Of a stretch of DNA of 64,000 bases, positions 1-64,000 are shown piece after piece. A model generated the notes under the pieces. That model was not told the origin of the DNA, did not search any database, and saw only the letters and a list, made by a program, of their open reading frames with translations. The position numbers and the translations under genes were made by a program. This DNA comes from Escherichia phage moha: sequence record MN850590.1; one strand, 5' to 3'. Numbering within the stretch: position 1 is the first letter of the stretch; each line of letters opens with the position of its first letter.

Positions 1-41
1 GTTAGAATTAACTCTCTTATACTGAATTGAAAGGAAAAATA

Positions 42-563
42 ATGGCACACTTTAACGAATGTTCACAACTTATTTCTGGTGTTGATAAAGCAGAAGAAGC
101 TTATTTTAATGCTCTGATTCACGAAGATAAAGACCCACTGCAGGTAATGCTTGATATGCAGAAATCTTTACAGGTTCGTCTGGCAAATGACAAGCCTGAA
201 CATAACAAACATCCTGATGAATTGGTCACTGCTGGCGATGTTGTTGATTGGCTGCGTAATCAGAAAGATTATATTGATGATGAATTCCGTGAACTGCTGA
301 CTTCACTTGGTGGTATGAGCAATGGTGAAAAAGCCGCTAGCTCTGTATGGAAGCCATGGAAAGCACAACATGCTGAATATCGAAATCGTCGTATCGATGA
401 ACTGTCTCCTGAAGACCAGCTTGAAATTAAATTTGAAATGATTGATATTCTGCACTTCGTTCTGAACATGTTCCAAGGTCTGGGTCTTTCTGCTGAAGAA
501 ATCTTTAAACTGTATTATCTGAAGAATGCTGAAAACTTTGCTCGTCAAGACCGAGGTTATTAA
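42..563 (+). CDS. 56: dCTP pyrophosphatase (MazG-like dCTPase, gp56)
   Basis: MazG-like acidic helix motif KFEMIDILHFVLNMF; length and sequence closely resemble T4 gp56 from memory; start moved to ATG at 42 behind an AGGA RBS. Confidence 0.8.
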   Translation: MAHFNECSQLISGVDKAEEAYFNALIHEDKDPLQVMLDMQKSLQVRLANDKPEHNKHPDELVTAGDVVDWLRNQKDYIDDEFRELLTSLGGMSNGEKAASSVWKPWKAQHAEYRNRRIDELSPEDQLEIKFEMIDILHFVLNMFQGLGLSAEEIFKLYYLKNAENFARQDRGY

Positions 564-736
564 TGGCTCGTTTAAATAAACGTCAGCTTAAGAAAGCTCA
601 TAAGAAACGTATTGACCAACTATTTAAAAATGATAACAGTGAGCTTATTTGTAAGCTCCTGTCTAATCAGCTTCAGCATGTTAGTCAATTATCAGACCAT
701 CTACATATGGTTGATTGGGTTGCAAATGAAACTTGA
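563..736 (+). CDS. hypothetical small basic protein
   Basis: ATG overlaps gene 56 stop (TAATG); about 57 codons; below ORF-track cutoff. Confidence 0.3.
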   Translation: MARLNKRQLKKAHKKRIDQLFKNDNSELICKLLSNQLQHVSQLSDHLHMVDWVANET

Positions 737-950
737 TTTTTATGCATGGCAAAAAGCCGGGAGACCGGCTAATAAAGCATTCGGCTCTGATGGATATAAT
801 ACTAGACTCCACTGGAAATTTAATACTCCAGATGATTATTCTCCGGTAATAATTAACGGTGATGTTGTTATATTAGCTAAATTCGGATATTTTATTGTCC
901 CGAAGAAATTCATTATAAATACACCTGTAATTAAACAACAAAGGAGTTAA
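726..950 (+). CDS. hypothetical protein
   Basis: first ATG inside ORF-track 612..950, whose own start is a TTG; overlaps preceding small ORF. Confidence 0.35.
   Translation: MKLDFYAWQKAGRPANKAFGSDGYNTRLHWKFNTPDDYSPVIINGDVVILAKFGYFIVPKKFIINTPVIKQQRS
914..921 (+). promoter_or_regulatory. late promoter TATAAATA upstream of soc
   Basis: exact TATAAATA about 30 nt upstream of soc ATG. Confidence 0.55.
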
Positions 951-952
951 TT

Positions 953-1189
953 ATGGGTGGTTATGTAAACATCAAAACCTTTACGCATCCTGCTGGTGAA
1001 GGTAAAGAAGTTAAAGGTATGGAAGTTTCTGTGCCGTTTGAGATTTATTCAAACGAACATCGGATTGCAGATTCTCATTATCAGACCTTTCCTTCTGAAA
1101 AGGCGGCATATTCTACTGTAGTTTCTGATGCAGCTGACTGGAAAACTAAGAATGCTGCAATGTTTACCCCTACACCAGTAAGTGGTTAA
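953..1189 (+). CDS. soc: small outer capsid protein Soc
   Basis: 78 aa; GYVNIKTF and HYQTFPSEKAAYSTV motifs match T4 Soc as remembered. Confidence 0.8.
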   Translation: MGGYVNIKTFTHPAGEGKEVKGMEVSVPFEIYSNEHRIADSHYQTFPSEKAAYSTVVSDAADWKTKNAAMFTPTPVSG

Positions 1190-1198
1190 ATAATTTAA

Positions 1199-1224
1199 GG
1201 AATCCTTCGGGATTCCTTTTTTTT
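1199..1224 (+). terminator. intrinsic terminator (UUCG tetraloop hairpin plus T-run)
   Basis: ggaatcc-ttcg-ggattcc followed by 8 T. Confidence 0.7.
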
Positions 1225-1233
1225 GTTTCTACA

Positions 1234-1263
1234 GTTTACAACCGCTAAAAACTGTGTTAAGAT
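1234..1263 (+). promoter_or_regulatory. T4-type early promoter
   Basis: GTTTACA -35, about 18 bp spacer, TAAGAT -10. Confidence 0.5.
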
Positions 1264-1291
1264 ATTCTTACTTACTCAAGAGGAGAACAAT

Positions 1292-1519
1292 ATGTTAAAT
1301 CGTTGGATTAAACCTAATAACACATTAGGTGCTTTGATTGCTCAAGAAGTTTCGTTGAAATACGGTCTTGGATATTACGATGATGTAGTCGTACACTCAT
1401 TCATGATGGATGGCGAAGACGTCAAATTTAATGCCGAAATCCGTTGGGATGATGGTGGTGTTCGTTTTGTTCGAGGAACAATTAATGCTTACGATACTGA
1501 AGAAGTTGTTTGCTGTTAA
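1292..1519 (+). CDS. hypothetical protein
   Basis: ATG with AGGAGA RBS; ORF-track start is TTG upstream. Confidence 0.45.
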   Translation: MLNRWIKPNNTLGALIAQEVSLKYGLGYYDDVVVHSFMMDGEDVKFNAEIRWDDGGVRFVRGTINAYDTEEVVCC

Positions 1520-1532
1520 GCCAGGCGAAGGT

Positions 1533-1733
1533 ATGATGCCTATTCCTGATACACACGAAAAAAGTTGGGAATATATCGGTGACGGAATGATGGAAGAAGT
1601 TGTTCGTCCAAAAACAAAACAGGTTAATGCTTCAAGCTCTTCCGATTATAATCATTCATACGTATCGTCTTGGCCTGGTGATTCCGGGTCAAGTTATTCT
1701 GATTGTGGTTCAAGCTCAGGGAGCTGCGAATGA
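1533..1733 (+). CDS. hypothetical Ser-rich small protein
   Basis: first ATG after previous stop, GAAGG RBS. Confidence 0.4.
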   Translation: MMPIPDTHEKSWEYIGDGMMEEVVRPKTKQVNASSSSDYNHSYVSSWPGDSGSSYSDCGSSSGSCE

Positions 1734-1909
1734 ACAAGATAGTTAAATGGTTTAAAAGCTGGGACGATGGTGTCGGTCCAGAAGATTGGCTGGATGTTCT
1801 TGAAGAGAATATGGCTAAAGAATTCCAGAAACATGAAGAAAAGCTCGTCGAAGATGAAGGCGAACGTATTGTAAAACTTTATATGGGTGAACCATCGAGG
1901 AAATTATAA
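1730..1909 (+). CDS. hypothetical protein
   Basis: ATGA start-stop overlap with upstream ORF. Confidence 0.4.
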   Translation: MNKIVKWFKSWDDGVGPEDWLDVLEENMAKEFQKHEEKLVEDEGERIVKLYMGEPSRKL

Positions 1910-2373
1910 TGGATGCTATGTTATTTAAAATGTATTTGCTTGAAGCCAAGTCGTTTAAACATATACCAGTAGAAGATAAGACTCCACTAGAAATAGCTAT
2001 TCTCATTAACAAAAGTCTAAATAATCCGCAATATATCGTAGAAGAATTCTGCAAATTGCAGATTCCTAAAGGTTACAAAATTCGTGTAGAGCGAGTTGGA
2101 GCTATTACTCGTTCTAAAAATTCTCCGTTTAGTCTTGAAGAAGGCATAAAGGACTTAGGTTATGAATCTACGGAAAATGCCGTTTATGCGAATCCTGAAA
2201 AGCGTTTAGACTTGTTTGAAAAGCGAGACCACAAGTATTTTGCCAAAAAATACTTTATTACATCATTAGCAGATTTAATCCATTTGCAACGAGCTATTTG
2301 GAAATTTTTTAAGACAAAAGGTGTAGCACTAGAAACATTCTCTGAACCTGCTAGTTTTTATTTAGGTGAATAA
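1909..2373 (+). CDS. hypothetical protein (at the map position of T4 mrh)
   Basis: 154 aa; TAATG overlap; position between soc and modB-like genes. Confidence 0.5.
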   Translation: MDAMLFKMYLLEAKSFKHIPVEDKTPLEIAILINKSLNNPQYIVEEFCKLQIPKGYKIRVERVGAITRSKNSPFSLEEGIKDLGYESTENAVYANPEKRLDLFEKRDHKYFAKKYFITSLADLIHLQRAIWKFFKTKGVALETFSEPASFYLGE

Positions 2374-2374
2374 T

Positions 2375-2554
2375 ATGGACCTTATGAGTATGTTTGACGA
2401 GCCTGAAGTTGAGGCTCCTAAAGTGCATCGTAGTGAACTTGTTGATGAACTAGATAGTATTATACAGCGTCATGGATTTAGTTTACCATTAGATGTCCTG
2501 AAAGACCTCGCCTCTTATTATGATGACCCTCCACCATGGAGTCCTTGGAAATGA
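2375..2554 (+). CDS. hypothetical acidic protein
   Basis: ATG with AGGTGA RBS. Confidence 0.4.
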   Translation: MDLMSMFDEPEVEAPKVHRSELVDELDSIIQRHGFSLPLDVLKDLASYYDDPPPWSPWK

Positions 2555-2715
2555 AAGAGAAATTGAAAGAGAAATTCTTACTAGAAATCAAGGAAAAAGA
2601 CTTTGAGACATGGTATCGAATGGTGAAAGGGTTGACATTGCTTTTTAAAGCATCCTTATTCATGTTAGAACAACCTGGTCCTGATGGTCCTTTAGTAGGA
2701 AAGCTTAAAAAGTAG
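2551..2715 (+). CDS. hypothetical small protein
   Basis: ATGA overlap with preceding ORF; 54 codons; not in ORF track. Confidence 0.3.
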   Translation: MKEKLKEKFLLEIKEKDFETWYRMVKGLTLLFKASLFMLEQPGPDGPLVGKLKK

Positions 2716-2743
2716 TTTACATTCCCTCCTCTCGTGTTATGAT
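2715..2743 (+). promoter_or_regulatory. T4-type early promoter
   Basis: GTTTAC, 17 bp spacer, TATGAT. Confidence 0.55.
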
Positions 2744-2770
2744 AGGCTTATCTTTAAATGGAGGTCTATC

Positions 2771-3352
2771 ATGACATGTCAATCTGAACTTCAAGAACGT
2801 GAATACCTAACAAATCTGATTGATAGCAAATTCACCCGCCAAGAACAAAACATTCTCTGGGCTTGCACCGATTCTAAGGAAGACCCGGATTTCCACTATG
2901 AATTAGACCATCTTGTTCGTAAGCATATGACTTCTACAGTACCAGTAGAACTCTACCGTGGTGTAACTCCAGAAGAAGTAGAACGTCTTTCACTTCTTTC
3001 TGTTGGATGCCATTGGTCTCCTGGACGAGTAACATCGTTCACAACTGATTTCAGTACAGCTCGTCAATTCTCTGGGAGATGGGAATATCAGACGTACACT
3101 ATTCTTAGTCTCAGGAATGCTCCATTCATTTTTGATTACTACCAAAACATGATTAACATTGTACTCGCCGGAAAGAACCCTAAGCATGTTATGGAAGAAA
3201 AGCGTGTTGACGTCTTAGATATGATTGAATCCGAACAAGAGTACATGGTCTCAGGTATCTCTAGATTTGAGATTGTGGAAATTGAAGACTTAGAATATGA
3301 CCCTTTATCTCGATTATACAAAATCATTCATTTGAAAATGTTGAATTTTTAG
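2771..3352 (+). CDS. modB: ADP-ribosyltransferase, ModB-like
   Basis: paralog of the next ORF; YRG motif; position between soc and srd as in T4. Confidence 0.55.
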   Translation: MTCQSELQEREYLTNLIDSKFTRQEQNILWACTDSKEDPDFHYELDHLVRKHMTSTVPVELYRGVTPEEVERLSLLSVGCHWSPGRVTSFTTDFSTARQFSGRWEYQTYTILSLRNAPFIFDYYQNMINIVLAGKNPKHVMEEKRVDVLDMIESEQEYMVSGISRFEIVEIEDLEYDPLSRLYKIIHLKMLNF

Positions 3353-3382
3353 TGTACAAACTCTTCCAATGATGATACTATT
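3352..3382 (+). promoter_or_regulatory. T4-type early promoter
   Basis: GTGTACA -35 and GATACTAT -10 region. Confidence 0.5.
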
Positions 3383-3410
3383 ACCTTTATCAACCACAGG
3401 AGAAACCTAA

Positions 3411-4019
3411 ATGTTTATGCCGTATAACGAGTGTGAAATTGAAGAAATGGTTCGTCGTGCTCAAAACCCCGAATATCAAGATGTATTGCAGTACGAAATT
3501 GATAGTCAATTCAGCGACATTGAACAAAGTGTACTGTGGCAGTGTATGGAAAACAAGCCAGACTGTATTCAACAGGAGTTAAGTTCAATCGTTCGTAGAA
3601 ATTGGACGTCTTCTGTTCCTGAGACAATGTATCGTGGAATCTCTAAGAAAACTATGGCCACACTTGATGATAAAGGCATTGGTAGTATTATTAAATTTGA
3701 CAGAGTAATGAGCTTCAGCCCAGTGTTCGGTGTAGCACGTAACTTTGCTTCGTATAATTTTTACGGAACATTTAATATGTTCTGCATCAAAGATGCACCA
3801 TTTGCTTTCAACTTCCGTGAACATATGCTTAACATGATTCTGGCTGCGCCATCTTGTGAGTTCAATGGAGCTTTCCCTGAAGCGACAAGACGGTCTAATG
3901 CTAGACTTATATCCGACGAATGTGAATTTATGCTCCCTATAGGGACTACACTGCGTGTAGATTCTATTATTCAGGATGGACGTTATACAATCTGGAATCT
4001 GTCTATTGTCAGTTACTGA
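3411..4019 (+). CDS. modA: ADP-ribosyltransferase, ModA-like
   Basis: paralog of 2771..3352; YRG motif; position directly upstream of srd. Confidence 0.55.
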   Translation: MFMPYNECEIEEMVRRAQNPEYQDVLQYEIDSQFSDIEQSVLWQCMENKPDCIQQELSSIVRRNWTSSVPETMYRGISKKTMATLDDKGIGSIIKFDRVMSFSPVFGVARNFASYNFYGTFNMFCIKDAPFAFNFREHMLNMILAAPSCEFNGAFPEATRRSNARLISDECEFMLPIGTTLRVDSIIQDGRYTIWNLSIVSY

Positions 4020-4093
4020 CTGAATTGGAATAACCGAATGGAACTCAGAACCATTATAACACATAAAAAATTAAAGCATTTTACGAAAAAAGA

Positions 4094-4122
4094 GTGTACA
4101 CTACCTGAGGGCATGATATTAT
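4094..4122 (+). promoter_or_regulatory. T4-type early promoter
   Basis: GTGTAC, 17 bp spacer, TATTAT. Confidence 0.5.
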
Positions 4123-4172
4123 AAGCTTATCAGCTAAATGACCTTAACGTCCGTAAGACAGAGGAAAATATT

Positions 4173-4919
4173 ATGTTATCAAATAATAAAATTAACAAAA
4201 TCAATCGTCGTCTTGACCACACCAGAGCTTCTGCGAAGAGACGCTCTAAGGATTTTAACTTAGACTTTAATTACCTTAAAAACATTCTTGATCAAAAGGT
4301 CTGCGCTTACTCAGGTGAATCTTTTAATAACTCTGTTGAAGGTGAGAAATTATCCTTAGAACGTTTTAATAATGATATAGGCTACATTAAAGGTAATGTT
4401 ATCCCAGTTAAGAAAAAATATAACACGGCTCGTTCTGATTTAACACTAGAAGAACTTATTGAGAAACGTGACGCTGTTGCAAGACGTATTGCTAATCCTT
4501 CTGCCCGTAAAGTAGAGAAACTTAATCTCGACGAGAAGAAATGGGCCCAAATTAAAAAGGTTTACGGTACTATTTTAAAAATCCGAGCAAAACGTGAAAA
4601 TCGTGTTAAGCATATGGCGAACATGATGAAAAATCAACCTTTATCTAACGAATCTAAACTTAGAATTGTTGCTTTGAAAGCACGCATTAATGGCTCACAT
4701 CAAGCAGAAGGCCATGAACTTACTAAACTCAACGTTCTTCTTAAAGGCTCTGACTGGAAAACTAAAACTAAATTAACTGACGCTGAATCGCTTTTCGATA
4801 CATATGATAAAGTTATCCAAGGTCTGCAACGTTTTGAAAAGATTGGTTTCATTGGTAAATTAAAATTGAAACGTGGCTTACCACTTAGCGCATCATTATT
4901 CCAACTGATTAAAGGTTAA
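4173..4919 (+). CDS. srd: Srd-like protein
   Basis: 248 aa; position between modA and dda.1 as in T4. Confidence 0.5.
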   Translation: MLSNNKINKINRRLDHTRASAKRRSKDFNLDFNYLKNILDQKVCAYSGESFNNSVEGEKLSLERFNNDIGYIKGNVIPVKKKYNTARSDLTLEELIEKRDAVARRIANPSARKVEKLNLDEKKWAQIKKVYGTILKIRAKRENRVKHMANMMKNQPLSNESKLRIVALKARINGSHQAEGHELTKLNVLLKGSDWKTKTKLTDAESLFDTYDKVIQGLQRFEKIGFIGKLKLKRGLPLSASLFQLIKG

Positions 4920-4921
4920 TT

Positions 4922-5233
4922 ATGGTTTATGTATATGCAATAGTTTATCGAGATATGGAAGGATTTACTGTCCCGGTTCCACTTGATGAGCATCGTCCTG
5001 CAGTATTTTTTAGAAAGGATATTGCAGATAAAGTTTTCGATACTTTGAAAACACAGTATAAAACAGATTTAAAAATGGGAGTTCTAAGAATGGTCGAAAC
5101 TCCGCGTAAGTTCTGGTTTAATAAGCTTGAAATGAAACACGTTAAACTAGATGCGGAGACGCAAAGATTGTATCAACGAATCCTAGACACAGGCCGTATT
5201 GTTAGTATTCCAATTGCAGGGACTTTACGATGA
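4922..5233 (+). CDS. hypothetical protein (dda.1 position)
   Basis: 103 aa; ATGA overlap with dda start. Confidence 0.5.
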   Translation: MVYVYAIVYRDMEGFTVPVPLDEHRPAVFFRKDIADKVFDTLKTQYKTDLKMGVLRMVETPRKFWFNKLEMKHVKLDAETQRLYQRILDTGRIVSIPIAGTLR

Positions 5234-6543
5234 CATTTGATGATTTGACTGAAGGCCAGAAAAACGCCTTCAACGTTGTTATGGAAGCTATTAAAGAAAA
5301 GAAACATCATGTAACTATTAATGGACCGGCTGGTACAGGTAAAACAACACTTACTAGATTTATTGTTGAAGCTCTTATTTCTTCAGGAGAATCAGGTATT
5401 ATTTTAGCAGCCCCTACACATGCTGCTAAAAAGGTTCTAAGCAAACTTGCTGGTCAAGAAGCATCGACTATTCATAGCATTCTTAAAATCAACCCAACTA
5501 CATACGAAGAAAACGTATTGTTTGAACAGAAAAAGGTTCCCGACTTAGCCTTGTGTCGTGTACTGTTATTTGATGAAGCGTCAATGTGCGACCGTTCTCT
5601 GTTTAAAATAATGTTAGCTAGTATCCCTAAATGGTGTACAGTAATTGGAATCGGCGACAGATGCCAGATTCGTCCGGTAGACCCAGGCGAATCAACTGCG
5701 TATCTAAGTCCTTTCTTCACTCACAAAGACTTCGTGCAATGCAACCTTACAGAAGTTAAACGTAGCAATGCACCAATTATTGATGTTGCGACTGATATTC
5801 GTAATGGCAAATGGATTTATGATAAAGTAGTTGATGGGCACGGTGTTCATGGATATACAGACCTTAAATCGTATATGATGAACTATTTTAACGTCGTTAA
5901 AACTCCTGAAGACCTTTTCGAAAATCGAATGATGGCATTCACAAATAAGTCGGTGGATAAGTTAAATTCAATTATTCGCCGAAAACTTCTTGAAACAGAA
6001 AAACCATTTATTAAAGACGAAGTCATTGTTCTACAAGAGCCGTTTACTAAGACGTACAAGCTAGATGGTAAAAATATGACCGAAATGCTTTTCAATAACG
6101 GGCAATTCGTTCGTATTCGAGATGCTGTAGAAACGTCTACATTCGTTAAAGCACGTGGTGTTTCAGGCGAATATATGATACGATACTGGAATCTTACAGT
6201 AGAAACATATGGTGATGATGAAGAATACATCCGCGAGGATATAAAGGTTATTTCTTCTGAAGAAGAGCTTTATAAATTCAATTTGTTTTTGGCTAAGACC
6301 GCAGAAACATACAAATTCTGGAATAAAGGTGGTAAAGCCCCATGGAGCGAATTCTGGGATGCTAAACGCATGTTCACTAAGGTGAAGGCACTACCTGTAT
6401 CAACCTTCCATAAGGCCCAGGGTATATCTGTTGACACGGCCTTTGTTTATACACCGTGTATCCATTATGCCGATTCAGAATTAGCCAAACAATTACTATA
6501 TGTCGGCACTACTCGTGGTCGTTTTGACGTCCATTTTATTTGA
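5230..6543 (+). CDS. dda: Dda DNA helicase (SF1B)
   Basis: Walker A NGPAGTGKTT; 437 aa versus T4 Dda 439 aa. Confidence 0.9.
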   Translation: MTFDDLTEGQKNAFNVVMEAIKEKKHHVTINGPAGTGKTTLTRFIVEALISSGESGIILAAPTHAAKKVLSKLAGQEASTIHSILKINPTTYEENVLFEQKKVPDLALCRVLLFDEASMCDRSLFKIMLASIPKWCTVIGIGDRCQIRPVDPGESTAYLSPFFTHKDFVQCNLTEVKRSNAPIIDVATDIRNGKWIYDKVVDGHGVHGYTDLKSYMMNYFNVVKTPEDLFENRMMAFTNKSVDKLNSIIRRKLLETEKPFIKDEVIVLQEPFTKTYKLDGKNMTEMLFNNGQFVRIRDAVETSTFVKARGVSGEYMIRYWNLTVETYGDDEEYIREDIKVISSEEELYKFNLFLAKTAETYKFWNKGGKAPWSEFWDAKRMFTKVKALPVSTFHKAQGISVDTAFVYTPCIHYADSELAKQLLYVGTTRGRFDVHFI

Positions 6544-6552
6544 GAGAAAATT

Positions 6553-7230
6553 ATGAGCACTGATGTTATTATAGATTTTGAAACATTCGGCAATACATCA
6601 AAAGCGGCTGTTATTGACCTTGCGGTTATTGCATATAATTCGGACCCTGAAGTTGTTGAAACATTTGAAGAACTTGTTCAACGAGGTAAGCGAATTAAAT
6701 TTAATTTAGCTTCTCAAAAAGGGAAGCGAGTTTTCGCTAAATCAACTATGAAATGGTGGAAAGAACAATCGGCTGAAGCGCGTAAAAACTTGGCCCCGTC
6801 TGAAGACGATGTCACTACGCTTGAAGGCATTAAAATCTTTTTAGATTATTGTCGAGCTAATAAAGTTGACCAATGGAAATCACAGATGTGGTGCCGTGGT
6901 ATGAGCTTTGACTTCCCGATCTTGGTCGATTTGATTCGTGACCTCTATCGTGATGAAGGTGTTCTTGAACCAGATATTGATACTGATAAATTAGAACCTG
7001 TTAAATTCTGGGCTCAACGTGATATTCGTACGGCAATCGAAGCTTACTCGTTGACACGAGGATTAAGTATGTGTCCATTACCGATGGGTACGCTAAAAGG
7101 ATTCGTTGCTCATGATAGTATTCATGATTGTGCTAAAGATATTTTGATGTTAAAATATGCTCAGCGTTATGCGCTTGGCCTTGAAGATGTCCCTGAGAAT
7201 CCTGACCCGTTAAGTGTAAAACAGCGATAA
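6553..7230 (+). CDS. dexA: exonuclease A (DEDD/DnaQ-like 3'-5' exonuclease)
   Basis: IIDFETFG Exo I motif; 225 aa; directly downstream of dda. Confidence 0.8.
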   Translation: MSTDVIIDFETFGNTSKAAVIDLAVIAYNSDPEVVETFEELVQRGKRIKFNLASQKGKRVFAKSTMKWWKEQSAEARKNLAPSEDDVTTLEGIKIFLDYCRANKVDQWKSQMWCRGMSFDFPILVDLIRDLYRDEGVLEPDIDTDKLEPVKFWAQRDIRTAIEAYSLTRGLSMCPLPMGTLKGFVAHDSIHDCAKDILMLKYAQRYALGLEDVPENPDPLSVKQR

Positions 7231-7235
7231 AATCA

Positions 7236-7265
7236 GTTTACAACCAAGGATGGTTGGAGTATAAT
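7236..7265 (+). promoter_or_regulatory. T4-type early promoter
   Basis: GTTTAC, 18 bp spacer with palindrome ccaaggatggttgg, TATAAT. Confidence 0.6.
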
Positions 7266-7296
7266 GAATCTATCTTAACCAAACAGGAAAAACATT

Positions 7297-7791
7297 ATGA
7301 ATATCAATACTACGGCTACTTACATCCTGAAAGACGAAAAACAAATCAACTGGTACGGTGCTTCAGTGCGAGCTTATGAAAAGTTTTGTGAAATTTTAGG
7401 TGCCACTCAAGGTAATAGTTTCACTATTGTTAACTTCATCAAACAAGCTGAAGGCCCTTGGTTATTCTTAGAAATTAAAAATTCACACGGTACAATTTCT
7501 ACTACCGCCATTCCAAGCACCGACTTTGAACTGTTGATTGAAGAAGTAGAACCTGTTAAAGACATCTGTATTGATACGGATATCGCTTGTATGTACGGTA
7601 CTCTGATTAAGCCTATTGAGCCTACTGATTTGCTGTGTAAATATGTTTCAATTCGACGCCCATTCGCTGGTCCAGTAAATGGATGGGTAACTGATCAGTG
7701 GATTGAAGACGGTGTTGAACTTCTGAACGTTGTTCATGCAGGTGATTTTAGTGTAGTTCCACGTAGTGCTGTGGTTAATATTCTAAATTAA
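7297..7791 (+). CDS. hypothetical protein, tandem paralog family member 1
   Basis: C-terminal motif WVTDQWIEDGVELLNVVHAGDFSVVP shared with the next two ORFs. Confidence 0.6.
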   Translation: MNINTTATYILKDEKQINWYGASVRAYEKFCEILGATQGNSFTIVNFIKQAEGPWLFLEIKNSHGTISTTAIPSTDFELLIEEVEPVKDICIDTDIACMYGTLIKPIEPTDLLCKYVSIRRPFAGPVNGWVTDQWIEDGVELLNVVHAGDFSVVPRSAVVNILN

Positions 7792-7793
7792 TG

Positions 7794-7823
7794 TTGTACA
7801 TCCAAGGATGGATGGAGTATAGT
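7794..7823 (+). promoter_or_regulatory. T4-type early promoter
   Basis: TTGTACA, spacer palindrome ccaaggatggatgg, TATAGT. Confidence 0.55.
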
Positions 7824-7851
7824 GAATTCAATTTAAACAAAGAGAGAAATT

Positions 7852-8316
7852 ATGATTACTATTGGTGAAATTAAGCGTGTATCGACAGCGTCTCGTTCTA
7901 AAGCTGCAGGAAAGCTGGTTGAAGTAGTAGGACTTCGTACTAATGGCATGGGCCGTATTAAAGAAGTTAAAGTTCGAATCATTCCTAGTTCTGGAAAAAC
8001 TGAAACTCAGTTCGCCTATGTAAGTCCTAAATTCTTGGAAACTCGTGTAAGTGCCCACTTTGCTTCAAGCGATATCGTTGAGCCTACTACACAGTTCAAA
8101 TGGGCCTTATGTAAAGGTGTTGAATTCCAGACTGATAAAGAATTTGACTTCATCGATGAATACGGTTATCCAAGCAAAACTGATACTATGTGTGGCTTCA
8201 TTAGCGACCAATGGGTTGAAGATGGTAAAAAGCTATACAATATTGTATTCTTAGGTGACTTCCGAGTTGTTGAAGAATCTGAAATCACTCGCTATGTGTC
8301 TCCTCGTAAAGCTTAA
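7852..8316 (+). CDS. hypothetical protein, tandem paralog family member 2
   Basis: shares N-terminal ASRSKAAGKLVEV and C-terminal FISDQWVEDG motifs with member 3. Confidence 0.6.
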   Translation: MITIGEIKRVSTASRSKAAGKLVEVVGLRTNGMGRIKEVKVRIIPSSGKTETQFAYVSPKFLETRVSAHFASSDIVEPTTQFKWALCKGVEFQTDKEFDFIDEYGYPSKTDTMCGFISDQWVEDGKKLYNIVFLGDFRVVEESEITRYVSPRKA

Positions 8317-8325
8317 GGAATTATT

Positions 8326-8745
8326 ATGAATATTGTAAATCTCTCTACAGGTGATTACGTACACGTATCGGATGCTTCTCGCTCTAAAGTTGCCGGGAAG
8401 TTGGTTGAAGTTCTTTCTGTGAGTGATCCGGTTTTTGGACGTAACGAAGTTAAAGTTCGTGACGCCGATGGTAACATTGGTTACGTCTCAAGCCAGTTCA
8501 TTGAACCAGAAGAAAAAGCGTTCAAATGGAAACTGTGCAGGTCAGTTTTAGTTGTAAAAGATCATGAATTTACTATTGCTGCCGCAACTGATGGGTCTCC
8601 ATGGACAACGAATCAAGTCGCTGGTTTTATTTCAGACCAATGGGTTGAAGATGGTGTTAAGCTTTATAACATCGTTTTCGCCGGACAGTTCATGGTAGTT
8701 CCTGAATTCCAAATCAAAGGATATAGCCAAGCATCTTTTGCATAA
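8326..8745 (+). CDS. hypothetical protein, tandem paralog family member 3
   Basis: shares both motifs with member 2. Confidence 0.6.
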   Translation: MNIVNLSTGDYVHVSDASRSKVAGKLVEVLSVSDPVFGRNEVKVRDADGNIGYVSSQFIEPEEKAFKWKLCRSVLVVKDHEFTIAAATDGSPWTTNQVAGFISDQWVEDGVKLYNIVFAGQFMVVPEFQIKGYSQASFA

Positions 8746-8749
8746 AGTA

Positions 8750-8778
8750 GTTTACTTCTCCTCTGGTTTTGATATTAT
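8750..8778 (+). promoter_or_regulatory. T4-type early promoter
   Basis: GTTTAC, 17 bp spacer, TATTAT; lies inside a 13 bp inverted repeat whose distal arm contains the RBS. Confidence 0.55.
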
Positions 8779-8804
8779 AACCATATCAACCAGAGGAGAA
8801 TAAT

Positions 8805-9329
8805 ATGTTAGTTTACCGCGTAGAACGTAGTTTTTGTACTCAACGTGAATCATTACCCGGAATTGCTATCGAAGACGGTAAAGCCGTCAGAATTTGGGAA
8901 ACCTCTTGGAATAAAGAACCTCGCTCGCCGTACGGTTGGTCGGGTACCGACAACTCTGAAGAAACATGGGAGTTCCTTGATAAACACGGAATACTCTCAG
9001 GTAACTTCTACCATCACGGCGACAACTATAATGTCCCTAATCGTCCTACAGTAAATGAAGACAAACTCCTTGAACAAAATATCTTAAGATACTATAGAAT
9101 TGAGCACACATTTGAATTGAGTGAAGATTGGGCTCAAGGGTTCTATTTTGGATTTGAAAGTGTTGACGCGGTTTATACATGGTTTGATGACCAGGTGGAT
9201 GTTGAACTCTTGAAAGCTAAAGGATACTACATCGCGGTCTATGAAGCACCTGATTTCATACTCGGAAGTTGTCAATTAATGTTCAGACGTTCATTAGCAG
9301 AACAAGTTGATTTTATTTTGCTAAAATGA
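8805..9329 (+). CDS. hypothetical protein
   Basis: 174 aa; ATG with AGGAGA RBS. Confidence 0.55.
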   Translation: MLVYRVERSFCTQRESLPGIAIEDGKAVRIWETSWNKEPRSPYGWSGTDNSEETWEFLDKHGILSGNFYHHGDNYNVPNRPTVNEDKLLEQNILRYYRIEHTFELSEDWAQGFYFGFESVDAVYTWFDDQVDVELLKAKGYYIAVYEAPDFILGSCQLMFRRSLAEQVDFILLK

Positions 9330-9359
9330 TGTACAACAACTATGGTCTATGATACTATA
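9329..9359 (+). promoter_or_regulatory. T4-type early promoter
   Basis: ATGTACA -35-like, GATACTAT -10 region. Confidence 0.45.
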
Positions 9360-9386
9360 GACCTATCAAAACAAGAGGAGAATATT

Positions 9387-9614
9387 ATGAAACGTCAAAT
9401 CATTAAAAACGTAACTACTGATTCAAACATCGATGAGTTTGAAGATGTTCTGTTTAATCCTGATTTAGTTGTTGTACAGAAAAACTGGACTGAATTTTTA
9501 TGCTACACTGAAGTGGTTTACGTTTACGAAAAACTCGGCGATGAAATGCCTATCTATGGTATCTTCCGTGAAATCACTGAAAATGGTACAACTTATTGGA
9601 AGGAAACTTACTAA
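9387..9614 (+). CDS. hypothetical protein
   Basis: ATG behind AGGAGA RBS; ORF-track upstream extension covers the promoter. Confidence 0.45.
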
Positions 9615-10027
9615 TGGCTAATAAATTCCGCGTTAACTCACGGTACCAATTTAAAGATAAACGTGCCCAAGAAGAGTTTATTAAAGACCACACTGATAAT
9701 GGGATTTATGCACGACGTCTTGGCATGGAACCATTTAAAGTATTAGATGTTGACCATCTTGGTCGTCCTACTAAAATTGTGACATCTACCGGCATGGTTG
9801 GATACGCAACAGGCGGTGATATCCTTGATGAAAACTTTATCTGGCTCTCCACGAATGAAGCAGAATTCTTTGACGAAGTTGGAAATCCATATCAAGCGTC
9901 CGAAGAGCAAGATTCTGGTGAACTTGATGAATTGTCTGAATTTCCGGTGATGACGATTACTATCGAAAATAACGACCAGGCATGGTCTTTGTATCAAATG
10001 TTGAAAGCTCACTTTAAGGAACAATAA
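9614..10027 (+). CDS. hypothetical protein
   Basis: TAATG overlap; 137 aa. Confidence 0.5.
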
Positions 10028-10206
10028 TGCCGTTATACGACTATAAATGTCAATCTGAAGATTGTGGTCATGAATATGAAAAAATTAAAAGAATTTCTGA
10101 ACGAGAAAACGATGTTTGCCCTGAATGTCATCGTCTGTCTACTCGTCGGGTTTCTGCTCCTAAACATGTGAACGGTGGTTTTTACGACTTACTTAAGAAG
10201 GGTTAA
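10027..10206 (+). CDS. small zinc-ribbon protein (FmdB-like)
   Basis: 59 aa with paired CxxC (CQSEDCGH ... CPECH); TAATG overlap; below ORF-track cutoff. Confidence 0.4.
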   Translation: MPLYDYKCQSEDCGHEYEKIKRISERENDVCPECHRLSTRRVSAPKHVNGGFYDLLKKG

Positions 10207-10208
10207 TT

Positions 10209-10631
10209 ATGGCTTTTAAAGGTTTTGAAGTTGGTAAGAAATATCGTATTATTAAAGGACAGGAAGATAATTTCTTGAGAATTCTTAATACGACTGGTAA
10301 ACGTCTTAACACTACTCTGCATACAGTTTTATTATCAAGAGATTTTATTGTAGAAGAGATGATTGGTTATGGTGTTTCAATGATTGCCGCTGAAACCGAT
10401 GGACCTGGACGTACAATCATTAGTATGCAAGGTGATATTCTAATTTACGGTGCAGAATTTAAATTCTTTGAAGAAGTTCCTGAATCAGATACAGCCGTAG
10501 ATTTCAAAAAAGGCTCTATAGAATTTGTTGATGGTTCGGTGATCGTATCAGGTGATGTGGTCATTACAGTTAAAAGTGAACAAGGGCGTTTGGCTGCAAT
10601 TGATGCACTTCAGAAAATTAAATTTAAATAA
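10209..10631 (+). CDS. hypothetical protein (goF/39.x region)
   Basis: 140 aa directly upstream of gene 39. Confidence 0.5.
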   Translation: MAFKGFEVGKKYRIIKGQEDNFLRILNTTGKRLNTTLHTVLLSRDFIVEEMIGYGVSMIAAETDGPGRTIISMQGDILIYGAEFKFFEEVPESDTAVDFKKGSIEFVDGSVIVSGDVVITVKSEQGRLAAIDALQKIKFK

Positions 10632-10648
10632 GGGCTTCGGCCCTTTTT
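10632..10648 (+). terminator. intrinsic terminator hairpin (UUCG loop) with T-run
   Basis: gggc-ttcg-gccc then TTTTT. Confidence 0.6.
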
Positions 10649-10672
10649 GCTTTAGATTTCGGATGATAGAAT
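10646..10672 (+). promoter_or_regulatory. middle promoter (MotA box plus -10)
   Basis: TTTGCTTTA MotA box, 12 bp, TAGAAT; upstream of gene 39. Confidence 0.55.
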
Positions 10673-10694
10673 ACCTTCATAACGAGGAGACAAC

Positions 10695-12512
10695 ATGATT
10701 AAAAATGAAATTAAGGTATTGTCAGATGTAGAACATATTAAGAAACGTAGTGGTATGTATATTGGTTCTTCTGCTAAAGAAGCACATGAGCGTTTTTTGT
10801 TTGGTAAATATCAACAAGTTGAATATGTTCCTGGTCTGGTTAAATTAATCGATGAGATTATTGACAACTCGGTTGATGAATCTATTCGTACATCATTTAA
10901 GTTTGCAAATAAAATTGATGTGCAAATTAAAAATAATCAAGTTTCGGTGGAAGATAACGGACGTGGTATTCCTCAAGGTTTAGTTACCGACCAAACAGGT
11001 GAACAAATTCCTGGGCCTGTAGCAGCCTGGACTATTCCAAAGGCTGGTGGTAACTTTGGTGATGATTCTGAACGCAAGACTGGTGGTATGAACGGCGTCG
11101 GGAGTAGTTTAACTAATATCTTCTCTACGTTGTTTACAGGCATCACGTCAGATGGCGAAAATGAAATCACTGTTAATTGTTCAAACGGAATGGAAAACAA
11201 ATCATGGTCTTCTAAGAAATCTAAATGTAAAGGCACTAAAGTAATCTTCACTCCTGATTTCTCTTCATTTGAAGAGCATAATTTATCTCAAATTTATTTA
11301 GATATTACTTTAGACAGACTTCAAACATTGGCAGTCGTTTATCCTGATATCAAGTTCACATTTAATGGTAAAAAGGTTGATGGTAATTTTAAACGATTTG
11401 CTAAACAATTTGGTGAAGATAACATCATTCAAGAAAATGATAAAGTCTCTATAGCATTCACAACATCACCAGATGGCTTCCGTCATTTAACTTATGTGAA
11501 TAACATCCATACTAAAAATGGTGGTCATCATGTTGAATGTGTAATGGATGATATCTGCGAACATCTTTTGCCCGGTATTAAAAAGAAATATAAGGGTATT
11601 GAAGTCACTAAAGCTCGTGTTAAAGAATGTCTCACAATGTTGATGTTTATTAGAGACATGAGCAACATGCGTTTTGATTCTCAGACTAAAGAACGTTTAA
11701 CGTCAACGTATGGTGATATTCGTAATCATATCCAATTAGATGCTAAGAAAATTGCTCAGGCACTTCTTAAAAACGAAGCCTTGATTATGCCTATTGTTGA
11801 AGCAGCATTAGCTCGTAAATTGGCAGCAGAAAAGGCTGCAGAAACTAAAGCAGCTAAAAAGGCAACTAAAGCTAAGGTTCATAAGCATATTAAAGCTAAC
11901 CAATGTGGTAAAGATGCAGATACGACATTGTTTTTAACAGAAGGTGATTCGGCAATTGGTTATCTCATTGATGTTCGTGACCGTGAACTACACGGCGGAT
12001 TCCCATTACGTGGTAAGGTGATGAATAGCTGGGGTATGTCATATGCTGATATGATGAAGAACAAAGAGCTCTTTGATATCTGTGCTATCACGGGTCTTAT
12101 TCTTGGTGAAAAGGCAGAGAATACGAACTATCGTAATATTGCAATTATGACCGATGCCGATCATGACGGTCTTGGAAGTATCTATCCGGCTTTGCTTGCT
12201 TTCTTTAGTAATTGGCCTGAATTGTTTGAACAAGGACGTATTCGCTTTGTTAAAACACCTGTAATTATTGCACAAATTGGCAAAGCTCAAAAATGGTTTT
12301 ATACTGTAGCTGAGTATGAAGAAGTTAAAGATACACTGCCTAAGCATAGTATTCGATACATCAAGGGATTAGGCTCCCTTGAAAAGTCAGAATATCGTGA
12401 AATGATTCAGAACCCTGTGTACGACGTAGTTAAACTTCCTGAAAATTGGAAAGAACTCTTTGAAATGTTGATGGGTGATGATTCAGAACTTCGTAAAGAA
12501 TGGATGTCCTAA
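10695..12512 (+). CDS. 39: DNA topoisomerase II large subunit (GyrB-like ATPase plus TOPRIM), fused 39/60 form
   Basis: GHKL N-box IIDNSVDE, TOPRIM LTEGDSA, 605 aa continuous ORF. Confidence 0.92.
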   Translation: MIKNEIKVLSDVEHIKKRSGMYIGSSAKEAHERFLFGKYQQVEYVPGLVKLIDEIIDNSVDESIRTSFKFANKIDVQIKNNQVSVEDNGRGIPQGLVTDQTGEQIPGPVAAWTIPKAGGNFGDDSERKTGGMNGVGSSLTNIFSTLFTGITSDGENEITVNCSNGMENKSWSSKKSKCKGTKVIFTPDFSSFEEHNLSQIYLDITLDRLQTLAVVYPDIKFTFNGKKVDGNFKRFAKQFGEDNIIQENDKVSIAFTTSPDGFRHLTYVNNIHTKNGGHHVECVMDDICEHLLPGIKKKYKGIEVTKARVKECLTMLMFIRDMSNMRFDSQTKERLTSTYGDIRNHIQLDAKKIAQALLKNEALIMPIVEAALARKLAAEKAAETKAAKKATKAKVHKHIKANQCGKDADTTLFLTEGDSAIGYLIDVRDRELHGGFPLRGKVMNSWGMSYADMMKNKELFDICAITGLILGEKAENTNYRNIAIMTDADHDGLGSIYPALLAFFSNWPELFEQGRIRFVKTPVIIAQIGKAQKWFYTVAEYEEVKDTLPKHSIRYIKGLGSLEKSEYREMIQNPVYDVVKLPENWKELFEMLMGDDSELRKEWMS

Positions 12513-12535
12513 GCTCCTTCGGGAGCTTCATTTTA
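12512..12535 (+). terminator. intrinsic terminator hairpin (UUCG loop)
   Basis: agctcc-ttcg-ggagct then T-rich. Confidence 0.55.
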
Positions 12536-12554
12536 ATTTTAATAAGGCTTAATT

Positions 12555-13655
12555 ATGAAAGTTATGTTTATCCCATCTCGTGCAGTCCCATTTAACCCAG
12601 AACGTGTACAAGGTGGTCTTGAAGCAGTACATTTAAATGTGTTGAAATATCTTGTGTCCATCGGTGCCGATATTGATTATATTGGTTTTGATAATGACAC
12701 ATTTGGTGATTGGAAGGTTAATCATCATCCTGTTGGTCATCTGACTAAATTCAGTCTAGGTATGAGTTATACTATGGCTCGTAAGATTGTTGAACTAGCC
12801 GGCATCCATGAATACGATTTTGTTGTTACTATGGAACCGACTAAACTAACCGTTCAGGCAATTAAAGACGCAGGTCTCTCTAAAGTTCATAAGAATTTTA
12901 TGGCAACACCATTTGAACCGGTATCTCGTGGCATTGTTCAAATTTGGGACCAGACTATTCAAATTCATAAGAATGGTGGTAAGAGTTATGCTCCTACTAA
13001 AGCCTTCCGTGAATTTGAACGTAAATATTGTTATATGACTTCAGGTCTGACTGACAAAATTGATTATGATTATTGGCGAGCAAATCCTTTGTTTGAAGCC
13101 GAAGATTATCCGGTTATTTGTTTGACTGAAAAGCCAGAAGTTCTTCCGGCGACGGATCTGATTATTAGTGCACAACGTTATGACACTAAAATGCGTCGTA
13201 CTGATGTTGCTCTTGAAGCGATTAAAGCACTAGGCGAAAATGGTGCAGGATACTGTCCAAGCAAATGGGCGCCACCGGCTAAATATCCTGTTATTATTGA
13301 TGCTCCACACAGTGAAATTATGGAACGTCTTAAAACAGCTAAAGCACTTATTAATACGTGTCCTGACACAGGTACGGTAGAGAATAGTTCTATTGAAGCC
13401 ATCTCTAAAGGTGTCCCTGTAATCCAGTTAGTTTTTAAGGATTATCCTCATGCGACATTTGAATACGACCCAGATACTGTGCGTGTAGAAATTGATTCCT
13501 CTACTCCTAAGAAAGAAGTAGTTGCGCTTTACACAAAAGCTGTATTAGAATTCACTGACACATACGAAGCTCGAGTTAAACGTGCTGAAGCAGTATGGAA
13601 GAAGTATAACCGAGATGCAGTTGTTGCGATGTGGGATAAAATCTTCACAGCGTAA
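12555..13655 (+). CDS. GT-B fold glycosyltransferase (GT4-like), candidate DNA sugar-modification enzyme
   Basis: N-terminal MKVMFIP...GGLE motif and C-terminal E-x7-E-like block TGTVENSSIEAISKGVPVIQ; 366 aa. Confidence 0.7.
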   Translation: MKVMFIPSRAVPFNPERVQGGLEAVHLNVLKYLVSIGADIDYIGFDNDTFGDWKVNHHPVGHLTKFSLGMSYTMARKIVELAGIHEYDFVVTMEPTKLTVQAIKDAGLSKVHKNFMATPFEPVSRGIVQIWDQTIQIHKNGGKSYAPTKAFREFERKYCYMTSGLTDKIDYDYWRANPLFEAEDYPVICLTEKPEVLPATDLIISAQRYDTKMRRTDVALEAIKALGENGAGYCPSKWAPPAKYPVIIDAPHSEIMERLKTAKALINTCPDTGTVENSSIEAISKGVPVIQLVFKDYPHATFEYDPDTVRVEIDSSTPKKEVVALYTKAVLEFTDTYEARVKRAEAVWKKYNRDAVVAMWDKIFTA

Positions 13656-13670
13656 ATCCTGAATAGCCTG

Positions 13671-13723
13671 AGGCACTATTACACATAAGATGATAGATTA
13701 TACGGTCTTTAGTAATAGTGCCC
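13671..13723 (+). repeat. inverted repeat (11 bp arms, about 29 nt loop)
   Basis: ggcactattac ... gtaatagtgcc between GT gene and rIIA.1. Confidence 0.5.
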
Positions 13724-13747
13724 TAGGAATCTACTGAAGAGAATATT

Positions 13748-13948
13748 ATGAGAACATATAACGTGGACTTGGAACTTTTTGATAAAGCAGTGCTCCGGGA
13801 ATTCCGGCTTATCCAAAGATTTTTTGATATCGAATCAGCAGAGTCCTTTAAAGAACGCTTTAAAGAAATTCGATATAAAATACAAACCGATACAGCTACT
13901 AAAGAAGAACTTCTTGAAGTAGCAGAAATTTTTAAACGTAACTTGTGA
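13748..13948 (+). CDS. hypothetical protein (rIIA.1 position)
   Basis: 66 aa directly upstream of rIIA. Confidence 0.55.
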   Translation: MRTYNVDLELFDKAVLREFRLIQRFFDIESAESFKERFKEIRYKIQTDTATKEELLEVAEIFKRNL

Positions 13949-13960
13949 TGAGAGAAAAAT

Positions 13961-16174
13961 ATGATTATTGAAACGGCTAAAGAAACGATTATTGGTTCAG
14001 GCGGTAAGAGCACAGCATTCACTATTCAAGGCAATAGCAAAGTTTATAAGATTTTGTCTAATGACCTTTATACAAACAAAGAATTGGCTTGTGTACGTGA
14101 ATTAATCACAAACTGTATCGATGGACAAATTCTTAATGGTTGCACTGATAAGTTTATTGTTCAGGCTCCAGGTCGTTTAGACCCACGTTTTGTAGTTCGA
14201 GACTTTGGTCCTGGTATGAGTGATTTCACCATTCGAGGTAATGACGAAGAGCCAGGAATCTATAACTCATATTTTGCTTCAACTAAAACATCGAGTAACG
14301 ATTTCATTGGTGGATTCGGACTCGGCTCTAAAGCTCCATTAGCATATACCGATACGTTTAACCTTACGTCTTATCACAACGGTGAAGTTCGTGGTTACGT
14401 AATCTACCAAGATGACACTGGTCCACAGATTAAGCCAACCTTCGTAGATAAGATGGGTCCTGATGACCGGACCGGCGTTGAAGTAGTTGTACCGGTTAAC
14501 CCAGAAGATTTTGAAAAGTTCGCATCCGAAATTGCATATGTTATGCGTCCTCTAGGTGATATTGCAGAAGTTCGCGGTGTTAAAGATATCAAATACTTTC
14601 CTGAATTCGATGATGTTTATTTAGCCAAGGAAGCTCCATGGGGTGAACGTGGTAATATCATGGCTGTTTATGGTGGTATTGTATATCCAATCGGAAGTGT
14701 TATTAAAGAACAAACATGGATGATGACGCGATGCACTACAGCTTATATTAAATTCCCTATGGGTGAACTAGATGTAGCCCCGTCTCGTGAAGCATTGTCA
14801 TTTGATAAACGTACAGTAGCAAATATCCATAAACGCGTTGCAGAAATCGATGCTAAATTGTTCGCTGAAGATTCTAAGAAATGGATTGATTGTAAATACC
14901 CACGTCATGTGTTCCGTGAAATTGATTCTCTTGGCTATACCGCTCGTAAATACATGGAAAAGGCTGGGTCTAATATTGAATCACTGAAATACTCTAAAGA
15001 ACAACTAACTTATTCCGAGTTGTACAAACGTTTTAAAATGGGACCCGAATGGTGCAACCTTGGCGTTGTATATGATATCGTTTCAGACCCACGACTTCGT
15101 CGTATTCGTGAAAGCGGAAGCTCGTCTGCAACTATTTCAATTAATAGCCTGCTAGGTATTAGTCGTAAGCATATTGATATCGTTATTGACGATGTGAAAG
15201 GCCGCGTACCAATGATGCGTGCTCTGAACGATGCTTTGACTTCCACCGATGCATCAACACTCGTTGATAAGGTTCCTTCCGGATGGGGTAGTAGCGTATT
15301 ATTCATTAACCCGGAAGATGAAGTTGCAATGAAACTTCTGGAACGATTAAAGGTTATTTTCGCTGGTGATAGCCTTAAATTTTATAAGACCTCTGAAATT
15401 CTTGCATTAGTTAAACCATGGATTGAAGTTAAAGAACGTTCATCGCAGCCTCGTCCTAAATCCCCAAGTGCTCATCGGTTCTTTAAGAATGAAAACGATG
15501 TTTGGGTATCGGAAGATCTCTTTATTCCAGCGAGTGAAGCTGGTGAAATCCAAGGTTATGCTATAGTTCGTAATCGTTCTAATGCTGAATGTCTTGACGC
15601 AGATAAAGGTTGGTTGAACTATGACTCTAATTTCTTGACCCGTATTGCTGATTTGTCAGATATTAAAGAGTTCACTGTAGTCCGTCCACAGATTGCTAAG
15701 AAAGTTCGTAAACTTGGTGAAGTAGAATGCTTGTTCGAAAAATCAATTAATGACTATATTACGCTAATCGATAAAGTAGATTATGATGAGTATGTATCAC
15801 CAAGTCGTAGAGCACAGCCCTATCTAAACCATATTACTCGTAATGAAGAGCTTAACTTCCTTAGTAAGTATTTTAGCTCTAAGAACAAAGAAATCAGTAA
15901 AGATTTTGCAAAACTCTCCACAGTAAATAATCGCTGGGGATGGAATCGATTCGCAGGTGCTACTAATACAGACCTGAATAAGAAGTTAGAATTGTGTGCT
16001 AAAATTTTCGATAAGCTTAAAGATAATGCTTACGATAATGATGATAAAATGATTATTGAATTCGAAACCAATTATCATATTGTGTCAGAATACATGGGAC
16101 GACGTGGTACTCTTTCAAAAGAACAGGTCGCTCAAATCGTTAAATTCATGAAGGCCGTGGAAGCGGCCAAATAA
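13961..16174 (+). CDS. rIIA: rIIA membrane-associated protein (GHKL ATPase-like)
   Basis: N-terminal region with ELITNCIDG motif closely resembles T4 rIIA as remembered; 737 aa. Confidence 0.9.
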   Translation: MIIETAKETIIGSGGKSTAFTIQGNSKVYKILSNDLYTNKELACVRELITNCIDGQILNGCTDKFIVQAPGRLDPRFVVRDFGPGMSDFTIRGNDEEPGIYNSYFASTKTSSNDFIGGFGLGSKAPLAYTDTFNLTSYHNGEVRGYVIYQDDTGPQIKPTFVDKMGPDDRTGVEVVVPVNPEDFEKFASEIAYVMRPLGDIAEVRGVKDIKYFPEFDDVYLAKEAPWGERGNIMAVYGGIVYPIGSVIKEQTWMMTRCTTAYIKFPMGELDVAPSREALSFDKRTVANIHKRVAEIDAKLFAEDSKKWIDCKYPRHVFREIDSLGYTARKYMEKAGSNIESLKYSKEQLTYSELYKRFKMGPEWCNLGVVYDIVSDPRLRRIRESGSSSATISINSLLGISRKHIDIVIDDVKGRVPMMRALNDALTSTDASTLVDKVPSGWGSSVLFINPEDEVAMKLLERLKVIFAGDSLKFYKTSEILALVKPWIEVKERSSQPRPKSPSAHRFFKNENDVWVSEDLFIPASEAGEIQGYAIVRNRSNAECLDADKGWLNYDSNFLTRIADLSDIKEFTVVRPQIAKKVRKLGEVECLFEKSINDYITLIDKVDYDEYVSPSRRAQPYLNHITRNEELNFLSKYFSSKNKEISKDFAKLSTVNNRWGWNRFAGATNTDLNKKLELCAKIFDKLKDNAYDNDDKMIIEFETNYHIVSEYMGRRGTLSKEQVAQIVKFMKAVEAAK

Positions 16175-16183
16175 GGAAACATT

Positions 16184-17131
16184 ATGTACAATATCAAATG
16201 CTTGTCCCAAGAAGAACAGTTAGAAGCTTACGGCCTGGTTGAATCAGGCAAATGGACTCGTAAAGAAATTGCCGATTACTTCGACATTTCAACAGATACT
16301 CTTCGTAAGATTGTTAAGAATTTTAAAGCAGAAGGCGTTGTCCCTGAAGCAAACGATGCCTCTTATGTAATCGAAGAAGTTCCAGAAAATGATGAACCTA
16401 TTATCGGCGGCCATCGTCCTGAAATCGTATGGAACGCGTCATCTAAATTTATTTCAATTATTGAAGGACGCGTAGCATACAATGCGACTCCATCAAGTCA
16501 TGCAAATTTTGAAGAAATTAAAGCTAATCTGGTCGCAGGAAACCTTAGTAAAGCTGTCGAACTTATTAACATCAAGAAAGCTATTAGTAAGTTTGTTGAC
16601 GGTAATGTTGTTATTGAAGGTGGTAGTTTATTTTATCAAGGTATAGAAATTCGTTCAGGACTGGTTAATCGTATTATTGATTCCATGGAAAAAGGCGAAG
16701 ACTTTAAATTCTATCTGCCGTTCCTTGAAAACCTGTTAGAAAACCCAAGCGAAAAAGCTGTACAACGTTTATTCGACTTCTTGGTTGCAAACGATATTGA
16801 AATCACTGAAGATGGTCATTTCTATGCGTGGAAAGTAGTTCGTAAGGACTATTTAGACTGCTATAGTGGTACATTTGATAACTCCCCAGGTAAAGTTGTT
16901 TCAATGCCTCGTACTCGAGTTAACGACGATGATACTCAAACCTGTTCTCGCGGTCTCCACGTTTGTGCTAAATCTTATATTCGCCACTTTGGTTCAAGCT
17001 CAGATAAAGTTGTGAAAGTTAAAGTTCATCCACGTGATGTTGTATCCATCCCGGTTGACTATGGTGATGCTAAGATGCGTACATGTCGTTATGAAGTAAT
17101 TTCAGACGTTACTGAATTATTTGCAGAATAA
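16184..17131 (+). CDS. rIIB: rIIB protein
   Basis: 315 aa immediately downstream of rIIA; T4 rIIB is 312 aa. Confidence 0.8.
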   Translation: MYNIKCLSQEEQLEAYGLVESGKWTRKEIADYFDISTDTLRKIVKNFKAEGVVPEANDASYVIEEVPENDEPIIGGHRPEIVWNASSKFISIIEGRVAYNATPSSHANFEEIKANLVAGNLSKAVELINIKKAISKFVDGNVVIEGGSLFYQGIEIRSGLVNRIIDSMEKGEDFKFYLPFLENLLENPSEKAVQRLFDFLVANDIEITEDGHFYAWKVVRKDYLDCYSGTFDNSPGKVVSMPRTRVNDDDTQTCSRGLHVCAKSYIRHFGSSSDKVVKVKVHPRDVVSIPVDYGDAKMRTCRYEVISDVTELFAE

Positions 17132-17136
17132 TAATT

Positions 17137-17160
17137 GGGGACTTCGGTCCCCTTTTTTCT
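17137..17160 (+). terminator. intrinsic terminator
   Basis: gggga-cttcgg-tcccc then TTTTTT. Confidence 0.7.
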
Positions 17161-17172
17161 TTAGGGGTAATT

Positions 17173-17460
17173 ATGATTCATCCATTTGACGTATCAGAAT
17201 CCAAAATCGCTAATCTTCGTGGCCATCATAAATGTAAATCAGTGTATTGCGCTAAATTGGTAAAACACCCAGGTGATGCACACTATGGCTGGTTAGAATG
17301 TGACGAAGTTGTTATTGAAATCCCACCGGTAGATGCAGAATATCTTGAAGAAGGTGACCGCATTTATTTTGGCGAACTACACATTAGAGGTATCTATGGT
17401 AAAGACGAACTTGGGACTGTTGAGGCTGAAGAGTCTTCCGACATTTATCCTGTCGAATGA
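17173..17460 (+). CDS. hypothetical protein
   Basis: 95 aa ORF. Confidence 0.45.
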   Translation: MIHPFDVSESKIANLRGHHKCKSVYCAKLVKHPGDAHYGWLECDEVVIEIPPVDAEYLEEGDRIYFGELHIRGIYGKDELGTVEAEESSDIYPVE

Positions 17461-17476
17461 GTTTTTGACTAGCGAA

Positions 17477-17953
17477 ATGAAGGTTAAGATCGCTGATACT
17501 GCTCGGTACTCGTTGAAACAAGATCCAGGTCAAATAAAAGAAGACGTTGTTCGACGTTGTAAGGTTGCAGTCTTTGCAGAGTATGTAGTAGCAAATTGGC
17601 TAGACGGATATGTTAATAAAGGTAATGAAGACGTAGAAGACCCGTACACGTATGCATGGGACGTTTTAGCTCATCCTAAGTACTGTGGTCTACGCGTAGA
17701 AGTAAAGACCCATCAGATGGATTCGAAATGGATTTCGGTTACCACAGGATACGGTGGTGATTATCCGGGTGGCAACGGAATAAACATAGGGCCCTTCCTT
17801 AATCATCGAGTCGCTGACTGTATTATTATATTGAATGTCAAAGAAACCTCACCTGACGTCTTCTCTTATTCTATAAAGTTTGTGGGAGACCATGAAGACC
17901 TAAAGAAAATCGTCCGCAAGAGCAACTACAACGGGTGGTATCTTCATCTTTAA
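17477..17953 (+). CDS. putative PD-(D/E)xK-like nuclease (possible denB-region gene)
   Basis: candidate D ... EVK motif (AWDV ... RVEVKT); 159 aa; located after rIIB where T4 carries denB. Confidence 0.45.
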   Translation: MKVKIADTARYSLKQDPGQIKEDVVRRCKVAVFAEYVVANWLDGYVNKGNEDVEDPYTYAWDVLAHPKYCGLRVEVKTHQMDSKWISVTTGYGGDYPGGNGINIGPFLNHRVADCIIILNVKETSPDVFSYSIKFVGDHEDLKKIVRKSNYNGWYLHL

Positions 17954-17965
17954 TTTCATAAAAGT

Positions 17966-17995
17966 GTTTACAACTAAGTAGGACTATGATATATT
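17966..17995 (+). promoter_or_regulatory. T4-type early promoter
   Basis: GTTTACA, TATATT; palindrome taggacta/tagtccta flanks -10. Confidence 0.55.
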
Positions 17996-18021
17996 AGTCC
18001 TATCTAAAAGAGGATAACATC

Positions 18022-18285
18022 ATGAAATTTAAATTTTTCTACGCAAAACATAAAGTAACAGGCGAATTTGTTTCAATGTACAACACTGCAGATGACGAAG
18101 GGATGATTTATACCCATTTGGGTCTATCTCATTGGGACTCAGACGTGCCTTATATGTCATCTGAAGCCGAAATAACTCGTTTAGTTAACGGACATATGAA
18201 CGACCATTTTAGTGTTATTCTTTCTAAAGACCTTAAAGAGGTTATCAACAAAGGATATATGGAACTTGCGGAAGTTGAGATATGA
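18022..18285 (+). CDS. hypothetical protein
   Basis: 87 aa; GAGGA RBS. Confidence 0.45.
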   Translation: MKFKFFYAKHKVTGEFVSMYNTADDEGMIYTHLGLSHWDSDVPYMSSEAEITRLVNGHMNDHFSVILSKDLKEVINKGYMELAEVEI

Positions 18286-18474
18286 GCTCTAAAATGTGGA
18301 TCGGAATATGGTTGCTTAGTATCCCTATGATTTGTATAATATTTTCAATTGCATTGAGGTACTTATGAAAAATGCACTTATTGTATTAAGAACAATTTGT
18401 GATACGGGTTTTTACATTGCATGTTCGTTCACTGGAACATGGATGGCTTTAACATATTTTAATGTAATTTAATT

Positions 18475-18504
18475 GTTTACATCACGGTAGGATTATGGTA
18501 TAGT
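18475..18504 (+). promoter_or_regulatory. T4-type early promoter
   Basis: GTTTACA, 18 bp spacer, TATAGT. Confidence 0.55.
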
Positions 18505-18532
18505 AGTCCTACTGAAACATGAGGAACACAAA

Positions 18533-18733
18533 ATGGCTAAGCTTTTTAAAGATGTTGAAATTGGTGAAAAATTTGTTCTGAATAATGGTCAGCAGCTTAT
18601 TCGTGTAGCTTCTATCGCCGGACAAACTCATAACTGTATCGCCCCAACGTGTTGGACTCGATTCTTTATTGAAGATGACACTGAATGTTTAACTGTTGAA
18701 GAGCTTTTTGAACGTTCTGATATGACCGAATAA
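18533..18733 (+). CDS. hypothetical protein
   Basis: 66 aa; GAGGA RBS. Confidence 0.45.
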   Translation: MAKLFKDVEIGEKFVLNNGQQLIRVASIAGQTHNCIAPTCWTRFFIEDDTECLTVEELFERSDMTE

Positions 18734-18735
18734 AA

Positions 18736-18765
18736 TTGTACAAACTCTTGAGAGCAGAGTATAAT
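18736..18765 (+). promoter_or_regulatory. T4-type early promoter
   Basis: TTGTACA, TATAAT flanked by palindrome gagagca/tgctctc. Confidence 0.6.
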
Positions 18766-18809
18766 GCTCTCATGGATTACAAAAACATTAATCAATTGAG
18801 GAAATTAGC

Positions 18810-19256
18810 ATGTCCAAATATTTAACTCGTAAAGACCTTCTGGCAGTTGGCGGTGAAGTTGTTGCAGTAGTTCGTAATGGCGAATACGGTTCTGAAGTTT
18901 CTAAAGAGTTTCGTTCTCGTGAAGGTTTTTACTTCTTCGTTAAAGGTTCATCTGATTGGCGACAAGTAGCAGCACGATTCTTTGTAGGACGTCAACGTTC
19001 TAAACAAGGGTTGGATGCAATTCTTTCTCACATTCGTCAAGGCCGTTCGCAACTAGCCCGTACCATGGGCACTAACAATATTGAATATGATGTAATCTTT
19101 GTTGCAGCTAAGAACATGAAACCACTGACCACTGGTTATGGTAAAGGTCAATTGGCTCTGGCATTCACTCGCAATCATACATCAGAATATCAAACACTCA
19201 CCGAAATGAACCGTCTTCTGGCCGATAATTTCAAATTCATTCTGCAGAGTTACTAA
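18810..19256 (+). CDS. ndd: Ndd nucleoid disruption protein
   Basis: 148 aa; C-terminal [20 protein letters not shown]...[11 protein letters not shown] matches T4 Ndd as remembered. Confidence 0.85.
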
Positions 19257-19308
19257 TTTATACGGACCTATTAAGTTGGGCCTTTAATTTATTTTTGAGG
19301 TAATTAAA

Positions 19309-19455
19309 ATGGTAGCATGGATTATTGCATTGCTGTGTTGGTCGTTTTTATTCGTTAACACTTTAGTTACGGGCGAAACAACAGTATTTCAACAGGCCGT
19401 ATCACAAGGTACCTTAGCGGTCTTAGCTCTTATTAACGTGTTAAAAGGCGAGTAA
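19309..19455 (+). CDS. small hydrophobic membrane peptide (ac-like position)
   Basis: 48 codons, single predicted TM helix; below ORF-track cutoff. Confidence 0.35.
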   Translation: MVAWIIALLCWSFLFVNTLVTGETTVFQQAVSQGTLAVLALINVLKGE

Positions 19456-19595
19456 TGATTAAGAAAATCTTAGCAGGAGCCTTCGGGCTCTTGTTGTTGC
19501 TTACGGTTCTGTACTACGGTGTGATGTTTGGACTAATCCAAGTAGTGCTTTTCATTTCAGATGTTATAATGGTTATTCGTTCATTAATATGGTGA
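19455..19595 (+). CDS. small hydrophobic membrane peptide
   Basis: 46 codons; TAATG overlap; ends 4 nt before gene 52. Confidence 0.3.
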   Translation: MIKKILAGAFGLLLLLTVLYYGVMFGLIQVVLFISDVIMVIRSLIW

Positions 19596-19599
19596 AAAT

Positions 19600-20925
19600 A
19601 TGCAATTGAATTCTCGTAATCTAAAAAGTATTATTGATAACGAAGCCTTAGCATATGCGATGTACACCGTTGAAAACCGTGCAATCCCAAACATGATTGA
19701 TGGATTTAAGCCGGTTCAACGTTTTGTGGTCCATCGTGCGTTAGATTTGGCTCGTGGTAATAAAGAAAAATTTCATAAACTTGCGTCAATTGCAGGCGGT
19801 GTTGCAGATTTAGGTTATCACCATGGTGAATCTTCTGCACAAGATGCAGGTGCATTGATGGCTAACACATGGAACAACAACTATCCACTGTTAGATGGCC
19901 AAGGCAACTTTGGTTCTAGAACAGTCCAAAAAGCTGCAGCATCTCGTTATATTTTTGCTCGTGTAAGTAAAAATTTCTATAACGTATATAAAGATACTGA
20001 ATATGCTCCAGCTCATGAAGATAAAGAACACATTCCACCAAAATTTTATCTTCCTATTATTCCGACAGTTCTTTTGAATGGCGTCTCTGGTATTGCAACC
20101 GGTTACGCAACAAATATTCTGCCTCATAGTTTTAAATCAGTCAAAAAGGCTGTATTACAAGCTCTTCAAGGTAAAAATGTCACTAAGCCAAAAGTTGAAT
20201 TCCCGGAATTCCATGGCGAAGTACATGAAGTTGATGGGCGTTATGAGATTCACGGAACATATAAGTTCACATCTCGCACTCAAATGCAGATAACTGAAAT
20301 CCCATATAAATTCGACCGTGAAACGTATGTGAGTAAGGTTCTTGACCCATTAGAAGATAAAGGTCTAATCTCATGGGAAGATGATTGTGGTGAACACGGC
20401 TTTGGGTTTAAGGTGAAGTTCCGTAAAGAGTACTCGCTTCCAGATGACGAAGAGCTACGTCATGAAAAAATCATGAAAGATTTTAGTCTCATCGAACGTC
20501 GTTCACAAAACATCACAGTGATTAATGAAAAGGGTAAATTAGCGGTCTACGATAATGTAGTAGACTTAATCAAAGATTTTGTTGAAGTCCGTAAGACTTA
20601 CGTTCAGAAACGTATTGACAACAAAATCCTTGAATCTGAAAAAGCATTTAAACTGGCTTTTGCTAAGGCGCACTTCATCAAAAAAGTTATCAACGGTGAA
20701 ATTGTGATTCAGGGCAAGACTCGTAAAGCTTTGACTGAAGAGCTAGCACAAATCGAAATGTATAAAGAACATGTCGATAAACTGGTAGGTCTTAACATCT
20801 TCCATATCACTTCCGACGAAGCACGTAAACTAGCAGAAGAAGCTAAAGCTAAGAAAGAAGAAAATGAGTATTGGAAGTCTACTGATGTTGTGACAGAGTA
20901 CACTAAAGACTTGGAGGCACTTTGA
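19600..20925 (+). CDS. 52: DNA topoisomerase II medium subunit (GyrA-like)
   Basis: GyrA-like N-terminus NMIDGFKPVQRFVVHRA; 441 aa. Confidence 0.9.
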   Translation: MQLNSRNLKSIIDNEALAYAMYTVENRAIPNMIDGFKPVQRFVVHRALDLARGNKEKFHKLASIAGGVADLGYHHGESSAQDAGALMANTWNNNYPLLDGQGNFGSRTVQKAAASRYIFARVSKNFYNVYKDTEYAPAHEDKEHIPPKFYLPIIPTVLLNGVSGIATGYATNILPHSFKSVKKAVLQALQGKNVTKPKVEFPEFHGEVHEVDGRYEIHGTYKFTSRTQMQITEIPYKFDRETYVSKVLDPLEDKGLISWEDDCGEHGFGFKVKFRKEYSLPDDEELRHEKIMKDFSLIERRSQNITVINEKGKLAVYDNVVDLIKDFVEVRKTYVQKRIDNKILESEKAFKLAFAKAHFIKKVINGEIVIQGKTRKALTEELAQIEMYKEHVDKLVGLNIFHITSDEARKLAEEAKAKKEENEYWKSTDVVTEYTKDLEAL

Positions 20926-21001
20926 GTGCCCTAGCCTTAGGATTTCTCGGTGCAATAGCTGTACTAGTGATTTGGCTGTATTGGTTGGACAAACATGATT
21001 A

Positions 21002-21023
21002 GGGAGCTTCGGCTCCTTTTTTG
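21002..21023 (+). terminator. intrinsic terminator
   Basis: ggagc-ttcg-gctcc then TTTTTT. Confidence 0.7.
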
Positions 21024-21043
21024 TGCATTTTTCTCACAAAACA

Positions 21044-21072
21044 GTTTACATGTGCTTCAAACATGATATTAT
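21044..21072 (+). promoter_or_regulatory. T4-type early promoter
   Basis: GTTTACA, 17 bp spacer, TATTAT; upstream of motA. Confidence 0.6.
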
Positions 21073-21111
21073 AGACCTATCAAAACAAAACAACCAAATT
21101 GGAGAAATAAA

Positions 21112-21744
21112 ATGTCTAAAGTTACTTACATCATCAAAGCTTCTGAAAACGCTCTGAATGAAAAAACTGCTGCAATAATGGTTTATATCATTAAGAACAA
21201 CTTCACCACTGCTGCCAATGTCCGTGAAGCTCTGGAAGCGGAATACAATGCATCAGTTGTTAACTCTAACATTGGTGTATTGATTAAGAAAGGTTTAGTC
21301 GAAAAATCCGGTGATGGACTTATAGCAACAGGCGAAGCAATGGATATTATCCAAAAAGCTGCAGACCTATTTGCTCAAGAAAATGCTCCAGAACTTCTTC
21401 AGAAACGTAACACCAGAAAAGCACGTGGAGTTACTCCTGAAATGCATGAACTAGCAAACTTTGTTTTTGAAAATATTAAAGATAAAGTTGAAGTTAAAGA
21501 AATTGGTGAAAACCGTAGTAACTTAGAAGTTCGATTTGCAAAACGAGTTCTAGGTATTCGTCAGATCGAAATTCGTCGAGATGGCGCTCTTAGAATCTTT
21601 GCATACAACATGTCAGAAACTGAATCAAAACTGTTTACTTCTCTTGAAAATGATGTTAAGATTAAGATCGGTGGTAAATATACTTACATTGACTTCCCTA
21701 ATGTGTCCAAAGAAATCATTACCCTTGTAACTAACGTACTGTGA
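21112..21744 (+). CDS. motA: MotA middle-transcription activator
   Basis: 210 aa; N-terminus MSKVTYIIKAS...VNSNIGVLIKKGLVEKSGDGLI matches T4 MotA as remembered. Confidence 0.9.
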   Translation: MSKVTYIIKASENALNEKTAAIMVYIIKNNFTTAANVREALEAEYNASVVNSNIGVLIKKGLVEKSGDGLIATGEAMDIIQKAADLFAQENAPELLQKRNTRKARGVTPEMHELANFVFENIKDKVEVKEIGENRSNLEVRFAKRVLGIRQIEIRRDGALRIFAYNMSETESKLFTSLENDVKIKIGGKYTYIDFPNVSKEIITLVTNVL

Positions 21745-21754
21745 GGAATACATA

Positions 21755-22084
21755 ATGAATAAGCTGAATATTATTAACGAACTTCGTAAATGTGCAGAAC
21801 CTACTCAGGAAGGATGGGATATTTGGTACCACGGGGCTTATTTAGGGACAATTGTAAAGATTAAAGCAGGCCAATATACGGTTATTCGTGAAAATAATGA
21901 CGCGCCATTTGGCCTTCGTAAAAACTACATGGCCGCGATCAGTTCATTTGTTGATGCAGCTTATGAAATCTATAAAGAAGATTATAAAGAATATCAGCAG
22001 TCACAACCGGTTATTCGTTCAATTGGTGTTAACAAAGCTCAGCAGAAAACTTTGTGGCAACGTATTAAAGGATGGTTTAAATGA
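21755..22084 (+). CDS. hypothetical protein
   Basis: 109 aa. Confidence 0.5.
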
Positions 22085-22542
22085 AAACTTTTAAAGAACG
22101 TTTAGCTCTGTTAGATAAAGCTTTGTCGCGTGAGACTCCGGAAAGTCTGGCTGCTAAATTAGCTTCTTACGGTGGTGAATATACAGAACAAAATGTTTTA
22201 GATGAAGTTCCTGAAATCTGTTGGCAGACTCTGTATTGGGATGAAAACCAAAAGTATCAACGACGAATTGTCTGCGCAGCCAACCGTTTTAAATTAAAAG
22301 ATGGACGAACTCTTATTATTCCAGGTGCTCGTCATTATTCTAAAGATATGGCAGAAGTTTTAGATGTAGTTAAACCTCAATTAGTTACTCAACAAGTTTG
22401 TGATGATGACCAAGGGTTTATTGACCAGTATAGTAATTATTGGACACGTGAAGAAGCAATGATTATTGCAACTTACGCTGGACAAGTACGTATTGAACGT
22501 GGTGGTAATGAAAAAGAACTTTACTCTGAGGACCTTTACTAA
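22081..22542 (+). CDS. hypothetical protein
   Basis: 153 aa; ATGA overlap. Confidence 0.5.
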
Positions 22543-22823
22543 TGAATCTTAAACAACTCCAGATTGATGCTATTGAAGCCCACATTAATCATATCAAACG
22601 CCTGAATGCTATGATGGAAGAAAATTATGGTATGTATGCTAATCAGCCTGGTTGGGATGCTTTAGACCATCCTTATTTGGTTAATTTATGTAAAGGTGAT
22701 ACGTTAGCAATTATTCGTGATGGGTTAAAACCTTTCTTGCGCGACATGTATATTAAAATGAACGAAGAAATTATTAGCTCGTTTCAATATCAATTAAGGA
22801 AATTAGACGATGAGAATAATTGA
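22542..22823 (+). CDS. hypothetical protein
   Basis: 93 aa; TAATG overlap. Confidence 0.5.
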   Translation: MNLKQLQIDAIEAHINHIKRLNAMMEENYGMYANQPGWDALDHPYLVNLCKGDTLAIIRDGLKPFLRDMYIKMNEEIISSFQYQLRKLDDENN

Positions 22824-23034
22824 TTCTAAAGCAGATTATTTTAATTCTGTTAATGATAAGAATAAAGCTTTAATTCGTCACTTTATTACTGAGATGGGAT
22901 ATACTGACTCTAAAGATTTGAAAGAGCACATTATCGAATGTTCTGTGGCTAAAAAGTTTTCTTTCACAGACAAATGTTTAAATGAGGTTATAAATCATTA
23001 TGAACAATCTTGTAGCAAAACACGATTTCAATAA
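22810..23034 (+). CDS. hypothetical protein
   Basis: 74 aa. Confidence 0.4.
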   Translation: MRIIDSKADYFNSVNDKNKALIRHFITEMGYTDSKDLKEHIIECSVAKKFSFTDKCLNEVINHYEQSCSKTRFQ

Positions 23035-23108
23035 GGCTTCTGTCCATAAGGACAAAAAGAAATCAGAACTTCAATCTAAACGTAAACAAAAACATAAGGG
23101 TAAAGACT

Positions 23109-23408
23109 ATGCTTACTAAAATCAAAGAAAATCCTGCCACTGAACTTGTTATTCGATGTGAAGAACTTGCAGAGCTTTATCAGGTTAACCGAGAAGTGTG
23201 TCGTAGTGTTATCGTAGATATGGAAGATGAAGTCTGTTCTCGTATTCCTTTTAGTGTCGATTTCAATCACATGAAGCCCGGTGAAATCACTATCGTCTTT
23301 GGTTCTGACTATACTGAAGAACGGGCTCTTAACGTCCTAGAATATGAAATGTCGTTTTTCGACATACAGGACTATATTGATAGTTATAAGGAACGATATG
23401 AGTCATAA
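23109..23408 (+). CDS. hypothetical acidic protein (at the position of T4 arn)
   Basis: 99 aa, acidic; position upstream of asiA. Confidence 0.4.
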   Translation: MLTKIKENPATELVIRCEELAELYQVNREVCRSVIVDMEDEVCSRIPFSVDFNHMKPGEITIVFGSDYTEERALNVLEYEMSFFDIQDYIDSYKERYES

Positions 23409-23559
23409 TCTTCAGAACGTAGTAGAGGCCGAACGTGAGCGTGAGGCTTTAGTCTATAATGAACTATTAGTTCAATTCTTGGTCTTACACTCGTATGAAC
23501 AGGAAGACTATACCAATTACGTTAAAAGCGTAGAAAAAGCCGTTTACAATCAACACTGA
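23398..23559 (+). CDS. hypothetical protein
   Basis: first ATG in ORF-track 23344..23559. Confidence 0.35.
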   Translation: MSHNLQNVVEAEREREALVYNELLVQFLVLHSYEQEDYTNYVKSVEKAVYNQH

Positions 23560-23605
23560 TAATGGTACTATATCCATATCAACTAAGTGGAATGAATAAA
23601 ACGTT

Positions 23606-23878
23606 ATGAATAAAGATATTGAAATCGTACGTGAAATTATTACTATTGCTTCTATTTTGATTAAATTCTCTAGGGAAGATATTGTTGAAGACCGAGCAAG
23701 TTTCATCGGATTCTTGAATGAGATTGGAATTAAAAAAGATGGTCGGCAGCTAAATCAGAATTCGTTCAGAAAACTAATTACAAATTTAACTGCCGAAGAA
23801 AAGAAAACACTGATTAGTGAATTCAATGAAGGTTTTGAAAATATTTATCGTCATTTAGCGATGTATTCTAACAACTAA
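23606..23878 (+). CDS. asiA: AsiA anti-sigma-70 factor
   Basis: 90 aa; near-identical to T4 AsiA as remembered. Confidence 0.92.
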   Translation: MNKDIEIVREIITIASILIKFSREDIVEDRASFIGFLNEIGIKKDGRQLNQNSFRKLITNLTAEEKKTLISEFNEGFENIYRHLAMYSNN

Positions 23879-24538
23879 TTATTTAGCCCTTCCTAGTATT
23901 CGGACCGCTTGGTTGCATATAGCCGCTAAGCGATCTTCCTCAAGTATATTATTCCCCTTATACCAATACATCGTCACAGTTCCAGCATAGATGTTATCCA
24001 AATTAAAGTATGGACAACTATACATATAAGAAAGTTCGGCAGTCTTAGATTTTGTAGGCAAAAATGCAAATTCTGATTTAGATGAGAAATGACGGCCACT
24101 TAAATGAATTATATATTCATTGGCCGTTTTATCCACCGGGAATCCGCCAAGGGACTTTTCAGAAATTGTGCTAGGTAGTTTGCCTTCATAAGCTATAAGG
24201 TCGACAAAATAATTTAAGTTTTTAGGTCTGAAAGAATACACAGCACTAAAATCTGCACCAGATGAGATATGAACTATTTGCAGTTGTTCTAGAGCCGCAG
24301 ATTCAAAACGTAAAGCTCGTTCTTTTTGGATTATTTCAGTATAAGTATCATACTTAGCTCTTACATAATAATCCAGCAAAATACTTCCTTTGTACCATAT
24401 TAGTGCCATTAGGAACAAAAGAATAATTACCGCTACTCGGGACATTAAAACCTTTCCAGTAGCGTTATCTTTGAAAATACGATCTAGCAACCCAAATAGA
24501 ATATCACTAGGCGAAAATGACACTTTTGGTGTTGCCAT
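23879..24538 (-). CDS. t: holin T
   Basis: 219 aa; N-terminal TM region and overall sequence match T4 holin T as remembered. Confidence 0.92.
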   Translation of the reverse strand: MATPKVSFSPSDILFGLLDRIFKDNATGKVLMSRVAVIILLFLMALIWYKGSILLDYYVRAKYDTYTEIIQKERALRFESAALEQLQIVHISSGADFSAVYSFRPKNLNYFVDLIAYEGKLPSTISEKSLGGFPVDKTANEYIIHLSGRHFSSKSEFAFLPTKSKTAELSYMYSCPYFNLDNIYAGTVTMYWYKGNNILEEDRLAAICNQAVRILGRAK

Positions 24539-24547
24539 AATACCTCC

Positions 24548-25099
24548 TTACTTAAAGATATTTATAATCGCTTTGATAATAGATTTGTTTTCAAGGTCAG
24601 GGAATTTAGGGAATTCACCGCCAAGATGTTCATGTTTTTCTAAAAGGGCAAAGAATTTTTTGAGCTCTTTAAATTTTCGTTTTTCTTCTCTATTAGCAAC
24701 CTCTGCGTCAATAAGAGAACTTAAAACACTGAATAATTTATAGAGTTCATGAATTTTCTTATCACGTTGAACTACGCGTTTATATGCTTCATCTTCCTTC
24801 CACCCGTCACCGGTCCAAATGTCAAATTCACCAGGTTCTTCTGTAGTAACATTTTGAAGAGCACCTGGAGTGTCAATAACAATTTTTTGCTTATCATAAG
24901 TCCATACTGTTTTTCCACGATGGTCTTCAACATACACCCATTCTTGTTCGCGTTCATCAAATAAAACAGCATAGCCTTCTTTAGGGTCTAAAGGTTTTTT
25001 AGATGTCGAGTGAGCTGGAAGACCCATACCTTTAATCGGTTTGTAATTTTCTTCTTTGTAAAATTCTTTAGTGTCAAAATAATAATGATATATTTTCAT
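24548..25099 (-). CDS. 38: gp38 long tail fibre assembly chaperone
   Basis: 183 aa, same length as T4 gp38; immediately downstream of gene 37. Confidence 0.8.
   Translation of the reverse strand: MKIYHYYFDTKEFYKEENYKPIKGMGLPAHSTSKKPLDPKEGYAVLFDEREQEWVYVEDHRGKTVWTYDKQKIVIDTPGALQNVTTEEPGEFDIWTGDGWKEDEAYKRVVQRDKKIHELYKLFSVLSSLIDAEVANREEKRKFKELKKFFALLEKHEHLGGEFPKFPDLENKSIIKAIINIFK
24559..24566 (-). promoter_or_regulatory. late promoter TATAAATA for holin t
   Basis: minus strand reads TATAAATA inside the 3' end of gene 38, about 20 nt upstream of the t RBS. Confidence 0.5.
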
Positions 25100-25104
25100 A
25101 TTTA

Positions 25105-25120
25105 GAAGGGGCCGAAGCCC
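25105..25120 (-). other. UUCG tetraloop RNA hairpin between genes 37 and 38
   Basis: aggggc-cgaa-gcccct on plus strand; no T-run. Confidence 0.5.
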
Positions 25121-25126
25121 CTCTCC

Positions 25127-28100
25127 TTATGCTAAACGAACGATATAGTTAAAAGCAACGTTTTTAACTGTGTTTTCTGTATTTCCTGTGGCATTTACAG
25201 TTATTGTATGTCCATGGGAACCAATCGCTACCGAATGAGAGTGGGCACCAATACCTACAGTATGTGTATGGGCACCGATACCCACAGTATGAGCATGGTT
25301 ACCTGTGGTACTTGTAGTTCCTGACCAACTATGGGTGTGGGCACCATCTGAAGAAGTTTTGGCCATATTCGACGATGCAGTAGCACCGCTCACGGTTGCA
25401 GTGAATTTAGCGTTGCCGTTTGGACCCGCACTATTGTATCCATCATAGAATATGCTAGTGGGTATGCCGCCTTGTACCTGAGGACCTGAACGCGCGTGTT
25501 GGTGCGCACCAGCGGAACTAGTATTACCACTCACTGTATGGCTATGGTTGCCAGTGGTATTACTGGTCTTAGTACCATAATCAAAGCTTGAAGTCGTTTT
25601 GCTACCGTAATCAAAACTAGAAGTGGTCTTAGTACCCAAATCTGTGCTTGATGCACTTGCACTATGGCTATGTGACTTAACACCGTCTGCTTCTGTACTC
25701 AATACATCACGCCCAGATGGTTTACCCTTAATAGTTTGCCCACGCATATCAGGAATAGTACCTGTTGGATACGCTGCCGCTAGTTTAGGATATGCAGACT
25801 TATCAAAGGTTTGACCTTCCATTAAAGCGAACCCGGCTGGAACTGAATCACTTGGCCATGGAATCGGAGCACCGACTGGATAAGGTATTTGAGCATCAGA
25901 ATACATCATATACACTTGACCAACGAGATGACCAGCGGGTAATTCTGTTACTGGTGTTTGATATCCACCATTAAGTCCAATTACCGAAATATAACGGGTA
26001 TTTTCTGTGGCGTCATATTCAACTATAAGTTTGTCTGCATAAGTCCCAGCATACAGATAAACGTCATAATCATCACCGGAGGTATTAATTGTTGCTATAT
26101 TAGTAAATCCATTACCCGTGCGCCCCCATAAAGTGGCGTTAATACCTTTAGGATTGTTATTACTGGTACGAAGAACTACTTCAGTAATTGTAGCCTGTTC
26201 TGGTGAATTGGCATTATATCCATTACCACCTATAATCTTAAATTGGACGGTAGAAACTGATTGTGGCATAGTTACAGTAGCAAATTTATACCATCCTGCA
26301 GTTGAACTACCGGACCAAGTTCCGACCTTAACTCTACGTTCTAAAGTTGTGTTCAGGTTAGCAAAATTACCAGAACCACCTGTGATGTTACCATCGGTTC
26401 CAATCTGGGTTGAACCTATTCTAAGAGGTTTAGCTATATCAACCGTATCAGAGTTTAATGCAATACCATGGGAGTAGGTGTAACTATGCATACGAACGAC
26501 GTTTCCGCCATCGCCAATACCCAAATACCATTTTGTGACATCTGCTTTACGTCCTTGGATGAAGTTAGAAGACTCTTGTGTTGGAGCATTTATTCTAATA
26601 GCATCTGATGCTGTATTTATTGTTATACGCTGACCTGCTGTAGTACCGGATGCTTCTACTTTAAATCTACCGCCACCGATATCTACATCATGATCCATGG
26701 AAACTTTACCATTACTTAATGCAATATAGAACGGACGTAAATTAGAAATACCACCTGTTTCACCAGCGTTCTGCGGAGTTGGAATAATATAAAGCTTATC
26801 TTCAGAACGACGGAAAATAGCACCATATTCGGCATTCCAAATTCTTAATGCATCTGCTGTTCCACCAAATTTAGCTTGTCCGTTTACAGATAATCCATTA
26901 TTTGCAACTAAACTTGATTCACTAACAATAGAACCGGCCGATATAATACCACCACCCACACGTAAAGCGCCGGAAATTCTAAATTGGAGAGAACCGACAG
27001 TTTCAGAACCTGTTGGAGCTAAACGTTGAGAATAAAAATGATAGCCCTGGCCGTCATACAATTCAAATACGGTTTCACGATTACCGGCAGTGGAGTCGAA
27101 TGCATTACCCCAAGCTTTCATAGTTAAATAACTTTTATTTTGTCCTGCACGGGACCCGGCATTCCACTGGATAGTTCTCGAGCCATCAACTTTGCTAGGG
27201 GCGCCAAATTTAAGTCCTGCAGTATTATTAGAACTATTTAAAAATAATTCGTTGTCCAATTTAACAGGTTGGATAGAAGAAATAGTGCCATCAGCATAAA
27301 ACTGTACATTATTAGAGCCAGTTACCAATTTCAAAATACCCGGGTTAATTTCCATACCTTCCTGTGTATTAATGTTGGTTTGGCCTTTACCACGGAAATA
27401 ATGGGAAAATTTACCGCCAGAATTATATCCAATGTGGGTTTGACCATCACCTGCATTGTTTGTATCAGCCTGGGTTTGAACCGATAAAAGCGCGGCGTTG
27501 ATTCCAGGCATGGTCCAGGTTCCGCCTTGGTCTTCTGAGCGTCCAAATAACGCTTTACGAGTACTACGGAAACTGTCAGGTGTAATAGAAGCAACAGAAT
27601 TCCAATTACCTACTAAATCATAAACGCCTTGCTTAATATATTTTAAACCAGTTGCAGCATCGCCCAAAGCAATATATCTTTCTCCCATTGGAGTAGGAGA
27701 GCCGTAGTTGTTAGTATTTTCGTCAGCAGTAATTGTGCCAATAGCAAGTGAACGACGTAATACCATTGCTCCATCATTACGAAGACCCATTAATTTAGTA
27801 GTAAGTGTATTTCCGGTCCACCAAGAAATTTCATCATTCTTACCAGTTTGAGCTGAAGCGATTTCATGGTAAATGGTTCCACCTGATTTAGCTCGAACTT
27901 TACGAAGATAGTTTATACCATTTTCTTCACCTGTTCCAGGATAAACATATTGAACTAATGACTGCGAATCGTATTGTCCAAATGCTTTTGTGTCTAAAAC
28001 AATGGTTTTCGTATTAACTTGTGGAGCAGAAACTATACCATTAGCGGAGTTAATATTGCCTGACGCAGAAATATTACCTTTGCTGACAAATAAATCACCA

Positions 28101-28618
28101 GTGTCAACTTGGAAATTACCATTACGATTAAAAGTCCAATATTTCGAATCCCCAGTTTCATCAATATAATGGAACTTAAAACTGCCTTCAGCAACCAATG
28201 TACCCGCTGAAAACGTACCATCTTTATAACGTTGCTTAATGAGTGGATGATATTCTGAAATAGAAGTAGTTGAACTTAAATCTGTAAAGATAGGAGCTTT
28301 ATTTAGGTGTTGATTTGCCCACGCGCCATTACCAGCTGTTTTAGGTAAAAATTCAATATATTTTCCTGCATAAACAAACTGATTTCCATTGAGATTATAT
28401 GTGCCGTTTTGTAAATAATCACCATTTTGAGTTACATTACCGTTAATATCCCCGCCCTTAGCAAAGCCTAGGCTAATAATATTACCGAGGTCATCTTTAG
28501 TAAAAAGAGTTCGATCTTTTAAGTTTATCGCTAATTCGCCTTCGGCTAATTGTGCTGCAGTAGGATTAACTCCTGCCACTTTGCTTCTTTTAAATTGTAT
28601 CTGTTTTAATGTAGCCAT
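25127..28618 (-). CDS. 37: gp37 long tail fibre distal subunit (receptor-recognising)
   Basis: 1163 aa; C-terminal His-x-His repeats and terminal [11 protein letters not shown]. Confidence 0.92.
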
Positions 28619-28626
28619 AAGTCCTC

Positions 28627-29289
28627 TTAATAATAGCCGAAATCTTGAACAGAATCTTTAATTACAATCTGGTCGAAACGAGGAACATGATTAGCCTCAG
28701 ACGCCGGATTCTGTGAGAAAAAGTTTGGTGCTGTTAAAGTACCAGTCATGGTATCGCCTTTACGCAATACACGAGAATTTGCGTTATCCGTAACAATATT
28801 TATTCGTCCATCAACATAATCTTTTCTTGTGAGATCATTTGCTGCAACCGGAGCAGTAGCGTTAGAACGGACAGGACCAATTGCATAAAAACCGCCCTTA
28901 GTGCTGATATCACCGGTACGAGCGTTAATTACAACAGTTCGGTCTGCTGAACCTTGTGATGACTTAAAACCAATACCATTCCACGAAACGATGTCAATAT
29001 TTGCCATATCAAAAGTAGCTGCATCACCGTTACCTGGATAAACACCACACTGTTGACTACTACCTACAGTAGGAACATGTACTCCTCCATTAAATCGAAC
29101 AGTTGCAGCGTAAGTACCACCATTAGCTTTAGAAACGAAATCGTTATCAGCCGCTTGTGGTTTATTATATTCTGAATAGAGTTTAAACGTTTTATACAGG
29201 ACGTCATCACCTGCTGGCATTAAAGGGAAATTACCTTGATGCCATATGACAGCACCGCCAGTTGTACTACCAGCTTTTAAATCGGCCAT
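28627..29289 (-). CDS. 36: gp36 long tail fibre small distal subunit
   Basis: 220 aa; between 35 and 37. Confidence 0.8.
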
Positions 29290-29313
29290 AGTTGTCTCCT
29301 TATATGTATACCA

Positions 29314-29321
29314 TATTTATA
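29314..29321 (-). promoter_or_regulatory. late promoter TATAAATA for gene 36
   Basis: minus strand TATAAATA followed by AAGGAGA RBS and ATG. Confidence 0.55.
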
Positions 29322-29322
29322 C

Positions 29323-29346
29323 AAAAATGGGAGACCGAAGTCTCCC
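29323..29346 (-). terminator. hairpin (UUCG loop) after gene 35, putative terminator
   Basis: gggagac-cgaag-tctccc. Confidence 0.45.
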
Positions 29347-29351
29347 TAAAT

Positions 29352-30479
29352 TTATTCTGATGCTTCTTTAAATTCTTGTCCAAATACCTTACCAGTATCA
29401 GTTGAAGATTGAGTAGGTAGTGTCATTATGTCTGGGGCACTTAAAGATTCTGAAACATAATTTACACGAATACCATTTATACCAAACTCCGCAGGTTTTG
29501 AAACGCTTCCATTGCATGATACTTCAGTTAATATAACGTTTCTTAATCCACCTTGCCCGACTGGAGCTGTACGATAACAATAAATCGTGAACCCGTCAGC
29601 ACCAGCAGGAATTTCTATGTAGTCTTCATATATCTTCCATTCACCTGCGGCCCCATCAAAGTTTGTATCCTTAAATGAAATAGGTGAAGTAGAAGGAGAT
29701 TTAAAGAAACGAATAGAAAGTCGTGTCGTCCCTTGTGCTAACAAATCGGCATCTGCCATTAGTTGGAATTTCATATAAAGGAAATCTCCAGGCTTCAATT
29801 TATACCCAGCGAGAGGTGTAATAATGGACGGTGTAGGCATCCTTTTAATTTCATTATTAGTACCTCCAACGGCAGATAAAAATGTGTCTGACGATTCATA
29901 CGTACGACTAGGGAAGCCGGTAGCACCAATATCATCTATAGTGTCGTACACAACATCAAGTGGTGTACTATAGTCGGTTGAAGTTTTCTTATTACTATAC
30001 TTAATATGTTCTAGTGCTATAGCATTCTTACCAGAAATATAAAATGCAGAATAAGAAATGTCCACTATATTTAAAACTTGTTGAGCTAATGGAATAACAG
30101 AACTCCCAGCTTTAGTAAACCATGTGAGAACTTCTGGTGGAAAGTTTGTTTTAGAGTTAGTAACAAGAGCAAATATAAAATTTGAAGCATATGTGTCCAT
30201 GTAAGTAACAAATGCACTTGACGTGGCGTCGTTTTCAGTAGAGAAATTATATGTCTTAGATTCAACTACTGCACCCGTTGTAGGATTTATTACACGAACG
30301 TTTAATCCAACGGAAAAAACCTGGGACCCAAGTGGATTATCCTGGAACTTAATATAAGCAGGAGATGTTGATAGCGGACAAGAGCCCGCTATGCTTAATT
30401 TAAATCGTACTGAATTGCTTTCCGATAAAAATGGCGTTTGGACGTATCCTTGTCCAAACTTAGCCATAAATTTTTCCAT
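29352..30479 (-). CDS. 35: gp35 long tail fibre hinge connector
   Basis: 375 aa; between 34 and 36. Confidence 0.8.
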   Translation of the reverse strand: MEKFMAKFGQGYVQTPFLSESNSVRFKLSIAGSCPLSTSPAYIKFQDNPLGSQVFSVGLNVRVINPTTGAVVESKTYNFSTENDATSSAFVTYMDTYASNFIFALVTNSKTNFPPEVLTWFTKAGSSVIPLAQQVLNIVDISYSAFYISGKNAIALEHIKYSNKKTSTDYSTPLDVVYDTIDDIGATGFPSRTYESSDTFLSAVGGTNNEIKRMPTPSIITPLAGYKLKPGDFLYMKFQLMADADLLAQGTTRLSIRFFKSPSTSPISFKDTNFDGAAGEWKIYEDYIEIPAGADGFTIYCYRTAPVGQGGLRNVILTEVSCNGSVSKPAEFGINGIRVNYVSESLSAPDIMTLPTQSSTDTGKVFGQEFKEASE

Positions 30480-30487
30480 AATACCTC

Positions 30488-33400
30488 TTATTCAATCCAC
30501 TCGAATTTAACAGATTTATTCACAGGGTCCGGAATAATGCGGACGTTACCAATCCTTAAGAAATCCCTTATTGTCAAGTTTCCGATTGTTGCATTATCAG
30601 AAGGTAAAGCACCAATATCAGATGGCTGAGGAGGGTTACCCCCATCAAATACTTGAACAAAACTTGACCAAGAATTTTTAGTTTTCTGCCATGTACGAGT
30701 CCAACGGGTTGTACGTGCTTCTGGGGTTGTTGGATAAGTAATCCAATCTTGGTAAAGTGAATCAAGTGTGTTACCAAACTGAGTCAGTGTACCAGGAGAT
30801 TTAACTTCTTCGCCACGTTCTAAGTATGGAAGCCCAGTCACTTCATTAGTTTTTTCAACCATTTTAAAATAACCTGGGAACTGGTTATAAGTGGCTGAAT
30901 CGTTAATATCAATTGACCAGAATCCTACATTATCAGATGTTGGCGCACGGGTATATAAATCGGATGTTTTAGTACCCTGAGAACGAATTCTTGAGTTAAC
31001 AGTCAAACCGCCAGAATTTATAGTAGCACCTTTGGCAATGATTAAGCTTTCACCAATCGTAACTTGACCGGATTGATTATTAATTGATAATGGACGTAAT
31101 CCATTAAATCCACCGGTCTGATCACCAGATGCAGTAAGCATAAAATATGTGCTGCCGCCATCATTGCGAATAAAGAATCCGTAATCACCACTAATTGCTC
31201 TGAAAGCATTTGCAGACTTGCTAATGAATTCGCCATTGGCTGTAACTGAACGTCCAAATGTTGCAATGCCATTCGCATTTAACGTGCCTGAAGCGTTAAC
31301 ATTTATTGGCATCAAAGTACCATTAATGCTAAACGTTATATTCCCAGCTTTATTACGTTGAGAATAAAAGTGATTAGATGTTTCATCACCAACTTCAAAT
31401 ACAGTAGAACGTGTTGTATCTGAACCACCACCACCAAATTCATTTCCCCAAACTCTGATAGTCATCGTCTGTGCTGGGTTAGTTCCAGTTTGAGGTCCTT
31501 TCTCAAAAATCAGACGAGTTGCCGTTCCAGTATTAGAAATAGTTAATGTACTATTTGCCGAAACTGAACCACCAAACGTAGCAGTACTAGTTGATACAAG
31601 AGGGGCACTCAGATTCGTTTGTTGGGTTAAGGTTAGTGAACCATTAACCGTCTGTGCAATGTCCCTACGAATGAACTGAGATGAATCTAGGCCATCTAAT
31701 AAATTACTATCTACGGCTTTAGCTTTCAATGGCAAATAGTTAGCAAGTACACGGTTTAATTCATATGGTGATACTGCATAGCTATTTTTCTCATATGATT
31801 CTAAAGGTTGTGTTGAACCAACTGTATCATTACCAACAAATGTAATAGAACCGGATGAAGTTTTAACGAATCCACGAATCGCCGTAGTAGCAGCCCATGT
31901 TGGTTCAGACTGGACAATCCATTTTAAATTCTTAGGAGATACAGCAGTATTAGCAGAAGTTCCTGTTACAGTTTCAGCCTGAGTAGCAACCTTAATTACG
32001 CCTTCAGACGTTTCAGTGGACTTAGTCCCTAAAAGCTTTTTAGGAGTAATAAGAACATCATCTAAAGTTCCTGCATTAGATTCTGCTTGGGTCGCTACAC
32101 GAAGTGTACCACGTTGTGTTTCATTTGCTTTAGAAATATCAAGAGTATAATGGTTCCACAAGGTTCCTTCTTCAATAAGTCCGGAATCAGAATTAACACT
32201 GGTACGGTCAGAAGAATCAAAATGAGTTTTAATTTTCAGTGGAGTCGAGATACGAGTATCATCAGTTCCAGTATCAAATTCAACTTGCGTAGCAAGTTCG
32301 GCTATGCCGGATAATCCTTCCGTAGCTTTCCTATCATTTAACGTCTTAGGCGTTACTGCACGTGTATAATCAGTCCCAGCATTAGTTTCTGTTTGCGTAG
32401 CAATTTCAATTAAACCAATACGTCCATCAGTAGAAGTTTTCTTATGTAGTGTTTCAGGAGTTACTACAGCGTGAGAATAACCTGCTTGTGATTGACCGGC
32501 AATCACTTCACTATCAACAGCTAAAATTACTGCACCTTGTTGAGCATAAGTTGCTTTATATTGGTCAAGGGCTTTAGGAGAAATAGTTAAATTATTTACG
32601 GTTTTATTATAAACGTTAGTGCCTGCAGCACCACGAGTTTCAGCAGGAGTAGCAGAAGTAGTTGATACATATTTAACTATACCTGATAGTGTTTCAGAAC
32701 CCTGACGTGCCTGCAATTTCTTAGGTGTAATAATCGTTGTGTCATCAAGACCAGCATCGGTTTCAGTCTGAGTAGCAATTTCAGCAAGACCGCGGCGAGT
32801 TTCAGTTGCTGTACGCTCATTTAGTTTTTTAGGCGTAACAATAGTATCGTCCACAAATGATGCTGTGGAATTCTGGTTAACTTGTGCTGTTGTAGCAATT
32901 TTAGCGATACCACGTCGAGCTTCAGTTGCTGTACGATTTGCCAACGTTTCAGGAGTAATAGCAACTTCTTTAGCCGGAGTATTCTCTAAATCAACATTTG
33001 CTTGCGCTTGAGTAGCAAGAGCAATAACACCTAAACGAGCTCTAGTTGTATCAGTTCCAGCATCGACACGTTCTACAGTTGGGACGTTTTGTTGAACAAC
33101 CCAATAACTTGTACCAGCAACAGTGTCTTCGATATACGCTAATTCTAATACAGGAACATATGAAGTAGTGCCATTGAATTCTAGTTCAGTAACAGAGACC
33201 CATTGAGCATCAGGTGGATATTCAGAACGTTTAGGGAACTGAAGCAATGCAACAGAAGAAGCAATTGTATCACCTTCGGCAGCTTTAATTTTTACTGTTT
33301 GGCCTTTACGCATGTAGTTCATTGAAATTTTAACAGTGTCACCACTCAAAATTCCTGTAGGCAGCGTAAGATTAATAGTTCCGGCTGTAGCGTTATTTGT

Positions 33401-34366
33401 GCCAAAAATAAGAACTTCTTCATTTGGACGAATATTTGAATCCGCACGGATAATACGAAGACGCGATTTCTGGTCGCCTTCCCATATACGCCATAAACTA
33501 CTTGCAGCATCAAAAACAAAAAACGCGTCAGAGTCATTTCTGCCTTCGGCAATATGAGTCCCGACTTCACCAATAGACGTTGTATCATCAAATGTTTTAA
33601 CAATTGTATGATACAGTGGGTTTAATTTATCTAAATCAACTATGTGGATTATATCACCATTATTAGCATTACGTGGAAGTGTAATGTTGATTGGTGCTGC
33701 ACTAGTAAAACGACGAACGATAAAATCATTTGCTTGTGCTTGATATGGTGTCGCAGGTGTAACAGTGATTGATTCTTTACCATAATCGGTAATATACATC
33801 TGCCACAAACGATTACTAAACACAAACAATAGTTGTGAACGCGGACGCGTCATTAAAACTGTACGAACCTGTTCACCTCTAAAGTTTAAAATGCTCTGCA
33901 CAGACGCGTTAATCTGTACTTTAACTGTCCCGGTTCTTCCACCAATATCAGCCAAAACAACAGTATCACCATCAACCGGCGTATTTGGCAACGTGAAAAC
34001 CATATCATTGCCGGCACCAGTGTTAACCGAAATAGATTCACCTGAAGAAAGTTGATAAGTCCCAGAAGCGACAGTTATCCATTGTGCATCAGTACGAACT
34101 GCACGCCATTGTAAAAGGTTAAATGCCCCGGAAGGAGACACGATATCATTTATTGCTTGATATAAACGGTTGTCATAAAGAACAACAAATCCTTTGTTAT
34201 ATCCACGCGTAGAATCATATACTTGAACGGTGTTTTCTTGTACCAGGAAGTCAACGTTTACGCCATCAGTACCTACTGTACGGTCGGCTAATGCTACGTT
34301 AACAATCTTGTCGCCACCGGCGTCCAGACCGTCTTCGGCTCTGAACTTACGTTTGATGTCGGCCAT
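30488..34366 (-). CDS. 34: gp34 long tail fibre proximal subunit
   Basis: 1292 aa (T4 1289); repeated ATQ...TPKKL motifs. Confidence 0.9.
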   Translation of the reverse strand: MADIKRKFRAEDGLDAGGDKIVNVALADRTVGTDGVNVDFLVQENTVQVYDSTRGYNKGFVVLYDNRLYQAINDIVSPSGAFNLLQWRAVRTDAQWITVASGTYQLSSGESISVNTGAGNDMVFTLPNTPVDGDTVVLADIGGRTGTVKVQINASVQSILNFRGEQVRTVLMTRPRSQLLFVFSNRLWQMYITDYGKESITVTPATPYQAQANDFIVRRFTSAAPINITLPRNANNGDIIHIVDLDKLNPLYHTIVKTFDDTTSIGEVGTHIAEGRNDSDAFFVFDAASSLWRIWEGDQKSRLRIIRADSNIRPNEEVLIFGTNNATAGTINLTLPTGILSGDTVKISMNYMRKGQTVKIKAAEGDTIASSVALLQFPKRSEYPPDAQWVSVTELEFNGTTSYVPVLELAYIEDTVAGTSYWVVQQNVPTVERVDAGTDTTRARLGVIALATQAQANVDLENTPAKEVAITPETLANRTATEARRGIAKIATTAQVNQNSTASFVDDTIVTPKKLNERTATETRRGLAEIATQTETDAGLDDTTIITPKKLQARQGSETLSGIVKYVSTTSATPAETRGAAGTNVYNKTVNNLTISPKALDQYKATYAQQGAVILAVDSEVIAGQSQAGYSHAVVTPETLHKKTSTDGRIGLIEIATQTETNAGTDYTRAVTPKTLNDRKATEGLSGIAELATQVEFDTGTDDTRISTPLKIKTHFDSSDRTSVNSDSGLIEEGTLWNHYTLDISKANETQRGTLRVATQAESNAGTLDDVLITPKKLLGTKSTETSEGVIKVATQAETVTGTSANTAVSPKNLKWIVQSEPTWAATTAIRGFVKTSSGSITFVGNDTVGSTQPLESYEKNSYAVSPYELNRVLANYLPLKAKAVDSNLLDGLDSSQFIRRDIAQTVNGSLTLTQQTNLSAPLVSTSTATFGGSVSANSTLTISNTGTATRLIFEKGPQTGTNPAQTMTIRVWGNEFGGGGSDTTRSTVFEVGDETSNHFYSQRNKAGNITFSINGTLMPINVNASGTLNANGIATFGRSVTANGEFISKSANAFRAISGDYGFFIRNDGGSTYFMLTASGDQTGGFNGLRPLSINNQSGQVTIGESLIIAKGATINSGGLTVNSRIRSQGTKTSDLYTRAPTSDNVGFWSIDINDSATYNQFPGYFKMVEKTNEVTGLPYLERGEEVKSPGTLTQFGNTLDSLYQDWITYPTTPEARTTRWTRTWQKTKNSWSSFVQVFDGGNPPQPSDIGALPSDNATIGNLTIRDFLRIGNVRIIPDPVNKSVKFEWIE

Positions 34367-34396
34367 TCGTTTTTCCTTTATTGTTTCAATAATACT

Positions 34397-34404
34397 TATT
34401 TATA
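34397..34404 (-). promoter_or_regulatory. late promoter TATAAATA for gene 34
   Basis: minus strand TATAAATA about 30 nt upstream of gene 34 ATG. Confidence 0.55.
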
Positions 34405-34407
34405 CCA

Positions 34408-34437
34408 GTTTACGCTTTCAAATGAGTGTGTTACTAT
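34408..34437 (+). promoter_or_regulatory. T4-type early promoter for rnh
   Basis: GTTTAC, 18 bp spacer, TACTAT. Confidence 0.55.
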
Positions 34438-34469
34438 AGACAAGTTGACTAACTGAACAAGAGGTTCAT

Positions 34470-35387
34470 ATGGATTTAGAAATGATGTTGGATGAAGATT
34501 ACAAAGAAGGTATTGCACTTGCCGACTTTAGTAACATTGCACTGGCAGCCGCATTAAACAACTTTGAAGACGGCGATAAAATTACAGTTCCAATGGTTCG
34601 CCATGTAATCTTGAATTCAATTCGTAAAAACGTAGTGATGTTCCGTAAGCAAGGCTATACAAAATTTGTATTGTGTATGGATAATGCTACTTCGGGTTAT
34701 TGGCGTCGAGACTTTGCTTACTATTACAAGAAAAATCGTAAAACCGATCGTGAAGCTTCAAAGTGGGATTGGGAAGGATATTTTACTGCACTCCATCAAG
34801 TTGTTGATGAGATTAAGAAATACATGCCATACGTTGTAATGGATATTGACAAGTATGAAGCGGATGACCATATCGGTGTATTAACTAAATATTTGTCATT
34901 AGCTGGACATAAAGTATGTATTGTTGCATCAGATGGTGACTTTACACAATTACACAAATATCCTAACGTTAAACAGTGGTCGCCACCACAGAAAAAATGG
35001 GTTAAAATTAAGAATGGTTCTGCTGAAATTGATTGCATGACTAAAATTCTTAAAGGTGACCGTAAGGATGGTGTTGCATCTGTTCGAGTTCGTGGCGACT
35101 TCTGGTTTACCAGAGTTGATGGTGAACGAACTCCGAGTATGAAAACATCGATTATTGAAGCAATTGCCAATGACCGTTCTCAAGCTGAAGTATTATTAAG
35201 TGCAGAAGAATATAAACGGTATCAAGAAAATTTGGTTCTCATTGATTTTGATTATATCCCTGATAATATTGCTTCAACCATTATAGAGTATTATAACTCA
35301 TATAAACAACAACCTAAAGGCAAGATTTATTCATACTTTGTAAAATCTGGTCTTTCTAAATTAACAAGTGTAATTAATGAATTCTGA
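34470..35387 (+). CDS. rnh: RNase H (FEN-family 5'-3' exonuclease)
   Basis: 305 aa, same as T4 RNase H; divergent from gene 34. Confidence 0.85.
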   Translation: MDLEMMLDEDYKEGIALADFSNIALAAALNNFEDGDKITVPMVRHVILNSIRKNVVMFRKQGYTKFVLCMDNATSGYWRRDFAYYYKKNRKTDREASKWDWEGYFTALHQVVDEIKKYMPYVVMDIDKYEADDHIGVLTKYLSLAGHKVCIVASDGDFTQLHKYPNVKQWSPPQKKWVKIKNGSAEIDCMTKILKGDRKDGVASVRVRGDFWFTRVDGERTPSMKTSIIEAIANDRSQAEVLLSAEEYKRYQENLVLIDFDYIPDNIASTIIEYYNSYKQQPKGKIYSYFVKSGLSKLTSVINEF

Positions 35388-35394
35388 GGTAAAC

Positions 35395-35664
35395 ATGGCT
35401 AAGAAAGAAGCAGTTGAATTTAATCAAGATGTGCACGGTGAAGAACTGGCTAAACTAGTCAAGGAAGCTTCCGATAACAAACTTAAAATTTCTGGTTATA
35501 ATGAACTGATTAAAGACATTCGTACTCGTGCTAAAGAAGAGCTTGGTGTCGATGGAAAAATGTTTAATCGTTTGTTAGCTCTTTATCATAAAGACGCTCG
35601 TGACCAATTTGAAGCTGAAAACGAAGAGGTAGTCGAGCTTTATGACACAGTTTTCACTAAGTGA
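35395..35664 (+). CDS. dsbA: DsbA dsDNA-binding protein
   Basis: 89 aa from ATG at 35395; between rnh and 33. Confidence 0.6.
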   Translation: MAKKEAVEFNQDVHGEELAKLVKEASDNKLKISGYNELIKDIRTRAKEELGVDGKMFNRLLALYHKDARDQFEAENEEVVELYDTVFTK

Positions 35665-35980
35665 TATTAAACCGGTTGATGAGGCCGGTTTATCTGAACA
35701 AGAATTAGCAGTAAAACACGATAAAGATGATATCGCTAAATTGCTTGACCGACAAGAAAACGGATTCATTATCGAATCCATGGTTGAACAATTTGGTATG
35801 TCTTATTTAGAAGCAACAACTGCTTTCTTGGAAGAAAATTCTATTCCAGAAACACAATTTGCTAAATTTATTCCTACAGGAATTGTTGAAAAAATTACAA
35901 GCGAAGCAATTGACGAAAACATGCTTCGCCCATCAGTTGCTCGTGGTGAAAAAACTAATACGTTAGATTTCTTATTATGA
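35642..35980 (+). CDS. 33: gp33 late transcription co-activator
   Basis: 112 aa, same as T4 gp33; position. Confidence 0.65.
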   Translation: MTQFSLSDIKPVDEAGLSEQELAVKHDKDDIAKLLDRQENGFIIESMVEQFGMSYLEATTAFLEENSIPETQFAKFIPTGIVEKITSEAIDENMLRPSVARGEKTNTLDFLL

Positions 35981-36630
35981 TTAAAATACGCATGCCTCCT
36001 GATGGAGAACGTTATATTAACGGAAAATCGGTATACAAACTATACTTGATGTGCAAACAACATTTTAATGGTCGGTATGACGTAATCAAATATAACTGGT
36101 GCATGCGTGTTTCGGATAATGCGTATCAAAAACGCCGAGATAAATATTTCTTTGAAAAACTAGCAGAGAAATATAAATTGAAGGAACTCACCTTGATATT
36201 CATAAGCAACTTAGTTGCTAACCAAGACGCATGGATTGGTGAGATATCAGACGCTGATGCATTAGTTTTCTATAGGGAATATATTGGACGTCTCAAACAA
36301 GCTAAAGAGACGTTTGCTGAAGACGTACGTAACATCTACTATTTCAGTAAGAAAGTTGAAGTTAGTGCGCTTCAAGAGATATTTGATTATAATAACAACG
36401 TTCAGTCGAGCTACATATTCAAATTGCTACAAAGCAATATAATTTCATTTGAGACTTTCTTATTGTTGGACTCGTTTTTGAATATTATAGATAAGCACGA
36501 CGAACTCACCGATAACTTAGTCTGGCAAAATTATTCTATCAAATTAAAGGCATATCGAAAAATACTTCAAATCGATGGAAATGCTGCTAAGAAATTGTTC
36601 ATAGAAACAATCAAATCATGTAAGTATTAA
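35977..36630 (+). CDS. 59: gp59 helicase loader
   Basis: 217 aa, same as T4 gp59; directly upstream of gene 32. Confidence 0.7.
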   Translation: MIKIRMPPDGERYINGKSVYKLYLMCKQHFNGRYDVIKYNWCMRVSDNAYQKRRDKYFFEKLAEKYKLKELTLIFISNLVANQDAWIGEISDADALVFYREYIGRLKQAKETFAEDVRNIYYFSKKVEVSALQEIFDYNNNVQSSYIFKLLQSNIISFETFLLLDSFLNIIDKHDELTDNLVWQNYSIKLKAYRKILQIDGNAAKKLFIETIKSCKY

Positions 36631-36654
36631 GCTTTATTTTATCTGTGTTAGAAT
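36631..36654 (+). promoter_or_regulatory. middle promoter-like element (MotA-box-like plus -10)
   Basis: GCTTTA, 11 bp, TAGAAT. Confidence 0.4.
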
Positions 36655-36659
36655 TACCG

Positions 36660-36667
36660 TATAAATA
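36660..36667 (+). promoter_or_regulatory. late promoter TATAAATA for gene 32
   Basis: exact TATAAATA about 80 nt upstream of gene 32 ATG. Confidence 0.55.
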
Positions 36668-36671
36668 AAAC

Positions 36672-36747
36672 ATACCAGCTACGAGGTATAAGTGTCGTAG
36701 CAACCGACTGTAAAATTTAATTAATAATCTAAATAAAGGCAAATAAA
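36672..36747 (+). promoter_or_regulatory. gene 32 translational operator (pseudoknot plus AU-rich site)
   Basis: stem gctacga/tcgtagc with loop bases ggtat pairing upstream atacc; then a long A/U-rich tract up to the AUG. Confidence 0.65.
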
Positions 36748-37647
36748 ATGTTTAAACGTAAAAGTACCGCAGACCTCGCAGCTCAGATGGCTAAACTGAA
36801 TGGTAACAAAGGTTTCTCTTCAGAAGATAAAGGTGAATGGAAGCTGAAACTCGATGCATCCGGTAATGGTCAAGCGGTAATTCGTTTCCTGCCGGCAAAA
36901 ACAGATGACGCACTTCCGTTTACAATTCTTGTTAACCACGGGTTCAAGAAAAATGGCAAATGGTATATTGAAACCTGTTCATCTACACACGGCGATTATG
37001 ACTCTTGTCCTGTATGTCAGTACATTAGTAAAAATGACCTGTACAATACCAACAAAACTGAATATTCTCAACTGAAACGTAAAACTTCTTATTGGGCTAA
37101 TATTCTGGTTGTTAAAGACCCTCAAGCTCCAGATAATGAAGGTAAAGTATTCAAATATCGTTTCGGTAAAAAGATTTGGGACAAAATCAATGCAATGATT
37201 GCAGTCGATACTGAAATGGGTGAAACTCCTGTTGATGTAACTTGCCCATGGGAAGGTGCTAACTTTGTGCTGAAAGTTAAACAGGTTTCTGGTTTCAGTA
37301 ACTACGACGAATCTAAATTCCTGAATCAATCTGCGATTCCAAACATTGATGATGAATCTTTCCAGAAAGAATTGTTCGAACAAATGGTTGACCTTTCTGA
37401 AATGACTTCTAAAGATAAGTTCAAATCGTTTGAAGAATTGAATACTAAATTTAATCAAGTTCTTGGTACTGCCGCTCTTGGTGGTGCAGCAGCTGCCGCA
37501 GCTTCTGTTGCAGATAAAGTTGCTTCTGACCTTGACGATTTTGATAAAGACATGGAAGCCTTTAGTTCTGCAAAAACTGAAGATGACTTCATGAGTTCCT
37601 CGTCTTCTGACGATGGCGATCTCGATGACCTGTTAGCTGGTCTATAA
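36748..37647 (+). CDS. 32: gp32 single-stranded DNA-binding protein
   Basis: Zn-binding H/C cluster [10 protein letters not shown]; acidic C-terminus; 299 aa. Confidence 0.92.
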
Positions 37648-37653
37648 TAAATT

Positions 37654-37676
37654 GGGAGACTTCGGTCTCCCTTTTG
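37654..37676 (+). terminator. intrinsic terminator after gene 32
   Basis: gggagac-ttcg-gtctccc then TTTT. Confidence 0.75.
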
Positions 37677-37702
37677 AGTATCTGTAAATTGCCGAAAAAG
37701 TT

Positions 37703-37731
37703 GTTTACTTCTTACCTGGATGTGTTAGTAT
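37703..37731 (+). promoter_or_regulatory. T4-type early promoter
   Basis: GTTTAC, 17 bp spacer, TAGTAT. Confidence 0.55.
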
Positions 37732-37760
37732 AGACCTATCAACAACATGAGGAAATCAAA

Positions 37761-38153
37761 ATGGAAATCGGAAAATCTTATATCATTAACCCTTTGTTTA
37801 AAGACGACTTTGTTCAAGAAGCACCACACAATAACGCTAAGATGTTAAAATTGATTGAACTCCACGGGCCTAGTTTTGTTGTAAACGGAATGGAACCTGA
37901 TTATGATAGCGATACGCTAAACGTAGTAAGTGTAACTATGGAAGATGGTACTGTATGTTCTGCTGGTGGTGAAATTGAAACTTATTTTGAGATTTATCAT
38001 GATGAGTTCAAATACTTTACTGAGGTAGATTTAGTAAAGCCTCAACCTACTAACGAAGGTGTAACTTTAGGTGTAACAAAAATCCATTGTATCGTAGATG
38101 AAACTAACGTCGACGAAATCATCAAACTTTTGCAAAAAACTTTTAAAAAGTAG
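37761..38153 (+). CDS. hypothetical protein (frd.3 position)
   Basis: 130 aa. Confidence 0.5.
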   Translation: MEIGKSYIINPLFKDDFVQEAPHNNAKMLKLIELHGPSFVVNGMEPDYDSDTLNVVSVTMEDGTVCSAGGEIETYFEIYHDEFKYFTEVDLVKPQPTNEGVTLGVTKIHCIVDETNVDEIIKLLQKTFKK

Positions 38154-38181
38154 TTTATAACAAGATAGGGCTACTATAACA
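38153..38181 (+). promoter_or_regulatory. T4-type early promoter
   Basis: GTTTATA -35-like; -10 region flanked by palindrome tagggcta/tagcccta. Confidence 0.5.
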
Positions 38182-38216
38182 TAGCCCTATCAAATAAAAG
38201 TGAAGAGGAGAATAAA

Positions 38217-38465
38217 ATGAGATTGCAACGCCAGAGCATCAAAGATTCAGAAGTTAGAGGTAAATGGTACTTCAACATTGTCGGTAAAGACGCTGAACTC
38301 CTTGAACAAGCTGAAGAAGCTTTACGTGAAATGGGTTGGAACGAAGAATGTGATGGATGTCCACTCTACGAAGATGGTGAAAGTGCAGGATTCTGGATTT
38401 GCCACTCTGATGTTGAAATGTTCAAAGCCGATTGGAAAGTTGTTAAGAAAAATCTGAGGAAATAA
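38217..38465 (+). CDS. hypothetical protein (frd.2 position)
   Basis: 82 aa. Confidence 0.5.
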   Translation: MRLQRQSIKDSEVRGKWYFNIVGKDAELLEQAEEALREMGWNEECDGCPLYEDGESAGFWICHSDVEMFKADWKVVKKNLRK

Positions 38466-38467
38466 TT

Positions 38468-38716
38468 ATGAATGTTGTTGTTGAATACTCTCAAGGCGCT
38501 GATGTCGGATATGAAGTTTATACTTCAGTTAATTTAGACCATCCGGATTTAGCCGAATTCATTGGTGACGCATTTGATTTGTCTGGGCGATACACAACAA
38601 AACCCCGTGTTTGTGTTACAACATTTGACCAAACCGATGGTTTGGAAATTCAGACAGAACTAGTTTCGTCTAAATCACAAATCCAAAAAGTTATTAAAGG
38701 ACTTAAAAATGCTTAA
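38468..38716 (+). CDS. hypothetical protein (frd.1 position)
   Basis: 82 aa. Confidence 0.5.
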   Translation: MNVVVEYSQGADVGYEVYTSVNLDHPDLAEFIGDAFDLSGRYTTKPRVCVTTFDQTDGLEIQTELVSSKSQIQKVIKGLKNA

Positions 38717-39296
38717 ATTAGTATTCGCATGCGCACCATCTAAAACAGTTGATGATAAACTGGAATATGCTTTTGGATTAGGTGATGGACTTCCATGGAA
38801 GCATATCAAACAAGATATGAGTAACTTTGTTGCTCGCACTAAAAACACTGTAATGGTTATGGGTGCTAAGACTTTTGCATCATTACCTCGTCTACTCCCA
38901 GATCGTACTCATGTGGTTGTCACTGATATGGCCAGAAAACTGCCTAGGACTAAAACTGATGAACTTGCACGGTTCTATATCACCCAATCTGAATTTATTA
39001 CCTTGGTAACAGGTGGTGAAATTAACCTGTTTAGCCCTGCAACTGATGTACCGTTTAAACTTTCTACTGAACATGTTAATGTATCTGTTATCGGCGGTCC
39101 TGCTCTACTTAAACAAGCACTGCCTTATGCCGATGAAATCGTGATGACTAAAATCATTAAGAAATGTCGTGTTAATTCCGATGTTCAACTTGATAAAGAT
39201 TTCATCCAAGATATTATGCTTCAACGTTCTATGGTAGAATCTCATTACTACAGAATCGATGAACTCACCGAAATTACTGAGAGCGTTTATAAATGA
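38709..39296 (+). CDS. frd: dihydrofolate reductase
   Basis: 195 aa; directly upstream of and overlapping td. Confidence 0.75.
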   Translation: MLKLVFACAPSKTVDDKLEYAFGLGDGLPWKHIKQDMSNFVARTKNTVMVMGAKTFASLPRLLPDRTHVVVTDMARKLPRTKTDELARFYITQSEFITLVTGGEINLFSPATDVPFKLSTEHVNVSVIGGPALLKQALPYADEIVMTKIIKKCRVNSDVQLDKDFIQDIMLQRSMVESHYYRIDELTEITESVYK

Positions 39297-40153
39297 AACA
39301 ATACCAATACCTGATTAAAGATATCTTAGAAAATGGCTACGAAACAGACGACCGTACAGGTACCGGCACTATTGCCCTGTTCGGAACTAAATTACGTTGG
39401 GATCTGACTAAAGGATTCCCTGCAGTAACAACTAAGAAATTAGCATGGAAAGCTTGTATTGCCGAGTTACTGTGGTTCATGTCTGGTTCTACCAATGTTA
39501 ATGATTTGCGTATTCGTACTCATGGTAGTCTTATTCAAGGTAAAACTATTTGGGACGACAACTATGAAAATCAGGCAAAAGACCTTGGATATCATAGCGG
39601 CGAACTTGGTCCTATTTATGGTAAGCAATGGCGTGATTTTGGTGGTGTAGACCAATTGGTCAAAACTATCGACCGTATTAAAGCTCTTCCTAATGATCGT
39701 CGTCAAATAGTTTCTGCATGGAACCCTGCCGAAATTGACCAAATGGCTCTTCCTCCTTGTCATATGTTCTATCAATTTAATGTGCGTAATGGACATCTTG
39801 ATTTACAATGGTATCAACGCAGTGTAGATGTTTTCTTGGGCCTGCCGTTCAACATTGCCTCGTACGCTGCCTTGACGCATATTGTAGCGAAGATGTGTAA
39901 CCTTATCCCAGGTGATTTAGTGTTCTCAGGCGGCAACACGCATATCTACAGCAATCATGTAGAACAATGCAAAGAAGTTCTTCGTCGTGAACCTAAAGAG
40001 TTATGTTCTCTTGAAATTAATTGGCCTAGTAATTTTGAGAATTGGCCTACAAAAATCCAAATGGACTGGGTTACCGGAACGATGACACATTCTGATTTCG
40101 TTCTTAAAAATTACGAATCTCATCCAGCTATCAAAGCTAAAATGGCGGTATAA
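39293..40153 (+). CDS. td: thymidylate synthase (intron-less)
   Basis: active-site PPCHMFYQF; 286 aa continuous. Confidence 0.92.
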   Translation: MKQYQYLIKDILENGYETDDRTGTGTIALFGTKLRWDLTKGFPAVTTKKLAWKACIAELLWFMSGSTNVNDLRIRTHGSLIQGKTIWDDNYENQAKDLGYHSGELGPIYGKQWRDFGGVDQLVKTIDRIKALPNDRRQIVSAWNPAEIDQMALPPCHMFYQFNVRNGHLDLQWYQRSVDVFLGLPFNIASYAALTHIVAKMCNLIPGDLVFSGGNTHIYSNHVEQCKEVLRREPKELCSLEINWPSNFENWPTKIQMDWVTGTMTHSDFVLKNYESHPAIKAKMAV

Positions 40154-40154
40154 A

Positions 40155-40409
40155 ATGATTTTACGTTTTATTAATTCATATGGCACCACAATTTTTGAAA
40201 TGAAAAATCCAAGTGAACTGGATATCCCTTCACCAAATAGTGAAATCACAGTTAAAGGTGAACGATTCATTTGTTATTCACATGAACGAATTTATGAATA
40301 TCGTGAATTCTGTGGTGGATTCGGTATAGAAAAAGAACCGTTGGTTTATTTTAATATCACGGTCTTGACTCCTAAAGAATACGAAGAAATTATTGCAGAG
40401 GACATGTAA
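40155..40409 (+). CDS. hypothetical protein (nrdA.2 position)
   Basis: 84 aa. Confidence 0.5.
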   Translation: MILRFINSYGTTIFEMKNPSELDIPSPNSEITVKGERFICYSHERIYEYREFCGGFGIEKEPLVYFNITVLTPKEYEEIIAEDM

Positions 40410-40714
40410 TGAAAATGTGCCGCGTTGTGAATAAATATAAATCCGATTTTGATGTTAATATTCATCGTGGCACATTCTGGGGAAATTATGTAGGCAAGGA
40501 TGCCTCTTCCCGAGAAGAAGCTATTGAGCTTTTCAAAAAGGATTTTATTAAGAGAATTAAGTGTGGAGAAATCACAAAAGCTCATCTAGAACCTTTACGT
40601 GGTATGCGTCTGGGATGCACATGTAAACCAAAAGCCTGTCATGGTGATATAATAGCTCTAGTGGTTAATAAACTTTTTAAAGACGAATTTAATATAGAGG
40701 ACATATGCAAGTAA
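40409..40714 (+). CDS. hypothetical protein (nrdA.1 position)
   Basis: 101 aa; overlaps nrdA start. Confidence 0.5.
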   Translation: MKMCRVVNKYKSDFDVNIHRGTFWGNYVGKDASSREEAIELFKKDFIKRIKCGEITKAHLEPLRGMRLGCTCKPKACHGDIIALVVNKLFKDEFNIEDICK

Positions 40715-42960
40715 CTAAGAGCAGTGGTGTATCACAAAATTTTGATGCACAGAAAATTATTCAAGTCTTAACTTGGCAATGTGAAGGAACACAAATTGAC
40801 CCATATGAATTGTATGAAGAAATTAAGACCCATCTTGTCGATGGGATGAGTACCAAAGATATTCAGAAGATTTGTATTAAAGTTGCAGCTAACTCGATTT
40901 CTGTCGAAGAACCTGATTATCAGTATGTCGCCGCCAAAGGGCTAATGTTTGCACTTCGTAAAGATGTATATGGCCAGTTTGAACCTCCTGCTTTTATCGA
41001 CCATATTTCTTACTGTGTTAATGAAGGCAAATACGATCCTGAGTTGTTGTCTCAATATTCAGCAGAAGAAATCATTTATCTCGATTCACAGATTAAACAT
41101 GAACGAGACTTTGACCTGACTTATGCTGGTGCTATGCAGCTTAAAGAAAAATATCTAGTTAAAGATAAAACAACTGGGAAGATTTATGAAACTCCACAGT
41201 TTGCTATCATGGCTATTGGCATGGCCTTACATCAAGACGAAACTCATGACCGTTTGAAACATATTATTCGTTTTTATGACGCCGTTTCTACTCATCAAGT
41301 TTCATTGCCTACTCCAATTATGGCAGGTGCTCGTACTCCAACTCGCCAGTTCTCTAGTTGTGTAGTTATTGAAGCCGGTGATTCGTTAAAATCTATTAAC
41401 AAAACTTCAGCATCAATTATTGAATATATTTCTAAACGAGCTGGTATTGGTATCAACGTTGGTATGCTTCGTGCAGAAGGTTCTAAGATCGGTATGGGTG
41501 AAGTTCGACATACAGGTGTTATTCCATTCTGGAAACATTTCCAAACTGCAGTAAAATCTTGTTCTCAAGGTGGTATTCGCGGTGGTGCTGCTACAGCGTA
41601 TTATCCGATGTGGCACTTAGAAGTAGAGAACCTATTAGTTCTGAAAAATAACAAAGGCGTGGATGAAAACCGTATTCGACATATGGACTACGGAATTCAG
41701 ATTAATGACCTTATGATGGAACGCCTTGGTAAAAATGATTATATTACTTTATTTAGCCCTCACGAAATGTCAGGCGAACTATACTACTCGTTCTTTGAAG
41801 ATCAAGATAAATTCCGTGAGCTTTATGAGAAAGCTGAAAAAGACCCGACAATCAGAAAGAAAAGAATCAAAGCACTAGAACTCTTTGAATTGTTCATGAC
41901 TGAACGTTCTGGCACTGCTCGAATTTATCCACAGTTTGTTGATAACACGAATAACTACACTCCATTTATTCGTGAAAAAGCTCCAATTCGTCAGAGTAAC
42001 TTATGTTGTGAAATCGCTATTCCAACTAATGATGTGAACGGTCCTGATGCTGAAATTGGTTTATGCACATTATCTGCTTTTGTATTAGATAAATTTGATT
42101 GGCAAGACCAAGATAAAATTAATGAACTTGCTGAAGTACAAGTACGTGCACTTGATAACCTGCTAGACTATCAAGATTATCCGGTTCCGGAAGCTTTAAA
42201 AGCTAAAAAGCGTCGAAATCTTGGTGTTGGTGTTACGAACTATGCTGCATGGTTAGCTTCTAACTTTGCTTCATATGAAGACGCTAACGATTTGACTCAT
42301 GAATTGTTTGAGAGATTGCAATATGGCCTTATCAAAGCTTCAATCAAACTCGCCAAAGAAAAAGGATGTTGCGAGTATTATTCAGACACTAAATGGTCTA
42401 GAGGCGAATTACCTATTGACTGGTACAATAAAAAGATTGACCAAATCGCGGCCCCGAACTACGTATGTGATTGGGAAGAACTTCGAGCTGAACTCAAAGA
42501 ACATGGAATTCGTAACTCAACGTTGTCTGCACTCATGCCTTGTGAGTCAAGCAGTCAAGTATCAAACTCTACAAACGGGATTGAACCGCCGCGTGGTCCA
42601 GTGAGTATTAAAGAATCTAAAGAAGGCAACTTCCGTCAGGTTGTTCCTAATATCGAACATAACATGGGTCTTTACGACTACGCGTGGAAACTTGCTAAGA
42701 AAGGTAATAAACCTTATTTGACCCAAGTTGCTATCATGTTGAAATGGGTGTGCCAATCTGCTTCTGCTAATACTTACTATGACCCTGCAGTATTTGAGAA
42801 AGGTAAAGTGCCAATGTCAGTAATGCTTGACGATCTGCTTTACTTCTGGTACTTTGGCGGAAAAAACCTCTACTATCATAACACTCGTGATGGGTCTGGT
42901 ACAGACGACTATGAATTAGAAACACCTAAAGCAGAAGATTGTTCTGCTTGTAAGCTTTAA
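40705..42960 (+). CDS. nrdA: ribonucleotide reductase class Ia large subunit
   Basis: 751 aa; active-site SNLCCEIA; C-terminal Cys pair. Confidence 0.95.
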   Translation: MQVTKSSGVSQNFDAQKIIQVLTWQCEGTQIDPYELYEEIKTHLVDGMSTKDIQKICIKVAANSISVEEPDYQYVAAKGLMFALRKDVYGQFEPPAFIDHISYCVNEGKYDPELLSQYSAEEIIYLDSQIKHERDFDLTYAGAMQLKEKYLVKDKTTGKIYETPQFAIMAIGMALHQDETHDRLKHIIRFYDAVSTHQVSLPTPIMAGARTPTRQFSSCVVIEAGDSLKSINKTSASIIEYISKRAGIGINVGMLRAEGSKIGMGEVRHTGVIPFWKHFQTAVKSCSQGGIRGGAATAYYPMWHLEVENLLVLKNNKGVDENRIRHMDYGIQINDLMMERLGKNDYITLFSPHEMSGELYYSFFEDQDKFRELYEKAEKDPTIRKKRIKALELFELFMTERSGTARIYPQFVDNTNNYTPFIREKAPIRQSNLCCEIAIPTNDVNGPDAEIGLCTLSAFVLDKFDWQDQDKINELAEVQVRALDNLLDYQDYPVPEALKAKKRRNLGVGVTNYAAWLASNFASYEDANDLTHELFERLQYGLIKASIKLAKEKGCCEYYSDTKWSRGELPIDWYNKKIDQIAAPNYVCDWEELRAELKEHGIRNSTLSALMPCESSSQVSNSTNGIEPPRGPVSIKESKEGNFRQVVPNIEHNMGLYDYAWKLAKKGNKPYLTQVAIMLKWVCQSASANTYYDPAVFEKGKVPMSVMLDDLLYFWYFGGKNLYYHNTRDGSGTDDYELETPKAEDCSACKL

Positions 42961-43014
42961 GACTTTTTATTATAATTTACTCATGGATGAGTTAATAACT
43001 AAGTGAGAAATATA

Positions 43015-44193
43015 ATGAGTACAGTTTTTAACACACAACAAGTCGATGTTTTGAATGAACCGATGTTCTTTGGTTCTGGTCTTGGCCTCGCACGGTATGA
43101 TATTCAGCGTCATAAAGTTTTTGAAGAGCTTATCGAAAAGCAGCTCTCGTTCTTTTGGCGTCCCGAGGAAGTAAACTTGATGTTGGATTCGGCCCAGTTT
43201 AATAAGCTTCCACAGTTCCAACAGGACATCTTTACCAACAACCTTAAGTATCAATCATTATTAGATTCTATCCAAGGTAGAGCACCATCTGCGGTACTTA
43301 TGTCATTGCTTTCAGACCCTTCATTAGATACATGGGTTGCTACATGGACTTTCAGTGAAACTATTCACTCTCGTTCATATACTCATATTATGCGAAATCT
43401 TTATACAGATCCATCGAAGGTGTTTGATGAGATTGTATTAGATGAAGCTATTATGAAGCGTGCCGAATCTATCGGACGATATTATGATGATGTTCTGGTT
43501 AAAGCTCGTTATTGGGAAAACGCTAAAGCTGATATCGAATACCAAAAAGAAATTAATGCAGACGAAGACGTTATTGAAGATGCTATTGAGCATGAGACAT
43601 ATTGGAAGCGTGAGCTAATGAAATCTCTTTACCTCTGTTTGCACGTTATTAATGCCTTAGAAGCTATTCGTTTTTATGTATCTTTCGCATGCACCTTTAA
43701 CTTCCACAAGAATATGGAAATCATGGAAGGTAATGCCAAGATTATGAAGTTCATTGCTCGTGATGAACAGCTCCACCTCAAGGGCACTCAATATATTATT
43801 CGTGCTTTACAAGATGGCGAAGACGGTGATGAATGGGTCAAAATTGCTCAAGAGTGTGAACAAGAAGCAGTTGATATTTTCATGGAAGTTAACGCTCAAG
43901 AAAAAGAATGGGCTGAACACTTGTTTAAAGATGGTGCTCTTCCAGGTCTAAATGTTAAAATCCTAAGTGAATTTGTGGATTATCTTACCGTGTCTCGTAT
44001 GCGTAGTTGTGGTCTGCCATGTCCTCTTAAAGACGTATCAACTCGTCATCCTATTCCATGGATTCGTGAGTATTTGAACTCTGATTTGGTTCAAGCAGCC
44101 CCACAAGAAGTTGAAATTAGTTCTTATCTTGTCGCACAAATTGATAATGATGTAGACCAAAATGTAATCAATTCATACAAAAAATATTTCTAA
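43015..44193 (+). CDS. nrdB: ribonucleotide reductase class Ia small subunit (intron-less)
   Basis: diiron ligand motifs incl. ETIHSRSY; start at ATG 43015 (ORF-track start is GTG). Confidence 0.92.
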   Translation: MSTVFNTQQVDVLNEPMFFGSGLGLARYDIQRHKVFEELIEKQLSFFWRPEEVNLMLDSAQFNKLPQFQQDIFTNNLKYQSLLDSIQGRAPSAVLMSLLSDPSLDTWVATWTFSETIHSRSYTHIMRNLYTDPSKVFDEIVLDEAIMKRAESIGRYYDDVLVKARYWENAKADIEYQKEINADEDVIEDAIEHETYWKRELMKSLYLCLHVINALEAIRFYVSFACTFNFHKNMEIMEGNAKIMKFIARDEQLHLKGTQYIIRALQDGEDGDEWVKIAQECEQEAVDIFMEVNAQEKEWAEHLFKDGALPGLNVKILSEFVDYLTVSRMRSCGLPCPLKDVSTRHPIPWIREYLNSDLVQAAPQEVEISSYLVAQIDNDVDQNVINSYKKYF

Positions 44194-44197
44194 GGAC

Positions 44198-44218
44198 GGG
44201 ACTTCGGTCCCACTTTAT
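44198..44218 (+). terminator. hairpin (UUCG loop) after nrdB, weak T-run
   Basis: ggga-cttcgg-tccc. Confidence 0.45.
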
Positions 44219-44219
44219 T

Positions 44220-44630
44220 ATGAAAGATATCGCCGCCGAATATTCCTTTATTAAATATACAGAATTGGAGCTATTAGAAGATGCAACAATTAAAACAGTT
44301 GATGTCCCTAATAAGAAAAATGTCATATATGCTATTGCTATAGATGACGAACTTGTGTATATTGGTAAAACCAAGAATTTAAAGAAACGCATTAACTATT
44401 ATCGAACAGCCATAAATCGAAAAGACCAGACTTCAGATTCAAGAAAATCACTTATGATTTTGGATGCCTTAATGCAAGGCAAAAAGGTTGAATTCTGGGC
44501 CCGCCAATGTTTTGACCTTTCAGTCACCAACGAACTTGGTTCAATGACCATCGCAACAATGGACCTTGAAGAACCGCTTTTTATCAAAAAGTTCAACCCG
44601 CCTTGGAATATCCAACATAAGAAAAAGTAG
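44220..44630 (+). CDS. denA: endonuclease II (GIY-YIG)
   Basis: GIY-YIG core VIYAIAIDDELVYIGKTKNL; 136 aa. Confidence 0.85.
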   Translation: MKDIAAEYSFIKYTELELLEDATIKTVDVPNKKNVIYAIAIDDELVYIGKTKNLKKRINYYRTAINRKDQTSDSRKSLMILDALMQGKKVEFWARQCFDLSVTNELGSMTIATMDLEEPLFIKKFNPPWNIQHKKK

Positions 44631-44659
44631 TTTACATACCACAAGGATTGTGGTACAAT
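44630..44659 (+). promoter_or_regulatory. T4-type early promoter
   Basis: GTTTACA, TACAAT. Confidence 0.5.
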
Positions 44660-44678
44660 TTAAAAAAAAACTAACTGA

Positions 44679-45812
<1,134 letters not shown>

Positions 45813-45814
45813 TG

Positions 45815-45844
45815 GTTTACAAACACCAAGGATGGTGATACTAT
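45815..45844 (+). promoter_or_regulatory. T4-type early promoter
   Basis: GTTTACA, spacer palindrome caccaaggatggtg, TACTAT. Confidence 0.55.
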
Positions 45845-45873
45845 GGGTTTATCAACAACACGAGGAGAAAATT

Positions 45874-46374
45874 ATGAATATGCAATTGATTACTAACGAT
45901 ATGGTCGTAAACGCTTTTGGAGACACAACTGACGGAATCCGGGTCTTTAAGAAAGGACGTCCAGTTGGTTATCTTACTGACCTACGTGTTACACTGGCCA
46001 AAAATCTTAAAAAGAAAGTAAAACAAAAAGAGTATTCAACCCGATACGCTGAAGAGAAACGCGAAGCGATGCCAGAAGCAGTTAATGCTATGGTAGAATT
46101 TCTTCAAAACAATTTGACTAAATATGACGCTAATGTGTTCATTAATATTAGTCAACCAAACGTACATATCGCAGGTATCAAATTCTATATTATTTGCGAC
46201 CCTCTTACCGACAAATTCAACCGTCTCGGAATTTCAAGTCCATATCATACAGCAGAAGAGTTGTGTGTATTGTTTGAATCGTACAAAATCCAGTGTGATG
46301 GTTTGAAAACCGTTCTTATCAATGGATTATCCCGAGATGAAATCATTGAGATTATTAAAACATGCTTAAAGTAA
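45874..46374 (+). CDS. alc: Alc (host transcription shut-off) -like protein
   Basis: about 166 aa from ATG 45874; position between rnlA and spanins. Confidence 0.6.
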   Translation: MNMQLITNDMVVNAFGDTTDGIRVFKKGRPVGYLTDLRVTLAKNLKKKVKQKEYSTRYAEEKREAMPEAVNAMVEFLQNNLTKYDANVFINISQPNVHIAGIKFYIICDPLTDKFNRLGISSPYHTAEELCVLFESYKIQCDGLKTVLINGLSRDEIIEIIKTCLK

Positions 46375-46718
46375 ATCCTATTTACGCTATAGTAGCAGCT
46401 TTTGCTCTAGTTTCTACGGTAACAATAGTTGTCTTAAACAACAAAGTTGATTCGTTGAATACTGAATTAGCTTCTGTCAAAGAGACTGCTAAAAACAATG
46501 CTAAAGTATTAGATGACTTCAAGGTTCAATATCAGTCAATCGAAGAAATGACTTATAAGAACCGTGTTTTAGTTGACCAACTTAAGGCCGAAAATGAAAA
46601 GCTCCGTAAGGATTCGAAGAAGAAGAACGTGGTGGCAAGTAAGCCAGGATTGGTCGAAAAACAAATCAACAGGTCCTTCGATTCCTTTGCAGAAGACCTC
46701 AGGAAGCTCTCAGAATGA
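46362..46718 (+). CDS. i-spanin (inner-membrane spanin, PseT.3-like)
   Basis: N-terminal TM helix then coiled-coil periplasmic domain; 118 aa. Confidence 0.7.
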   Translation: MLKVNPIYAIVAAFALVSTVTIVVLNNKVDSLNTELASVKETAKNNAKVLDDFKVQYQSIEEMTYKNRVLVDQLKAENEKLRKDSKKKNVVASKPGLVEKQINRSFDSFAEDLRKLSE

Positions 46719-47005
46719 TTAAATTAACTGTGGCTGTATTATCTATTGGTCTCCTAGTTGGATGTACTCAGGATGTGCCAGTAAGCCCTAAAGAAACTTT
46801 ACATCCTTCATGGCCTACGCCTATTTCCGAATATAACCAGAAATGGCAAGTAAAGGTTATTGATGGTAACCCATGGGTTGGAATGCCGTTTGAAGACTCT
46901 CAAGAATTTCGTATCTGGTTAAACGACGTAAAAAGATATATACATGACCAGAAGACTATGTTATGTTATTATCGTAGTGGTTTAAAAGAGGAAAAATGCC
47001 AATGA
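46715..47005 (+). CDS. o-spanin (outer-membrane lipoprotein spanin, PseT.2-like)
   Basis: signal peptide with lipobox LLVGC; ATGA overlap with i-spanin. Confidence 0.7.
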   Translation: MIKLTVAVLSIGLLVGCTQDVPVSPKETLHPSWPTPISEYNQKWQVKVIDGNPWVGMPFEDSQEFRIWLNDVKRYIHDQKTMLCYYRSGLKEEKCQ

Positions 47006-47220
47006 CTAAAGAACAGCATGAATACATTAAAGGGCTTATCTATGAATCTGAAATGGCGGCTATGATTTATGGACGCCAGATTCAACGATTAGAATCTTTG
47101 CCTCCGACTAATGACCGCTTGTTAGTTCAGTCTCGTGCTAATCTGAAAAATGAATATCAGAATAAGTGGGCAGTAGCGACTAAAGCTCTTCATGAGTATA
47201 TTGAATCTTTAGTAAAATAG
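46996..47220 (+). CDS. hypothetical protein
   Basis: 74 aa. Confidence 0.45.
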   Translation: MPMTKEQHEYIKGLIYESEMAAMIYGRQIQRLESLPPTNDRLLVQSRANLKNEYQNKWAVATKALHEYIESLVK

Positions 47221-47249
47221 TTTACAAACTCTCGGGAGCAGAGTATAAT
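47220..47249 (+). promoter_or_regulatory. T4-type early promoter
   Basis: GTTTACA, TATAAT flanked by palindrome gggagca/tgctcc. Confidence 0.6.
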
Positions 47250-47277
47250 GCTCCTATGGATAATTGAGGAAATCTAA

Positions 47278-47576
47278 ATGAAAACATTACTAGAGAATTA
47301 CATCAAACGGTCTGATGAGTATATTGATATCTGCCGTGGAATGACACTTGTAGATTATGACAAAGATGCAGCAAAGGCACTAGATGAAGCAGGTAAAGCT
47401 CTTCGTAAAGCTGCTAAAGAAAAAGGGTTGGATTTGCAACAACTCAAAAGTCATATGATTAAATTTATTTCTTCAAACGTTAGAAGTACGTCAATTAATA
47501 AAAACGTTGCTGAAATTAATAAAGACCGGCGCGAACTCAACATTCGTATTCTTGAAGCTTTCTTAGGAATCAAATA

Positions 47577-47577
<1 letters not shown>
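47278..47577 (+). CDS. hypothetical protein
   Basis: 99 aa. Confidence 0.5.
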
Positions 47578-48664
<1,087 letters not shown>

Positions 48665-48856
48665 ATGAAACGATTATATGAAGTGATTGAGGCCATCGAA
48701 CATCATAAAGAATATTTGTTTGTAGCCTGGCCTTTAGTAAATGGACAGTTCGGTATTGATGTGCTGGACTATGAGCATGAAGAACGTTTGGACGGCGGTA
48801 TATTTGATAACGTCGACCAGGCAATTGAATGGTTAAATGAAAACTATGTACGATAA
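48665..48856 (+). CDS. hypothetical protein
   Basis: 63 aa. Confidence 0.4.
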   Translation: MKRLYEVIEAIEHHKEYLFVAWPLVNGQFGIDVLDYEHEERLDGGIFDNVDQAIEWLNENYVR

Positions 48857-49061
48857 ACATCATGAAATCGAAGATGAAGCATACAAAATGCTTCGTAAAC
48901 TAGTGGGACTTAATATGAGTCCTACATTAATCAACAAACTCGCAGGAATTCGTAATGATCTGAATACTCGTTACAAAGGTGAATATCATGTAGAGTTTGT
49001 TCCTGTAGGTGAACCAACCGAGCGATTTGTTGTTCGAGTTAAAGTAAATACTGTGCACTGA
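48837..49061 (+). CDS. hypothetical protein
   Basis: 74 aa. Confidence 0.4.
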   Translation: MKTMYDKHHEIEDEAYKMLRKLVGLNMSPTLINKLAGIRNDLNTRYKGEYHVEFVPVGEPTERFVVRVKVNTVH

Positions 49062-49068
49062 GGTAATT

Positions 49069-49344
49069 ATGTTCCCAACTTATTCTGAAATTGTAAAGGT
49101 AGTCTTCAGTCAGATTATTGCTAATAATATGTTTGAAGTGCTTGATAATGCAGCCGAACTCAGAGTTCATGCTCAAGTAACTCATGTACTTAATGCTTTG
49201 CTCCCAGACCAAGTAGATTCTATTGCTATTACTCTTCTCCCTGGATCTGCACACGTCATCGTGGTATTTGATCTTGACGGCGATTTAGTTATCCAATGTG
49301 ATATCAATTTCGGTACACAAAAAATTGAATGCAAAGCAATTTAA
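49069..49344 (+). CDS. hypothetical protein
   Basis: 91 aa. Confidence 0.45.
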   Translation: MFPTYSEIVKVVFSQIIANNMFEVLDNAAELRVHAQVTHVLNALLPDQVDSIAITLLPGSAHVIVVFDLDGDLVIQCDINFGTQKIECKAI

Positions 49345-49346
49345 TG

Positions 49347-49376
49347 GTTTACAACGCGGTGGAGTTGTGATATGAT
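49347..49376 (+). promoter_or_regulatory. T4-type early promoter
   Basis: GTTTACA, 18 bp spacer, TATGAT. Confidence 0.5.
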
Positions 49377-49405
49377 TAACTCTACCGACAAATGAGGAAA
49401 TCGAA

Positions 49406-49642
49406 ATGCTAAGTGAAAACCCAATTACAGTACACGAATTTCAGATTAAAGTAAAAGAATTTGCTCAAGCACTCATCAATAAAGTGTCTGAACGTTTCCA
49501 AGATGCAACATTACGAGTTATTCAAGAATCTCCACGTTCTTTTCTCATAATCGTTAATCCTAAAGATGGTGACCAGATTACTAGCCTTAAATTAGGCAGT
49601 GACGGTTTAGTTGAAGCAACTCGCGTATACGGAACACTATAA
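49406..49642 (+). CDS. hypothetical protein
   Basis: 78 aa. Confidence 0.45.
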   Translation: MLSENPITVHEFQIKVKEFAQALINKVSERFQDATLRVIQESPRSFLIIVNPKDGDQITSLKLGSDGLVEATRVYGTL

Positions 49643-50223
49643 TGAAAGCTAGCACATATCTTCAGATTGCTTATCTGATTTCTCAAGAATCAAAATGTTG
49701 TTCATGGAAAGTTGGTGCGGTCATCGAAAAGGATGGGCGCATTATCTCTACGGGTTATAATGGGTCTCCTTCAGGTGGTACAAACTGTTGTGACCATGCT
49801 ACCGAACAAGGTTGGTTGAAGAATAAACCAAGCCCGGTCATCGTTGCTGGGCATAAAGAAGGCACTACAGCATTTGGACGGGTGGATAATTTTGTTTTGG
49901 CTAAAGAACATCGGGCCGCTCATAGTGCATGGTCTGCTAATAACGAAATCCATGCTGAATTGAATGCAATTTTGTTTGCAGCTCGTAAAGGTAATTCTAT
50001 TGAAGGTGCTACGTTATATACGACACTTTCTCCATGTCCTGATTGCACTAAAGCTATCACACAGTCAGGCATTAAAAAGGTTGTATATGCAGAATTATAT
50101 GACCGGTCTCCTGAAAATTGGGCAGACATTCTAAAACAAGCTGGTATTGAAGTAATTCAGTACTCTCGTAATAATCTTCGTTCTCTGAATTGGGAACAAA
50201 TTCGAAACTTTTGTGGTGAATAA
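49642..50223 (+). CDS. cd: dCMP deaminase
   Basis: zinc-binding HAELNAI and PCPDC; 193 aa. Confidence 0.9.
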   Translation: MKASTYLQIAYLISQESKCCSWKVGAVIEKDGRIISTGYNGSPSGGTNCCDHATEQGWLKNKPSPVIVAGHKEGTTAFGRVDNFVLAKEHRAAHSAWSANNEIHAELNAILFAARKGNSIEGATLYTTLSPCPDCTKAITQSGIKKVVYAELYDRSPENWADILKQAGIEVIQYSRNNLRSLNWEQIRNFCGE

Positions 50224-50224
50224 T

Positions 50225-50521
50225 ATGATTTTAACTGAACAAGAGACTATGGTTCTTCGTGAACGTATTAAAACTATTCTGTCTGTAGGAGTTCATTGTG
50301 TTGTATTTGAAAAGGCTAACGGTGAGGTACGCACTATGTTTGCTTCTCGCGATGAACTTGAAGTCAAATATGAAAATAACAATCCGGCAACAGAAGTTCG
50401 TTCTGAACCTCGTGAATCAGTTCGAGCATTCGATACCAAGTTAGGTCAGTGGCGTTCTTTCCGCCTTGATAAAGTAATTTCGGTTGATGGTACTCCGGTA
50501 GAACGTTTGCTTCTTATGTAA
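50225..50521 (+). CDS. hypothetical protein
   Basis: first ATG of ORF-track 50213..50521. Confidence 0.45.
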   Translation: MILTEQETMVLRERIKTILSVGVHCVVFEKANGEVRTMFASRDELEVKYENNNPATEVRSEPRESVRAFDTKLGQWRSFRLDKVISVDGTPVERLLLM

Positions 50522-50549
50522 TATGCTTTACGAATAGTATGGTATTATT
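50522..50549 (+). promoter_or_regulatory. middle promoter-like element (MotA box)
   Basis: ATGCTTTA then about 13 bp then TATTAT; upstream of gene 31. Confidence 0.45.
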
Positions 50550-50578
50550 AATCTATCGTCAAACAACAAGGAAATAAG

Positions 50579-50911
50579 ATGTCTGAAGTACAACTCCCAA
50601 TTCGTGCTGTTGGTGAATATGTCATTCTGGTTTCTGAACCCGCTCAAGCAGGTGATGAAGAAGTTACCGAATCAGGACTTGTGATTGGTAAACGTGTTCA
50701 AGGTGAAGTTCCTGAACTATGTGTAGTTCATTCTGTAGGTCCTGATGTTCCTGAAGGTTTTGTTGAAGTCGGTGATTTGACTCCACTACCAGTTGGACAA
50801 ATTCGAAATGTTCCACATCCATTTGTGGCTTTGGGACTTAAACAACCTAAAGAAATTAAACAGAAATTCGTAACATGCCATTATAAAGCTATTCCGTGTC
50901 TTTATAAGTGA
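50579..50911 (+). CDS. 31: gp31 co-chaperonin (GroES-like)
   Basis: 110 aa; close match to T4 gp31 as remembered. Confidence 0.85.
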
Positions 50912-51035
50912 TATAAATAACTATATGAAGAGAACACTCTTCTAAGCGGTAGCCTACAACTGAGAGACTTGTCGAAAGAAGGTGAAATTCAGACGAACGT
51001 GGCTACTAAATATTATCTCGAATTGAGAATTTAAA

Positions 51036-51284
51036 ATGATTAAACAATTACAACACGCTCTTGAACTGCAACGTAACGCATGGAATAATGGTCACGAAAA
51101 CTACGGCGCGTCGATTGATGTTGAAGCCGAAGCACTGGAAATCCTGCATTATTTCAAACATCTGAACCCGGTACAGGCAGCTTTGGCCTCTGAACTGGAA
51201 GCAAAAGATGAACTGAAATATGCTAAGCCTTTGGCTTCTGCAGCTCGTAAAGCAGTACGTCATTTTGTTATTACCCTAAAGTAA
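51036..51284 (+). CDS. rIII: rIII lysis-inhibition accessory protein
   Basis: 82 aa, same as T4 rIII; position after gene 31. Confidence 0.75.
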   Translation: MIKQLQHALELQRNAWNNGHENYGASIDVEAEALEILHYFKHLNPVQAALASELEAKDELKYAKPLASAARKAVRHFVITLK

Positions 51285-51315
51285 GTTAAATCGAGGAGCC
51301 GTCGAACTGTCTGAT

Positions 51316-51335
51316 TAATGATTTGCGAATCATTA
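51316..51335 (+). other. stable hairpin (8 bp stem, 4-nt loop)
   Basis: taatgatt-tgcg-aatcatta just downstream of rIII. Confidence 0.4.
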
Positions 51336-51362
51336 TAGTTTTAAGTCCCCGGCAGTTTTACG

Positions 51363-51391
51363 GTGTACCTCTTGAATGTATTTTGTACTAT
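51363..51391 (+). promoter_or_regulatory. T4-type early promoter with long leader
   Basis: GTGTAC, 17 bp spacer, TACTAT; about 155 nt before the next ATG. Confidence 0.45.
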
Positions 51392-51547
51392 CACGCGTCA
51401 GAAAAAGGTTATCTGTCTAAGTCGTGGTTGGTATGATGACGGGTTTATGGTTATCCTGTCGTTAAATATCCAAAACCTATGTTCCCCTTGAGGGCTTGCG
51501 CAGGCAATGTCAATAAGTCCTGCATTTTCATTTAAAGAGAATTTATA

Positions 51548-51727
51548 ATGGCAAAACAAGCTAAAGCAAAGAAAGCAGTTGAAAAGAAAGTTGATGGTAC
51601 CTCTAAACGCGCTGGATACAAGCGTGGGTCGAACTCTCGTATTAATCAAACAGTTGAGAAGATCATGCGCAGAGCACGTGCAGTTCTTCGAGATGATGCT
51701 TCTCGTTTTGGAAAGGTTGTTGCATAA
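51548..51727 (+). CDS. hypothetical small basic protein (30.9 position)
   Basis: 59 codons, Lys/Arg-rich; followed by a strong terminator; below ORF-track cutoff. Confidence 0.35.
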   Translation: MAKQAKAKKAVEKKVDGTSKRAGYKRGSNSRINQTVEKIMRRARAVLRDDASRFGKVVA

Positions 51728-51732
51728 TTTTA

Positions 51733-51755
51733 GGGAGACTTCGGTCTCCCTTTTG
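51733..51755 (+). terminator. intrinsic terminator
   Basis: gggagac-ttcg-gtctccc then TTTT. Confidence 0.7.
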
Positions 51756-51787
51756 TGCGTTTAGGGCAGAAAAAGTTTAAAAAAAAT

Positions 51788-51816
51788 GTTTACTCTCCTG
51801 TAGGATGTGTTACTAT
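51788..51816 (+). promoter_or_regulatory. T4-type early promoter
   Basis: GTTTAC, 17 bp spacer, TACTAT. Confidence 0.55.
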
Positions 51817-51858
51817 AGACTTGTACCACCTAATCGATAAAACAAACCGGAGAACAAA

Positions 51859-52227
51859 ATGAAAATCAATCTGAACTCATACATCAAATGTAAAGACCAC
51901 GACGGTTATAAAGCTATCGAAATTAAAGAATTCCAGTGGATGTTATACAAAGAGCAATTTGAGTTCGTAGGTTGTATGACCCCTGAAGGTCCTTCAGATG
52001 ATTTCTCTTGGAAAATTGTGTTAGCAAACTTTTTCACAGGTGACACATATGAATTAAAAACTATTATTACCGGTAAAATTCGTTCAGAAACATATGTTGA
52101 CGAAGAAACTGGTTACTCTGAAGATGTTACATGGTATCAAAATGGACGCATTACAGCAGATAACCTGATCGAAAAAATGAAAGCCAAAGGTGTTTTAAAT
52201 TTAGACAATTGGATTAAAGTTGCATAA
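51859..52227 (+). CDS. hypothetical protein
   Basis: 122 aa. Confidence 0.5.
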   Translation: MKINLNSYIKCKDHDGYKAIEIKEFQWMLYKEQFEFVGCMTPEGPSDDFSWKIVLANFFTGDTYELKTIITGKIRSETYVDEETGYSEDVTWYQNGRITADNLIEKMKAKGVLNLDNWIKVA

Positions 52228-52231
52228 AACA

Positions 52232-52260
52232 GTTTACTTTGGTACAGGTTATGTTATTAT
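52232..52260 (+). promoter_or_regulatory. T4-type early promoter
   Basis: GTTTAC, 17 bp spacer, TATTAT; palindrome ggtacagg/cctgtacc spans the -10. Confidence 0.55.
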
Positions 52261-52301
52261 AGACCTGTACCAACAAACAACTTAAACATCTGGAGAATAA
52301 A

Positions 52302-52667
52302 ATGAACTACACCAACTTCGAACGTAAATATGTTTCTAACGGTATTGCTGGTTCTTCTGAAGTTATTTGCTTATGGAAACACGAAAACGGTACAGTTTGT
52401 GAAATCGAACAGTGCATGACTCCTAATTACGTTTATATGCGATTTGAAAATGGTATCACGGTTTCAATCACGATGGAAGGTTCAAATTTTAAAATTGCAT
52501 TAGATGATGATTTCCGTCAGCGTGATTTAGGTACTCATCCTTGCTGGAATGGTGTTAATCGTAAACTTCTGGTTAAAACTTGGATTCGTCATATCCTGAG
52601 CAACCGAGCTAAACCTGAACATCTCGAAGCAATCTTTGATGTAGTTCTTAACGAATTTGATATCTAA
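52302..52667 (+). CDS. hypothetical protein
   Basis: 121 aa. Confidence 0.5.
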   Translation: MNYTNFERKYVSNGIAGSSEVICLWKHENGTVCEIEQCMTPNYVYMRFENGITVSITMEGSNFKIALDDDFRQRDLGTHPCWNGVNRKLLVKTWIRHILSNRAKPEHLEAIFDVVLNEFDI

Positions 52668-52674
52668 ATTAATT

Positions 52675-52690
52675 GGGAGCTTCGGCTCCC
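52675..52690 (+). other. UUCG tetraloop RNA hairpin (no T-run)
   Basis: gggagc-ttcg-gctccc immediately before the RBS of the next gene. Confidence 0.5.
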
Positions 52691-52702
52691 ATTGAGGAAA
52701 TT

Positions 52703-53317
52703 ATGTTTAAAGTTAATACTTTTTATAAAATGAATTTTAAAAATGGGGATATTACTCCACGCCTTAAAAACATGTTCTCATATGACCTTATCGAGCCTTT
52801 TGAAGTTTTAGAAGTTACTGATGCCGGCTCGGTTTGTGAAATTAGAACTTCTGAAGGTAAAATTTATCAGGCCGGTGTTGGTAAATTCAGTAATTGTTTT
52901 ACTTTAATATTCTCGACCGATTTAGATGAGCATTTTATTGAATGTCCTAACCCTAAGGTCTATGAAGTTCCACATCAAGAAACTAAGAAAAATGGACCGC
53001 ACGAATATACGAAGGTTGAAACTCCTCACGGCGTGATGTGGCGACATAACTCTCCTTTTGGAAGTAAAGGAACATTTGCTCAACTGGCTAAGCCCTACGA
53101 CGATGAAAAATATGTAGTAGTCCTTTTATCTGAACAGGGTACTCAAGACCGTGGATGCCAGCGTTCCGGTTTATTGAGTGAACTCGAAGCTCATAACCTA
53201 GCACGTGAATTCGTTGAGAAAAATCCTGGTTCTGAAGCTCTAGTCATGAAAGCAATTACTCAATATATCACTGCTCAACCTGTTGTTCATCCGGTAGAAA
53301 TTAATTTCATTAAGTAG
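52703..53317 (+). CDS. hypothetical protein
   Basis: 204 aa from ATG behind GAGGA RBS. Confidence 0.5.
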   Translation: MFKVNTFYKMNFKNGDITPRLKNMFSYDLIEPFEVLEVTDAGSVCEIRTSEGKIYQAGVGKFSNCFTLIFSTDLDEHFIECPNPKVYEVPHQETKKNGPHEYTKVETPHGVMWRHNSPFGSKGTFAQLAKPYDDEKYVVVLLSEQGTQDRGCQRSGLLSELEAHNLAREFVEKNPGSEALVMKAITQYITAQPVVHPVEINFIK

Positions 53318-53347
53318 TGTACATCCAAGGACGGATTAGAGTATAAT
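53317..53347 (+). promoter_or_regulatory. T4-type early promoter
   Basis: GTGTACA, TATAAT. Confidence 0.55.
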
Positions 53348-53371
53348 GATTTCTTTAGTAAGTGGAAAAAT

Positions 53372-53569
53372 ATGAAATTTTTAATAGCACAAACAGTCCA
53401 ATTAAAAGGTGTTGGAATCCCTGGGATGATTTTTAAAGTTCTCAACGAATTTAAAACTGCCGCTGGAATTATCAATGAAGCGTATGCTGTTCAATGGGTT
53501 GATGGGACTTCTGACATACGTATGGGTAAAGAGTTATCTCCTATTAAAGGGTTGAAACATGTTGAATAA
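53372..53569 (+). CDS. hypothetical protein
   Basis: 65 aa. Confidence 0.4.
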   Translation: MKFLIAQTVQLKGVGIPGMIFKVLNEFKTAAGIINEAYAVQWVDGTSDIRMGKELSPIKGLKHVE

Positions 53570-53777
53570 ATTAATCCAGAAATTGTTTGGTACGGAAATG
53601 ATTGAAGTTACTTATCGTGTAACCGACGTTTTTCCATATTACGCGGAAAACCGTTTAGAACCATACGTTACGTCAATTAAAATGCCTAAAAATGACAGAA
53701 ATTTATCTATCGAAGACCGTATACCTGGATACGGACATTGGGCTGATGTTGAAATTATAAGTGTTAAAGATGTCTGA
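53559..53777 (+). CDS. hypothetical protein
   Basis: 72 aa. Confidence 0.4.
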   Translation: MLNKLIQKLFGTEMIEVTYRVTDVFPYYAENRLEPYVTSIKMPKNDRNLSIEDRIPGYGHWADVEIISVKDV

Positions 53778-54228
53778 ATTAGAAATAAGAAGTAATTTCA
53801 AATGGCCGTCATGTGCATTAAGTAACTTTGCTCAATGGCCTTTTGTTATGGATGGTATTCAATTCGGAGGTCTTGAAGGATTTCTCCAAGGATGTAAGGT
53901 GAAAAATGTTGAACAACAAAGACGTATATTTGGGCTGTCAGGACTGGCCGCACAGCAAGCTGGAAGGTCTTATGCAAGAGCTCAGGACCGTGGGACTCTC
54001 TTCTGGTTAGGAGTTCCATTTTCAAGATACTCTGAAGCGTGGAAAGAATTATACACAAATGCATATTTTGAAGCCGCGATCCAAAACAAGGGGTTTCGTG
54101 ATGCCTTACAAGCCTCTAAAGGAAAAATTTTGAAGCACAGCATGGCCAGCCACCTAACAAAAGATGATACAATATTAACCGAAGCCGAATTTATTGATGT
54201 GTTAAACCTATTAAGAGACTCTTTATGA
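53770..54228 (+). CDS. NADAR/YbiA-like domain protein
   Basis: LSNFAQWPFVMDGIQFGGLEGFLQGCK resembles the YbiA/NADAR core FSNF..WP..DG...E.FQ..K; about 152 aa from ATG 53770. Confidence 0.65.
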   Translation: MSELEIRSNFKWPSCALSNFAQWPFVMDGIQFGGLEGFLQGCKVKNVEQQRRIFGLSGLAAQQAGRSYARAQDRGTLFWLGVPFSRYSEAWKELYTNAYFEAAIQNKGFRDALQASKGKILKHSMASHLTKDDTILTEAEFIDVLNLLRDSL

Positions 54229-55049
54229 AGCCTACTATTTTGACTGATATTGATGGTGTATGTTTAAGCTGGCAATCTGGACTTCCTTATTTTGCCCAAA
54301 AATATAACCTTCCATTAGAACATATTTTAAAAATGATTCAGGACGAAAAATTTATTTCTCCTGGTAAACTGTTCAATACCGACGATAACCTTGGTAAACA
54401 ATTAATAGAAAAATATAATAGCTCTGATTTTATTCGTTACTTAGCGCCTTATTCTGATGCTCTTCGAGTTATCAATAAACTAAAAGAAGACTATAATTTT
54501 GTAGCCGTGACGGCGCTAGGTGATTCAATTGATGCTCGATTGAATAGACAATTTAATTTGAATGCTTTGTTCCCAGGCGCTTTCTCTGAAGTAATGATGT
54601 GTGGTCATGATTCTTCAAAGGAACAATTATTCGAACTAGCTAAAACAAAATATAACGTGATTTGTTACGTTGACGATTTAGCTCATCATTGTGACCATGC
54701 AGCAGAAATTCTTAATGTACCGATTTATTGGTTGGCTCGTGGTGAACGTGATGCCATTCCTCGTACTGCACAACGTGTACACACGTGGGATGATATTGAA
54801 TCTCGTTTGGTTCTGCCTAAGAATAATTCAGATTCAGATCGTGAAGACCTTTTAAAACGATTGGCGGATTTGCTTAAAGAATCTGGTGCAACAAGCCCAG
54901 GTGCATGGCCTAATCAAATTGGTGGCCCCTCGACAACACGTACTCCATATACCTGGCGAACCCCAGGACCAACTGATATGCAGCCGTGGTGGACGATTCA
55001 AAACTTTCCTTTAGATTCGTCTAAATGGACTTGGTCTATAAATTGTTAA
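54225..55049 (+). CDS. HAD-superfamily phosphatase-like protein with Pro/Trp-rich C-terminal tail
   Basis: HAD motif I ILTDIDGV and later VDDL aspartates; ATGA overlap with NADAR gene. Confidence 0.6.
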   Translation: MKPTILTDIDGVCLSWQSGLPYFAQKYNLPLEHILKMIQDEKFISPGKLFNTDDNLGKQLIEKYNSSDFIRYLAPYSDALRVINKLKEDYNFVAVTALGDSIDARLNRQFNLNALFPGAFSEVMMCGHDSSKEQLFELAKTKYNVICYVDDLAHHCDHAAEILNVPIYWLARGERDAIPRTAQRVHTWDDIESRLVLPKNNSDSDREDLLKRLADLLKESGATSPGAWPNQIGGPSTTRTPYTWRTPGPTDMQPWWTIQNFPLDSSKWTWSINC

Positions 55050-55058
55050 GGGTTAATT

Positions 55059-55328
55059 ATGTTTGTAGTTCATGATATTACAGATGGCAAAAATACCACA
55101 CGTGACTACGGTCACGTTAACATGTTCTTTCGAGACTGGCCATTGTTTCGTTCAGTAAAAGACGCAGAAATATTTAAAGAGTGTGTTGAACAAGGGTTCA
55201 TCTACATTTCAGAATACTATGTTGAAGGACTCGGTAAATGGATTACAACTTATCAGAAAACGCTGAAATCGCTTCTAGATGAAGTGGCTTATAATAGAAC
55301 CGTAACCAAAATCGAGGACATCAAATGA
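55059..55328 (+). CDS. hypothetical protein
   Basis: 89 aa; overlaps ligase start. Confidence 0.45.
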   Translation: MFVVHDITDGKNTTRDYGHVNMFFRDWPLFRSVKDAEIFKECVEQGFIYISEYYVEGLGKWITTYQKTLKSLLDEVAYNRTVTKIEDIK

Positions 55329-56818
55329 TTTTAGATATTTTAAACCAAATAGCTGCGATCGGTTCTACTAAAACAAAACAAGAAATCCTTAAGAAAAATA
55401 AGGACAACAAATTACTTGAACGTGTGTATCGTTTAACATATGCACGTGGTATCCAGTATTATATTAAGAAATGGCCAGGACCAGGTGAAAGGTCTCAAGC
55501 GTATGGTCTTCTTGAATTAGATGACATGTTGGATTTTATTGAGTTCACATTAGCCACTCGTAAACTCACTGGTAATGCTGCAATTAAAGAGCTCATGGGT
55601 TATATCGCTGATGGTAAACCTGATGATGTAGAAGTCCTTCGTCGTGTAATGATGCGCGACCTTGAAGTAGGTGCTTCAGTGTCTATCGCGAATAAGGTGT
55701 GGCCTGGACTTATTCAATTGCAACCACAGATGTTAGCATCTGCATATGACGAGAAATTGATTACTAAAAATATTAAATGGCCCGCATTTGCCCAATTAAA
55801 AGCAGACGGTGCTCGTTGTTTCGCTGAAGTTCGCGATGATGGTGTTCAATTCTTTTCTCGTGCCGGCAACGAATATCATGGTCTTACTCTATTAGCGGAT
55901 GAACTAATGGAAATGACTAAAGAAGCTCGTGAAAGACACCCTAATGGGGTTTTAATCGACGGTGAATTAGTTTACCATTCATTTGATATTAAAAAGGCTG
56001 TGAGCTCAGGAAATGACCTGTCGTTCTTATTTGGTGATAATGAAGAATCCGAAGAAGTACAAGTTGCGGACCGTAGCACTTCAAACGGTTTAGCAAATAA
56101 ATCTCTTCAAGGGACTATTTCTCCTAAAGAAGCTGAAGGTATGGTTCTTCAAGCCTGGGACTATGTTCCTTTAGATGAAGTCTATTCTGATGGCAAAATT
56201 AAAGGTCAGAAATACGATGTTCGTTTTGCTGCTCTTGAAAATATGGCTGAAGGCTTTAAACGAATTGAGCCAATTGAAAATCAGTTAGTTCGTAATCTTG
56301 ACGAAGCTAAAGTGGTTTATAAAAAATATGTTGACCAAGGTCTTGAAGGTATTATCCTTAAAAACCGTGATTCATATTGGGAAAACAAACGTTCTAAGAA
56401 CCTAATTAAATTTAAAGAAGTTATTGATATCGCTTTAGAAGTTGTAGGATACTATGAACACTCTAAAGACCCTAACAAATTAGGTGGTGTCGAACTCGTA
56501 TCACGTTGTCGTCGTATTACAACCGATTGTGGTTCAGGGTTTAAAGATACAACTCATAAAACAGTTGATGGTGTAAAGGTTCTTATTCCTTTAGATGAGC
56601 GACATGATTTGGACCGTGAACGATTAATGACCGAAGCTCGTGAAGGTAAATTGATTGGACGTATTGCTGATTGTGAATGCAATGGTTGGGTTCATTCTAA
56701 AGGACGTGAAGGCACTGTAGGTATTTTCCTCCCAATTATTAAAGGGTTCCGTTTTGATAAAACAGAAGCGGATTCGTTTGAAGACGTATTTGGACCGTGG
56801 TCCCAGACAGGTTTATAA
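55325..56818 (+). CDS. 30: ATP-dependent DNA ligase
   Basis: adenylation motif I KADGARC; 497 aa (T4 gp30 487). Confidence 0.92.
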   Translation: MILDILNQIAAIGSTKTKQEILKKNKDNKLLERVYRLTYARGIQYYIKKWPGPGERSQAYGLLELDDMLDFIEFTLATRKLTGNAAIKELMGYIADGKPDDVEVLRRVMMRDLEVGASVSIANKVWPGLIQLQPQMLASAYDEKLITKNIKWPAFAQLKADGARCFAEVRDDGVQFFSRAGNEYHGLTLLADELMEMTKEARERHPNGVLIDGELVYHSFDIKKAVSSGNDLSFLFGDNEESEEVQVADRSTSNGLANKSLQGTISPKEAEGMVLQAWDYVPLDEVYSDGKIKGQKYDVRFAALENMAEGFKRIEPIENQLVRNLDEAKVVYKKYVDQGLEGIILKNRDSYWENKRSKNLIKFKEVIDIALEVVGYYEHSKDPNKLGGVELVSRCRRITTDCGSGFKDTTHKTVDGVKVLIPLDERHDLDRERLMTEAREGKLIGRIADCECNGWVHSKGREGTVGIFLPIIKGFRFDKTEADSFEDVFGPWSQTGL

Positions 56819-57006
56819 TGAAAGCTTATTTAGAAACAGTTATTGTAGCTAAGAAGGATGGTGGAGATGTTTCCACCTCTTGCTCTCAGATTATATTAGA
56901 TTTTCCTAATGAAAATTCGTATCGGGTTTTCGTAGATAACGTTAATGGGTACGAAAAAGGCCCTAATTTTGAAGTTTATCGTACTTTGCTCCCGATTGTG
57001 GATTAA
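56818..57006 (+). CDS. hypothetical protein
   Basis: 62 aa; TAATG overlap with ligase stop. Confidence 0.4.
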   Translation: MKAYLETVIVAKKDGGDVSTSCSQIILDFPNENSYRVFVDNVNGYEKGPNFEVYRTLLPIVD

Positions 57007-57026
57007 GAGCCTTCGGGCTCTTTTTG
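57006..57026 (+). terminator. intrinsic terminator
   Basis: gagcc-ttcg-ggctc then TTTTT. Confidence 0.7.
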
Positions 57027-57061
57027 GCATAAATATAAATTATTACTAAAAGGAAAACACT

Positions 57062-59149
57062 ATGTCTGAACAAATAAACGAAGTGTTTGAATCTGAAGGC
57101 AGTCTTCCTGTCGTCAATTTGAACCCTAAAGCTAAAGTTCCACAAGTCTGGAAAATTGGTGATATCGATACAAATATTGTAGTTCGTTTATTCTCTTACC
57201 TTTCCGAAGGCGACGCTGTAAAACAAGTTAAACTTGGCGACAAATACGCTCATGTTGTTATTATGAGTCTGTCTGAAAAGGGTAATCTCGCTGAATTGAA
57301 AAATGGCCTTGGTCCTGCTCCTATTGATGCAATCAACACCATTTTCAATACAGTATATGAACAAGTTAAAGCTCTTCGTATGGATGCAGTTCTGTTCCGA
57401 TTCCCTACCAAGAAATTGAAAGGACGTGGACAACAGCTTCAAACTCTTCTTGCTCGTTTAGTTTCTACTAAAACCGGTGGTCGTTTTAAAGTATTGTCGG
57501 CAATGTATCAATTCACAGGTAAACACACCTATGTGATGATGGTTCGTAAAAATGCCAACATTGAAGATATTAAAGGCATCCCTAACATTAACACAGAGTT
57601 GTACACGAAAGTAGATTCTGATGTTGGCGAAGTTTATGTGAGTAAAAAGACTGGCGAAACGGTTACCAAAGAAACTGCTATCGCTGGTTCTATTGCCGCG
57701 GTAGAAGAAAAACGTAAAGATAAGCCTGTTATTGCTCGCACCAAAATTTCTCGTCGTGCTATTGCAGCAAGTCAATCTTTAGAAGCTGACCGACAAGAAG
57801 GTGAGTTATTCCAGAAATACGAAAATTCTGCTAAAGAAGTTAGTGGCCCAGCTACAGCCGAATTACTTCCTGAAGCATATGAAATCGTACTAGCCCAAGC
57901 ATCGTCCACAGCAAAAGGCACTTTAGTTGCTGATATCGAAAATAAGATTTATAATCGTATTGATGAATCCTTTAAATTTGCTGATGAAGTTTCTTATGGT
58001 AGTGTTATTAAGCCGACTTTAGAAAAGTTTGCTAAGAAAATTAAAACCGAAAAAACAACATCTGTTAAAGCATTAGCTGCTTTTGTTGAAGCTGCAAATG
58101 AAATTGCAGACTCTATTAAAGACGAATGGTTTGAAGATTTTAGACGTGATAATTTCCAATTGCCTGACGACGTTTTAGCTGAAGTATCTGAAAGAACTTG
58201 GAAACAACGTAAATCAGCGTTCTTGTCTAATGTGATGTATACTTATGCACGAGAATCGGCTAGAGGCACCTTTAATATAACAATGAATCGGGACCCTAAA
58301 CAATACTCTGTTGCTGAAAAACGAGCTATTCGCGAATATGCCTCTTCTGCGTATACCGATATCAATAATATGTTGTTAGGCCGGTATAAACCGGATTTTT
58401 ATGATGTTGCAGATGAAGATGAAGTTAAACGCGCTATTGATGGTCTTGATTCGGCGTTTTTAAATGGAGACCGTTTACCTGAAGGACTAACGTTGTATAG
58501 AGCCCAGTCTATCAGAATGCCTATTTACGAAGCAATGGTTAAAAATAAGGTATTCTACTTCAGAAACTATGTTTCTACTTCATTAGCTCCTATTATTTTT
58601 GGTGGGTTTAAAGAGAACGTTGCCCTTGGACTTGCTCCTGAAGAAGTTCGCAAAGAGCTTAACATTGACAATAATGACGAAGGTGTTACTATTTCTCCTA
58701 GTCAAGTAAGAACAGCTATGCATGCACCAGAACAAATCCGTGTTAACGTTGGATGGGCTATCGATGGCGCCCATAAAGTTAACGTGATTTACCCGGGTCA
58801 GTTGAGTAATCACCCTAATGAGCAAGAAATTATTTTGCCTAGAGGCATTCTCTTGCAGATAAATAAAATTACAGATGCGTCATCTGACACTGGTGCAGGT
58901 TTAGAATCCAACCTTAAATTTATTCAAGCTGAAGTCATGTCCTCGGACCAGTTGGACGAAGCTGTCATTTACGATGGTGATGTTCTCATGGAAACAGGCG
59001 AGGTAGTTGCTATGACGGGTGAAATCGAATCAGATGAGCCGGTATCTTTTGCCTCATTTGTAGAAAAAACTAGTGCACCTAAAGGTTTGAAATTGTTAGC
59101 ATCTTTAATGGATTTAGAATCAGTTCCGTTTAAATTTATCCAAGGATAG
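57062..59149 (+). CDS. alt: Alt-like ADP-ribosyltransferase (virion-packaged)
   Basis: 695 aa (T4 Alt 682); position between ligase 30 and baseplate gene 54. Confidence 0.7.
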   Translation: MSEQINEVFESEGSLPVVNLNPKAKVPQVWKIGDIDTNIVVRLFSYLSEGDAVKQVKLGDKYAHVVIMSLSEKGNLAELKNGLGPAPIDAINTIFNTVYEQVKALRMDAVLFRFPTKKLKGRGQQLQTLLARLVSTKTGGRFKVLSAMYQFTGKHTYVMMVRKNANIEDIKGIPNINTELYTKVDSDVGEVYVSKKTGETVTKETAIAGSIAAVEEKRKDKPVIARTKISRRAIAASQSLEADRQEGELFQKYENSAKEVSGPATAELLPEAYEIVLAQASSTAKGTLVADIENKIYNRIDESFKFADEVSYGSVIKPTLEKFAKKIKTEKTTSVKALAAFVEAANEIADSIKDEWFEDFRRDNFQLPDDVLAEVSERTWKQRKSAFLSNVMYTYARESARGTFNITMNRDPKQYSVAEKRAIREYASSAYTDINNMLLGRYKPDFYDVADEDEVKRAIDGLDSAFLNGDRLPEGLTLYRAQSIRMPIYEAMVKNKVFYFRNYVSTSLAPIIFGGFKENVALGLAPEEVRKELNIDNNDEGVTISPSQVRTAMHAPEQIRVNVGWAIDGAHKVNVIYPGQLSNHPNEQEIILPRGILLQINKITDASSDTGAGLESNLKFIQAEVMSSDQLDEAVIYDGDVLMETGEVVAMTGEIESDEPVSFASFVEKTSAPKGLKLLASLMDLESVPFKFIQG

Positions 59150-59179
59150 TTTACAAACACATGGATGTGTGATACTATC
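59149..59179 (+). promoter_or_regulatory. T4-type early promoter
   Basis: GTTTACA, spacer palindrome cacatggatgtg, TACTAT. Confidence 0.5.
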
Positions 59180-59207
59180 ATCCAATCAACAACATGAGGA
59201 AAACGTT

Positions 59208-59501
59208 ATGAAATCTATGCTTCGCTTTAATGGTCAAGAACTAGTAGTTGAAGATGTTATCCCGGCAGATGATGTTTTTAACGAAGCTGTGATTGACGAA
59301 TTGAATCGAGTATTCCCAGGTGCATTCCATATTGCTATGGAACCTCTTAAAAACTTTCGTGACCCTGAGCACACTGATCAAATTTTTGTCGGTGTAGTGA
59401 CAGGTCATTTAGAAACAGAGGTACCAATGGTCGTATTAGTTAAATACTCTAAAGATGATACTCCATTCCGAGCACCAGCATTCCTTTCATTCCGTAAATA
59501 A
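59208..59501 (+). CDS. hypothetical protein
   Basis: 97 aa from ATG 59208. Confidence 0.45.
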   Translation: MKSMLRFNGQELVVEDVIPADDVFNEAVIDELNRVFPGAFHIAMEPLKNFRDPEHTDQIFVGVVTGHLETEVPMVVLVKYSKDDTPFRAPAFLSFRK

Positions 59502-59507
59502 ACCCCT

Positions 59508-59530
59508 AAAGGGAGACAACGTCTCCCTTT
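59508..59530. terminator. hairpin between convergent genes, putative bidirectional terminator
   Basis: gggagac-aacg-tctccc then TTTTT on plus strand. Confidence 0.55.
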
Positions 59531-59533
59531 TTC

Positions 59534-60496
59534 TTATAGTCCTAAAACTCTTGACGCTGAATTCACCACACCTGTCAATGTGTTTATATTAGACACGCCA
59601 CCAGCAGTCCCACCTAATCTAGAAAGTCTTGATACTGCACTTCCTAGCCCAGAATCATTCTGATTATTTCCAAACATTCCTGAAACACTACTAATAAGTC
59701 CTGATTCCAGCCATTCTAAAGCAGCCTGTCTATTTACAGCACCTGATTGCATAACGCGATAAGCAAATGTTACGTCAAAAACTGTTATCTGATTATCACC
59801 ATCATACGTTAACTCAGGAGAAGAGACACTAACAGGAATACATCCAGTGAACATGACAGCGGTATGTGGTAAACCATTTCGTGCATGTAAATTAACCTGA
59901 ATATCTGCTTCGACGTCTTGTGGTAAAGCACGAAGACCTGTTACAGGGTCTTGGACCGAGTTTACCCAGTCTTGCATTGCTCTAAAGTTAGATGCTTCAG
60001 AATCCATTCTAAAGCTTATTACTAACGGGTCCATTTCACGGCCGGTAATTCGGATGTTCGGTGAGTTATAGTTGAAATCCGTTTCATAAGATAATCGGTT
60101 CTCAGGCATTTTTACAGAATAAATCATTAAACCTGTATTATTATATGCCATATTGAAGAAGTCTATCAGATAAGCTCCTACTGTGAACTCACCTAACAAG
60201 CTTTGTACCGTACGTTGACTCATTGCTCCAATCAGATATTTACTTATACCTGATTTTCGAATTAATTTCTGTGTTCCTGCTGTAATCAGGGTTGTTACGC
60301 CCTGATTGATATCACCTTGAGACAATCCTAGCCAATCTGAATCCAACCCTAAGTTATTATAAGCAAAACTACCAATTGACGAAATTAGTGAAGACGATTT
60401 GGTTGATGGTGTAGTAGCAAATACACAACTAAACATATTGTTTCGTTGGAAATCTGCATTTATAGCTTGGTTATTAAATTCTTCTAAAGAGTACAT
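59534..60496 (-). CDS. 54: gp54 baseplate tail-tube initiator
   Basis: 320 aa, same as T4 gp54; order 54-48-29-28. Confidence 0.8.
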   Translation of the reverse strand: MYSLEEFNNQAINADFQRNNMFSCVFATTPSTKSSSLISSIGSFAYNNLGLDSDWLGLSQGDINQGVTTLITAGTQKLIRKSGISKYLIGAMSQRTVQSLLGEFTVGAYLIDFFNMAYNNTGLMIYSVKMPENRLSYETDFNYNSPNIRITGREMDPLVISFRMDSEASNFRAMQDWVNSVQDPVTGLRALPQDVEADIQVNLHARNGLPHTAVMFTGCIPVSVSSPELTYDGDNQITVFDVTFAYRVMQSGAVNRQAALEWLESGLISSVSGMFGNNQNDSGLGSAVSRLSRLGGTAGGVSNINTLTGVVNSASRVLGL

Positions 60497-61605
60497 TAGA
60501 AAGTCCCCGCATAAAGTGAAGAACGGTTTAATGTAATAATTTCTCGCATTGTTATCTCTAACGTAAATGTTGATGGTAAGTTAGGAGCAACAGCAAGACC
60601 ATTAAATTGTCCATTTGGAGTTTTATCAAAACGTACGCTTTGAATTTGGCATGGACCAAATACGTCAGTTAATCCATCAAATTTAGACGTATAACCAAAG
60701 TTTTTAACCATCCAAATTGTAGGGTTGCTTACAACTAATACATTTGTTAATGACGCAGTAATCTTTTCAAACAATGTCTTATTTTTTACTGCATCATCCG
60801 GCGTCATAGGCTCAATAAACGTTGAACGGTACCATTCGTCTAAATAACTTTTAATCTCTTGGGCGTACTGTGATTTACCGGTCTCACCATATGAGAAATA
60901 GTTAAAATACTGGTAAATGTTTATAATAGCCATAAGGTCTTCAGTTGAACGTGGAGTTAAATCCCATGTAAAGACTTTAGTACGGTTCTCAGCACCACCA
61001 TACATACTACGAGAAGTCGTATAAATCTGTTCGTTATTATCAGCCATAAGCCCTTGAGTAATAGAATCTAATGCACCAAAAACTGCAGTAGAAGCAATGT
61101 TACTTAAAACACCCGTAGCAGTACCTCCACCTTTAGTAATAAGGCTATCACCGATATCATTAAAACGATGTGAAGTTGTATCAACATCAGATTTGGAACG
61201 TGGCAAAAGTATATTAGCAACAGGAGTTTTGTTTATAGTAGACTTATTAGCTCCGGCAGGAAGCAAGCCATTTGAGAATTTAGTCACTGCATCTTTCACG
61301 TTATCAGTTAAATCTGATATGATACCATTAGATGAAGTCCCGGCATACGCCGGACGTAAATTCCTGAGGGATCCTGAATCGCGTGCAGACATATTGTACG
61401 CGGTAAATAATAATCCATTCTTATAAAGGTCTGTTACCTGGAAGTCTCCTGTGGAGTCATTTCCGGCTGCTCTTCCTGTAGGAAATTGAGCAACATAAGT
61501 TTTAGTAGTTGTTTCGGTTTTAGTGCTTTGCCCAGCACTTTCTGAGACTGGGATTGCTTTATTTAAATCCTTTGCATCTACTACTATTTCTTTTACACTA
61601 ATCAT
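60496..61605 (-). CDS. 48: gp48 baseplate tail-tube cap
   Basis: 369 aa (T4 364); position. Confidence 0.8.
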   Translation of the reverse strand: MISVKEIVVDAKDLNKAIPVSESAGQSTKTETTTKTYVAQFPTGRAAGNDSTGDFQVTDLYKNGLLFTAYNMSARDSGSLRNLRPAYAGTSSNGIISDLTDNVKDAVTKFSNGLLPAGANKSTINKTPVANILLPRSKSDVDTTSHRFNDIGDSLITKGGGTATGVLSNIASTAVFGALDSITQGLMADNNEQIYTTSRSMYGGAENRTKVFTWDLTPRSTEDLMAIINIYQYFNYFSYGETGKSQYAQEIKSYLDEWYRSTFIEPMTPDDAVKNKTLFEKITASLTNVLVVSNPTIWMVKNFGYTSKFDGLTDVFGPCQIQSVRFDKTPNGQFNGLAVAPNLPSTFTLEITMREIITLNRSSLYAGTF

Positions 61606-61613
61606 AATAATCC

Positions 61614-63386
61614 TTAATTAACACCGGTGGCATGGAAAATTCCAGGAGCCGTTGTACTTGTTACAGGGGTCATATTCTGGACTACGGTATTCTTTTTGAC
61701 GACATTATTTGTGTTACTAATCGCCGTTACCGGTTGTTGTTGTTTAGACTCAGAAGCACGTCCTTTCTCTATTGACTGAACTTGTTTTGCTTCCGGAGAT
61801 TTAGACGAAGATTCAGGCTTAACTGTTGTCTGAGCTTTTTTGGCTTCAGCCATTTTATTATTTAGCTTTTCAAATCTAGCATCTAATTCCTTTTTAATAA
61901 CAGGAGTTTTATTAAGTTCAGGGTCTTTAATAAGTTTACTTAAATCAGCATAAGACTTCTCGACGTTTTTAGCATTTTCCGGATTAGTCATATCGATTTT
62001 ATCGATATAATCCTCAAATCTAACTAGTGCCGCACGAGTTTCATTAGCTTTTATATACGCCTCTTTACGCTCCTCTTCAGGTAACTCTTTTAATTTTGCT
62101 GATTCCGCAGCACGCTCATCGCTTGTACTAAACTCTTCTTTATTGTCATTACCACGAACCCAGTTAGTAACGAATGTTTTGCCGCGTTGTAACATATCAA
62201 GACCTTTAGAAACGGTTCCTAATTCCCCATCGTCACGTTTCATTTGATATTTAGCGACTTTCTCTTGGTCTTCTTTCTTTAATTTGTTCCCAGTAGTTTC
62301 TTGGAATCCTTCTAAAGCACGTCCTTCTATTTCGTCCGCGGTATCGCCAAAACCTATAGCACGCAATATAGACGCAGAGAGTTTAGCCATTCCTAATTGA
62401 ATTAGTTCACCTAAGTTCATTAATGCTGTTCCTACACCTTTGACAATAGCAACGGTTAAACCACCCCAGTCTCCAGCTTCCCACAATTGTTTTATCGAGT
62501 CAATAGAAGTGAATATATCACTTAAGAATTTGCCCCACTCTTTAGCTTCATCGGAGAATTTAGTAAAGTTTTCATCAAATAAATCCCAGGCAGAAGTGAA
62601 CTTGTCTGTCCAATATTTGAAATGGACTATCAATAAATCAATACCGATAACAATACCAAGAATAAGTGCGGCCATTTTTGCTGCTTCAATAGCAGCCGTT
62701 ATAGTGTATTTGAAAAGCATTCCAGCAATTCTGTCTGAAATTGATATTGATTTATTAAACCCGGTTTGAACTGTTTTGGTGAGCATTGCAATTTTATCGC
62801 TCAATTTAAAGCTAATTCCGCCTTTAGAATCGGAAGTAGAATTAGCACTTTCTTGAACCGGTGCTGGGAAGAAATCTTCGTCTGGTTTATTATCAATCTT
62901 TTCAGGTGTAGGGAATGCTTTAAACAACTCATCAGAAGTTTCATTCTCAACCACTTTAACAGGTATTGCGTTCTCAATTACTTCAAGAGAGGTGCCTCCT
63001 GTATTTTGAATAGCGGTAGATGTTTGTAATTTTTGCTCTAATAATGTAGCTAATCGGTCTAACTTAGAGCTTATTGCACTAGAAACTTCGTTTATACTTT
63101 TAGTGACTTCAGTTTGTTTTTCAATAACTTCTGCGATAAGCTCTGTGCCTTCAGCAGTATTATCTGACGAATTCTTTAAGTCTCCAATTGATTCAATAAT
63201 TCCATTGCCTTTATCTTCTACACTTTGTGATGTGAGTTCAGACGCGGCTTGGACATCGTCTAGTTTTGATGAAATGTCATTCAATGCTTCTAATGAATCG
63301 GTAGCTGCTGTTGCAGCTACTTTTTGTGGTTTATTATCGGCAATGACCTTATTTCTACGCATGGATTTCATTTCTTCAGGTTTCAT
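61614..63386 (-). CDS. 29: gp29 baseplate hub / tail length tape-measure
   Basis: 590 aa, same as T4 gp29; coiled-coil rich. Confidence 0.8.
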   Translation of the reverse strand: MKPEEMKSMRRNKVIADNKPQKVAATAATDSLEALNDISSKLDDVQAASELTSQSVEDKGNGIIESIGDLKNSSDNTAEGTELIAEVIEKQTEVTKSINEVSSAISSKLDRLATLLEQKLQTSTAIQNTGGTSLEVIENAIPVKVVENETSDELFKAFPTPEKIDNKPDEDFFPAPVQESANSTSDSKGGISFKLSDKIAMLTKTVQTGFNKSISISDRIAGMLFKYTITAAIEAAKMAALILGIVIGIDLLIVHFKYWTDKFTSAWDLFDENFTKFSDEAKEWGKFLSDIFTSIDSIKQLWEAGDWGGLTVAIVKGVGTALMNLGELIQLGMAKLSASILRAIGFGDTADEIEGRALEGFQETTGNKLKKEDQEKVAKYQMKRDDGELGTVSKGLDMLQRGKTFVTNWVRGNDNKEEFSTSDERAAESAKLKELPEEERKEAYIKANETRAALVRFEDYIDKIDMTNPENAKNVEKSYADLSKLIKDPELNKTPVIKKELDARFEKLNNKMAEAKKAQTTVKPESSSKSPEAKQVQSIEKGRASESKQQQPVTAISNTNNVVKKNTVVQNMTPVTSTTAPGIFHATGVN

Positions 63387-63916
63387 TCAAGCAATCCAAT
63401 AATTTCTGCTATACCCTTAATAGGACCATTAGGGCCTGGAATAGCAATAGTTGTCGAAAGGTCTTCTGCCCATTTGATTACAAAAGCAGGCATCTCAAGG
63501 AAAGAAATTTCTTTCTCTTCGTCATTAACTTTTATTAAGCAATTTGATAGCATTTCACTGATTGTAGCGAATTGTTCAAATTTGCCTGGGGGTCTAAAAT
63601 AAAAAGTATTACCTTGAAATTGGAATTCTGTTCGTTGGCATACATAGACGTCATCTAGTTTATAAGTGAATCCATCTTTTTCAACTTCAGACTTAAGTTT
63701 GTTATTAAATTCCAATATGTGTAGACATGCAAAATCAAAATCTGCGGGACTCATATTTTTACAAATAGAATCAGCTAAGATTTTCATGTTTTCATCAGGG
63801 CCTTTAACGTCCTTTAAAAGATTATAATGTTTGAGCCCTAATTTGGGAATCATTACCTTTTTATTAGACTGTGGTAGAATTATTTTCTTTAGAGGTAGAA
63901 TCAGATTTAAGTTCAT
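63383..63916 (-). CDS. 28: gp28 baseplate hub distal subunit
   Basis: 177 aa, same as T4 gp28; ATGA overlap with gene 29. Confidence 0.75.
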
Positions 63917-64000
63917 TTTTAACCTTAACTGGGTTAACAGGTTCTAACACCATTGAGTTGGTAAACATGTACAGATGAGTTTGTGAGTTGTTATTTGATA

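What the first reader, a model, noticed from the sequence alone, without database searches (positions are those of the whole stretch)
53770..55049. Overlapping NADAR/YbiA-like and HAD-phosphatase gene pair upstream of DNA ligase
The 53770..54228 ORF carries the YbiA/NADAR core (SNFAQWP...DG...E.FQ..K) and its stop overlaps (ATGA) the start of a HAD-type phosphatase (DIDGV motif I). NADAR proteins act on ADP-ribose or N-glycosidic substrates and HAD enzymes dephosphorylate nucleotides or sugars. A coupled pair could be an ADP-ribose or NAD-derived nucleotide processing module. Possible roles are reversing ADP-ribosylation, countering an NAD- or ADP-ribose-based host defence, or precursor metabolism. 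The window also encodes three ADP-ribosyltransferase-like genes (modA, modB, alt).
Basis: partly seen in the sequence, partly recalled or inferred. Interest (0 to 1): 0.55.

Follow-up and report, generated by a model that had tools for sequence, protein, structure and literature searches.

The report
Known anti-DarT gene adfN beside phosphatase
The two overlapping genes are phage T4 genes 30.3 and 30.2: the first is the already characterised enzyme AdfN, which strips ADP-ribose off phage DNA to defeat the bacterial DarTG1 defence, and the second is an uncharacterised nucleotidase-like phosphatase that travels with the DNA ligase gene and is not needed for that counter-defence.

Summary
Window 53770..54228 and 54225..55049 are two conserved genes of a T4-like coliphage (Mosigvirus, 99% identical to APCEc01, RB69-like), joined by an ATGA stop/start overlap.

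The first is T4 gene 30.3. It matches Pfam Phage_30_3 at E=1.8e-69 and is 97% identical to T4 gp30.3. It has a NADAR fold, keeps E36, K43 and H123, and lacks the RB69 frameshift. T4 gp30.3 was published in 2024-25 as AdfN, a DNA ADP-ribosylglycohydrolase that is necessary and sufficient against DarTG1.

The second is T4 gene 30.2, a C1-capped HAD phosphatase with all four catalytic motifs. It is closest to the NT5C 5'(3')-deoxyribonucleotidases, and its function is unknown.

The proposed NADAR+HAD module is not supported:
- 4-nt overlaps are routine in this genome (11 of 88 same-strand pairs).
- The HAD gene lies just upstream of the ligase gene in 63 of 63 informative T4-like loci, but has a NADAR gene nearby in only about half. 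In at least 10 genomes the two are 54-69 kb apart.
- In published T4 transposon sequencing on DarTG1, 30.3 is lost (log2FC -7.25) while 30.2 is neutral (-0.12, p=0.61).

Verdict: a correct rediscovery of a known anti-defence gene next to an unrelated neighbour. Interest is low.

The parts
53770..54228 (+). adfN (T4 gene 30.3): a 152-aa NADAR-fold DNA ADP-ribosylglycohydrolase, present as an intact full-length allele
   Evidence: Pfam PF08010 E=1.8e-69. 97% identical to T4 gp30.3. AF2 pLDDT 94.6. The top three Foldseek PDB hits are YbiA 2b3w, PnNADAR 8bau and Geobacter NADAR 8bat. No RB69-type T insertion at nt 411.
53875..53898 (+). Codons for catalytic E36 (53875-53877, GAA) and K43 (53896-53898, AAG)
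   Evidence: Both residues are invariant in the 34-sequence family alignment A4. E36A and K43A impair T4 AdfN (PMC11825919).
54136..54138 (+). Codon for H123, the phage-clade histidine that replaces the Glu/Asp of other NADARs
   Evidence: Invariant in A4. This histidine is described as the distinguishing residue of gp30.3-type NADARs in PMC11125620 and PMC11825919. That it is H123 is my assignment: H123 is the only invariant histidine in A4 and lies next to the last strand (120-122) of the model.
54225..54228 (+). ATGA stop/start overlap between 30.3 and 30.2
   Evidence: Read directly from the sequence. Conserved in T4 and RB69. The same overlap type occurs in 11 of 88 same-strand pairs in this genome.
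54225..55049 (+). T4 gene 30.2: a 274-aa HAD-superfamily phosphatase with a C1 helical cap (core about residues 1-200) and a divergent, disordered Trp/Pro-rich tail (about residues 225-274)
54246..54260 (+). HAD motif I, D8-I-D10-G-V12 (nucleophile Asp plus the Asp+2 general acid/base typical of phosphatases)
   Evidence: Read from the sequence. D8, D10 and G11 are invariant in A3.
53559..53777 (+). T4 gene 30.4 homologue (72 aa), which overlaps the adfN start by 8 nt
   Evidence: phrog_2042 E=2.4e-35. Its T4 orthologue is the second, weaker hit on DarTG1 in T4 transposon sequencing (log2FC -1.79, padj 0.014). A polar effect on adfN is the likely cause.
55059..55328 (+). T4 gene 30.1 (DUF3045)
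   Evidence: Pfam PF11243 E=1.4e-26.
55325..56818 (+). gene 30, ATP-dependent DNA ligase, the conserved downstream neighbour of gene 30.2
   Evidence: Annotated as ligase in the 99%-identical phage APCEc01. A ligase gene follows the 30.2-type HAD gene in 63 of 63 informative loci.

Best explanation
These are two independently acting early genes of a T4-like phage. They sit in one densely packed, co-directional gene string: 30.4, 30.3, 30.2, 30.1, 30 (ligase), alt.1, alt. Gene 30.3 is adfN. Its product is a NADAR-fold glycohydrolase that removes the ADP-ribose placed on guanine bases of phage DNA by the bacterial toxin DarT1, which restores replication in hosts carrying DarTG1. That activity is shown for the 97%-identical T4 protein and inferred here from intact catalytic residues and an intact C-terminal helix. 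The allele in this window is full length, unlike the frameshifted allele of its close relative RB69, so this phage is predicted to resist DarTG1. Gene 30.2 encodes a Mg-dependent HAD phosphatase with a small-molecule (C1) cap, most similar to NT5C-type 5'(3')-deoxyribonucleotidases. I infer that it dephosphorylates a nucleotide monophosphate or a similar small phosphoester in phage DNA or nucleotide metabolism, in a role tied to the ligase region rather than to AdfN. The ATGA overlap reflects genome compaction and translational coupling, which are typical of this genome, and does not indicate a shared pathway.
For: Identity of the genes:
- Pfam PF08010 at 232 bits.
- 97% identity to T4 gp30.3 with E36 and K43 kept.
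- E36, K43 and H123 are invariant across 34 homologues.
- The family profile hits YbiA 2b3w at E=7e-4.
- The AF2 model (pLDDT 94.6) has the three solved NADARs as its top three Foldseek hits.
- No RB69 frameshift.

Function of the orthologue:
- Deleting adfN makes T4 and T2 sensitive to DarTG1. Ectopic AdfN rescues RB69. The purified protein removes ADP-ribose from DarT1-modified DNA. E36A and K43A impair it (PMC11825919).
- In vitro activity was shown independently (PMC11125620).
- T4 transposon sequencing gives 30.3 a log2FC of -7.25 on DarTG1.

HAD assignment:
- All four motifs are conserved.
- The model is confident, with a helical cap between motifs I and II.
- The best PDB sequence hit is cdN 2jao.
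- Relatives that match the gp30.2 profile at E 1e-25 to 1e-30 pass the Pfam NT5C gathering score.
- 7 of 32 wider relatives hit NT5C, and the two profiles match at 100% hhalign probability.

Independence of the two genes:
- Only 20 of 79 NADAR loci have a 30.2-type HAD gene within 5 kb.
- 63 of 63 informative HAD loci have the ligase gene immediately downstream. Only 33 of 64 have a NADAR gene upstream, and only 17 abut it.
- 10 genomes carry both genes 54-69 kb apart.
- 4-nt overlaps make up 11 of 88 pairs.
- T4 30.2 insertions are neutral on DarTG1 (log2FC -0.12, p=0.61, 71 sites) and in LB versus M9.
Against: AdfN from T4 works fully only during T-even infection, and the authors propose an unidentified T-even factor. 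Gene 30.2 is adjacent in T4, T2 and RB69, and no 30.2-type relative was found outside T4-like phages among the named hits. It was therefore a natural candidate, and it has not been tested directly by clean deletion or co-expression. The enzymatic activity and substrate of gp30.2 are entirely inferred. The window protein itself does not reach the Pfam HAD_2 or NT5C thresholds. Neither activity was measured for the proteins of this particular phage.
Confidence: 0.85

Rival explanations
1. The pair is a functional module. gp30.2 is the unidentified T-even-specific factor that potentiates AdfN, or it processes the ADP-ribose that AdfN releases.
For: The two genes share an ATGA overlap and are adjacent in T4, T2, RB69 and this phage. 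AdfN from T4 needs some T-even factor for full activity in vivo. Named gp30.2-type relatives are all from T4-like phages.
Against: T4 30.2 transposon mutants are neutral on DarTG1 while 30.3 mutants are eliminated. Adjacency is limited to part of the family, and at least 10 genomes keep the two genes 54-69 kb apart. The HAD gene's invariant partner is the ligase gene. Such overlaps are commonplace in this genome. AdfN alone is active in vitro. The cap and the closest families point to nucleotide monophosphates, not ADP-ribose.
Confidence: 0.04
2. gp30.2 is a DNA-end-healing phosphatase, for example a 3'-phosphatase, that prepares nicks for the adjacent DNA ligase, by analogy with the HAD phosphatase domain of polynucleotide kinase-phosphatase.
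For: The HAD gene is followed by the ligase gene in 63 of 63 informative loci, and the two are sometimes directly overlapping. Motif I is the DxDG(V/T) type seen in phosphatases. The analogy to the T4 Pnk and PNKP phosphatase domains comes from my own knowledge.
Against: The model has an approximately 80-residue helical C1 cap over the active site. In HAD enzymes such a cap usually restricts access to small substrates, whereas phosphatases that act on macromolecules are capless (general knowledge of the family). The nearest sequence family is NT5C nucleotidases. The phage already encodes Pnk (annotated in APCEc01). 30.2 is dispensable in T4.
Confidence: 0.08
3. The NADAR mainly serves the phage's own ADP-ribosylation programme by reversing or limiting Alt/ModA/ModB modifications, or it degrades soluble ADP-ribose-derived immune signals such as those of Thoeris, rather than repairing DNA.
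For: The window encodes modA-like, modB-like and alt genes. A 2022 comparative study proposed that phage NADARs target soluble ADP-ribose derivatives and noted that they are co-expressed early with the ADP-ribosyltransferases (PMC9503650).
Against: Direct experiments show DNA de-ADP-ribosylation and a specific DarTG1 phenotype, with no effect on DarTG2. The papers report NADARs as specific for guanine adducts. adfN is dispensable on plain K-12. Many phages carry the NADAR gene far from alt.
Confidence: 0.05

Closest known systems
AdfN of phage T4 (gp30.3, anti-DarT factor NADAR; Johannesman et al. 2025, PMC11825919)
   Same: It is the orthologue: 97% amino-acid identity, the same 152-aa length, the same E36, K43 and H123, the same C-terminal helix, and the same genomic position between 30.4 and 30.2.
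   Different: The genomic background is Mosigvirus (RB69-like) rather than Tequatrovirus. There are five amino-acid substitutions. Activity has not been measured for this allele.
AdfN allele of phage RB69 (frameshifted, DarTG1-sensitive)
   Same: This is the closest genomic relative. The region is 93-100% identical at nucleotide level, with the same 30.2 tail type.
   Different: RB69 has a T insertion at nt 411 that truncates the last 15 residues. The window lacks this insertion.
DarG1-type NADAR antitoxins (Geobacter lovleyi 8bat) and PnNADAR (8bau)
   Same: Same fold and same Glu/Lys catalytic pair (PMC11825919).
   Different: About 16-18% identity. It lacks the DarG1 N-terminal extension. 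It has His where these proteins have Asp or Glu in the last strand. It is not encoded next to a DarT toxin, and the T4 protein cannot replace DarG1 in uninfected cells.
E. coli YbiA (2b3w), riboflavin-intermediate N-glycosidase
   Same: It is the best structural match (TM 0.68) and the only significant PDB sequence hit. It shares the SNF...DG...E..FQ..K motif.
   Different: YbiA is a housekeeping clade of the superfamily. The catalytic third residue differs. Identity is 18%.
NT5C family 5'(3')-deoxyribonucleotidases (cdN/mdN; PF06941; 2jao, 2i7d, 1q92, 3bwv)
   Same: Same HAD core plus helical C1 cap. Same DxDGV motif I. This family gives the best PDB sequence hit and is among the best fold hits. 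Distant gp30.2 relatives pass the NT5C Pfam threshold.
   Different: The window protein does not reach the NT5C threshold itself. Identity is about 16-19%. It carries an extra, hypervariable and disordered C-terminal tail. Its substrate is unknown.

Membership tests
gp30.3-type NADAR (Pfam PF08010 Phage_30_3) / AdfN | Scores above the curated threshold of the family model over its full length | tested here: met
   232.3 bits against a cut-off of 36, covering model positions 1-138 of 138.
NADAR superfamily | YbiA/NADAR fold: core helices flanked by small beta-sheets | tested here: met
   AF2 pLDDT 94.6. The only Foldseek PDB hits with probability of 0.98 or more are the three NADAR structures 2b3w, 8bau and 8bat.
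NADAR superfamily | Direct match to the general NADAR model PF08719 | tested here: not met
   No PF08719 hit at E<=1 for the window protein. The link to the superfamily comes from the family profile hitting YbiA at E=7e-4, from one homologue (P0181) that carries both PF08010 and PF08719, and from the fold.
NADAR superfamily / AdfN | Catalytic Glu and Lys (E36 and K43 in T4 numbering), plus the clade-specific His in the last strand | tested here: met
   All three are present and invariant in 34 homologues. I assign the clade-specific His to H123 because it is the only invariant histidine and sits by the last strand of the model.
AdfN (functional allele) | Intact C-terminal helix, with no RB69-type frameshift | tested here: met
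   The protein is the full 152 aa. The nucleotide alignment shows no T insertion at position 411.
AdfN | Removes ADP-ribose from guanine in DNA and confers resistance to DarTG1 | not testable with these tools
   Shown only for the T4 orthologue (PMC11825919; PMC11125620; transposon sequencing).
HAD superfamily phosphatase | Four catalytic motifs: I DxDx(T/V), II T/S, III K, IV DD | tested here: met
   D8-I-D10-G-V12, T96, K132 and D150-D151 are invariant or nearly invariant in 32 homologues.
HAD superfamily phosphatase | Rossmann-like HAD core fold with a cap module | tested here: met
HAD superfamily phosphatase | Scores above a curated Pfam or NCBIfam HAD model threshold | tested here: not met
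   HAD_2 gives 16 bits against a cut-off of 23.8. TIGR01428 gives 12.7 bits against 125.4.
NT5C 5'(3')-deoxyribonucleotidase family (PF06941) | Scores above the NT5C gathering threshold | tested here: inconclusive
   The window protein has no NT5C hit. 5 of 32 close homologues hit weakly, best E=0.0029. Distant relatives of the same profile reach 37 bits against a cut-off of 24.8 over the full-length model. 7 of 32 wider relatives hit, best E=3.4e-9.
NT5C 5'(3')-deoxyribonucleotidase family (PF06941) | Dephosphorylates (deoxy)nucleoside monophosphates | not testable with these tools
   No published assay was found. A full-text search for 'gp30.2' returned nothing.
Two-gene functional module (NADAR + HAD) | Adjacency conserved across the families | tested here: not met
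   20 of 79 NADAR loci have the HAD gene within 5 kb. 33 of 64 HAD loci have a NADAR gene upstream and 17 abut it. 10 genomes carry the two genes 54-69 kb apart.
Two-gene functional module (NADAR + HAD) | Both genes required for the same phenotype | tested here: not met
   Published T4 transposon sequencing on DarTG1 gives 30.3 a log2FC of -7.25 (padj 0) and 30.2 a log2FC of -0.12 (p=0.61) (bioRxiv 10.1101/2025.11.20.689424, Data S6).

The most novel reading that the evidence does not exclude
gp30.2 is a previously unrecognised, ligase-linked nucleotide phosphatase that is near-universal in T4-like phages. It would perform a specific and still unknown step, for example clearing a harmful or defence-derived nucleotide monophosphate, or healing a small phosphorylated by-product of DNA joining. 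Its hypervariable tail would mediate host- or partner-specific interactions.
Probability: 0.15. Interest if true: 0.5.

Novelty: already known. Interest (0 to 1): 0.18.

Why it matters
The main element, AdfN, is already a published anti-defence enzyme, so the finding adds no new biology on that point. It does have practical use: the intact allele predicts that this RB69-like phage, unlike RB69, resists DarTG1. The negative result narrows the search for the still-unknown T-even factor that AdfN needs, because the obvious neighbouring candidate, 30.2, can be set aside. The remaining open item is gene 30.2. It is conserved, under strong purifying selection and always next to the ligase gene in T4-like phages, yet it has no known function or phenotype.

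Tried and rejected
- Direct sequence searches of both proteins against PDB gave nothing for gp30.3 and only a marginal cdN hit for gp30.2. NCBIfam and PADLOC gave nothing useful.
- I first suspected that the T4-like (97%) AdfN in a Mosigvirus background was a recent import from Tequatrovirus. The sliding-window comparison shows the allele is RB69-like (93-97% nt), so it is not a fresh import into this phage. The gene is nevertheless anomalously similar between the two genera.
- I considered gp30.4 as the conserved partner of AdfN, because it is the second hit in the DarTG1 transposon screen. 30.4 homologues stay in the ligase region in genomes that have no NADAR gene within the 5-kb flank, and 30.4 overlaps the adfN start, so a polar effect is the simpler reading.
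- The gene neighbourhoods of distant NT5C-like relatives were uninformative: glycosyltransferase, asparagine synthase and short-chain dehydrogenase genes.
- The promoter and terminator scan of 51000..59500 was not above chance and defined no transcription-unit boundaries.
- A DAHP-synthase gene annotated in APCEc01 upstream of cd is absent from the window. My first attempt to scan those coordinates failed.

Full report
**What is there**

The window belongs to a T4-like coliphage. The region 53300..55400 is 99% identical to Escherichia phages vB_EcoM_KAW3E185 and APCEc01 (genus Mosigvirus). From gene 30.4 to the end of the ligase gene it is mostly 93-100% identical to RB69, dipping to 88% in the 30.2 tail.

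The two ORFs of the finding are present exactly as described. They run 53770..54228 (152 aa from the ATG) and 54225..55049 (274 aa), and are joined by an ATGA stop/start overlap. By position and similarity they are T4 genes 30.3 and 30.2. The gene order matches T4: 30.4, 30.3, 30.2, 30.1 (DUF3045), 30 (DNA ligase), alt.1, alt.

Both are real genes under strong purifying selection. dN/dS against T4 is 0.043 for 30.3 and 0.048 for the 30.2 core. tblastn finds them in 1510 and 1439 phage records, with the same genus spread.

**The first gene is adfN**

The protein matches Pfam Phage_30_3 (PF08010) at E=1.8e-69 and is 97% identical to T4 gp30.3.

I tested membership of the NADAR superfamily independently:
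- A profile of 34 homologues hits E. coli YbiA (2b3w) at E=7e-4, across the SNF...DG...E..FQ..K motif region.
- The AlphaFold model is confident (pLDDT 94.6).
- Its only high-probability matches in the PDB are the three solved NADARs: YbiA, the Phytophthora NADAR bound to ADP-ribose, and the Geobacter DarT-associated NADAR.
- E36, K43 and H123 are invariant in the family.
- The general NADAR Pfam model PF08719 does not hit directly, so the superfamily link rests on profile, fold and motif.

The function of the orthologue is published.
- Johannesman et al. (Nat Commun 2025, PMC11825919) renamed T4 30.3 as adfN.
- Deleting it makes T4 and T2 unable to plaque on DarTG1 hosts, and expressing it rescues RB69.
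- The purified protein removes ADP-ribose from DarT1-modified DNA.
- E36A, K43A and the RB69-type C-terminal truncation all impair it.
- An independent study showed in vitro activity on ADP-ribosyl-guanine (PMC11125620).
- A T4 transposon-sequencing screen found that 30.3 insertions are eliminated on DarTG1.

RB69 is sensitive to DarTG1 because of a T insertion at nucleotide 411. The window lacks that insertion and encodes the full C-terminal helix. I therefore predict that this RB69-like phage resists DarTG1. This is inferred, not measured.

**The second gene is an NT5C-like HAD phosphatase of unknown role**

Curated HAD models are only weakly matched: HAD_2 gives 16 bits against a cut-off of 23.8. 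Other evidence for the HAD assignment is strong:
- In an alignment of 32 homologues all four HAD motifs are conserved: D8-x-D10-G-V, T96, K132 and D150-D151.
- The model is confident for residues 1-200. It shows a helical cap inserted between motifs I and II, and a disordered Trp/Pro-rich tail.
- The only PDB sequence hit is cdN 2jao.
- More distant relatives match the gp30.2 profile at E 1e-25 to 1e-30 and pass the Pfam NT5C gathering score over the whole model.
- In a library-wide profile search, 426 proteins match at E<=1e-10. NT5C is the commonest Pfam hit among a sample of these, and the two profiles align with 100% probability.

The DxD motif and the C1 cap point to a small-molecule phosphatase, most plausibly acting on a nucleotide monophosphate. 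This is inference. No assay or phenotype is published. A full-text search for 'gp30.2' found nothing. T4 30.2 is non-essential, and its insertions are neutral in LB versus M9.

**Is the pair a module?**

Three lines of evidence say it is not.

First, the overlap is generic. In the 99%-identical phage, 31 of 88 adjacent same-strand early-gene pairs overlap, and 11 of them overlap by exactly 4 nt.

Second, synteny does not link the two genes:
- Only 20 of 79 viral loci with a gp30.3-type NADAR gene have a gp30.2-type HAD gene within 5 kb.
- Among 64 loci with a gp30.2-type HAD gene, the ligase gene lies immediately downstream in all 63 informative cases.
- A NADAR gene lies within 5 kb upstream in only 33 of the 64, and abuts the HAD gene in 17.
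- Ten genomes carry both genes 54-69 kb apart.
- The HAD gene's conserved partner is therefore the ligase. The NADAR is a neighbour in only part of the family.

Third, published genetics separates them. In the HIDEN-SEQ T4 library on DarTG1 (bioRxiv 10.1101/2025.11.20.689424, Extended Data Table 6, Data S6), exactly two genes are significant. They are 30.3 (log2FC -7.25, padj 0) and the upstream overlapping gene 30.4 (-1.79, padj 0.014). Gene 30.2, with 71 sites, is unaffected (-0.12, p=0.61).

This matters because the AdfN authors proposed that an unidentified T-even factor is needed for full AdfN activity. The neighbouring gene 30.2 would be the obvious candidate, and the transposon data argue against it.

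**Comparison with what is known, and novelty**

The NADAR gene is an orthologue of a characterised protein, so that part is already known. The coupled-module idea and any link to Alt/ModA/ModB are not supported. Those three genes are present in the window. According to the papers, NADARs act on guanine adducts in DNA.

Two things are modestly new here. One is the placement of gp30.2 as a divergent NT5C-type HAD enzyme that is invariably syntenic with the ligase gene. The other is that adfN is anomalously similar between Mosigvirus and Tequatrovirus. Its dS is 0.59, against 1.8-2.4 for all four flanking genes, and the high-identity patch spans about 53770..54370. This suggests that the gene has been exchanged between the two genera in nature. 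The same exchange was selected in the laboratory RB69 x T4 crosses on DarTG1.

**Verdict**

The main element is already known, and overall interest is low. The one open question is the function of gene 30.2.

Noticed in passing
window 53770..54370: adfN and the first ~150 nt of 30.2 are 88-92% identical in nucleotides between this Mosigvirus and T4, while the flanks are 45-80% identical. dS for adfN is 0.59, against 1.8-2.4 for 30.4, the 30.2 core, 30.1 and the ligase gene. This points to a much more recent shared ancestor for adfN, meaning natural exchange between the two genera, rather than purifying selection alone. Consistent with this, 597 phage records carry a gp30.3 that is at least 95% identical, against 148 for gp30.2.
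   Followed up: partly
window 53559..53777 (gene 30.4): The 72-aa gene that overlaps the adfN start by 8 nt corresponds to T4 30.4. That gene is the only other significant hit on DarTG1 in the published T4 transposon screen (log2FC -1.79, padj 0.014), and the paper's text does not discuss it. A polar effect on adfN is likely, but a real contribution is not excluded. 30.4 homologues remain near the ligase/HAD region in loci with no NADAR gene within the 5-kb flank (L104, L105, L110, L114).
   Followed up: partly
window 53906..54133: T4 annotates an internal, out-of-frame gene 30.3' inside 30.3. In the window the equivalent frame has an in-frame stop after 34 codons, and the two peptides differ at many positions. 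The ORF is therefore not conserved and is probably not a real gene.
   Followed up: yes
window 54897..55049 (gp30.2 residues ~225-274): The C-terminal tail of gp30.2 is predicted to be disordered, is rich in Trp, Pro and Tyr, and is hypervariable. About half of the homologues lack a tail altogether (196-220 aa). Many others end in a shared GIEYLxxQPT-like motif, which the window and RB69 versions lack. The window tail is not frameshifted relative to RB69.
   Followed up: partly
window 52673..53569: The stretch just upstream of 30.4 differs from RB69: the first 200 nt from 53372 are only 5% identical. It holds a ~204-aa ORF (phrog_17531, no Pfam match) and a 30.5 homologue, where RB69 has 30.6. 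This looks like a variable cassette region next to adfN.
   Followed up: no
protein hits P0103-P0117, P0121, P0150, P0201: Many database relatives of gp30.3 from T4-like phages are truncated (83-126 aa) or fused to other small T4 gene families (PF06919, PF06019, PF11097, PF26911). This suggests recurrent natural loss or rearrangement of adfN, as in RB69.
   Followed up: no
window ~48664..49642: Compared with the 99%-related phage APCEc01, the window lacks the ~1-kb gene annotated as phospho-2-dehydro-3-deoxyheptonate aldolase, which in APCEc01 lies between pseT and cd. There is no ORF of 100 aa or more in this interval.
   Followed up: partly
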